A stretch of 37,134 nt of DNA from a virus (lineage: Duplodnaviria; Caudoviricetes): positions 1 to 37,134 of the IMG/VR virus record IMGVR_UViG_3300037423_002034; one strand, written 5' to 3'. Position 1 is the first letter of the stretch. Each line of letters opens with the position of its first letter. Below are positions 1-37,134 of the stretch, piece by piece. The notes beneath the pieces were generated by a model. The model worked only from the letters and a program-made list of their open reading frames with translations. It was not told the DNA's origin and made no database searches. The position numbers and the translations under genes were made by a program.

Positions 1-127
1 CTTGGGTCCATGCGGGCGGCCATGTAGTTCCAGGCCTTGTGACCCGTCGCAAGGAAGAGACTCAGGTCTTTTTGTCCTAAAGGTTTCCCCCAAAAAGCCG
101 ATACGTATCTTAGGAGGTACGTATGCG
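1..127. repeat. Terminal overlap identical to 37008-37134 (circular assembly overlap)
   Basis: Exact 127-nt match that cuts through the endolysin gene. 127 is a common assembler k-mer size. Confidence 0.95.
78..104 (+). promoter_or_regulatory. Sigma-28 (FliA)-type promoter
   Basis: TAAA (78-81), 15-nt spacer, GCCGATAC (97-104), versus the consensus TAAA-N15-GCCGATAA. AGGAGG and ATG 123 follow. Confidence 0.75.
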
Positions 128-434
128 GGCCATCTTTATTCTCCTGATAAGCCTTTCGTCTCATGCTGAATCAAAGGATCAATGGATCTGCACTGATGAG
201 GCCACGTTGCGCCAAGGAAGCCTCTGGTACGCTTGTGGGGTGGGTGAGGGCACCACAGAGGCCTATGCAAGGCAAAAGGCCTTAGAGCACGCGATAGACG
301 AGTTTAAAAGCCTTTGCCAGATGAGCTCAGATTGCCGGGGAAAAGATACTTCGGCAGAGCCAAAAAGAACCACCTGCATGACTGGGGAAGGATGGTGGAA
401 GTGCTATAGGCTTATTCAGATCAGTGTGGATTAG
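123..434 (+). CDS. Secreted Cys-rich small protein (moron-like)
   Basis: N-terminal signal peptide MRAIFILLISLSSHA, 6 Cys, strong SD AGGAGG, own promoter. Confidence 0.75.
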   Translation: MRAIFILLISLSSHAESKDQWICTDEATLRQGSLWYACGVGEGTTEAYARQKALEHAIDEFKSLCQMSSDCRGKDTSAEPKRTTCMTGEGWWKCYRLIQISVD

Positions 435-607
435 GGTTTTCTCAAGTATCGCTGGATTGTGGATGCGCTAACTTCATGGCCCTCGCATGAGAGAATATAC
501 TGAATCATGCGCGAGCTCATGCCGCAGATATTGAGCTGTTCAACGCGCTTGGCCACTCGGCCATTGATACGATAAGAGATAGCTTTACGGCAATGCGGGC
601 ACTTCAA
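431..607 (-). CDS. 58-aa CxxC plus HTH DNA-binding protein (not in ORF track)
   Basis: The TTG start overlaps the upstream TGA. Translates MKCPHCRK...GMSSRMIQYILSCEGHEVSASTIQRYLRKP, an HTH pattern. Confidence 0.65.
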   Translation of the reverse strand: MKCPHCRKAISYRINGRVAKRVEQLNICGMSSRMIQYILSCEGHEVSASTIQRYLRKP

Positions 608-963
608 ACTTTTTCTCCAAGCTTGATTTTAAGTTTCATAAGCTCATAGGCTTCCATGAGCGTCTCCACCTTGTATTGCCTTCTCACCACATCGTTCAAG
701 CCGTAACTGAACTCTTTTTTGACCTGTTCCTTTTTCTCCTGGGAGCGCTCATAGGCATTCTTCACTTCCCAAAAATCGTTCTTTAGCGGAGGGTCCGAGG
801 GTTTTCTTTGCCCAATCCAGTTATCCACAGCTTTAGCCAGATAGGGAGCCGGGATTTTGGAAACGTAGCCACCAACCAGGTTTACCATCTCGCTATCGAA
901 GTTCTTAGCCCCAAAGCGGACCTTAAGCCGCTCAATTTGCCTTAGAAAATCTTCCCTCGTCAT
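604..963 (-). CDS. Putative helicase loader/inhibitor (SPP1 G39P-like N-terminus)
   Basis: MTREDFLRQIERLKVRFG...YLAKAVDNWIG...PPLKNDF resembles G39P-type loaders. The start may be 990 or 963. Confidence 0.45.
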   Translation of the reverse strand: MTREDFLRQIERLKVRFGAKNFDSEMVNLVGGYVSKIPAPYLAKAVDNWIGQRKPSDPPLKNDFWEVKNAYERSQEKKEQVKKEFSYGLNDVVRRQYKVETLMEAYELMKLKIKLGEKV

Positions 964-1042
964 TTGATCAAAAACCCCGAAATCACCCATGTAAGGGCAC
1001 CGATTAGAATCAATGTCTTTATGAGCTGATATGTTTCATCCA

Positions 1043-1384
1043 TCAATCCACCTGTCGTTTAATGGCAGAGGATTCTATTTTATATTCGATGTATTCCGCG
1101 TCAAAGTTTTTAAGCAAGAGTTCATATCTTCGGCGCTCCTGGTTGTACTCGGCTTCTTTTTGAGTGTGGCCCCTGAGGAAGGCTTTCCAATCCTCAGAGG
1201 CCAGAGCGTTTGCTTCTCGCTCGGCATGGCTTTTCCCTAATGCCTTGATGGTTAGGGCTGCAAGAAGGGCTTTCTTATTGCCATCAAGTTCAAGGAATTG
1301 ATGTTCTACGAGGAACAATCGCTCTATTTGTTTATCTATTCGACTTAAGGCTTTCTTAAGCCTAGATTCCTGACCAAGTATCAT
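1043..1384 (-). CDS. Coiled-coil recombination mediator-like protein (UvsY-like)
   Basis: Helical protein with KSHAEREANALASEDWK, directly downstream of the SSB. Start uncertain (track gives 1477). Confidence 0.4.
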   Translation of the reverse strand: MILGQESRLKKALSRIDKQIERLFLVEHQFLELDGNKKALLAALTIKALGKSHAEREANALASEDWKAFLRGHTQKEAEYNQERRRYELLLKNFDAEYIEYKIESSAIKRQVD

Positions 1385-1889
1385 CTTCCCCACTATCGTC
1401 GGCATCCCATAAGGGCTCAGCCGGCTCTGAGTTTGAAGGCGGCAATGCCTCGGATGGCTTTGCGTCTTTGTGCTCAAGGATGTTCAGTGGCACCGCTTGG
1501 ATTTTTGCCATCATGGCTGCACTCGGCTGTTCCTTGGCAGGAATAAGCATATAAACCGTGTCAGTGCCAGCCCCGCGTCTTGAGATCTTTAGGGCTGTTT
1601 GCTCTAAGTTATAGTCATCGGCAATATCAGCCAGCTGATTATAGATGGTAAGGCCGAATTCGAAGACCTTGGCCTTTAGATCCTTATCGATGAAGTTCAG
1701 GCGAAAGCGGCTCTTTGCCCCTTGAATGCCCTTATCAACAACCTTGGACTTGCCGTTTTCCCAGATCTGATAAAACTCGTAAACCTCGCCGCGAAAGACG
1801 CCAATGATACTTTCGCCATCCTTAAGTTTTAAAAACTTGTCTGAGCTTGCGCCACCGCTTGAGGTGATTTCTCTTTTTGTGAACTTCAC
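1362..1889 (-). CDS. Single-stranded DNA-binding protein
   Basis: KFLKLKDGESIIGVF N-terminus, beta-rich core, acidic aromatic tail (WDADDSGEDDTWSGI). Adjacent to the exonuclease. Confidence 0.7.
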   Translation of the reverse strand: MKFTKREITSSGGASSDKFLKLKDGESIIGVFRGEVYEFYQIWENGKSKVVDKGIQGAKSRFRLNFIDKDLKAKVFEFGLTIYNQLADIADDYNLEQTALKISRRGAGTDTVYMLIPAKEQPSAAMMAKIQAVPLNILEHKDAKPSEALPPSNSEPAEPLWDADDSGEDDTWSGI

Positions 1890-2656
1890 TTATCACTCCT
1901 TTTGGTCAATAGACCCGTTTTAAGTGCATTTTTGTATTGATCACAGACCGAAGAGGCATCACACCAGTCTGCGCATCTCCGTCCACCCCAGGTGTCCGCA
2001 AAGGTGCATTCAGGAAGCTCTTCCTTGGCCCGAATAAGGGCTCTTATTTTTCCCTCAATATAAGCCCTCGTCTTTTCATGGGGCCAAAGAGCAATCGGCT
2101 TGGTCATAACTTTTATTTGTGGGTAGCCAGGGTCAGCCTCAGCGTCCTTTTTGCTCCAGTCCTTCAGAATTCCGCAGACTAGGAGCTGGCTTACTTCGTA
2201 GCCGTTTTCATACATCAAAAGGCGGCCTACATTCATCTGTGCCGTCCACTCGGCCTTAGCTCCATTCTTTTTGTGAAAGGCCCACGCCTTCGTGGTTTTC
2301 CAATCCCACAGGGTCCTAGTGTCGGACTCAAAGAAGTCGATCTGGGCAGATACGATGTAGGATTTGCCATCGACGGTGAAGTCATAAAAGAAGCGACGCT
2401 CAACAAGATCAATCCCATGACGTTCGCCACGTTCAATGATCAGGTGAAGGCCAGAGCCGATCATGGAGTCGATTCTCGAGAGAACATCGATCTCAAGTTC
2501 ATTATTATGTTTCTCGATCAGAGCTGCCGCTCTTGGCGGGACGGCAAGACCCGTGGCCGAGAAGTCCGAGTCTCCTTTGGAATAAGGGTCTGATTGTGCG
2601 GCACGAAAGATCGGATCAGGAATGTCGTACTTATTGATTAGCTTCATCCCAGGCAA
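1886..2656 (-). CDS. Cas4/RecB-like PD-(D/E)XK exonuclease
   Basis: Motifs SATGL, GSGLH..IE, VERRF, AQID, DWKT and Q, plus a C-terminal Cys cluster (C...CADWC....C). Confidence 0.8.
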   Translation of the reverse strand: MPGMKLINKYDIPDPIFRAAQSDPYSKGDSDFSATGLAVPPRAAALIEKHNNELEIDVLSRIDSMIGSGLHLIIERGERHGIDLVERRFFYDFTVDGKSYIVSAQIDFFESDTRTLWDWKTTKAWAFHKKNGAKAEWTAQMNVGRLLMYENGYEVSQLLVCGILKDWSKKDAEADPGYPQIKVMTKPIALWPHEKTRAYIEGKIRALIRAKEELPECTFADTWGGRRCADWCDASSVCDQYKNALKTGLLTKRSDK

Positions 2657-2706
2657 TCAATCATGCATCACCAGATGACGCAATCGATGACTGTTCGAGT
2701 TAATCT

Positions 2707-2928
2707 TTATCCAGTTCGTCGTTTGTATTTGCGTTTGGCTTCCGGCGGCGTGAGTTTCCGGCGCTCGGCGAGCTCTACGATGAACTTGCAGCGCCCACAA
2801 GTCACTTGCGCAAAATCCTCAGTCACGATGGGTTGGTGAAGGAAGGTCGCCTGGTGATGGCAAATAGTTCCGTCGTCCTCTTTGAGATGGACCGCAAAGA
2901 CCCGTTCTTTCGCTTCAGCTCTTGGCAT
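2707..2928 (-). CDS. Small putative Zn-binding hypothetical protein
   Basis: H..C...CGRC motif. Likely start at MPRAEAK. Confidence 0.5.
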   Translation of the reverse strand: MPRAEAKERVFAVHLKEDDGTICHHQATFLHQPIVTEDFAQVTCGRCKFIVELAERRKLTPPEAKRKYKRRTG

Positions 2929-3574
2929 TATCCCACCCCGAGGTAGTTGAGAGTGCGTGTTCAAGAGCGTGCATCGACCCAAGCGTGTCTTCGGAAGATT
3001 TCCAATGTATCAATGCTCGCTTAGCCGCTCCCCGCAAATGCTGAAGTGCTACGAGGAGGGAGTCGCGCTCTTTTCGCAATATGTTTGCGCTTTGGCCGTT
3101 TTCCATAGCCTGCAAGAAGTGCTGACTTGAGGCCTTCTCCGATTGATCCAGCTTAGCCTTTAAGGCATCGTTCTCGAGCACAATGTCACCAATGCTGCGC
3201 TTGTCGACATTGGAAAGAAAACTATGCGCCGCCCTATGCGCCTCCAGCTTAGCCTTCAGCGCGGCGACTTGAGCGGACATTTCATATCGCCCGCGCAATC
3301 GACCTTCCTCCCAGCCTGAACACGTAATCGCACATGGATGATCGAATCCAGCCTTAAGCGCTCTATCGAATGACTCCGGCCCCAGCTCGAGGAGGTGGTT
3401 GAAGAGCGCTGCGGCGCCAGTGATGAACGCTTCTTGCCGTTCAAAATTCACTTCATATTTCATGAGCGTTTCATACCCCGAATGATCCTTGCCGCCATAT
3501 TTAGGCTCATAGATCTTTTCAGCTTCAGAAGCCTTTTCTGCCCATTCGCGAATCGCCGGCGGTAGGTTGGTCAT
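2915..3574 (-). CDS. Hypothetical coiled-coil early protein
   Basis: 219-aa ORF with ATGA coupling to the upstream gene. Confidence 0.65.
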   Translation of the reverse strand: MTNLPPAIREWAEKASEAEKIYEPKYGGKDHSGYETLMKYEVNFERQEAFITGAAALFNHLLELGPESFDRALKAGFDHPCAITCSGWEEGRLRGRYEMSAQVAALKAKLEAHRAAHSFLSNVDKRSIGDIVLENDALKAKLDQSEKASSQHFLQAMENGQSANILRKERDSLLVALQHLRGAAKRALIHWKSSEDTLGSMHALEHALSTTSGWDNAKS

Positions 3575-3807
3575 AGTGGTCCCAAGTCGAGAATGTCTTT
3601 TGACGAAAAGCTCTTGTCATCTCTCGGATCATCTAAAAAATTGCAAAAGCTGCTATTCAGAACATCGGTCGTTTCATGCTCTGCAAAGAAAAAGAGGTCT
3701 CCAAGGAACGTGCCTGGAAGCCCATATCCCAACTGGAACGTAGGGATATGAAGCCATACGCGTGGCTGAATATTGCCAGATTCATCTACAACTTTTTGGA
3801 AGCTCAC
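3571..3807 (-). CDS. Hypothetical protein
   Basis: Abuts both neighbours in the leftward operon. Confidence 0.55.
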   Translation of the reverse strand: MSFQKVVDESGNIQPRVWLHIPTFQLGYGLPGTFLGDLFFFAEHETTDVLNSSFCNFLDDPRDDKSFSSKDILDLGPL

Positions 3808-4176
3808 TCATTCCCCCTTCAAAATCGCCAAAACTTCGGCGCGGGCTTTACATAAGTAACAACCACATAAAGTGTCGATGACACATGCGCCGACGAACGC
3901 TGCTATCTTTTGAGAGCTCTCCAGAGCCTTATCCATGCGTCTAACTGCTGCCAGCAGGCGAGCGATGTCGGTGGGTGCGTTGGCGATGAGTTCGGCGTCT
4001 TTGGCCGTAAGACTAAATATCGAATCCCAGTCGCCGTGTTCATGATTAGTAAAGACAGCATGGACGTGCATTTTGTTTACGCTAAGACTTCGCGTGCCAG
4101 CATCCTTCCACGGCCCAGGCGTCGCCTTATTCAAGCGGCTTTCAATCGGCGCCAATAGTTTTTCTAGATCGGTCAT
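3808..4176 (-). CDS. Hypothetical phage early protein (ATPGPW...DAELIANAP family, Ead/Ea22-like)
   Basis: The KATPGPW and DAELIANAPTDI motifs are typical of small early phage proteins. Confidence 0.7.
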   Translation of the reverse strand: MTDLEKLLAPIESRLNKATPGPWKDAGTRSLSVNKMHVHAVFTNHEHGDWDSIFSLTAKDAELIANAPTDIARLLAAVRRMDKALESSQKIAAFVGACVIDTLCGCYLCKARAEVLAILKGE

Positions 4177-4199
4177 AAATCAGCTTTCCTTAGTGTTAG

Positions 4200-4514
4200 T
4201 TATCGCAAATCCTGACCAATCATCAGACTTAATAAAACAGGGCCTATGCCTTCGCCACACGAGCCATAGTTTGCAAGCCAAACATCGGTGTATTTATCCA
4301 TAGTGAAGTAGCCGCCCTTGTAGCCCATGAAAGTCTCGCCGAGAGATTCCTTAGCATCTTTCAACATCTCCGCTACAGTGACATTCTCTTTTGGTTCAAA
4401 AGCTAACTGGTCATAGTACCCGCGATAAGAGTGTGGCCTACCGAATCCAAGCTTCACGGCCTGTGATTTGTCTGCGACCTTTTCTAAAGTTTCTATCAAT
4501 TGACCTAAAGTCAT
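4200..4514 (-). CDS. Conserved phage hypothetical protein (PHSYRGYYDQLAFEP...GYKGG)
   Basis: SD AAGGAG. The motif is recognisable from phage hypothetical proteins. Confidence 0.75.
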   Translation of the reverse strand: MTLGQLIETLEKVADKSQAVKLGFGRPHSYRGYYDQLAFEPKENVTVAEMLKDAKESLGETFMGYKGGYFTMDKYTDVWLANYGSCGEGIGPVLLSLMIGQDLR

Positions 4515-4560
4515 ATGTCTCCTTTTGATTCGCTTGCGTTAATTCTTATCGCAAGTCCTG
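4200..4560. repeat. 15-bp direct repeat (14/15) at 4200-4214 and 4546-4560
   Basis: ttatcgcaaatcctg versus ttatcgcaagtcctg. Both copies encode QDLR-stop on the minus strand. Confidence 0.8.
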
Positions 4561-4722
4561 TTTTGAGGTATCCGCATCTTGTATTTGCTTTAAGATAAAC
4601 TCCAAAACAGCGCTCAGTCTGACTTCCTTACTGCCTCCCCAATGAACCCAGATTTTGTCTGTGTCGATTTCTTGTCGAATGTTCGACATCGGTGTTGGCA
4701 TTGATACTTTCACTTTTTCCAT
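4546..4722 (-). CDS. 58-aa hypothetical protein (not in ORF track)
   Basis: SD AAGGAG. MEKVKVSMP...SKQDLR fills the operon gap. Confidence 0.6.
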   Translation of the reverse strand: MEKVKVSMPTPMSNIRQEIDTDKIWVHWGGSKEVRLSAVLEFILKQIQDADTSKQDLR

Positions 4723-4725
4723 GTC

Positions 4726-5076
4726 TCACTCCTTCCCCTTCTCCGCCGCCTCAATCGCAGCGTCGAGTTTGGCGAGGACCTGGTGCGATTCCTCGTTAAA
4801 ATCAATTTCATCTAGAATGTTTCTGTCCGATAATATATCCACACACTCCATCATCGCGTCCAGGAGAGGCTTGAGGCGGGCGAAGCCGTCTTTCACTTCG
4901 CATTCGCAGAAATCTCGCTCATGGCAGTTTGGCAATTGCGAACCCGGCCTAGCTATCAAGCATGTGCCCTTACCAGGTGTCCCACGGTATTCCACCAGCT
5001 TCATCAATCTGTCGAGGCGGTTGGTCATTTGCGGCCCCTCTGCATGTTCACAACGGCCACGATGATCATGCACCAT
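4726..5076 (-). CDS. Hypothetical protein
   Basis: In the operon. The true start may be MTNRLDRL. Confidence 0.55.
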   Translation of the reverse strand: MVHDHRGRCEHAEGPQMTNRLDRLMKLVEYRGTPGKGTCLIARPGSQLPNCHERDFCECEVKDGFARLKPLLDAMMECVDILSDRNILDEIDFNEESHQVLAKLDAAIEAAEKGKE

Positions 5077-5095
5077 ACAAGAAACATTAGCGGGG

Positions 5096-5485
5096 TCATT
5101 TCTTCCCTTCCTTCCAAGCGGTGAAGCGCGAGAGGGCTTGGCATGCAGAACACTCAGTCACAACTCTGTCTTCACCATCGAAGTACTTACTGCCTAAAAG
5201 GCAATAATGAGATTTTAATACCTCAGTAAGCATCTCGGCTTGGGCTTGGAGTTCGGCCAACTGTGCGGCGAGGGCGTCGCGTTCTCTGAGGGCGAATGCC
5301 AGGGCAGCGTCCTGGCGGCTGAAATTTAAGGTCGCCCTCAGCTCATCCCGCTCTTTCTTGAGCGCTTCGTATGCCCTAGTCGCATCGTCATAATTAATTA
5401 ACATTTCACCCTGGTCATAAGTGAAACGAATTCCGTAAGGCCAAGGATATTCACTCGTCTCGCTTGGGCGGTCTTGGTCGGTCAT
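5096..5485 (-). CDS. Hypothetical coiled-coil protein
   Basis: ATGA coupling and a heptad pattern. Confidence 0.6.
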   Translation of the reverse strand: MTDQDRPSETSEYPWPYGIRFTYDQGEMLINYDDATRAYEALKKERDELRATLNFSRQDAALAFALRERDALAAQLAELQAQAEMLTEVLKSHYCLLGSKYFDGEDRVVTECSACQALSRFTAWKEGKK

Positions 5486-5718
5486 TGAAACTCCAAGCCA
5501 TTGCGACTAAGAATTTCAACGCCATTTTTTTTGAGTTCTTGAAGGATTCGATTCATATTAAAATCCAAGCTGGCCTCTGCAGAAGCTTTCGTTTGATAAA
5601 TAAATCCGCTATCCAATGTAGTTTGTTTGCCGTCGGGGGTTTTGAGGCATACTTCCGCTCGCCACATGGCCGTCTTTTCGCATTCCTCGACCCCTCCACT
5701 TAAATTAAATTCGCTCAC
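5482..5718 (-). CDS. Hypothetical protein
   Basis: GTGA overlap and SD. Confidence 0.6.
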   Translation of the reverse strand: MSEFNLSGGVEECEKTAMWRAEVCLKTPDGKQTTLDSGFIYQTKASAEASLDFNMNRILQELKKNGVEILSRNGLEFQ

Positions 5719-6026
5719 TCCCCCACCTCTTTCATCAGGGCGTCGAAGGCAGCGATGGCGCGTTCAGCCAGTCGCGCGGGGCCAGATGTGCCGCCACCTC
5801 GTTTCAAATCGCCATACGCTCGCATGTGCGCGCCAATGACTTCTTGTAGAGCCACACGCATCTCCTTCACCGCCCCGTGGTTCAGCGCTGCCTTGGCGCC
5901 GGCTTGAAAGCCTAGACATAAAAACGAATATACGTGCAGCTTATGGCGACCAATACGCAGATGTTCTTGGTAATCATCCCATTTCTTCTGCGCATACTCC
6001 TCAGCCATCTCGGCTAGCGTTTTCAT
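5715..6026 (-). CDS. Hypothetical protein
   Basis: ATGA overlap, SD GAGGAG. Confidence 0.6.
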   Translation of the reverse strand: MKTLAEMAEEYAQKKWDDYQEHLRIGRHKLHVYSFLCLGFQAGAKAALNHGAVKEMRVALQEVIGAHMRAYGDLKRGGGTSGPARLAERAIAAFDALMKEVGE

Positions 6027-6232
6027 GGGCGCTCCTCATCCAAGGAAAGAAGTTGCACTGCTAATATTTTGTCGTGAGGAATAATAATCGTAGTATGCAA
6101 ACCGTTCAGAGTAAGTTGGCCTGGCTCCGATATCTTCATTTTCTTAGCTTCTTCAAATTGTTCTGAACTGGGTAATGAACAGGAGAAAGATAGCTCCGTA
6201 GACAGCCATACGGTGATTTTTCCGGCTCTCAT
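6023..6232 (-). CDS. Hypothetical protein
   Basis: ATGA overlap, SD AAGGAG. Confidence 0.55.
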   Translation of the reverse strand: MRAGKITVWLSTELSFSCSLPSSEQFEEAKKMKISEPGQLTLNGLHTTIIIPHDKILAVQLLSLDEERP

Positions 6233-6483
6233 AGTACATCTCCTTCTGCCTCAAGAAACAGCAAGAGCATAAGGATTCGCTGCTCTTTGGTGGGAAGAGT
6301 GAAGAATCTTTCTCTTTCGTCACAGTTGTACCAAAATGCCAACTCACTGCGGTCAAAGAACCATGCATATCTAGTAAGATGCAGTCCGCCGCCGACCTCC
6401 GCTAAGGCCAGGCACGAATACCAGCCAGTTCTTTCCACCAACTCACAAGCCTTGTAAATGATCTCACGCTCGGCTTTGGTCAT
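6229..6483 (-). CDS. Hypothetical protein
   Basis: Probable start MTKAERE overlaps the upstream stop. Confidence 0.55.
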   Translation of the reverse strand: MTKAEREIIYKACELVERTGWYSCLALAEVGGGLHLTRYAWFFDRSELAFWYNCDERERFFTLPTKEQRILMLLLFLEAEGDVL

Positions 6484-6668
6484 TTGGATTCTCGCTCTCT
6501 GATCGGGCGCCAAAACCTTTCGAAGTCACCTTGAGGCCCGAACAGTTTGGACGAAATCCGCGCCAGGCGAACGCCGTTAGCCATGTGAGCATTATAGTCT
6601 TCGTAATATTGATCAGCGATCTTCCTGAGTTTGTTGAGCCGCTTGCGCTCTAGATCGGTTAGGTTCAC
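6480..6668 (-). CDS. Hypothetical protein
   Basis: GTGA overlap with the VRR-NUC stop (track start 6680). Confidence 0.5.
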   Translation of the reverse strand: MNLTDLERKRLNKLRKIADQYYEDYNAHMANGVRLARISSKLFGPQGDFERFWRPIRERESK

Positions 6669-7000
6669 GCCACACTCCAATGTTTCAATTTTTCTTCGAC
6701 TTCTTCAACGGATCTTGCCACCATTGCAATCCCGCCGTGCTCCTTCACGTTCTGAAGGAAGATCTTTTGATGCTCGCTTAAAACTCCGCGAGCGCTCTTT
6801 ACTTCAATTGCGAGTAAACGAGAATTGTAAATCCCAATGATGTCAGCGACACCGCGAGTATATAAAGCCCCAGCCTTGCGAAAGCGTCCAAGCTTTTGAT
6901 CATAAATGCCCACCGTTTGTGTCTTCCATGCGAAGATCCGTTTTGATTTCAAGTAGTGAAGAATCATGTTTTCAATCCGTTTCTCGGGCTGAGACATCAC
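6665..7000 (-). CDS. VRR-NUC nuclease / Holliday junction resolvase
   Basis: E..IE..I..YL, GVADIIG, LAIEVKS..G.LS..Q..F, GG...VARS. Confidence 0.88.
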   Translation of the reverse strand: MMSQPEKRIENMILHYLKSKRIFAWKTQTVGIYDQKLGRFRKAGALYTRGVADIIGIYNSRLLAIEVKSARGVLSEHQKIFLQNVKEHGGIAMVARSVEEVEEKLKHWSVA

Positions 7001-7167
7001 TCACCCCACATCGAGTAAACCTTTTTTTGTTTAGGCTTGGCGTTTTTTATCGCAGCCCGGATCTTCTTATAACAGTTTTGGCAAGTTGGGCTTCCCGATC
7101 TGTTCCCGTAGTAACGGCCAATCTTTTGTTGTTTACAAATCACGCAGATGCGCCCAAGATCAAACAT
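6997..7167 (-). CDS. 56-aa CxxC-CxxC zinc-finger protein (not in ORF track)
   Basis: SD AAGGGGG. MFDLGRICVICK...TCQNCYKK...WGE. Its stop overlaps the VRR-NUC start. Confidence 0.65.
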   Translation of the reverse strand: MFDLGRICVICKQQKIGRYYGNRSGSPTCQNCYKKIRAAIKNAKPKQKKVYSMWGE

Positions 7168-7257
7168 TCTTCCCCCTTAAAGTTTATTGATCAGGGATAA
7201 AGTGTTTGCTCATGTGCTCGTTTTAAGTCAAAGCAAATTGCGTCACAGTTTGCCGCA

Positions 7258-7506
7258 TCATTTGTTTAGTTCGTTCATGATCAGCTCGAAGTAGTAATTA
7301 GCATCTGGGATAGGTAAATCGATGACCTTCCTTGGTCCATCGGCGGTGGTGAGGGTGGCGGAGTCGAGGAGCTCTTGCGGAGTCTCTCCTTCAGCCACTA
7401 GATCTTCGATAAAAACCCAAAGGGCTGCAGGCCTGGGCTTAGCCTCAAGAAGCAGCGCATAAGAGTTGATATGGATTTTAACCTTAGCGCGTCCAAACGG
7501 TTTCAA
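7258..7506 (-). CDS. Hypothetical protein
   Basis: In the leftward operon. Start uncertain. Confidence 0.45.
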   Translation of the reverse strand: MKPFGRAKVKIHINSYALLLEAKPRPAALWVFIEDLVAEGETPQELLDSATLTTADGPRKVIDLPIPDANYYFELIMNELNK

Positions 7507-7644
7507 GCTTCACTCTTTCACCCTTGGCCATTAAAGCGCGTATTAGGCTCAAGGCGCAGCGTAAGACTAGATAGTCCCTCTCCATAGGCCTAATGCCCTT
7601 AGCGAAGGCCTGAGACCATTTGACGCGGTATTTGCGCCTCTTCT

Positions 7645-7980
7645 TCACTGATCACCTTCCGGCACCCGGTCCAAGCCCCCTGTCATCTGAGCAAAGATGA
7701 GCTGTTCAGGCGTTGGTTCTTTTCCCTCGCCAGTAAAGCAAGGAATATTGTCCCGATGGCCATCTTTGAAAGTGAGGCTAAGGGTTGGTGTGCCCCAGGA
7801 GCTTCCTGTGATCCCGGCAATAGCGGGCTCTTTGTCCAGGTCCAAGGTAAAAGCATCGCCTTCAAAAACTGTTGCTGCGGTCCAGCTCCAGTCTTCGGCC
7901 ATCCCCAAAGAGGCTTCGGCAATATCTGCTCGGTTAAGCTCAATTAGTTTCTTGGCTTCTGCATAATCGTACTTCTTCAT
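7645..7980 (-). CDS. Hypothetical protein, first gene after the early promoter
   Basis: SD AGGGGTG, protein-like composition. Confidence 0.7.
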   Translation of the reverse strand: MKKYDYAEAKKLIELNRADIAEASLGMAEDWSWTAATVFEGDAFTLDLDKEPAIAGITGSSWGTPTLSLTFKDGHRDNIPCFTGEGKEPTPEQLIFAQMTGGLDRVPEGDQ

Positions 7981-7999
7981 TCTTCACCCCTATACATTA

Positions 8000-8028
8000 A
8001 CTATAACACAGTGCATCTAAGATGGCTA
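8000..8028 (-). promoter_or_regulatory. Sigma-70 early promoter
   Basis: Minus strand TAGCCA-N17-TATAGT with an extended TG. The spacer carries the palindrome CATCT-N-AGATG. Confidence 0.65.
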
Positions 8029-8379
8029 GCTAATTTTGAGCTCTTGACCTTCGGTATAAACCTGAACCCCGCTCCCAAGGAAATCGCGGATTTGGCGCTC
8101 CATTGTGGGGTTTAAAAAGCTGGTTTCCCGATAAAGCCCCGGGATTCGCTTTAAATCTTCCAGAGTCATTCGGCCTTTTAGGGCTCCAAACGAAGTCAGG
8201 TAAGTGCCTCGATCCGAGAATGAGATCATTTTGCACTTATTCCGGCGGCGGTTCAAAAAGAGCACGAAGTCAGTACCCTTCATTGCCGAGATCGCAATCC
8301 TCTTCTGTTTTAAAAACCCTTTTAACCCATCAATCCCGTATCTGAGATCAGCATCAAAGAAAACCTTAGCTACTGCCAT
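8026..8379 (-). CDS. IS66 accessory protein TnpB (Orf2)-like
   Basis: DLRYGIDGL...FVLFLNRRRNKCKMI..DRGTYL matches the IS66 TnpB pattern DMRKGFDGL...FVFxNRRRDRxKxL.WDxxG..L. Confidence 0.75.
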   Translation of the reverse strand: MAVAKVFFDADLRYGIDGLKGFLKQKRIAISAMKGTDFVLFLNRRRNKCKMISFSDRGTYLTSFGALKGRMTLEDLKRIPGLYRETSFLNPTMERQIRDFLGSGVQVYTEGQELKIS

Positions 8380-8660
8380 AATCCCTCCAACACAGCTTGG
8401 AGTTGACTTGAAGTGAAGAGCAATAAAGCTATCTTGGTCTCAACCCTTTTAGGGGGAGATTTATCAGGGACTTGAAACTCTAAGACCTGAGGTAAAGCCT
8501 TAGCCTTCTTGGCCTTGATCTTAGCCCTTTGCCTGAACCCATAGTAGCTAGAGATAGGGATATTAAAATGCTTCACAGCTTCCCCAGTCTTAGCCCCAGT
8601 CTCTTTCTTATAAGCCTCGATCTTTTCTAAAAGTTCTTTCCAATTCGAATTCCTCGCCAT
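8370..8660 (-). CDS. IS66 TnpA-like HTH protein
   Basis: W...IEAY...G.....HFNIPISSYYGFRQR HTH, then a F.V linker and a C-terminal L..VL helix. Overlaps the tnpB-like start, as in IS66. Confidence 0.65.
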   Translation of the reverse strand: MARNSNWKELLEKIEAYKKETGAKTGEAVKHFNIPISSYYGFRQRAKIKAKKAKALPQVLEFQVPDKSPPKRVETKIALLLFTSSQLQAVLEGLWQ

Positions 8661-8680
8661 TCTTCTTTCTCCTTTTGAAA

Positions 8681-8695
8681 GCCTAATTATTAGGC
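8681..8695. promoter_or_regulatory. Inverted repeat, operator candidate
   Basis: GCCTAAT-T-ATTAGGC immediately upstream of the tnpA-like SD. Confidence 0.45.
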
Positions 8696-9154
8696 ATTAA
8701 CTAATTAAACAACCATTCTTTATTCTTTTTTAACTCCCAAGAATTTTTTCCCCTAGATTGGTTCAGAAGTAGGGTAAAAGCCCCCCTACCCCCCAAGAGC
8801 TTTTTCCCCTGAGTTGGCCCGTTATAGCGCAGTTTCTCCACACTCTTTGTCGTAAGCTTAGGCACAAGGCCTAGTCACTGTCGGTTGGTAGGTAGCGTAC
8901 TACGCACGCTGGAGGCCCCCCTGGACTCCCCCTCAATGCCACTGGCTCTTTAACCAGATAAGATGAGGTTTTGGCTAACCGGCTTAAAAACAAGATTGAC
9001 TGTTTGGTTGAGAAGAGAATAACCTTGGGCCAATCTTTGTTTGTTAAGCACCTTCAAAGAGACACCCGGGCCTAGGCGAAGTCAACGTAAAAAGTGATCT
9101 TGCCGAAAGTCCGGGGGCCTTGCCTAAGCCATCAATCCCTGATGCAATCAGCCA

Positions 9155-9331
9155 ATGACACTCAAAGAGTTTCTCGAGATTAAGGCCTGGCTTAAGGACA
9201 ACCCCAACATCAAGGTTGAAATCATTCGAAATGGCGATGAGGCCGAGCTGAGGCTTTTTTCCATCACTGAGGCCGATACCGAATACATCACCATAGGCCT
9301 TCCCATTTTTTCTGACTCTGCGCTTAATTAA
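9155..9331 (+). CDS. 58-aa hypothetical protein (not in ORF track)
   Basis: MTLKEFLEIKAWLKDNPNIKVEIIRNGDEAELRLF looks protein-like. No clear SD. Confidence 0.5.
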   Translation: MTLKEFLEIKAWLKDNPNIKVEIIRNGDEAELRLFSITEADTEYITIGLPIFSDSALN

Positions 9332-9395
9332 CAATTTCCCCTTTGATTGCTACAAGCTTACCATCTTACGCTTTATTGCCTTCACAAACACAAGT

Positions 9396-9471
9396 TGGGT
9401 GATAGCTCAGCCGGTAGAGCATTGCACTGTTAATGCAACGGTCGCAGGTTCGATCCCTGCTCACTCAGCCA
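9396..9471 (+). tRNA. tRNA-Asn (GUU)
   Basis: Full cloverleaf: acceptor TGGGTGA/TCACTCA, D arm GCTC/GAGC, anticodon arm TTGCA-CTGTTAA-TGCAA, T loop TTCGATC, G discriminator, encoded CCA. Confidence 0.96.
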
Positions 9472-9490
9472 TATAAACAGGAGAAGACGA

Positions 9491-9988
9491 ATGAAGAAAC
9501 CGCAACTGAAACAAGTGAAAACCACAGGTCTTGGTTACCCCAACATCGCTGTCGAGGATATTCCGGAAACCCGAGAAGAGCTTTATAACTCTGACCGCGG
9601 GGAAAAAGAATATTTCAAATCCAAGCAATCCCTGACTGAGCCCGTTCGCCTTCCGATCACTCGCACTGGGGTTGAAACCTTCATTGACATCATCGCTAAA
9701 GTCGCAGGGATCCCGAATGATGATCGAACCAAGGCTCGCATTTATGGCCACATTCACCATTTGGGTGAGACTGTAAACTACACTTCTATCGGTGAGATGG
9801 TGAACGTGGTTCTTCGTGACTGCACGATTGATCTCACCTGGCAGATGGACCAGGAATTGAAAGAGAAAAAGAAATTAGCGGACGAGGCAAAAAAAGCAGC
9901 AGAGACTAAGGTCCAAGAGGCCAAGACAATCACATTGGCAAAGGACGCTGATGCGAAAGCTGAGGGGACCACTGTTCACGGAACTTGA
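9491..9988 (+). CDS. Hypothetical protein
   Basis: SD AGGAG, 165 aa. Confidence 0.75.
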   Translation: MKKPQLKQVKTTGLGYPNIAVEDIPETREELYNSDRGEKEYFKSKQSLTEPVRLPITRTGVETFIDIIAKVAGIPNDDRTKARIYGHIHHLGETVNYTSIGEMVNVVLRDCTIDLTWQMDQELKEKKKLADEAKKAAETKVQEAKTITLAKDADAKAEGTTVHGT

Positions 9989-10364
9989 ACAAGCCTGGTA
10001 TGAGCGCCTAAGACTTGAGGGCTTTGAGGACATTGAAGCAGTTCAAAATCCTGATCGCCCTTTAAGGCAGTGGCACTCGCTTTTGTTTAGAAGAAAGAGC
10101 CAGCAGTACGTTTATCAGAAGTACACCATTGAAGAGTACGTAAGAAAGGCCGATGATTTTGCAAATAACCCGCAATTCCCGCACATCACCCAAACGTTAT
10201 CCAGGCACGGGAACTGCCTTTTCACGGCTCATGGGATTGCTGCGATCTGGGACCTTCACCGCATGGGTAAGAGCGAGCGTGCTATTGCCACCCAAATGGA
10301 TTGCTCAAGATCATGCATAACTTTCCTCTTAAGAAGGCTTAGACGATGGATGGAGCTACTGTAA
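9951..10364 (+). CDS. Transcription regulator with C-terminal sigma-70 region 4-like HTH
   Basis: IWDLHRMGKSERAIATQMDCSRSCITFLLRRLR. Confidence 0.65.
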   Translation: MRKLRGPLFTELEQAWYERLRLEGFEDIEAVQNPDRPLRQWHSLLFRRKSQQYVYQKYTIEEYVRKADDFANNPQFPHITQTLSRHGNCLFTAHGIAAIWDLHRMGKSERAIATQMDCSRSCITFLLRRLRRWMELL

Positions 10365-10804
10365 TCACCCGCCCGTTCATCCCCGAGGAAGACGAGGCCT
10401 TTATTTATGCCACATGGCGAAATTCAGCTTACTTCGGCCAACCCAATCGCCCGAAGGATTCAAAAGACGAGGCCCGGGAGAAGTTTAAGCTTTACACCGC
10501 AAAGATCAGAAAAATCTTGGACCGCGAAGCCACTCAAGTGAAGATTGCCTGCCTTCAAAGCGACCCGACCTTTATCGTGGGATACCTGGTCTCGGAAAAG
10601 AATCACTTGCATTGGGCTTACACCAAAGAAGACTATAGGCAAACAGGCATCGCAAACCTCTTAGGCTTTAATAAGTTTGAAACTTACCCAAGTGAAGTCA
10701 CCAAGATCGGTTTAGAGATCCTTAAAAAGAAGAACAACAAGGAGAATGCACATGGAAGAACAGACTCAGGAACTAAAGAAGAGCAAGAAGCCAAAGATCA
10801 ATGA
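10346..10804 (+). CDS. GNAT-family acetyltransferase
   Basis: IVGYLV strand, then HWAYTKEDYRQTGIANLL (acetyl-CoA binding R/QxxGxA motif). Confidence 0.75.
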   Translation: MDGATVITRPFIPEEDEAFIYATWRNSAYFGQPNRPKDSKDEAREKFKLYTAKIRKILDREATQVKIACLQSDPTFIVGYLVSEKNHLHWAYTKEDYRQTGIANLLGFNKFETYPSEVTKIGLEILKKKNNKENAHGRTDSGTKEEQEAKDQ

Positions 10805-11111
10805 GACCACTTTCGTCTCTACCGAAGATCTCAAAAACTCAGGCGCGCCATTAGCGCTGAATCAAATTGAGTACCTAAAAAACACAGGGATTCCAATCTC
10901 GCTTTGCGTATTCCATCGCACCATCCTCTCAGCCCTCAATGAGCCGGAAACCGCCCTTTACTCGCACGGCACAAGTAAGAAATCCCGCTTAGCCAAGATG
11001 TGGTACACACCAAACGGCTTACTGGTTGAGCAAAAGGATAAGCTAGATAACATCATTCACAAGCTCATCCCTCTTGCTAACGTTTCAGATACAGTCATCA
11101 GCGAAACATAA
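10752..11111 (+). CDS. Hypothetical protein
   Basis: SD AAGGAG before ATG 10752. Confidence 0.65.
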   Translation: MEEQTQELKKSKKPKINETTFVSTEDLKNSGAPLALNQIEYLKNTGIPISLCVFHRTILSALNEPETALYSHGTSKKSRLAKMWYTPNGLLVEQKDKLDNIIHKLIPLANVSDTVISET

Positions 11112-11167
11112 TACTAAGATACATAAGAATATATACGACCAGGGGCATCATTTTATAGTGGGGGGAT

Positions 11168-11473
11168 ATGGGTAGACCAAAGGGTTCACCTAATAAGGTG
11201 CAAAAGCTTGCGAGAGATATTGCTCAGCAAATGGGTGTGGATCCATTAAAGATCCTTCTTCATTTCGCTGCCGGTGATTGGGAAGGTCTAGGCTACAAGC
11301 AAGGGCACAAGCTCACTCAGTTTGGCGAGCAAGACGTGATCTCACCTGAGCTTAGGCTTTCAGCTGCCCGTGAGGCCGTTAGATACGTTTATCCAGCGCT
11401 TAAGCAGGTTGATCTAGCGAACAAGGATGATGATGGCTTTAGGGTTGAGATTGTGGACTTCGGCGGTAAATGA
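11168..11473 (+). CDS. terS: Terminase small subunit
   Basis: GRPKGSPNK N-terminus, DPL..L, R..AA....YVYP.L. Upstream of terL. Confidence 0.75.
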   Translation: MGRPKGSPNKVQKLARDIAQQMGVDPLKILLHFAAGDWEGLGYKQGHKLTQFGEQDVISPELRLSAAREAVRYVYPALKQVDLANKDDDGFRVEIVDFGGK

Positions 11474-12813
11474 AACTCATCCTTGGCGACTCACTAGAGA
11501 GATTGAAGGATCTGCCGACGTCGACAATCGATGCCATCGTGACTGATCCGCCCTACGGTTGGCGCTTCATGGGCAAGGCTTGGGACGGCGCGGATATTGA
11601 AAAGACAATTGCGTCGAAGATACGCAAAACTCCTGCGCCTGGGCGAAATTCAATGAGTGACAACCGGGCTTTTGCGGCCGGCGAATACAACTTCTCATCG
11701 GAAGGCAATCAATCCTTCATGTTCTGGACGAGCGACTGGGCACGCGAAGCGTTCCGTGTACTCAAGCCTGGCGGGCACATGCTCGTCTTCTGCGGGCCGC
11801 GCACGTATCACGCGATGGCCATGGGCGTGGAGATGGCAGGCTTTGAGATTCGCGATCAGCTGCAGTGGTTATTTGGTTCGGGCTTCCCCAAATCGCTAGA
11901 CGTGAGCAAGGCGATTGATAAAGCGGCGGGCGCTGAGCGTGAAGTGGTTGGCGAAAACCCAAATCATCGGGGCGAGAGTCAAATGCGCAATCCGTTCACA
12001 AAAGCGCTTGGACAGGACGGCTCGCTCACCGCTCCGTCAACCGATGCCGCCAAACAATGGAAAGGCTGGGGCACAGCGCTTAAGCCTGCCAATGAGCCCA
12101 TCGTCCTCGCACGCAAGCCGCTCGAGAAGGGGCTGACAGTCGCGCAGAACGTGCAGAAGTGGGGCACTGGGGCGCTGAACATTGATGGGACGCGGATAGG
12201 ACCTCCACAAAATACGAAAGTGAAGTTCGCATCCAACGCTGATGCCAAGAAAACGATGGGAGCATTTGAAGGGTGGGACGGAACCTATCGTGATCAAACC
12301 CAAGGCCGCTGGCCGGCGAACGTGCTCTTCGACGAGGAAGCTGCGGCGATGCTGGATGAGCAGAGTGGCGTTAGCAAGAATCAGGTGCGTAAGATTAGCG
12401 CGACCGAAGATACTTCGATAAAAAATAAAATCTACGGTAAGGGCTATGTGCGCCAGGCTGGCGGCGCTAACGACTCCGGCGGCGCCTCCCGCTTCTTCTA
12501 TGTGGCGAAGGCGAGCAAGAGCGAGCGCAACGCTGGTTGTGAATTTAATGGGCATCCGACTGTAAAGCCAATCAAGCTCATGGAATACCTCTGCCGCTTG
12601 GTCACGCCACCGGGAGGAATAATTTTGGACCCGTTCATGGGCTCTGGCACCACAGGATGTGCGGCAGCGAAGCTTGGCTATCAGTTCATCGGCATCGAGC
12701 GCGAGCAAGAATACATCGAGATTGCGCGCAAGCGGATTGAGCATTGGAAGAATCAAGCAGGCGAGCGGGAAGACGATGATGGGCAGATACCACTACCACT
12801 GGAGGGTAAGTAA
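11470..12813 (+). CDS. DNA N6-adenine/N4-cytosine methyltransferase (beta class)
   Basis: Catalytic DPPY motif, HPTVKP, SAM-binding DPFMGSGTT motif. Confidence 0.93.
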   Translation: MKLILGDSLERLKDLPTSTIDAIVTDPPYGWRFMGKAWDGADIEKTIASKIRKTPAPGRNSMSDNRAFAAGEYNFSSEGNQSFMFWTSDWAREAFRVLKPGGHMLVFCGPRTYHAMAMGVEMAGFEIRDQLQWLFGSGFPKSLDVSKAIDKAAGAEREVVGENPNHRGESQMRNPFTKALGQDGSLTAPSTDAAKQWKGWGTALKPANEPIVLARKPLEKGLTVAQNVQKWGTGALNIDGTRIGPPQNTKVKFASNADAKKTMGAFEGWDGTYRDQTQGRWPANVLFDEEAAAMLDEQSGVSKNQVRKISATEDTSIKNKIYGKGYVRQAGGANDSGGASRFFYVAKASKSERNAGCEFNGHPTVKPIKLMEYLCRLVTPPGGIILDPFMGSGTTGCAAAKLGYQFIGIEREQEYIEIARKRIEHWKNQAGEREDDDGQIPLPLEGK

Positions 12814-13841
12814 TGCATCATAAGTGCGACATCTTATTCATTCTCAAGAAGAATGAGACTTACGGCTTTAAAACCATGACCAAGAGAAGCTCAGGGCTTT
12901 GGAACTCAACCCGTTTTATCGTTGAGTCCCTTCTCAATCGAAACATCCGAGCTGAGATTGTCGAAGTCATCGATAATAACTGCATTGACCGCGTTGTGAC
13001 TCAAGCTAGGCCTAAGATTGTGATCATCGAGGCTTTATGGGTGGTCCCTGAGAAGTTTGATGTCCTTAAAAGGCTTCACCCCAATGTTAGCTGGTATGTG
13101 CACATGCATTCAGGGCTTGCTTTCCTGGCTCAAGAGGGCATCGCTACTGAATGGCTTAAAGCTTACTCGCACCGGCATATCGGCATCATTGCCAACTCCC
13201 TTGAGACCTATAATGCCTTTCGGATCTTCACTAACGAAGATCACCTGGACCTGCTTTATAACGTCTATATCCCGCACGGGATGACTGCTCCGAAACGTTT
13301 TGATGATCAATGCAATGTAATCGATGTAGGCTGCTTTGGAGCCGTTAGGCCATTAAAGAACCAATTGATTCAGGCCCTCGCTGCTATTGACTATGCAGTC
13401 GAGAATGATTTCTTCCTTTGCTTCCACATCAACGGAACCCGCAAAGAGGTGGGTGGGGAGCCGGTTTACAAGAACATTAAGAAGCTTTTTGATGGTCTGC
13501 GCTTTGCTGAGCTCATTGAACACCCCTGGTATGAGCCGGAAGACTTTCACAGTCTTCTTCGCGGCATGATCGACATCAGCCTTCAGGTATCTTTGTCCGA
13601 AACCTTTAACGTAGTCACAGCGGATGCCCTAACCTGCGGTGTCCCGGTCGTGGTAAGTGACCAGGTGAGCTGGACAAGCAAATATAGCCAGGCCGATACA
13701 GATAGTATCCTTGATATAACCAAGAAGATGGCGAAAGCTTTGGCAAAGCCATGCCTAACGAAGGTGAATCAGGGAAAGCTCATTGATTTCTCTAACGATG
13801 CGCAAGATATGTGGGCAAGCTTTGTGCGGAGACATGTCTGA
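12813..13841 (+). CDS. GT-B (GT4-like) glycosyltransferase
   Basis: FGAVRPLKN and SLSETFNVVTADALTCGVPVVVS (E-x7-E/D motif). Confidence 0.82.
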   Translation: MHHKCDILFILKKNETYGFKTMTKRSSGLWNSTRFIVESLLNRNIRAEIVEVIDNNCIDRVVTQARPKIVIIEALWVVPEKFDVLKRLHPNVSWYVHMHSGLAFLAQEGIATEWLKAYSHRHIGIIANSLETYNAFRIFTNEDHLDLLYNVYIPHGMTAPKRFDDQCNVIDVGCFGAVRPLKNQLIQALAAIDYAVENDFFLCFHINGTRKEVGGEPVYKNIKKLFDGLRFAELIEHPWYEPEDFHSLLRGMIDISLQVSLSETFNVVTADALTCGVPVVVSDQVSWTSKYSQADTDSILDITKKMAKALAKPCLTKVNQGKLIDFSNDAQDMWASFVRRHV

Positions 13842-15310
13842 TCCAGCTTCGCATTGCATTACAACCCAAGCAAAGGCAGTTCCTTGAGACAATCGAAAGC
13901 ACATCAGTCACGTTCTACGGTGGGGCAAAAGGTGGGGGCAAGTCTAAGGGCCTTCAGCTTATTATGCTTTATCGCCGCCTTAAATATCCCGGTAGCCATG
14001 GGGCTATTTTTCGCAGGACTTATCCTGAATTAGAGGGTAACCATATCAGGCCTCTGTTTGAGGCTTTCCCGCAACTAAGGAGCTACTGGAGTGAGTCGAA
14101 GAAGCTACTTACTTTGCCAAATGGTTCAACTCTACAGTTCTGTCATTGTCAGAATGAAAATGATGTGGGTCTTTATCAGGGGCGTGAGTTCCATGACCTG
14201 GCGATTGATGAAGCGGGCCAGTGGACCGAGCAGATGTTCAGGACCCTACAAGGGTCAAATCGATCCTCTAAGCCCGGAATTCGGCCTAGAACAATACTCA
14301 CAGGCAACCCGGGTGGGATTGGACACGGATGGCTTAAACGCTTATTCATTGAGAGAAGGTTCAATGAGCGTGAAATTCCGGAAAGCTATGCTTTTATTCA
14401 AGCATTGGTGGACGACAACAAAGCTCTTGTGGACAATGACCCGGATTACATTACACGTCTGGAAAGTGAACCAAACGAAGCCCTAAGAAGGGCCTTTAGA
14501 TATGGGGACTGGAATGTCTTTGCTGGCCAGTTTTTTCAAGAGCTTTCGAAAGAGCATCACTTCATCAAGCCCTTTCCCATCCCAGCCCACTGGAACAGAT
14601 TCGGGGCCTACGACTTTGGATTCAACCACCCCGCAGCCTTCGGTTGGTTTGCCAACGACGAGGACGGTAACACTTATCTATATCGGGAACTCGTGTTATC
14701 TGGACAAAGAGTCGATCAATTTGCCAAAAGGCTCCTGGAGCACCCCGATACGACCAAGATTTATCCAATTGTTGCCGGACATGACTGTTGGACAACTAAG
14801 GGAGTTCTTAGGGATGAGCCCCAGCCACCCACAATCGCCGAAGAGTTCGCAAGACACGGCATCAGGCTTCAGAAAGCCGTTATCGATAGAATTCAAGGCG
14901 CTGCCCAATTACGCTCCTATCTGGCACTTCGGGGTTATCCCAATCCCGAATCTACAATTAAACGACCAAGATTTTTCATTTTCGACACCTGTCCCATATC
15001 CTTCGACGCCATCTCAAGAATGATCTATGACCCGGATCGCCCGGAAGACGTGCTGAAGGTTGATGCAACCGAAGGTAATCTGATGTCGGGTGATGATGCC
15101 TATGACATGGTTCGCTATGGTCTTATGTCCAGACCATACATCTCCATTCCCCTTAAGCCATTAGCGACTGAGATTCAGGTGCAAGAGCAGATGCACATTG
15201 AGGCTGCGAAGCAAGCGGTTCAAAGGGAGAATGATCTCAGGAAGACCGAGAATCCTTATGGCACGTGGCAAAAGGATAAGAAGGGGATTGCGGACTGGAA
15301 CAAGTGGTAA
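13811..15310 (+). CDS. terL: Terminase large subunit
   Basis: Walker A GGAKGGGKS, Walker B LAIDEAG, TGNPGG, nuclease DFG and DDAYD. The start may be CTG 13838. Confidence 0.96.
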   Translation: MGKLCAETCLIQLRIALQPKQRQFLETIESTSVTFYGGAKGGGKSKGLQLIMLYRRLKYPGSHGAIFRRTYPELEGNHIRPLFEAFPQLRSYWSESKKLLTLPNGSTLQFCHCQNENDVGLYQGREFHDLAIDEAGQWTEQMFRTLQGSNRSSKPGIRPRTILTGNPGGIGHGWLKRLFIERRFNEREIPESYAFIQALVDDNKALVDNDPDYITRLESEPNEALRRAFRYGDWNVFAGQFFQELSKEHHFIKPFPIPAHWNRFGAYDFGFNHPAAFGWFANDEDGNTYLYRELVLSGQRVDQFAKRLLEHPDTTKIYPIVAGHDCWTTKGVLRDEPQPPTIAEEFARHGIRLQKAVIDRIQGAAQLRSYLALRGYPNPESTIKRPRFFIFDTCPISFDAISRMIYDPDRPEDVLKVDATEGNLMSGDDAYDMVRYGLMSRPYISIPLKPLATEIQVQEQMHIEAAKQAVQRENDLRKTENPYGTWQKDKKGIADWNKW

Positions 15311-15455
15311 AATGAGCGGGCCGGACGCGACTCCGCGCTATTCAGGGCAATGGTCAACCACATTTAATCGGACTTCTACCGAACCATGCGTGTCTCCAGT
15401 GGCCGATACTACGAATCTGCACCACAGCTTCCCACGCCGCCGCTCAATCATTTTG

Positions 15456-15481
15456 TAAACCACATAATCTAGTATGTGAAG
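15456..15481 (+). promoter_or_regulatory. Putative late promoter, degenerate copy
   Basis: TAAACCACATAATCTAGTATGTG aligns with the copies at 20868 and 32988. Confidence 0.5.
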
Positions 15482-15700
15482 CTTCCTTTCTTGGAAAACA
15501 CATCTAAATGGCCCATTTCTAGGGAACCTGAGGAGCGGGTGGTTAATCCATCCTATGACACTCAGATCGAAGATCATCTTGTGGATGAGATCTTCGTGGC
15601 CATGGAGAAGAAGCATGTCTCCAAGTTCCGGGAAGCCTTAATCGCTCTAATTGAACACCTACATAGCCAGGAGATGGATGATGCCACTCTGGAAGGGTAA
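15476..15700 (+). CDS. Hypothetical head-region protein
   Basis: GTG start, possibly leaderless. Its helix (E.F.A.EKK....FREAL.AL) resembles the C-terminus of the next gene. Confidence 0.6.
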   Translation: MKLPFLENTSKWPISREPEERVVNPSYDTQIEDHLVDEIFVAMEKKHVSKFREALIALIEHLHSQEMDDATLEG

Positions 15701-16037
15701 GTCGCCCAAGGCATTTAGCCATAATGTAAAAGCCGAAATGCATGCTGGGAAGCCCCAAAAGCAGGCTGTGGCTATAGCCTATTCCGAGGCCGGTGAACAT
15801 AAAGCTCATGGGGGAAAAGTGAAAGACAAGATGAACATGTACGCCATGGAACCGGATGTTCCGGCTATGCATGGCTACGATGAGGGTGGCGAGGTCGATG
15901 GCGTGGATGACGACATCGACAATGAGCTCAATGACATGGCGGCTCAGGAGCTTATGGATGCTCTTGAGAAGAAAGACAAGAAGGCTGTACTGGAAAGCAT
16001 TCGCGCATTGGTCATGTATTGTGGGGGGAAAGTTTAA
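15681..16037 (+). CDS. Small head-associated protein (GKPQKQAVAIAYS family) with xxGG tags
   Basis: The MPL.KGKS.KA.S.N...EMHAGKPQKQAVAIAYS motif is typical of small genes near terL/portal. Confidence 0.75.
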   Translation: MPLWKGKSPKAFSHNVKAEMHAGKPQKQAVAIAYSEAGEHKAHGGKVKDKMNMYAMEPDVPAMHGYDEGGEVDGVDDDIDNELNDMAAQELMDALEKKDKKAVLESIRALVMYCGGKV

Positions 16038-16328
16038 ATGAACGCCAAGCAAATGTCCGACGCAATCCGCATGAAGCGCAAGAAGGTCAAAGAAGAAGGC
16101 CTTGATAACATGGTGGATACTGCGGCACTCCCGCAAATGAATCCACAGGACATCTTCAATCTGAAGCAAAAAGCTCAGATGCAAGCCACGATGGATATTC
16201 CGGAAAAGAGTGAAGCTCCAGACGACCCGGCTGATGCTGATGTTAAGGGCACGAGCCAGGACACTGAGATGCTTAAGCGCAAGATGGCCCGTTTGGCTAA
16301 TATTATTGGCCGCTTGTCCATGGGATAG
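16038..16328 (+). CDS. Hypothetical protein
   Basis: Abuts the upstream stop, SD GGGG. Confidence 0.65.
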   Translation: MNAKQMSDAIRMKRKKVKEEGLDNMVDTAALPQMNPQDIFNLKQKAQMQATMDIPEKSEAPDDPADADVKGTSQDTEMLKRKMARLANIIGRLSMG

Positions 16329-16330
16329 GC

Positions 16331-16648
16331 GTGACCAATCTTGAGCGCAAAGAAGCCTTAATTAAATGTCTTCGTCTTCAGGTTGATCTTAACGACTGGA
16401 AACAGGTTCGAAAGATAGCCAAGGACTTGCGTAAGCTTGAGCAGCAAGTGCATCAGGTTCGGGCACCCATCAAGGACGAGGGAAAAGCTCAAGCTCCAAG
16501 CACGGAAGCTTTGCCCGACGTGATGCCGCGAGACGTTGAGATTCCGCACAACATCCAAGAGGTAAGAAACCTTTTGCGCATGAAGGATGAGGATCTCATC
16601 GAAAAGCTTTTCCCCATTGAAACTCCTGAACAAGAGGCGGGCGCATAA
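16331..16648 (+). CDS. Hypothetical protein
   Basis: GTG start, TAATG coupling to portal. Confidence 0.65.
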   Translation: MTNLERKEALIKCLRLQVDLNDWKQVRKIAKDLRKLEQQVHQVRAPIKDEGKAQAPSTEALPDVMPRDVEIPHNIQEVRNLLRMKDEDLIEKLFPIETPEQEAGA

Positions 16649-18555
16649 TGCCGACGAAAGAAGTCATTGAGGCTCAACGCCCCACAAAAGAAATCATTGT
16701 AAAGACTAAGAGCAAGCCCAGAGCCAGTGAGACTGGGCAATCCTATAAATGGTGGCTTGCGCAGTCGGATTCAGATCTTATTGACCAGCTTTTACAGACC
16801 ACTGACTATTTAACCAAGATTCACCAGGTCAGGATCAGACAAGCGTCGATCTTTACGAGGTTACTCAGTGGAAAGCCGCTATATAATTACTTGGCTAATG
16901 TTGGCACTCTGGATAATAGTCAGCAGCTTCCTATTGGTCGCCCTACTGCGAATGTTTGCTACTCTTGCACTGATACTCTGGTTTCCCGCTTAACCCAAAA
17001 CCGCCCGAAGCCAACTTTTCTCACCAACGGCGCTCATTACAAACAGCGAAGACTAGCTGAGGAATATAACGATTTCACCTATGGTGAGTTCTTTAGACTT
17101 AAGGCCTGGGCCAATACGGCCCTAGCCCTGAGAGATTCTTGTGCGATCGGAGATGGTTTTTTAAAGGTTTATCCACTCGACAACAAAGTGGCGATGGACC
17201 GAGTCCTTTCCACTGAGCTTTTGACCGACTACAATGACTCTTACTACGGCAAGCCGCGGATGTTGATCCACAAGAAGATGGTGGATCGCAATGTGGCGAT
17301 GGGCATGTTTCAAAAGAGTGAAGCAGCCCTTTTAAAGGCTCAGCCGGGTAAGATCGATAACACTCCGCTATCTACCGACACTGCTTCAGATCAGATTATC
17401 CTTGCTGAGGGCTGGAGACTTCCTTCGTTTGAGGGAGCAAAAGACGGCCGGCATGTGATTGTGTGCTCTGCTGGTGTTTTGCTTGATGAGTCGTGGGAAA
17501 GAGATCATTTCCCGTTTGCCAGGGTTGGTTATAACCCCAACATCGTTGGCTACTTCTCGCAGAGCCTTTGCGAGATCCTCATGCCGACGCAAATGGAGAT
17601 CTATAAGCTTCTTATCGTGGCATCACAAGCCATTGAGCTTATGGGTGTGCCCCGCATCTATATCGATGAGCTTTCGGCCATCACAGAAACCGCCTTTAAC
17701 AACAACATCGGAACGATCATCAAGGGCCGAGGACAAGCTCCTCAGTTCTTAAATGCCACGAGCAATGCTCCTGAGATCTATGAGTGGATCAAGTGGCTAA
17801 TTGAAAACGCTTATCAGATGAGTGGTGTATCCGCCATGTCTGCGGCCGCACAAATACCTGCAGGACTTAAATCTGGCGAAGCTCAGCGTGTCTTTTTATC
17901 CACACAAGATGCCAGGTTCAATGCATTAGAACGCAGATTCTATGAGATGCATGATGAGCTTGCTTATCTGATTATGGAAACGGCAGCTGAGATTGCTGAA
18001 GAGACTGGTAAGTATTCGACAGTCTACCCAGGCCAAGATGGCATTAAGAAAGTTGATCTTCCGAAGGCCAAGCTTCTTAAAAACACCTACGTGATTCAAA
18101 GCTATCAGGAATCGGCCCTTGTTAAAGATCCAGCCGGGCGCCAGGCTCAGCTTTCCGAGATGCTTGCGGCTGGTGAGATCACTCTTCGTGAATTCCGAAG
18201 ACAGTCAAACTACCCCGACCTTGATCAAGACAATCAGCTCGCCAATGCCCAGGAAGAGCGCATCCTTCATGACCTGGATGCGATCATCGATGATGGCGAG
18301 TTCAACCGTCCTGATCCGTTCGTCCTAAGCCCTGATGATTTGGCGACCACGCTGACCGTGCAGTACATCAATAAGTATGCAGTGACTGATCTTGAAGAAG
18401 AAAAGATGCAGATGCTGCGCGATTACTTCACTGAGATTCAAAACCTCAAAGGTCAGGCAGCACCTCCGCCACCGGCTCAGGCTCCCGCACAGTCTAATGT
18501 GCCTGTTCAGCCGCCGGCCCCATCCATTTCACCAACGAGTAATGTCCAAGTCTAA
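16648..18555 (+). CDS. Portal protein
   Basis: 635 aa between terL and scaffold. LVSRL..NRPKP, GDGFLKV, FPFA, SGEA features and a Pro/Gln tail. Confidence 0.87.
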   Translation: MPTKEVIEAQRPTKEIIVKTKSKPRASETGQSYKWWLAQSDSDLIDQLLQTTDYLTKIHQVRIRQASIFTRLLSGKPLYNYLANVGTLDNSQQLPIGRPTANVCYSCTDTLVSRLTQNRPKPTFLTNGAHYKQRRLAEEYNDFTYGEFFRLKAWANTALALRDSCAIGDGFLKVYPLDNKVAMDRVLSTELLTDYNDSYYGKPRMLIHKKMVDRNVAMGMFQKSEAALLKAQPGKIDNTPLSTDTASDQIILAEGWRLPSFEGAKDGRHVIVCSAGVLLDESWERDHFPFARVGYNPNIVGYFSQSLCEILMPTQMEIYKLLIVASQAIELMGVPRIYIDELSAITETAFNNNIGTIIKGRGQAPQFLNATSNAPEIYEWIKWLIENAYQMSGVSAMSAAAQIPAGLKSGEAQRVFLSTQDARFNALERRFYEMHDELAYLIMETAAEIAEETGKYSTVYPGQDGIKKVDLPKAKLLKNTYVIQSYQESALVKDPAGRQAQLSEMLAAGEITLREFRRQSNYPDLDQDNQLANAQEERILHDLDAIIDDGEFNRPDPFVLSPDDLATTLTVQYINKYAVTDLEEEKMQMLRDYFTEIQNLKGQAAPPPPAQAPAQSNVPVQPPAPSISPTSNVQV

Positions 18556-18579
18556 AAACAGAAGAACAAAGGAGAATTC

Positions 18580-19479
18580 ATGCCTATCAGAGAAGCTATC
18601 GTGGACACAGTCTTGCCTAAATCTGTGGAAAAACCGATTCCAACCCGAACGGTGATCACAAGACCACAGCAACGGCCCCAAAATATAAACCAGCCAACCA
18701 CAAGTGTAGCGGCACAGGCTGCAGAACCAGCCCCAGAAGAATCTGTGCGGTTGTCGCCACAGCTCTCGGCGCTTGCCCGTAAGGAGCAAGCGTATCGCCA
18801 GCGGGAGCAGGCTCTTAAGGAGCGTGAGAAGGCTTTAGAGGCAAAACTTGCCGAAGCTGACAAATATTCCCAGCTTCGTGAAAAGGCTGCTGCCAAGGAC
18901 TTCTCGGCATTCGAAGAGCTGGGACTGGACTATGAGACCTACACGAAGAATCTCTTAGACCGGCAACAGAGCGAGGATCCAACCTCAAAGCGCATCGCTG
19001 AGCTAGAGGAACAGATCAAGGCCTTCACTAAGGCCCAGGAAGAAAACGCCAGCAAGGAATATGAAGAAACCGTGGCGGAATATCGGCGAGAAATCACGAA
19101 ACTGCTCGACACCTCAGATGAGTTTCCCAAGACCAAGAAAGCTAACAAGGGCGATGCCGTTCTTAAGCTGATTGTCGATTCTTGGGATGAAGATGGCGTT
19201 CAGATGACGGTCGAAGAGGCGGCTCGCGATGTGGAAAAGTTTTTGAACGATGAAGCAAAAGCGTGGGCTTCATTGATTGAAGAGCCAGCGGCTGAATTGG
19301 CAGAAAGTGCGCAAGCGCTACCTCCGCCCAAGCCCATGGTTAGAACAATCACGCAACAACTGCAGCCCTCTGGAATGGAAAAGAGGCCTGTAAAAAGCCT
19401 TCAGCACCTGTCTGATGAAGAGCGTTATGCCGAGGCACGACGCCGCGTCCAGGAGCGGAAGCAACTACAAGGAAGGTAA
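18580..19479 (+). CDS. Capsid scaffolding protein
   Basis: Acidic coiled coil between portal and MCP, with a basic C-terminal helix. Confidence 0.82.
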   Translation: MPIREAIVDTVLPKSVEKPIPTRTVITRPQQRPQNINQPTTSVAAQAAEPAPEESVRLSPQLSALARKEQAYRQREQALKEREKALEAKLAEADKYSQLREKAAAKDFSAFEELGLDYETYTKNLLDRQQSEDPTSKRIAELEEQIKAFTKAQEENASKEYEETVAEYRREITKLLDTSDEFPKTKKANKGDAVLKLIVDSWDEDGVQMTVEEAARDVEKFLNDEAKAWASLIEEPAAELAESAQALPPPKPMVRTITQQLQPSGMEKRPVKSLQHLSDEERYAEARRRVQERKQLQGR

Positions 19480-19483
19480 TTAA

Positions 19484-20821
19484 ATGGGAACTCCCGCAAA
19501 TCCCGCAATTGCTTATTCGAACTCCACGGATAACATTGCCGTTTTAAAAGAACTCTATAGTGATGACGCCTGGGTAATGAAGGACCTTGTCTTTGACAAG
19601 AACCCGCTCCTTGCTCTGGTGCCGAAAGATGAGACCGAAATGGGCATGGGCGGTAAGTCCTTCCCGGTTCCGGTCATGTACGATACTGGTGCCGGTCGTT
19701 CTGCCGCTTTGGGCACTGCCCAGACCTATCAGACCGCTCCGCAAACGGTTGAATTCCAATGTACCCGCGTATCGAACTACTCGGTTGCTACCCTGACGAA
19801 CGATTTCTTGCGTGCATCGGCTGCCAATATCGGCGCCTTCATGCCCGCAGCGGAACTGAACGTTAAGGCTGCCTTCCGTAATATCTCGAATGATTTGGCG
19901 CATGACCTTTTCGGTGATGGCTCGGGTATTCGTGGAACTTACGGCTTGGGCTCTGGTTCGATCTCTGGCGGCGTGATCACGCTCGATAACCTCGGCATGG
20001 TTTACCAGTTCGCAGTCGGTATGGCCCTGGTGAGCTTCTCGGTCTCTGGCTCGACTCCAACTCAGTCTACTGGTGCGGCTATTGGCTATGTGATCGCAGT
20101 CGACACTGGTCTTGGCACCGTGACTGTTTCGGCAAGCCAAGGTGGCGCCGCTGGGAATCCGAGCTCATGGTCTAGCTCGTTCCCGTATCTGGCTCAGGCT
20201 GGCGACGTGAACTTTATCGCTAACGGCTTAAACTCGGCGAACATGCTTAAGATCGCAGGTCTTGGTGCGTGGATTCCGAGTACTGCTCCCGGCGGATCGG
20301 ATAACTTCTTTGGTGTGAACCGCTCGGTTTCGCCGACCAAGCTTGCCGGTCTTCGCTATGTTGGTGGTCAGCAAGAATCGATTCAAGACGCCTTGATCGA
20401 TGCTGTAAACCAATTGGCAGCTCAGAGCTCGGAAGCCGGTGACCCGGATTACATCTTCATGAACCCGGTCTCTTACCAGACCCTTGTGAAGCAGCTAACC
20501 AGCCAGGCGAATTATGTAAACGTGAAGCATGATGAGATCGACATTAGCTTTAAGGCACTTGTGTTGCCGACGGCTAATGGTGAGATCGCAATCTTGCAAG
20601 ACCGCAACTGCCCGGCTCAAACTGCCTACATTCTGACCCTAAAGACTTGGAAGCTTCGTAGCTTGGGCAAAGTGCCCCAGTTCCTGACCTTCCCTGGCTT
20701 TTATGATCAGTTGGGCTTTCCGGTGCCCGGATCGGATGCAGTGGAACTGCGCGTAGGTTACTATGCTCAGTTTACTTGCAACGCACCCGGCGCTAACGCT
20801 GTCGTCCCGCTGTCTCAGTAA
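19484..20821 (+). CDS. Major capsid protein (HK97 fold, with insertion domain)
   Basis: Position, LKELY..., NPLLALV, LFGDG.G, followed by a terminator. Confidence 0.87.
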   Translation: MGTPANPAIAYSNSTDNIAVLKELYSDDAWVMKDLVFDKNPLLALVPKDETEMGMGGKSFPVPVMYDTGAGRSAALGTAQTYQTAPQTVEFQCTRVSNYSVATLTNDFLRASAANIGAFMPAAELNVKAAFRNISNDLAHDLFGDGSGIRGTYGLGSGSISGGVITLDNLGMVYQFAVGMALVSFSVSGSTPTQSTGAAIGYVIAVDTGLGTVTVSASQGGAAGNPSSWSSSFPYLAQAGDVNFIANGLNSANMLKIAGLGAWIPSTAPGGSDNFFGVNRSVSPTKLAGLRYVGGQQESIQDALIDAVNQLAAQSSEAGDPDYIFMNPVSYQTLVKQLTSQANYVNVKHDEIDISFKALVLPTANGEIAILQDRNCPAQTAYILTLKTWKLRSLGKVPQFLTFPGFYDQLGFPVPGSDAVELRVGYYAQFTCNAPGANAVVPLSQ

Positions 20822-20831
20822 AATTTCCGTT

Positions 20832-20867
20832 TGGGGGTACCAGGTAAAGCTGGCCCCCAGCCTTTTA
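20832..20867 (+). terminator. Intrinsic terminator after MCP
   Basis: GGGGG-TA-CCAG...CTGG-CCCCC hairpin followed by CCTTTT. Confidence 0.6.
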
Positions 20868-20892
20868 TAAACCAAATACCCTCTTATAGAAG
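20868..20892 (+). promoter_or_regulatory. Putative phage late promoter
   Basis: TAAACCAAATACCCTCTTATAGAAG, 24/25 identical to 32988-33012. Both are intergenic and precede structural modules. Confidence 0.7.
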
Positions 20893-20993
20893 TTCTATAG
20901 GCCCCATGTCGGACCTAGAAAACGAGAAGCCGTAAGCGAGAAGCATCACTCGCCAAGCGGTAAATCAAATCTCTGATGCATAGGGAGACCATA

Positions 20994-22091
20994 ATGGGTC
21001 ACGCTTTAGGCAATAACTACGGCAAGTTTTATTCTTTTCAATCCAAGCCGGTCATTTTAGATCTGCAGTTTCAAGTAAACAGTGCTGTTGGCGCTGGTGT
21101 TCAAAACGTTAAAGGCCAGGGCGTTCAGGCTGTGTATATGCACACCTCGACTACACCTGTAACGGGATCTCCGAATCCTGCCACTGGTATTTGCTTGATC
21201 CACCTAGCCTATAGCTACACCAGGATCTATGCAGGCCCTTGGAACATCGTATCGCCCCTGACTGGATCGGACTTAGCGATTAATGCTACGGCCCTAACGG
21301 CTCATCAGCCTTATCAGATCACGGCTGTGGGTGCTGGTCCCACAGGTGTTGCGACCGTAGCTCCTGTTGCCGATACGGCCGGAAGCCTGGCAGGAACCTG
21401 GTTTAAGCTTTTTGACGCTTATGGCAACACCTTCATCGTATGGTTTCAGGTCTCTGGTGTTGGAACGGCTCCGATTGGAGTTTCCGGCCAGCTGGTTCAA
21501 GTCTCCATCGCTTCGGGCGCAACGGCGGCTCAAGTGGGAACGGCTTTGGCCACTGTGCTCAATAACTTGTCTTCGAACTTCGTGGCTGGTGTGAATTCCT
21601 TCTCGGCTTCCGGCACTACGACTGTGACTTTGACTAGCACAAACACTGGCGTACCGCTTCCCGGTGCGCCTCAGGATGGATCGGTTCCGACCGGCTTTAC
21701 TTTTGCCTTGACGAAGTATGGAACGAACCAAAATGCCTGGCAGCAAGTTGGTTTGCCCTCAGGCGTGCCCGCAGCTGTTGGTGCAAGCTTCGTTGCAACC
21801 TCGACTGGTTATGCAACTGGTGGTGGCTCGACTGGAACGGTTAAGGCCATTAGCGTTTCTGGCATCACGGCCATGGAAATCATTGGCGATTCGAACCTAT
21901 CGCTTTTCCCGCAATCTTATGGCGGAAGCCCGAATGTGGGCGGATGGATTTTGCTGCAGTTCTTGGCTCCGACCGTGAGTACTGGTGCTTATGTCAGCCC
22001 CATGGTTCCGACTGCACCTGCAGATTTGTCCATCGTGAAGATGAACTTCCTGCTTGAGCAAGCCGCTCGCGTTGGTGGCAATAACGAGTAA
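20994..22091 (+). CDS. Virion structural/decoration protein
   Basis: SD GGGAG, beta-rich G/S/T/A/V composition, directly after MCP. Confidence 0.65.
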   Translation: MGHALGNNYGKFYSFQSKPVILDLQFQVNSAVGAGVQNVKGQGVQAVYMHTSTTPVTGSPNPATGICLIHLAYSYTRIYAGPWNIVSPLTGSDLAINATALTAHQPYQITAVGAGPTGVATVAPVADTAGSLAGTWFKLFDAYGNTFIVWFQVSGVGTAPIGVSGQLVQVSIASGATAAQVGTALATVLNNLSSNFVAGVNSFSASGTTTVTLTSTNTGVPLPGAPQDGSVPTGFTFALTKYGTNQNAWQQVGLPSGVPAAVGASFVATSTGYATGGGSTGTVKAISVSGITAMEIIGDSNLSLFPQSYGGSPNVGGWILLQFLAPTVSTGAYVSPMVPTAPADLSIVKMNFLLEQAARVGGNNE

Positions 22092-22105
22092 GCTTTTAAA
22101 AAAGT

Positions 22106-22134
22106 GGCTCCTTGGAAACGGGGAGCCTTCTTTT
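22106..22134 (+). terminator. Intrinsic terminator
   Basis: GGCTCCTTG-GAAA-CGGGGAGCC with a GNRA loop, then TTCTTTT. Confidence 0.85.
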
Positions 22135-22145
22135 AAGGGGATGAG

Positions 22146-23306
22146 ATGGCAGTGAACGGACTTACTTCAATCCCGCAAAATGTCGTCTTATCGACCGGCA
22201 ATGGGCAAAACTACCTCACATGGGATGAAGTCTTAGGGGCAACGGGCTACACGGTCCAGCGCTCAACTACAGGCTTAGTTGGAAGCTTCGCAGATCTAGC
22301 GACAACAGTTGCTGTAAATAACTATCTCGATACGACTTGTGTTTCTGGTATTCAGTACTGGTATCAAGTTGCTTCGAACAATGCCTCAGGCACGAGTGAT
22401 TTTGCCAATATCGGTACGAATGAGCTTCCGCTAACCATTACGCCATGTCTTCCGGGCCAGATTAATCTTGGCTATCTCAGGTACATGTCGAAGCTTCGGG
22501 CAGATAAGCTTTTCTCTGAGTTTTTGACCGTTGATGAGTGGAACTTCAATATCAATCAGAGCATGAAGCGGCTTTATGATCTCTTGATCACGAAATTTGG
22601 TGACAAGTATTTCTTGGCCCCACCGCTTCAGATTCCAACGGCACAGTTTACGGTTTCACAAGGCATGGCGTTTGTTCAGCTGCCTGAGGGCTCACTTTAT
22701 AGCAAGGCTCCAGCTTTTTATAAGGTGGCAGGAGTTGATGTTTCGGTGAATCCGGGAAATGGGCAATGGTTTTCTTTACCCCGCTTTAACTGGATCGATC
22801 GCAATCGTTATTCGACCCTTCAGCTATCGGGAACGGTGCAAAGCATTTACGGACTAGCTTATTGCGAGTTCGGAAACAACCTTTGGTTCATCCCTCAGCC
22901 ACAAGCTTCGCTTTATGTTCAGCTCTGGTATGTGCCGGTCGTAACCGAGATGCTTAAAGACACGGACATGATGCCTTTTTCGATTTCCGGTTGGTCTGAG
23001 CTTGTGATTGTGGATGCTGCAATCAAGGCTTTGGTGAAGGAAGAGTCCTACGAGCAGGCTGGCGCTATGATCAATGAGCGAACCGAGCTTATTGCAAGGA
23101 TTCAAGAAACGGCAGCGAACCGAGATGTCGGTCAGCCTAATACTGTAAGCAACACTCGGGCTCGCGTGGGTGATGTCAACTTCGGCTCTTTCGGTGGCTT
23201 TGGAACAAGCGGTTTCGGAGGCGGTTTTGGTTGGGGCGGCGGCATAAGCCTTGAACTTATGGCTGTGATATCAATTCTGGCTACCATTATTGGAATGGTG
23301 CTTTAG
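22146..23306 (+). CDS. Head-tail adaptor protein with N-terminal fibronectin type III domain
   Basis: FN3 signature P.NV....LTW..V.GATGYTVQRS...YLD......YWYQV, then the adaptor-like L...S..RAD......EW...IN...RLYDLL. Confidence 0.72.
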   Translation: MAVNGLTSIPQNVVLSTGNGQNYLTWDEVLGATGYTVQRSTTGLVGSFADLATTVAVNNYLDTTCVSGIQYWYQVASNNASGTSDFANIGTNELPLTITPCLPGQINLGYLRYMSKLRADKLFSEFLTVDEWNFNINQSMKRLYDLLITKFGDKYFLAPPLQIPTAQFTVSQGMAFVQLPEGSLYSKAPAFYKVAGVDVSVNPGNGQWFSLPRFNWIDRNRYSTLQLSGTVQSIYGLAYCEFGNNLWFIPQPQASLYVQLWYVPVVTEMLKDTDMMPFSISGWSELVIVDAAIKALVKEESYEQAGAMINERTELIARIQETAANRDVGQPNTVSNTRARVGDVNFGSFGGFGTSGFGGGFGWGGGISLELMAVISILATIIGMVL

Positions 23307-23747
23307 ATGCTTCCACGATTCGCCTCTAACAATTCGGCTGACGTGCGATTGGCTAAGCCCATATTTGCTGGCGATTTTTTGTTGAGAAATCCCATCAGCA
23401 TATTCTTTTCGAATATCGCAGATGATGCTGGCGCGAAGTTTTGCCGAGAAATTTGTCTCTCCCGGTCCGGATGGTTGGCGTCCCTTGTTTATTGTATCCA
23501 AGTTATTGTCTCTCGCGCTTCCAAGGAAAAGATGTTCCGGCCTTACGCAGCTCGGATTGTCGCATTTGTGACAAACAAAAAGTCCGCTTGGAATTTTACC
23601 AAAATGAAGGTTCCATGCAAATCGGTGGGAGCGAACCTGTCTTCTTGGACTTTTGAGTCTAAAAAGGCCGTAGCCATCTCGATCTTTGCCGGCGATCCAA
23701 ATCCAACAGGACTCGGTTTTTCGAACTTTCCCCCAAAACCTTTGCAT
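23271..23747 (-). CDS. Free-standing HNH homing endonuclease with C-terminal HTH
   Basis: CWIW...GYG...HR.AW....VCHKCDNPSCVRPEHL..G...N, then the HTH ISQQKIASKYGLSQSHVSRI. Confidence 0.93.
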   Translation of the reverse strand: MQRFWGKVRKTESCWIWIAGKDRDGYGLFRLKSPRRQVRSHRFAWNLHFGKIPSGLFVCHKCDNPSCVRPEHLFLGSARDNNLDTINKGRQPSGPGETNFSAKLRASIICDIRKEYADGISQQKIASKYGLSQSHVSRIVRGESWKHLKHHSNNGSQN

Positions 23748-23753
23748 GAAAGG

Positions 23754-23782
23754 GTTTTATGGTTTTTGGCTTCGGTCGTCAA
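23754..23782 (-). promoter_or_regulatory. Sigma-70 promoter of the HNH gene (likely leaderless mRNA)
   Basis: TTGACG-N17-TAAAAC with ATG 6 nt downstream and no SD. Confidence 0.5.
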
Positions 23783-23795
23783 GGGGGGAGGCTAG

Positions 23796-24086
23796 TTGGC
23801 TCAGCTTTCTTCGAATCTAACATTCGAACAATTGCTGACCAAGTGGAGTGGGACATTAAATCCGCTCTTAGCTAATTTATTGCTTCAGGGTCAGCCCATG
23901 TGGAGCGTGTCGCTTGTTGCCAGTACGCCAAGGACACTGAATCATGGTTTAGGAAGAATGCAGTTAGGCTTCATTGTGACGGATCAGAATGCGGCTGCTT
24001 CTATCTTTAGAACTCAGCCCTTTAATTCTCAGACCATCACTCTTGAATCCAGTGCCGATGTGACAATCAATCTCTGGAATTTTTAA
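23796..24086 (+). CDS. Small tail structural protein
   Basis: SD GGAGG, TTG start, LNHGLGR motif common in fibre/H-lectin-like domains. Confidence 0.65.
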   Translation: MAQLSSNLTFEQLLTKWSGTLNPLLANLLLQGQPMWSVSLVASTPRTLNHGLGRMQLGFIVTDQNAAASIFRTQPFNSQTITLESSADVTINLWNF

Positions 24087-24097
24087 AGAGGTAAGAA

Positions 24098-25132
24098 ATG
24101 CCTGTGCAAACGCCGAACATGAACCTTCAGCAGCCCATTATTGGCCAAGATTCTGGCCTAACGTGGGAGCAAAGCACGAACTCCAATGCGGATGTGATTG
24201 ACGCTCACAACCACTCGCCAGGCTCTGGAACTCAGATCAATCCGTCGGGCATCAACATTAACTCATCGCTGCCCTTTAACAATCAAAAGGCCACGACGGT
24301 GGCTGCTGTTGAGTTTCAAGATCAATCGGCCATTACAGACACCACTTCGGCTTACACGAAAAGTGGGAATCTCTTTTTCAGGGACGGGTCTGGCAATGAG
24401 GTACAGATCACGTCCGGTGGTGCAGTAAACGCAACAAGCTCGGGTATTTCGTCCGGTACAGCTACGGCAAGCTTTGTTTCCTCAACGCTTGTAGTGAATG
24501 CCGATGTGAATAAGCCTGCCAACGTCAAGGGCGCATCCCTCTTAATGGGGAACAACGTTACGAGTTCGCATTATCTGACCCTTCAACCTCCGGCTGCAAT
24601 GGCGGCCGATACGACTGTGACCTTGCCATCGATTCCTGGATCTCAGAGCTTCATGACGATTGATACGTCCGGAAACATGGCCGGATATGCTTCGATTAAC
24701 CAGGGTATTACGCGATCGAACTTGGCTTCAGTAGGACAACAGGTGAGTTCTTCTAGTGGAAGCGCTCAAACAGCATCGGCCGTCTTCGTTGATGTCACGA
24801 ATCTTTCGGTTTCAATCACATCAACTGGCCGGCCCATTATTATCATGTTTATCCCTGACACTTCAGGCAATGGATATTTCGGCGCCAGCAATACGGGTAG
24901 CGGAACGGCTACGGCTGGATTTCAGCTATTGCGAGGGGTGAGCACTATCGCTGCAACCATAGTGGCTGCAAGCTCTTCAGCCTCGACAGGGTCCATATTT
25001 GTTCCCCCTGGATGCATGAACTATATCGATGTGGTCTCAGCCGGAACGTATACGTACAAGCTTCAATATCGGGCTCAATTTGCGCAGTTCGCTGTGGCTT
25101 TTGGTGTGATCATGATTGCATACGAGTTATAA
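24098..25132 (+). CDS. Tail fibre/needle protein
   Basis: TPNMNL..P..G....W...N.N...ID.H.H N-terminus of fibre proteins, C-terminal beta-sandwich. Confidence 0.7.
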   Translation: MPVQTPNMNLQQPIIGQDSGLTWEQSTNSNADVIDAHNHSPGSGTQINPSGININSSLPFNNQKATTVAAVEFQDQSAITDTTSAYTKSGNLFFRDGSGNEVQITSGGAVNATSSGISSGTATASFVSSTLVVNADVNKPANVKGASLLMGNNVTSSHYLTLQPPAAMAADTTVTLPSIPGSQSFMTIDTSGNMAGYASINQGITRSNLASVGQQVSSSSGSAQTASAVFVDVTNLSVSITSTGRPIIIMFIPDTSGNGYFGASNTGSGTATAGFQLLRGVSTIAATIVAASSSASTGSIFVPPGCMNYIDVVSAGTYTYKLQYRAQFAQFAVAFGVIMIAYEL

Positions 25133-28100
25133 ATGCCGAAACAGCCAGTAGGGATCAATTTTTCACAAGGCCTCAACACCAAGGTAGATCCTTGGCAGCT
25201 TCCCGTTGGCCAGTTCTTAAGGCTTAAGAACTCAGTTTTTGATACAGGTGGGCAGCTCAAGAAGGTTGATGGTTTTGGTTTCTTGTCTTCGCTTCCCAAT
25301 ACGACTTATTCTTACCTCACGACTTTTAAGGAAAACTTAACGGCAGTCGGTGGCGATATTGCGGCCTATGAGGCTTCAAACCAAGCTTGGATTAGCAAGG
25401 GCAAGGTCACGCCACTCAATCTCAACACGCTTCCCCTTATTCGAAACAACCTGAATCAGACTCAGTGTGACGCCGTCATATCGCAAAATGGGCTTCTTTG
25501 CGTTGTGTATACAGAACTCAACAATGCAACAAGCGCTTATAAATACGCCATTCTTGACGCAGAGACCGGGCAAAACATCGTTGCTCCCACATTGCTTCCA
25601 GCGGGAACCGGCACAGTAACTGGTTCGCCCAGAGTATTTAATCTTGGGAACTTTTTTGTCATCGTGTTCACGAACGTGATCACGGCTACGAGTCATTTAC
25701 AATACATTTCCATATCGACCCTTCATCCAACCATTGTGACCACGGCCCAGGATATAGCTTCGAGTTACGTGAGTGCGACAACGGTGAGTTGGGATGGGGT
25801 CGTATTCAACAATAACCTTTATTTGGCTTACAACACGACGGCTGGCGGACAGTCGGTCAAGGTCACTTATTTAAGTGAACCTCAGGCAGCCTCTGGCTCA
25901 GCTCCGCAAACACCGACAACATTTGCTGGTGCGACTGCCACGATGATGAGTCTTTGCGTAGATTCAACCGTCTTAACTCCGCTGGTTTACGTAAACTTTT
26001 ATGATAGCGTTAGCCAGGTTGGAAAAACGGCGGCTGTTGATGCAAGCTTGAATCAGATCTTAGCTCCGACTCAGTTTGCTTCGGCTGTGGCGCTTTTGAA
26101 TTTGGCTTCAGCTGCGCAAAATGGTTCTTGCTTGATCTTTGAAGAGGTTTCAAACAACTATAGTTATGATAGCTCGATCCCAAGCCACTTTATTCGAGGG
26201 GTAACTGTTTCATCGACAGGAGCGGTCGGAACTCCCTATGTGGTAGTAAGAAGCGTTGGCTTAGGGTCAAAAGCTTTCATCGTAAGTGGTGTGATTTACT
26301 TCCTGGCTGCTTATCAGAGCCCATTTCAGCCAACCTATTTCCTCATTAACGGATCTTCGAGCCTAGATTCGGCTCCCGTTGTGGCGGCCAAGCTTGCTTA
26401 TGAGAATGGTGGCGGATACTTGACCAAAGGTCTTCCGATTGTGAACGTCGTTGGGACCACCGCCTCGTTTGCTTACCTTTATAAAGATCTGATTCAGGCT
26501 CTAACCACTATGAACACCACTCAGCAGTTAACGACGGGTGGTGTTTACTCGCAAACGGGGATCAATTTCGCCTATCTGGACTTCAATTCTGATGGGATCA
26601 ACACGACTGAGATTGGAAATAACCTTCATCTTTCTGGCGGATTTTTGGGCATGTACGATGGCTATTTGCCAGTCGAGCATAACTTCTTTCTCTGGCCCGA
26701 CAGCATTGAGCTCAGTGGATCAGGGACTGGTGGCCTTTTAACAGCCCAGCAGTACTATTACCAGGTTGTTTATGAGTGGTCAGATAATCAGGGCAATATT
26801 CACAGGTCGGCGCCAAGCATTCCGGTGACAGTGACGACGACAGGATCAACCTCAAGTGTCACGGTTAATATCCCGACACTTCGCTTGACTATGAAGACGG
26901 CTAATCCGGTAAAGATTGTGATTTACCGCTGGTCTGCGGCTCAGCAGGTTTACCATCAGCTGACTAGCATCACGGCCCCACTTTTAAACTCAACGACTTC
27001 GGACTCCGTGTCTTTCGTGGACACTGTGGCTGATTCAAGCATTCAGGGAAATAGCATCATCTACACAACTGGCGGCGTGGTTGAGGACGTGAATGCTCCG
27101 GCTACGAACATCATGACTCTTTTTGATACCAGACTTTGGATGGTCGATGCCGAGGATCAAAATCTTCTTTGGTTTTCAAAGCAGGTGATTGAATCCACGC
27201 CGGTTGAGATGTCTGACCTTTTCACCAAGTATGTGGCGCCAAATACGGGGACTACGGCTACGACTGGACCAATTACTGGTCTGGCTCCGATGGATGATAA
27301 GCTCATTATCTTTAAAGCGAACTCGATCTATTATATTAATGGGGCTGGTCCGGATAATACGGGGGCTAATGATCAATACTCCCAACCTACTTTTATCACT
27401 GCTGTGGTTGGCTGCGATGATCAGCGAAGTATTGTGCTCATGAATGATGGGTTGATGTTTCAATCCAATAAGGGCATCTGGCTCTTAAACCGCGGACTTG
27501 GGGTTAACTATCTCGGTGCAGCGGTTGAGCGCTATAACAATTCTTTTGTGAACAGTGCCAACAACATCCCGAAAACCAATCAGGTGCGCCAGACTCTAGA
27601 TACGGGCGAAACGCTGATGTTTGATTATTACTATCAGCAGTGGGGAACGCTTGAAGGATCACCAGCTTTAAGTTCGACCATCTATAATGGCTATCACACC
27701 ATGATTACCCAGTATGGGGATGTGGTTCAGCAAACTCCTGGCATTTATTTAAATGGGGCCAATCCGGTTACCATGGGATTTACGACGGGCTGGATTAATC
27801 TTGCGGGGCTTCAGGGATTTGAGAGGATCTATTACTTCTACCTGCTTGGGAAGTACTTAAGCCCTCACAAGCTTCGAATCCAGGTGTCTTATGATTACGT
27901 GGACACGGTCAGGCAAAGCATCATCATTCAGCCGAACAATTACAGCTCGGCGCAGGCTTCTCCTTTTGGTGAGCAGCCCTCGCCTTTCGGAAGCCCTGTG
28001 AATCTTGAGCAGTGGAAGATTCACCTTAAGAAGCAAAAGTGTCAGTCGTTTCAGATCTCGGTGGATGAGATTTTTGATCCTCAGTTTGGCACCAAAGCAG

Positions 28101-28189
28101 GGGCTGGATTAACCTTGAGTGGAATTAACATGCTTGTTCTAGTTAAAAAGGGTTCGCGTCCGATCCGGGCAGCGGATACTGCGGGGTAA
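25133..28189 (+). CDS. Tail nozzle/hub protein (P22 gp10 / T7 gp12-like)
   Basis: 1018 aa. F..GLN...P..L N-terminus, RLW...LWFS and ITGL....LIIFK propeller motifs. Confidence 0.75.
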   Translation: MPKQPVGINFSQGLNTKVDPWQLPVGQFLRLKNSVFDTGGQLKKVDGFGFLSSLPNTTYSYLTTFKENLTAVGGDIAAYEASNQAWISKGKVTPLNLNTLPLIRNNLNQTQCDAVISQNGLLCVVYTELNNATSAYKYAILDAETGQNIVAPTLLPAGTGTVTGSPRVFNLGNFFVIVFTNVITATSHLQYISISTLHPTIVTTAQDIASSYVSATTVSWDGVVFNNNLYLAYNTTAGGQSVKVTYLSEPQAASGSAPQTPTTFAGATATMMSLCVDSTVLTPLVYVNFYDSVSQVGKTAAVDASLNQILAPTQFASAVALLNLASAAQNGSCLIFEEVSNNYSYDSSIPSHFIRGVTVSSTGAVGTPYVVVRSVGLGSKAFIVSGVIYFLAAYQSPFQPTYFLINGSSSLDSAPVVAAKLAYENGGGYLTKGLPIVNVVGTTASFAYLYKDLIQALTTMNTTQQLTTGGVYSQTGINFAYLDFNSDGINTTEIGNNLHLSGGFLGMYDGYLPVEHNFFLWPDSIELSGSGTGGLLTAQQYYYQVVYEWSDNQGNIHRSAPSIPVTVTTTGSTSSVTVNIPTLRLTMKTANPVKIVIYRWSAAQQVYHQLTSITAPLLNSTTSDSVSFVDTVADSSIQGNSIIYTTGGVVEDVNAPATNIMTLFDTRLWMVDAEDQNLLWFSKQVIESTPVEMSDLFTKYVAPNTGTTATTGPITGLAPMDDKLIIFKANSIYYINGAGPDNTGANDQYSQPTFITAVVGCDDQRSIVLMNDGLMFQSNKGIWLLNRGLGVNYLGAAVERYNNSFVNSANNIPKTNQVRQTLDTGETLMFDYYYQQWGTLEGSPALSSTIYNGYHTMITQYGDVVQQTPGIYLNGANPVTMGFTTGWINLAGLQGFERIYYFYLLGKYLSPHKLRIQVSYDYVDTVRQSIIIQPNNYSSAQASPFGEQPSPFGSPVNLEQWKIHLKKQKCQSFQISVDEIFDPQFGTKAGAGLTLSGINMLVLVKKGSRPIRAADTAG

Positions 28190-28192
28190 TAC

Positions 28193-29761
28193 ATGGATGC
28201 TAAGAAAAAAGCCGAATTCGTTAGAGCAATGGGCAAAAAGCGGCTGAAGTTCGCCAAGGGTGGTGCGGTTCGAAGAAAGAGGTTCGCCGACGGCGGAACG
28301 GCTCTTAACGGGCCAACAGATAGCGGAACCCATCAAAATGCTTCGAATCCGAATACCGGCGTTTTGGGCACAATCGGTGGAGCTTTAGGGTTAAACAATA
28401 ACTTTCAAGCCAGCGGTGCTAGCATTCAGGCCGGCACTAACAATGAGCAGCTTAATCAGGCCTATACGGGCGCCCAAAATGCGATTGGTGCACAAAGCAA
28501 CCTGACCAATCAGCTGACTCCAGGCGTAAACACGGCCGTTCAGAATCAAAATGCTTTAGCAAACCAATATTTGGCAATGACTCAAGGTCAGGGCCCGAAC
28601 CCGGCTCTTGCACAGCTGAATCAGACAACTCAGCAAAACATTAATAACCAGGCTGCCCTTATGGCTGGTCAGCGCGGGGCTTCGGCAAATGCTGGTCTTA
28701 TTGCAAGACAAGCCGCTCAGCAGGGTGCAGCTACTCAGCAACAGGCGGCAGGCCAAGCTGCAACCATGGAAGCGCAACAGCAGATTGCAGCTCAGCAAAA
28801 CCTTCAGAATCTTGCGGCGTCACAGGTCTCTCAGGCAGGCCAAGCCGTATCTGGGTTAAATTCGGCTCAGCAGAATGAGCAAAACATTCTTCAATCGGCC
28901 AATACCGCGGCCAACAATGCGAATGTCGGGATGCAGTCAAGCATCAATAGTGCCAATGCCCAGACTGCAGCTAGTAATCAAGGGATGGCTGGAAACATTC
29001 TTGGTGGCGTGGTTTCTGGTGTTTCAAGCCTTGTTGGTGGGTTATTTGCTGAAGGTGGAAAGGTCGATGAGCATCACTTAAAGCTTGCCGAGATGAATGC
29101 GCACTCGCTGAATCATGCACAAAAATTCGCTGATGGCGGAATGGCTTTTAATCCCGTTGCTCAATCAAGTGGCCCTGTGCTCGCTCCAGCCCCGGTGCTC
29201 GCAGCCCCTCAAGGAAACTTCATGGCCTCTCCCCTCGCTAAGGATGTTGGGAAAGCTTTTGAGGGCTTAAAAGATCGCCCTAGGGAACAAAGTGATGAGG
29301 ATGCAAGACAAGGCTATTTGACCGCGGACGCAGATCTTGGCGTTTCCGGTGTGGATAACCCTGAGGATATGCTTGGTGCAGACAATCTTGACCAGCAAAT
29401 GCCGGATTCCGAAGGAGCCTTTATGGCAGCTCATGGCGGTATGGCTTTTTCGCCTGGGCATTTTGAAAGATATTTCGCTGATGGCGGAGAAGTGCCGGCC
29501 ATGGTTAGTGCTGGTGAGGTGTACTTAAATCCAGATCAGGTGCACCGCGTTTTAAAGGAAGATGTTGATCCAAAAGACATTGGGCATAAGTTTAAGGGTA
29601 AGGCCAAGGTGAAGGGTGATTCGTACAAGAACGACACCATTCCGACCACTCTTCGTGAGGGTGGCGTTGTGATCGATCGGGAACACATGGGCTCAGCTGA
29701 AAAGAGAAAACTCTTTGTTCATCAAGCGATGGCGAAAAAGAAGGCCGGGGGCAAGCTGTGA
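28193..29761 (+). CDS. Ejection/internal virion protein 1 (Q/N/A-rich) with AxGG tags
   Basis: Q/A/N-rich helical core, Gly-rich hydrophobic segments, follows the nozzle. Confidence 0.7.
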   Translation: MDAKKKAEFVRAMGKKRLKFAKGGAVRRKRFADGGTALNGPTDSGTHQNASNPNTGVLGTIGGALGLNNNFQASGASIQAGTNNEQLNQAYTGAQNAIGAQSNLTNQLTPGVNTAVQNQNALANQYLAMTQGQGPNPALAQLNQTTQQNINNQAALMAGQRGASANAGLIARQAAQQGAATQQQAAGQAATMEAQQQIAAQQNLQNLAASQVSQAGQAVSGLNSAQQNEQNILQSANTAANNANVGMQSSINSANAQTAASNQGMAGNILGGVVSGVSSLVGGLFAEGGKVDEHHLKLAEMNAHSLNHAQKFADGGMAFNPVAQSSGPVLAPAPVLAAPQGNFMASPLAKDVGKAFEGLKDRPREQSDEDARQGYLTADADLGVSGVDNPEDMLGADNLDQQMPDSEGAFMAAHGGMAFSPGHFERYFADGGEVPAMVSAGEVYLNPDQVHRVLKEDVDPKDIGHKFKGKAKVKGDSYKNDTIPTTLREGGVVIDREHMGSAEKRKLFVHQAMAKKKAGGKL

Positions 29762-31563
29762 ACTTTAAGAACTGGGAAAAGCTTAGAGAAGACGCCAATA
29801 GTGTAGAGCTTAAGCACCCGCAGGGTCACACCATGACCATTGCCGTAAAGGCTTTGCCAAAGCTTCTTCAGGAGCAAATTAAGCATCTTAAGTTTGCTGA
29901 AGGCGGTGAAGTTGATGAGGATGCTGGCATCAGTCAGCAGGGTAAAGATGTTCGCTATGCACAAAAGCTAAAAAAGCGCGGAGATCCTGAGCACAAGATG
30001 CATGAGGATTTCGCAAAAGAAGAGGCTAAGGGTAGGGCAAAGGCTGAGCGCGAGATGGTTAAGCCAAAGCTCAAAGGCTTAGCCAAGGGTGGCCAGGTTC
30101 ACTATTACGAGGATGGCTCGGATGAAGGTCCTGTTTCCGAGGATGATGGTAAGAGCGATACTCCAGATCAGGCTGGGCCTTCGACACCTCCGCCTGTAAC
30201 GGTGAATGTGAATGCAGCACCCGTTCAGCCACAGCCGATGGTTAAATCTCCGATGCCCATTGTTGGGCAATCGGCTCCAGTTGTTCCTGCCCAACCGCAA
30301 GCGCCCGAAGCCCCGCAGGCTAATGGCAGTACACTTCCGATAGAGGCTAGAAAAACTCTTCAGGCTCAAGAGATGGGCGATCAAGGGTTAAAGCTTCAGT
30401 CGCAAGTTGAGGCGGCAAAAGCTCAAGCGACGGCACCTGCTCAAGCCGAAGCCCTTCAAGGCGAGCAGGCAATTGCTGCGCAAAATGCCAAAGCTTATAA
30501 CGAGATCATGCAGCATTCGCAAGACTTTGCTGACTATATAAACAAGAACCCGATTAATCCGAAGCATTATCAGGAAAGCATGTCTTCTGGCCAAAAGGCC
30601 GCCACTGCGATTGGTCTTTTCTTAGGTGGTCTTGGAACTAGCTTCGGCGGGCATAACTATGCTTTCGATGCTCTTCAAAAACAAATCGACCGAGATATTG
30701 ATGCTCAAAAGACCAATGTTCACAATCAGCAAACAGTACTCGGCGCCTGGCAACAGCTTTACGGGGACAATAACATCTCGACAGCCCTAGCCAAGACTTC
30801 GATGAATGACATTTTAGATAAAAAGATGAAGCTTGCGGCAGCTCAGCTTGGAACTCCTCAGGCTCAGGCTAATTATTTGATGGCCCATCAAAAGCTTATG
30901 GCTGAAAACAATCAGTTGCGGACTGAGGCTGCATCTTTAGCTGGCTACTCTCGCGCAACAGGTGCTCCGCCTCCTGGATCAAAGCCGGTTGGTGCGAATC
31001 CAAAGAATGGTGGGCCGCAAAAGGAGCAAGGAAAAGGTCAGGGCAAGGAAGTTGATTCAGATCACATCTTGGCTCCTGATGCTAACAATGCTGCTACGAA
31101 GCTTAGATATAATCCTCTTTATAAAGAACAGGTCCCGGCCATTATGGAGCAAAAGGCCCGGGCTGATTTGGCAGATAAAGCCATTGATTCGATCAAAGAA
31201 GCTTTCCCGAAGCTTTATTCCAATACCGGTGGAGCTGGTGGTTATATGAGGCGCTTTGGTCATGATCTTCATGGTGTGCCGTATGTTGGAGGCATCGCTG
31301 ATAAGATGGTTCAGTATGGAACGGATACAAATAAGAATGCGGCTTATGATTCGGACTATCAGAATCTGATTGGGGCCGTCAGGGGAGCCTTGCAGGGGAA
31401 CGTTTCCGAGGATCTCTTAAACCAGGTGGTTGAGGCTAATCGTCCTGAGACGAATGACCCAAAAGATCTTCAAGAGAAAAAGCTTAAAAACATGATTGAT
31501 TTCATCAAGGCTCATACCAAAACGGATCTCCTTGTCCCTGCAGGGCTAACCAGGAAGAAGTAG
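29758..31563 (+). CDS. Ejection/internal virion protein 2
   Basis: GTGA coupling, AIGLFLGGLG segment, IDRDIDAQK, helical. Confidence 0.7.
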   Translation: MNFKNWEKLREDANSVELKHPQGHTMTIAVKALPKLLQEQIKHLKFAEGGEVDEDAGISQQGKDVRYAQKLKKRGDPEHKMHEDFAKEEAKGRAKAEREMVKPKLKGLAKGGQVHYYEDGSDEGPVSEDDGKSDTPDQAGPSTPPPVTVNVNAAPVQPQPMVKSPMPIVGQSAPVVPAQPQAPEAPQANGSTLPIEARKTLQAQEMGDQGLKLQSQVEAAKAQATAPAQAEALQGEQAIAAQNAKAYNEIMQHSQDFADYINKNPINPKHYQESMSSGQKAATAIGLFLGGLGTSFGGHNYAFDALQKQIDRDIDAQKTNVHNQQTVLGAWQQLYGDNNISTALAKTSMNDILDKKMKLAAAQLGTPQAQANYLMAHQKLMAENNQLRTEAASLAGYSRATGAPPPGSKPVGANPKNGGPQKEQGKGQGKEVDSDHILAPDANNAATKLRYNPLYKEQVPAIMEQKARADLADKAIDSIKEAFPKLYSNTGGAGGYMRRFGHDLHGVPYVGGIADKMVQYGTDTNKNAAYDSDYQNLIGAVRGALQGNVSEDLLNQVVEANRPETNDPKDLQEKKLKNMIDFIKAHTKTDLLVPAGLTRKK

Positions 31564-31591
31564 TTGACTTTATGCGTCAATATGCTAAGAT
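31564..31591 (+). promoter_or_regulatory. Sigma-70 promoter of a small moron
   Basis: TTGACT-N16-TAAGAT with an extended TG. The inverted repeat TTGAC-N7-GTCAA covers the -35. Confidence 0.6.
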
Positions 31592-31611
31592 AAGGCTATT
31601 GGAGGTGCTCA

Positions 31612-31779
31612 ATGCGCCGCTTCTTCAAGGTCTTATTTATCTTGAGTCTTTTCGATCCCAAGCCTCCAATGGGTGGCCCTTTGATGCTTTTTTTGATATG
31701 GCGCCTCTTGGAGTATTACAGTGCTAAACGAGCCGTGCAAAAACCCGAACTGCAAGAGTTACGGGAAGCCGCATCCTAA
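31612..31779 (+). CDS. 55-aa membrane peptide (not in ORF track)
   Basis: SD GGAGGT. MRRFFKVLFILSLFDPKPPMGGPLMLFLIWRLLEYY...; two hydrophobic stretches. Confidence 0.6.
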   Translation: MRRFFKVLFILSLFDPKPPMGGPLMLFLIWRLLEYYSAKRAVQKPELQELREAAS

Positions 31780-32983
31780 TTGCCGTTGTTACGCTCATGG
31801 CGGCCAGGTCCACTTTTGTGCAACCGGCATGGCCCACTCGAAAGACTGCCATTATTACGCCGAAGGCGGCCCTGTAAAGCCCAAATCCCCTGGACATGAT
31901 GTCTCTCATGCAGCGGCCCATCTAGGTCTTGCGAGCCTGCTTAAAACTGCAGGAAAAGCTTCGCTTTCGGAGCCTGAAAAGCATAACCGCATGCTCAACG
32001 ATGCCAAAAATCATTGGGAGCGCATGCAGACCCCTGAGGGCATGGAAGAACCGGTTTCAAAGACCATGGGCGTTAAGCTTGCCCATCATCTGGCTCAAGG
32101 TGACCACGAAAAAGCCGCAGGCCTGATGCACGGTCACCCGGCTATGGGCTCTATGCATAAAGCCCAAATGCCCGATGCTTTAAGAGGCATTCAAGGCGCG
32201 CTCATGACCCAAGATCCGCACGCTGAGGCCTTAAAGAGCGCCATGGACTTTATGCATTCGGCGCATAAGGGTGAATCTGCTATTGCTCAAGGAGCTAAGA
32301 CCCTAATTGGCGGGAAGGCTGATCTTGTAAAGGCTGATGAGCTGGTGGCTCAAAGCCTTAAAAACCACATGAAAGAGCTTGATGAGAATCCTGAAAAGCT
32401 TGCCGAGCTCGGGGGAAATCTTGGGCACTATATGCCCGAGCATGCAACTCAACTGGCCTATACCTTTGCCAGGGCCGCTCAATATTTAAGCACGATTAAG
32501 CCAAAGCCTGCTCAACTTTCACCTCTTGATAATCCAATTCCACCGAACAAGGTGGCGCAAGCTGCTTATGAGCGCCAGGTTCAAAACGTAGCTCAGCCGA
32601 GCCTCATTTATAGCCGCATCAAGGATGGAACGATTCAGCCGATTGATGTGACTACGATTCAAAATGTTTATCCAGAGCTTCACCAGGCCATGATGGAAAA
32701 AACCACTGAGGCTATAATTGAGGCCAAATCAAAAGGAGAAAAGATTCCCTATAAAGAGCGCATGGGAATGAGCATTCTTCTTGGTCAACCCATCGACTTC
32801 ACTCTAACGCCGCAAGCCATGCAGGCTATTATGAAATCGCAAGGACCAAGCGCTCGGCCGCAAGAGCCGCAGCCTAAGAAGAAAACAAATCGTGCGACTG
32901 AAGTTGAGCTTAAGCAGATCAATAAGGTTGATTCGATATCCGAAACGCCTATTGAAGCTAGACAGACTGATCGCAAAGACTAA
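31721..32983 (+). CDS. Ejection/internal virion protein 3 with Cys/His-rich N-terminus
   Basis: SD GGAG, GTG start, helical C-terminal part, two YAxGG tags. Confidence 0.65.
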   Translation: MLNEPCKNPNCKSYGKPHPNCRCYAHGGQVHFCATGMAHSKDCHYYAEGGPVKPKSPGHDVSHAAAHLGLASLLKTAGKASLSEPEKHNRMLNDAKNHWERMQTPEGMEEPVSKTMGVKLAHHLAQGDHEKAAGLMHGHPAMGSMHKAQMPDALRGIQGALMTQDPHAEALKSAMDFMHSAHKGESAIAQGAKTLIGGKADLVKADELVAQSLKNHMKELDENPEKLAELGGNLGHYMPEHATQLAYTFARAAQYLSTIKPKPAQLSPLDNPIPPNKVAQAAYERQVQNVAQPSLIYSRIKDGTIQPIDVTTIQNVYPELHQAMMEKTTEAIIEAKSKGEKIPYKERMGMSILLGQPIDFTLTPQAMQAIMKSQGPSARPQEPQPKKKTNRATEVELKQINKVDSISETPIEARQTDRKD

Positions 32984-32987
32984 ATTG

Positions 32988-33012
32988 TAAACCAGATACC
33001 CTCTTATAGAAG
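32988..33012 (+). promoter_or_regulatory. Putative phage late promoter
   Basis: TAAACCAGATACCCTCTTATAGAAG, near-identical to 20868-20892. Confidence 0.7.
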
Positions 33013-33054
33013 CAAGCGACTTAGCATCGCGAATCCTTCTTTAGGAGGCTTTTC

Positions 33055-33477
33055 TTGTCTGGCAAGAATCAATTCCCCATTACGTTTAATTGGCAATCGT
33101 CGGATCCTGCTGTTGGATTCGTGCCCGTCGCAAATCAGGCCGGCTCTGCTCCCTCTGGGGTGTCGGCCGGAACAATGTCGAGCACGGACACGATTTATAG
33201 CCAAATCGTTGATGTTTCGAAGATGGATAATATTGGCCTTGATGTGAGTTGGACAGGAACACCGACGGGAACTCTTTCGGTGACCGTGTCGAACACGGGC
33301 CTTCCGACCTTCTCGGCCTTAACTTTTTCGCCGGCACTGGCTCAGCCTTCGGGTTCGGCTGGTTACATGACGATTGATCTGAACCAGCTTCCTTACAAAT
33401 ATATTTGCCTTAAGTATGTGAATGCCTCGGGTTCAGGTTCCCTTTCCATCACGGCTCAAAACAAGGATTTGAACTAA
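33055..33477 (+). CDS. Small beta-sandwich virion protein (spike base-like)
   Basis: SD AGGAGG, TTG start, paralogous pattern with 35519-35863. Confidence 0.6.
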   Translation: MSGKNQFPITFNWQSSDPAVGFVPVANQAGSAPSGVSAGTMSSTDTIYSQIVDVSKMDNIGLDVSWTGTPTGTLSVTVSNTGLPTFSALTFSPALAQPSGSAGYMTIDLNQLPYKYICLKYVNASGSGSLSITAQNKDLN

Positions 33478-34802
33478 TGCCAACTGGAACTGACTTTGGG
33501 TCATACTCTTGGCCCGGCAACGTATCTTCAAATCCTTCGGTTGGAACGAATGGTTCAACGGCCCCTACCTCTAGCACAGAAATAGGTGGTGTTGGTCCTG
33601 ATGGGAACCTTCACCCGATTAGTGTTTCAAACACGGGTGTTGTGAATGTCGCCTTAACTGGCATAACTCCATCGCCACTGCCTGTGACTGATGCTGCGGC
33701 CGAGGCAAGCCTTGCTTCGATTGATACGAAATCAACATCGATTGTAACTAACACTGGCAACACAGCGACGAATACAAGCAATACTGCGACAAGTGTTGCA
33801 AGTATTGACACGAAAACGCCGGCTCTTGGCCAAGCCGTGATGACTGCCTCTGTTCCTGTTGTTATTGCTTCAAATCAATCGGCAGTTGCAGTCAGCGCAT
33901 CGTCTTTGCCGCTCCCCACTGGAGCAGCCACGGCCGCGAATCAAACCAACGGTGGTCAGAAGTCTCAAGTCGTTAATTCCGCTGGAACGTCTGTTGATGC
34001 GAAAGCATTGAATGTTCAGGTCGTTTCCACTGATGTTGGGTTAGTCACCAATTCGGTTCTCCATGGCTTAAATAGTGGTGGTGGTGGTACCTATGTAGAC
34101 GTCAAAGTCACCCCTTCTGGTGCTTTGGTGGTGGACGGCACCGACTCTACACAGCCCGTAAGTGGGACTGTGACTGCGAATCAAGGCGCAGCCAACACGA
34201 TTGCCAATGCATGGCCATCAAAAATCACCGATGGAACGAACACGACTTCTGTTACGGCTTCAAGCGCTTTAAAGGTTGATGGCTCGGCCGTCACTCAGCC
34301 TATTTCAGCAGCTTCTTTGCCACTTCCAACTGGCGCTTCAACTGAAACAACGCTTGCAAAGCTTGCGCTTGCTCAAGGTTCGACAACATCTGGTCAGTCT
34401 GGCACTTTGATTTTAGGTGCGGTCACGACTTCGGCGCCAACTTATACGACGGCACAGTCATCTCCGTTATCTTTAGACACAACCGGTGCGTTGCGAGTTA
34501 ATGCCTCGATTACGTCAACAGTTGTAACAGCGAGCTCTTCTTCGATTACGAGTGCTGCAAGCTCAGCTAGCAGCGTTTCTTTGTTGGCATCAAACGCTAG
34601 CCGAAAGGGCGCGACATTTTTTAATGATAGTACTTCGGTGCTCTATCTAAAGATGGGCGCGACTGCATCAACAACTAGCTATACGGTTCAAATCCCATCA
34701 AACGGATATTATGAGATTCCCACAACGGCTGTTTACACAGGCGCTATTGACGGTATTTGGTCTTCAGCTAATGGAAACGCTCGAATCACGGAGCTCAGCT
34801 AA
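33477..34802 (+). CDS. S/T/A-rich fibre/spike protein with internal repeats
   Basis: Repeats ASIDTK x2, SLPLPTGA x2, AL.VDG...TQP.S x2. C-terminal N..RKG..FFN.S...LYL domain. Confidence 0.65.
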   Translation: MPTGTDFGSYSWPGNVSSNPSVGTNGSTAPTSSTEIGGVGPDGNLHPISVSNTGVVNVALTGITPSPLPVTDAAAEASLASIDTKSTSIVTNTGNTATNTSNTATSVASIDTKTPALGQAVMTASVPVVIASNQSAVAVSASSLPLPTGAATAANQTNGGQKSQVVNSAGTSVDAKALNVQVVSTDVGLVTNSVLHGLNSGGGGTYVDVKVTPSGALVVDGTDSTQPVSGTVTANQGAANTIANAWPSKITDGTNTTSVTASSALKVDGSAVTQPISAASLPLPTGASTETTLAKLALAQGSTTSGQSGTLILGAVTTSAPTYTTAQSSPLSLDTTGALRVNASITSTVVTASSSSITSAASSASSVSLLASNASRKGATFFNDSTSVLYLKMGATASTTSYTVQIPSNGYYEIPTTAVYTGAIDGIWSSANGNARITELS

Positions 34803-35491
34803 TGCCATTACGTGCGCAGCCTAGCCCAACGATAAGTGTGGCCACAACTGGGAGTCATAGCGGCGGATTCAGCGCAAATGGTTCTGGCACTTATACAACA
34901 CCTGCCGGCGTTCAATATATAGAAGTCTTGATGGTTGGCGGCGGCGGCGGCGGGAGTGGTGGCGGTACCACTGGAAATGCTGGCGGCACTGGTGGCAATA
35001 CGACTTTTGGAACGACATTTCTCACCGCTGGTGGTGGAACGGGTGGCGGGTTTGGTCAGGTGGGCGGAGCGGGCGGAAGTGCCACCGTCAATTCCCCTGC
35101 AATAAATTTGTTCTCTTCGGCTGGCGCCACTGGGAACTCTGGCGGCTTTATGATTACTTCAAACGCTACCTATTGTTCTGGCGGCATGGGCGGAGTAAGC
35201 CCCTTTGGCGGAGCCGGTGCGGGCGGATCAAACGCTGCTGCTGTGGCCGCAAAAGCTAACACTGGCTCCGGCGGTGGCGGCGGAGGTCAGGGCAACACCT
35301 CGGCCAACTATGCTGGCGGGGGTGGTGGAGCTGGTGGATATATCGATTGCATGATTGTTGCGCCCTCAGCGAGCTATGCCTTCTCCGTAGGAGCAAAGGG
35401 TTCTGGTGGGACATCAACTGCAAACGGCTTTTCAGGATCAGACGGCGCGGATGGAATTATCATTATCAAGGAATATTATTATCACTACTAG
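34802..35491 (+). CDS. Glycine-rich tail/fibre domain protein
   Basis: SGTYTTPAGV..IEV.MVGGGGGG ... GADGIIIIKEY, a typical phage Gly-rich domain. Confidence 0.8.
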   Translation: MPLRAQPSPTISVATTGSHSGGFSANGSGTYTTPAGVQYIEVLMVGGGGGGSGGGTTGNAGGTGGNTTFGTTFLTAGGGTGGGFGQVGGAGGSATVNSPAINLFSSAGATGNSGGFMITSNATYCSGGMGGVSPFGGAGAGGSNAAAVAAKANTGSGGGGGGQGNTSANYAGGGGGAGGYIDCMIVAPSASYAFSVGAKGSGGTSTANGFSGSDGADGIIIIKEYYYHY

Positions 35492-35518
35492 TCCGTTTCA
35501 GAAAGCTGGGGATATTTA

Positions 35519-35863
35519 ATGAAATACGCACCAATAATTGCGATTGCGAATGCGGCTGTAGCGGATGGAAATAGTGCTCCGATTCCAGCGCAGGATCTTT
35601 GCTGGGTTTCGGCTCAGGTTGTGGCGACGGGAACTGCTGCTGCAACAGTGAAGATTCAGGCCTCAAACGACAATCCTGTTTCTGGCACAGGCCAGGCACC
35701 AACGAACTGGACCGATATTGCATCGGCATCAGCTACCGTTTCTGGTGCTGGCACAGCCCTCATCCCAAAGACTGATCTTTGTTACCAGTGGATTAGGGTT
35801 AGCGTATCTTCTAGTTCTGGTGCGGGCAATCTTCAGGTGAATGTTAAGGTGATCGGATTCTGA
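35519..35863 (+). CDS. Small beta-sandwich virion protein (spike base-like)
   Basis: VKIQASND...WTDI...YQWIRV motif. Confidence 0.6.
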   Translation: MKYAPIIAIANAAVADGNSAPIPAQDLCWVSAQVVATGTAAATVKIQASNDNPVSGTGQAPTNWTDIASASATVSGAGTALIPKTDLCYQWIRVSVSSSSGAGNLQVNVKVIGF

Positions 35864-35864
35864 T

Positions 35865-36041
35865 GTGGATTCGAAGTTTGAATACTTCATGGAACGAACC
35901 GAACAAGACTTGAGCCATATCCGGGCTAAGGTCGATAGGCTCTGGGATTTCCGCTTGCTTCTGATCGGGGCCTCAATGACAGTTAGTATTGTCTGCTCTG
36001 CGGTGATTAGTGCACTATCTATTTACTTCGGAGCCAAATAA
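35865..36041 (+). CDS. 58-aa coiled-coil plus C-terminal TM protein (holin-associated; not in ORF track)
   Basis: GTG start. ...DLSHIRAKVDRLWDFR followed by a hydrophobic helix. Confidence 0.6.
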   Translation: MDSKFEYFMERTEQDLSHIRAKVDRLWDFRLLLIGASMTVSIVCSAVISALSIYFGAK

Positions 36042-36054
36042 CAAAGGAGTGTTT

Positions 36055-36213
36055 ATGTCGTGGATTATGGCGAACTGGGCTTTTATCGCAACTGTCTTGC
36101 TGGGTATTTCGGAAGCTTTGGCTCTGATTCCCGGTCTTCAGGCCAATTCGGTTCTTGAGGCCATCATCAATTTCTTTAAAGGCCTGGGCGTAAAAGACCC
36201 GCAAGCGAAGTAA
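36055..36213 (+). CDS. Putative holin
   Basis: SD AAGGAG. MSWIMANWAFIATVLLGISEALALIP...NSV motif, charged C-terminus. Confidence 0.7.
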   Translation: MSWIMANWAFIATVLLGISEALALIPGLQANSVLEAIINFFKGLGVKDPQAK

Positions 36214-36416
36214 TGTCGTTTTTTGCTGTTGTTGAGGCGATCCTAAGGGTGCTTAACCTTTGGGACGCCTTTTTGGCTTATACCGACAAGGTCAGAGCCG
36301 CAAAGACTGAAGAAAACAATCAAAGCCGAGATAAGGCTTTAGGAGATGCGCAGAATGCCAAGACTCCCGATGATGCCTATAAGGCTCAAACTGGCGTTGT
36401 TTCTTCTGAGCCTTAG
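36213..36416 (+). CDS. Putative i-spanin (Rz-like)
   Basis: N-terminal hydrophobic segment then a helical domain. Overlaps the lipoprotein gene. Confidence 0.55.
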   Translation: MSFFAVVEAILRVLNLWDAFLAYTDKVRAAKTEENNQSRDKALGDAQNAKTPDDAYKAQTGVVSSEP

Positions 36417-36645
36417 TGCTTGCGCTGAGCTTCCACCCGTTCCACATCATGTTCAATATGGAGTTTATGCCGATGTTAACCCCCCAGGGTTTTACGGGGT
36501 GGATAATGAAACAAAGGCCCATCAGTTTAGATCTTTCACAGATCCAAGAATGAAGGCTGCGCAGTGCCTAACTGCTTCTGATTATGCGGCTTGGTCGAGG
36601 TGGATCTCTGCTGTAGAACAAGAAGCCAGGCAGCGCTGTCACTAG
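36370..36645 (+). CDS. Putative o-spanin lipoprotein (Rz1-like)
   Basis: Lipobox LSAC after the hydrophobic stretch, Pro-rich segment, further Cys residues. Confidence 0.65.
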   Translation: MMPIRLKLALFLLSLSACAELPPVPHHVQYGVYADVNPPGFYGVDNETKAHQFRSFTDPRMKAAQCLTASDYAAWSRWISAVEQEARQRCH

Positions 36646-36655
36646 GGGGAAATAA

Positions 36656-37087
36656 ATGGATCGAAACTTATCAAAGGCCTACGGCCTAATTCGCCTATTT
36701 GAAGGTTTGCGTCTTAAGGCTTATCAGGATGTGGTAGGAGTCTGGACGATTGGCTATGGCACGACAGCCGGTGTTCACCCAGGCATGGTTATTACCAGGG
36801 ATCAGGCCGAGGCCATGATGCAACAAGATGTGCAGGCTCGAGCGAAGATGATCTTGAACTGGATCTCGGTCGATGTGACTGATAATGAGCTTAGCGCCAT
36901 GATCTCCTTGGCCTATAACATTGGTCTTGTTGGGTTTCATCATTCTCACCTTCTAGCGGATCTCAATGCGGGAAAAGATAAGCGCATTGTCGCTGCTGAT
37001 TTCATGGCTTGGGTCCATGCGGGCGGCCATGTAGTTCCAGGCCTTGTGACCCGTCGCAAGGAAGAGACTCAGGTCTTTTTGTCCTAA
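36656..37087 (+). CDS. Endolysin, GH24 phage lysozyme
   Basis: FEGLRLKAYQD..GVWTIGYG (E-x8-D-x5-T), YNIG, GLVTRR..E. Confidence 0.96.
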   Translation: MDRNLSKAYGLIRLFEGLRLKAYQDVVGVWTIGYGTTAGVHPGMVITRDQAEAMMQQDVQARAKMILNWISVDVTDNELSAMISLAYNIGLVGFHHSHLLADLNAGKDKRIVAADFMAWVHAGGHVVPGLVTRRKEETQVFLS

Positions 37088-37134
37088 AGGTTTCCCCCAA
37101 AAAGCCGATACGTATCTTAGGAGGTACGTATGCG
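37008..37134. repeat. Terminal overlap identical to 1-127
   Basis: Exact match. Confidence 0.95.

Follow-up and report, generated by a model that had tools for sequence, protein, structure and literature searches.

An old, optional gene pair of uncultured phages related to the accessory genes tnpA and tnpB of IS66

IS66 is a common family of insertion sequences in which all three genes are needed for transposition, and the roles of its accessory genes, above all that of TnpB, are poorly understood. According to the published description, these elements carry the genes tnpABC between border repeats, and tnpC is thought to encode the transposase (PMC6778807). A search of the full-text literature, with subscription journals mostly outside its reach, returned no mechanistic paper on the IS66 accessory genes, and none, judging by titles and the starts of abstracts, that deals with phages carrying a tnpA/tnpB pair without the transposase. 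The locus described here carries such a pair. It lies in a window of 37,134 nucleotides that represents one complete phage record (37 kb) with direct terminal repeats. The leftward strand of this genome bears the early and DNA-metabolism genes and the rightward strand the terminase, portal, capsid and tail genes. About 490 non-coding bases separate the rightward genes from a leftward operon, at whose head stand the two genes that we call A and B. The features of the locus, in window coordinates, are as follows.

8000..8028, minus strand: sigma-70-like consensus site with an extended -10, just after B; contains the palindrome at 8014-8024
8026..8379, minus strand: gene B, 117 aa, intact ORF; belongs to a family of phage proteins with distant homology to IS66 TnpB (PF05717)
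8384..8388, minus strand: Shine-Dalgarno-like GGAGG for B, 4 nt before B and inside the end of A
8370..8660, minus strand: gene A, encoding a TnpA-like protein of 96 aa with an N-terminal HTH, a basic linker and a short C-terminal strand-helix
8669..8673, minus strand: Shine-Dalgarno-like AGGAG, 8 nt before the start of A, seen in the sequence
8661..9154, no strand: non-coding divergence region, containing a 31-nt imperfect direct repeat
8681..8695, no strand: perfect palindrome with 7-bp arms, candidate operator for A
8731-8761 and 8787-8817: the two copies of the 31-nt imperfect direct repeat (77%), inside the non-coding divergence region

An earlier note on this DNA, made from its letters alone, had taken the two overlapping ORFs for an orphan IS66 tnpA/tnpB-like pair on account of their order, sizes and motifs, and had credited tnpA with a strong Shine-Dalgarno sequence. 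These descriptions hold: both ORFs are intact, A is the first gene of the leftward (early) operon and is preceded by AGGAG, and B carries the motifs DLRYGIDGL and FLNRRRNKCK. The two genes overlap by 10 nt, and from this arrangement we infer that they are translationally coupled. Gene B can be tied to IS66 TnpB by several routes. It matches the Pfam TnpB_IS66 model (PF05717) with E 8.4e-6 and 26.1 bits, below the curated cut-off of 26.6, and the NCBIfam IS66_TnpB model (NF033819) with E 5.4e-5 and 23.1 bits, below the cut-off of 50; both matches span residues 10-62 only. A by itself has no significant match in Pfam, PHROGs or NCBIfam, so that the HMM comparison suggested by the note is positive, if sub-threshold, for B and negative for A alone. 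A profile search with B across 1.84 billion representatives yielded 125 proteins; their lengths are 38-169 aa, and none is a long fusion. Together with the close homologues, and with two fragments left out, these form a 130-row alignment, in which 89 proteins match PF05717 at E <= 0.01. Among the homologues are seven full-length proteins at 62-73% identity, on contigs of 1.3 to 43.6 kb; the family has no match among cultured phages. When the family was compared profile to profile with 12 true IS66 TnpB proteins, residues 9-71 aligned (hhalign 97.2%, E 3e-11, 59 columns), while the C-terminal third of B did not.

The B family and IS66 TnpB have in common an N-terminal D-L-R-x-G-x-x-G-L motif and a beta-hairpin. 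However, the identity of B to true IS66 TnpB is only 31-42% over about 50-70 residues, and the W-x-x-x-G-F, K-R-L-x-x-G-x-F and F-x-W-P motifs of IS66 TnpB, which the IS66 alignment displays as W-E-G-D-G-F, K-R-L-E-x-G-x-F and F-x-W-P, are each found in none of the 130 B proteins. N43 of B is nearly invariant; at this place the IS66 proteins in the comparison read C-G or C-N. The conserved residues of B (D11, R13, G18, N43, K50, R/K65 and R70) form no evident catalytic set, and no recognisable nuclease or toxin motif was found in it. All 130 proteins carry a net positive charge, with a median pI of 9.9. Clamp-binding motifs are present in some IS66 TnpB or TnpC proteins (PMC3971601); a beta-clamp motif in B was considered and rejected, the strict type QL[SD]LF being absent from the 130 B proteins. 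In two quick trees, the second comprising 45 of the 130 family rows, 8 proteins of known context and 7 from IS66, the B family forms one clade apart from IS66 TnpB (SH-aLRT 99-100), and the branch that joins the two is 1.6-2.3 changes per column long; both trees are unrooted and therefore give no direction. An AlphaFold2 model based on the 130-row alignment (pLDDT 80) shows a strand, a helix, three strands and two helices. The ESM Atlas likewise points B to the TnpB family, by its features as well as by structure prediction (TM 0.53, model against model). The better model, in a wide VIA-align search, reached its best Z of 5.0 with SH2 domains (rmsd 3.5, 70 aligned residues), which is at background level. 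Foldseek against the PDB with a weak first model gave nothing clear, BFVD gave no match with E <= 0.001, and there was no sequence relative in the PDB.

A direct homologue search with window A found none, and a profile search recovered A itself and four proteins only, three of which lie on contigs equal in length to known carriers. As a family, the A proteins align with IS66 TnpA over the HTH (hhalign 86%, E 5e-6), whereas the A protein of the window itself reaches only 6 bits with an IS66 TnpA profile. A proteins from six loci match HTH_Tnp_1 with E values of 5e-5 to 0.014, all under the cut-off, and an HTH of this type is common to other IS families as well. The A proteins of the carriers have in common the N-terminal HTH, the basic linker and the C-terminal strand-helix, and the nine tested have a pI of 9.8-10.9. 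A family HMM built from window A and eight others picked, in a held-out test, exactly the six upstream genes of later loci (E 5e-9 to 3e-3) and nothing beyond them up to E 30. A predicted complex between B and the last 45 residues of A (score 0.00, mark 0.32) speaks neither way.

The pair is not confined to this genome. Three motif scans of a virus-only collection, with HMM confirmation, placed a B gene in 17 distinct other viral records, belonging to 10 lineages (7 of 9, 4 of 4 and 6 of 6 loci); L080 and L086 were dropped from the first scan as chance matches, and five loci of another scan were re-finds. A basic A-type gene of 85-125 aa abuts B upstream in 16 of these 17 records and in 9 of the 10 lineages, so that the tnpA-tnpB order with overlap or abutment is seen in the window and in all but one of the others, with junctions that range from a 14-nt overlap to a 14-nt gap. 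The exception is L093, where B has no adjacent A and an HTH_Tnp_1 gene lies about 3.6 kb upstream. The B proteins are 26-49% identical among the eight lineages compared and 18-34% identical to that of the window. The virion module of the window is shared by three of eight carrier records and unmatched in five (one of them judged on 12 kb only). Numerous unrelated uncultured phages, of at least 10 lineages, have this pair; the earlier note had proposed a survey for tnpAB without tnpC. Scans for the window's own 30-member B sub-clade found 0 loci, and the window is the only genomic context for it. A scan of 185,579 prokaryote genomes with a motif held by only 11 of the 130 B members confirmed no family member; its single 28-residue match was not upheld by the B family HMM. 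A metagenome scan for B gave 19 loci, all of ordinary IS66 type. Two observations on the carriers may be recorded here. In L093 (1965-2429 and 6004-6537) the B family gene has a long C-terminal tail, and the HTH_Tnp_1 gene, on the same strand, is above the Pfam cut-off. Some 2.5 kb beyond the pair, L115 (8442-8942) and L117 (8687-9214) have a short tyrosine recombinase (166-175 aa) that comprises just the catalytic domain.

Among the nearer relatives of the window the pair is missing. The window capsid (19484-20821) and portal (16648-18555) have 0 matches among 50,697 GenBank phage records and its terminase has distant matches only; in a viral collection the capsid has 38 relatives at 60-92% identity, which represent a large uncultured phage group. 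In the 25 of these records that were searched (the shorter ones being left out, and 3 of the 25 being at least 90% complete), no B was found and two positive controls were detected. The equivalent site, read in 12 of these records, holds other genes. The A/B module is optional.

Canonical IS66 elements (e.g., L114) likewise have an HTH gene followed by an overlapping TnpB_IS66-related gene of similar sizes, but the phage pair, present in one copy in the window's genome, lies in a phage early region with neither TnpC nor terminal repeats in sight. The absence of both, noted from the letters, is borne out. DDE_Tnp_IS66 (PF03050) was found nowhere in the complete genome (the control was positive in 6 of 14 genomes), and it is likewise absent from the other carriers (0 of 11 and 0 of 6 records), i.e., from all 18 records, 10 of which (9 of the 17 others) are at least 90% complete. 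Ordinary IS66-type loci, by comparison, have a 417-558-aa ORF straight after tnpB in 9 of 19 cases. No inverted-repeat pair lies between the flanks of the window locus, and no 11-of-12 match between the 300 nt upstream and the 200 nt downstream of the pair was seen in any of the 10 loci tested. The module is related to the IS66 accessory genes but is not an IS66 element.

The dN/dS of B is 0.19 in the close pair L081/82 and 0.05 in L083/84, with few changes in either, which amounts to purifying selection. Among L115, L117 and L119, B retains 64-74% identity with saturated synonymous sites and A 39-41%; dN/dS for A is 0.26-0.42 where estimable in these three, and in L081/82 its value of 0.62, on nine changes only, is uninformative. 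GC3 and codon use of A and B are like those of the neighbouring genes. The gene order, the sizes and the HMM matches could in principle be those of a decaying IS66 remnant that has recently lost tnpC. Against this, B is far from true IS66 TnpB and much closer to its seven full-length homologues, it falls in a separate clade, its synonymous sites have turned over while the protein was kept, the codon usage is that of the neighbours, and no carrier has TnpC; moreover, no near-identical active IS66 was found. A remnant is accordingly an extremely improbable explanation, and a recent IS66 deletion is already largely refuted. Since B is under purifying selection, we are dealing with an old phage module, and the description of a domesticated two-gene module related to IS66 tnpA/tnpB holds. 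Pairing, lack of TnpC, a separate clade and selection on B together establish a real, old and repeatedly found phage module. Alternatively, the pair might act on IS66 biology itself, by poisoning the transposition of host IS66 into the phage or by borrowing a host TnpC in trans. That both IS66 accessory genes have homologues here, arranged in the same order and overlapping similarly, would be in keeping with this; however, the want of IS-like ends at the 10 loci, the loss of all three IS66 motifs throughout the B alignment and the long branch to IS66 TnpB make it quite improbable.

What such a module does in the early phase is less plain. The explanation that we favor, although tentatively and at somewhat less than even chances, is that A and B form a putative coupled, two-part DNA-binding regulator of early transcription within an old, optional phage module homologous to IS66 tnpA/tnpB. 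A and B would be translated together and cooperate. The HTH of A would read a short operator, its rapid evolution being that of a specificity protein, and the strongly basic, better conserved B would add a contact to the DNA backbone or to host machinery. The A-B complex may then repress or redirect nearby promoters. At divergent operon heads such as that of the window, its own promoter region would be one target, here possibly through the 8681-8695 palindrome, and the balance of early versus late or packaging genes might also come under its control. This reading draws on the A-type gene that abuts B in nearly all records, the HTH scores of A proteins in six loci, the basic character of both proteins, the divergent heads and the conserved spacer motifs of L115, L117 and L119. 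Arc of IS605-family transposons offers a precedent for an IS accessory protein that is a repressor (bioRxiv 10.64898/2026.09.24.754181). Arc resembles the proposed regulator in being a small IS accessory protein that regulates transcription, but it is a ribbon-helix-helix protein of an unrelated IS family that acts inside the element, and the comparison is an analogy only.

The non-coding sequences around the pair bear on this in different ways. The upstream palindrome, GCCTAAT-T-ATTAGGC, is exact as the note had it, with P about 0.03 when the upstream 100 nt are shuffled. The genome holds eight palindromes of its class, and this one is absent upstream of A from the nine other loci checked. 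Its half-sites recur at 7542-7548 and 7588-7594, 39 nt apart and in reverse order, about 450 bp downstream of B, which may be chance. The palindrome at 8014-8024 has 5-bp arms and P about 0.08. The early promoter said to lie where tnpC should begin does not stand out, one consensus hit being at chance level against 2.0 +/- 1.5 expected. In L115, L117 and L119 the pair points away from the terminase genes, and the short spacer between them retains short conserved motifs, including an 8-bp palindrome, even though the synonymous sites of B are saturated. Counting against the regulator are the mid-operon placement of the pair, without an evident upstream promoter or palindrome, in five of the 10 paired lineages, the unpaired B of L093, the lack of an operator motif common to all lineages, and the low score of window A on the TnpA profile. 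A basic surface also fits recombination, RNA binding or host-protein binding equally well.

The note had further placed the pair at a divergence point where cI and cro would be expected. The location itself is right for the window, but a divergent operon head is seen in only five of the 10 paired lineages (the window, L085, L095/96, L115-119 and L120). In a lambda-type switch the first gene at a divergent boundary of early and late genes encodes an HTH protein and its leader is overlapped by a palindrome, and to this extent the locus is similar; in contrast, it has no repressor on the opposing strand, A has no XRE or S24 peptidase match, there is no integrase, and a second gene of unrelated fold looks obligate. 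That the pair is a lysis-lysogeny switch replacing cI and cro might be argued from the divergent heads of the window and four other lineages, from the recombinases of some carriers and from the absence of any free-standing XRE gene in the window or in G037-G042. Yet the window contains neither a tyrosine recombinase (PF00589) nor a serine recombinase (PF00239), hence no integrase or resolvase; among 12 records, one has the former and two the latter. G029 and G030, the carriers in which a large serine recombinase occurs, possess a divergent XRE pair of their own in addition, half of the paired lineages keep the genes mid-operon, capsid relatives do without them, and the prokaryote scan, within the 11 of 130 members that its motif covers, confirmed no family member. 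A lifestyle-switch role is very improbable. The window's only HTH_3 hit was considered as a cI and rejected, being the tail of an HNH endonuclease.

A different DNA-directed role deserves more weight. The pair could be a DNA-organizing accessory for phage recombination or replication, acting by bending, synapsis or origin opening, as it maybe does for TnpC in IS66. It sits among early genes of DNA metabolism: recombination genes adjoin it in L082, L087 and L095, and in L083/84 a large serine recombinase follows after 240 bp. The window also lacks a phrog_270-type initiator, which in the related G014 heads the same operon. However, G030 has both the pair and the initiator, no recombinase or helicase is a constant neighbour across the lineages, and the clamp motif of some IS66 TnpB proteins is wanting throughout B; we regard the proposal as unlikely, albeit a serious minority candidate. 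The missing initiator is itself uninformative, because seven of the eight capsid relatives tested have neither that initiator family nor the pair. The separate XRE pair and the initiator of G029/G030 further indicate that the pair is a general substitute neither for cI/cro nor for the initiator. As a separate observation, window 604-990 has a homologue in G014 (L063 13588-14629) that directly follows the replication initiator.

A third possibility is that B is a host-directed early effector, for anti-defence, host takeover or toxicity, with A as its HTH repressor or antitoxin. An HTH gene followed by an effector is an order that fits type II toxin-antitoxin pairs. The pair is also small, coupled, early and patchy, as its absence from the 25 capsid relatives illustrates, and B is more conserved than A. 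Nevertheless, the window's proteins have no PADLOC hit, B shows no nuclease or toxin motif, and L093 has B without an adjacent A. Moreover, the same order and coupling are found in IS66 and so need no new explanation. On balance an effector of this kind is rather unlikely.

Returning to the module as a whole, the conservation of a transposase-free form in at least 10 phage lineages suggests that these proteins have an activity independent of TnpC and of IS ends. A bolder and, in our estimation, unlikely proposition is that TnpA and TnpB together make up a self-sufficient machine that acts on DNA in a broad group of uncultured phages and that IS66 is a composite of a DDE transposase with this module. 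If this were true, the phage pair would reveal the job of IS66 TnpB, and TnpB would represent a new class of small effector that binds DNA or host machinery. The phages supply a minimal system of two proteins that exists in many natural variants, and the activity of TnpA/TnpB might be found in it. They also serve as a warning that the label "IS66 TnpB" in a phage genome need not mark a transposon.

Several further features of the source phage and its relatives may be noted. The divergence region 8661..9154 has no Rfam match and folds within the shuffle range (z -1.4), a tRNA being the sole Rfam match of the window. A tRNA-Asn(GTT) lies by the divergence at 9396-9471, and a tRNA-Asn near the corresponding region is also present in three of 12 capsid relatives and in the carriers L081, L082 and L093. 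The stretch 11470-13841 encodes an N6/N4 DNA methyltransferase and a group 1 glycosyltransferase, flanked by a likely small terminase gene and the large terminase. Within the virion-gene block, on the opposite strand (23271-23747, minus), is a free-standing HNH endonuclease with a C-terminal HTH; the plus-strand ORF at 23307-23795 is probably a shadow of this overlapping ORF. Finally, rightward small genes of 165, 137, 152 and 121 aa occupy 9491-11111, one with a weak C-terminal HTH and one weakly GNAT-like. This block, which precedes the terminase in most related phages too, is a candidate late-transcription control unit.
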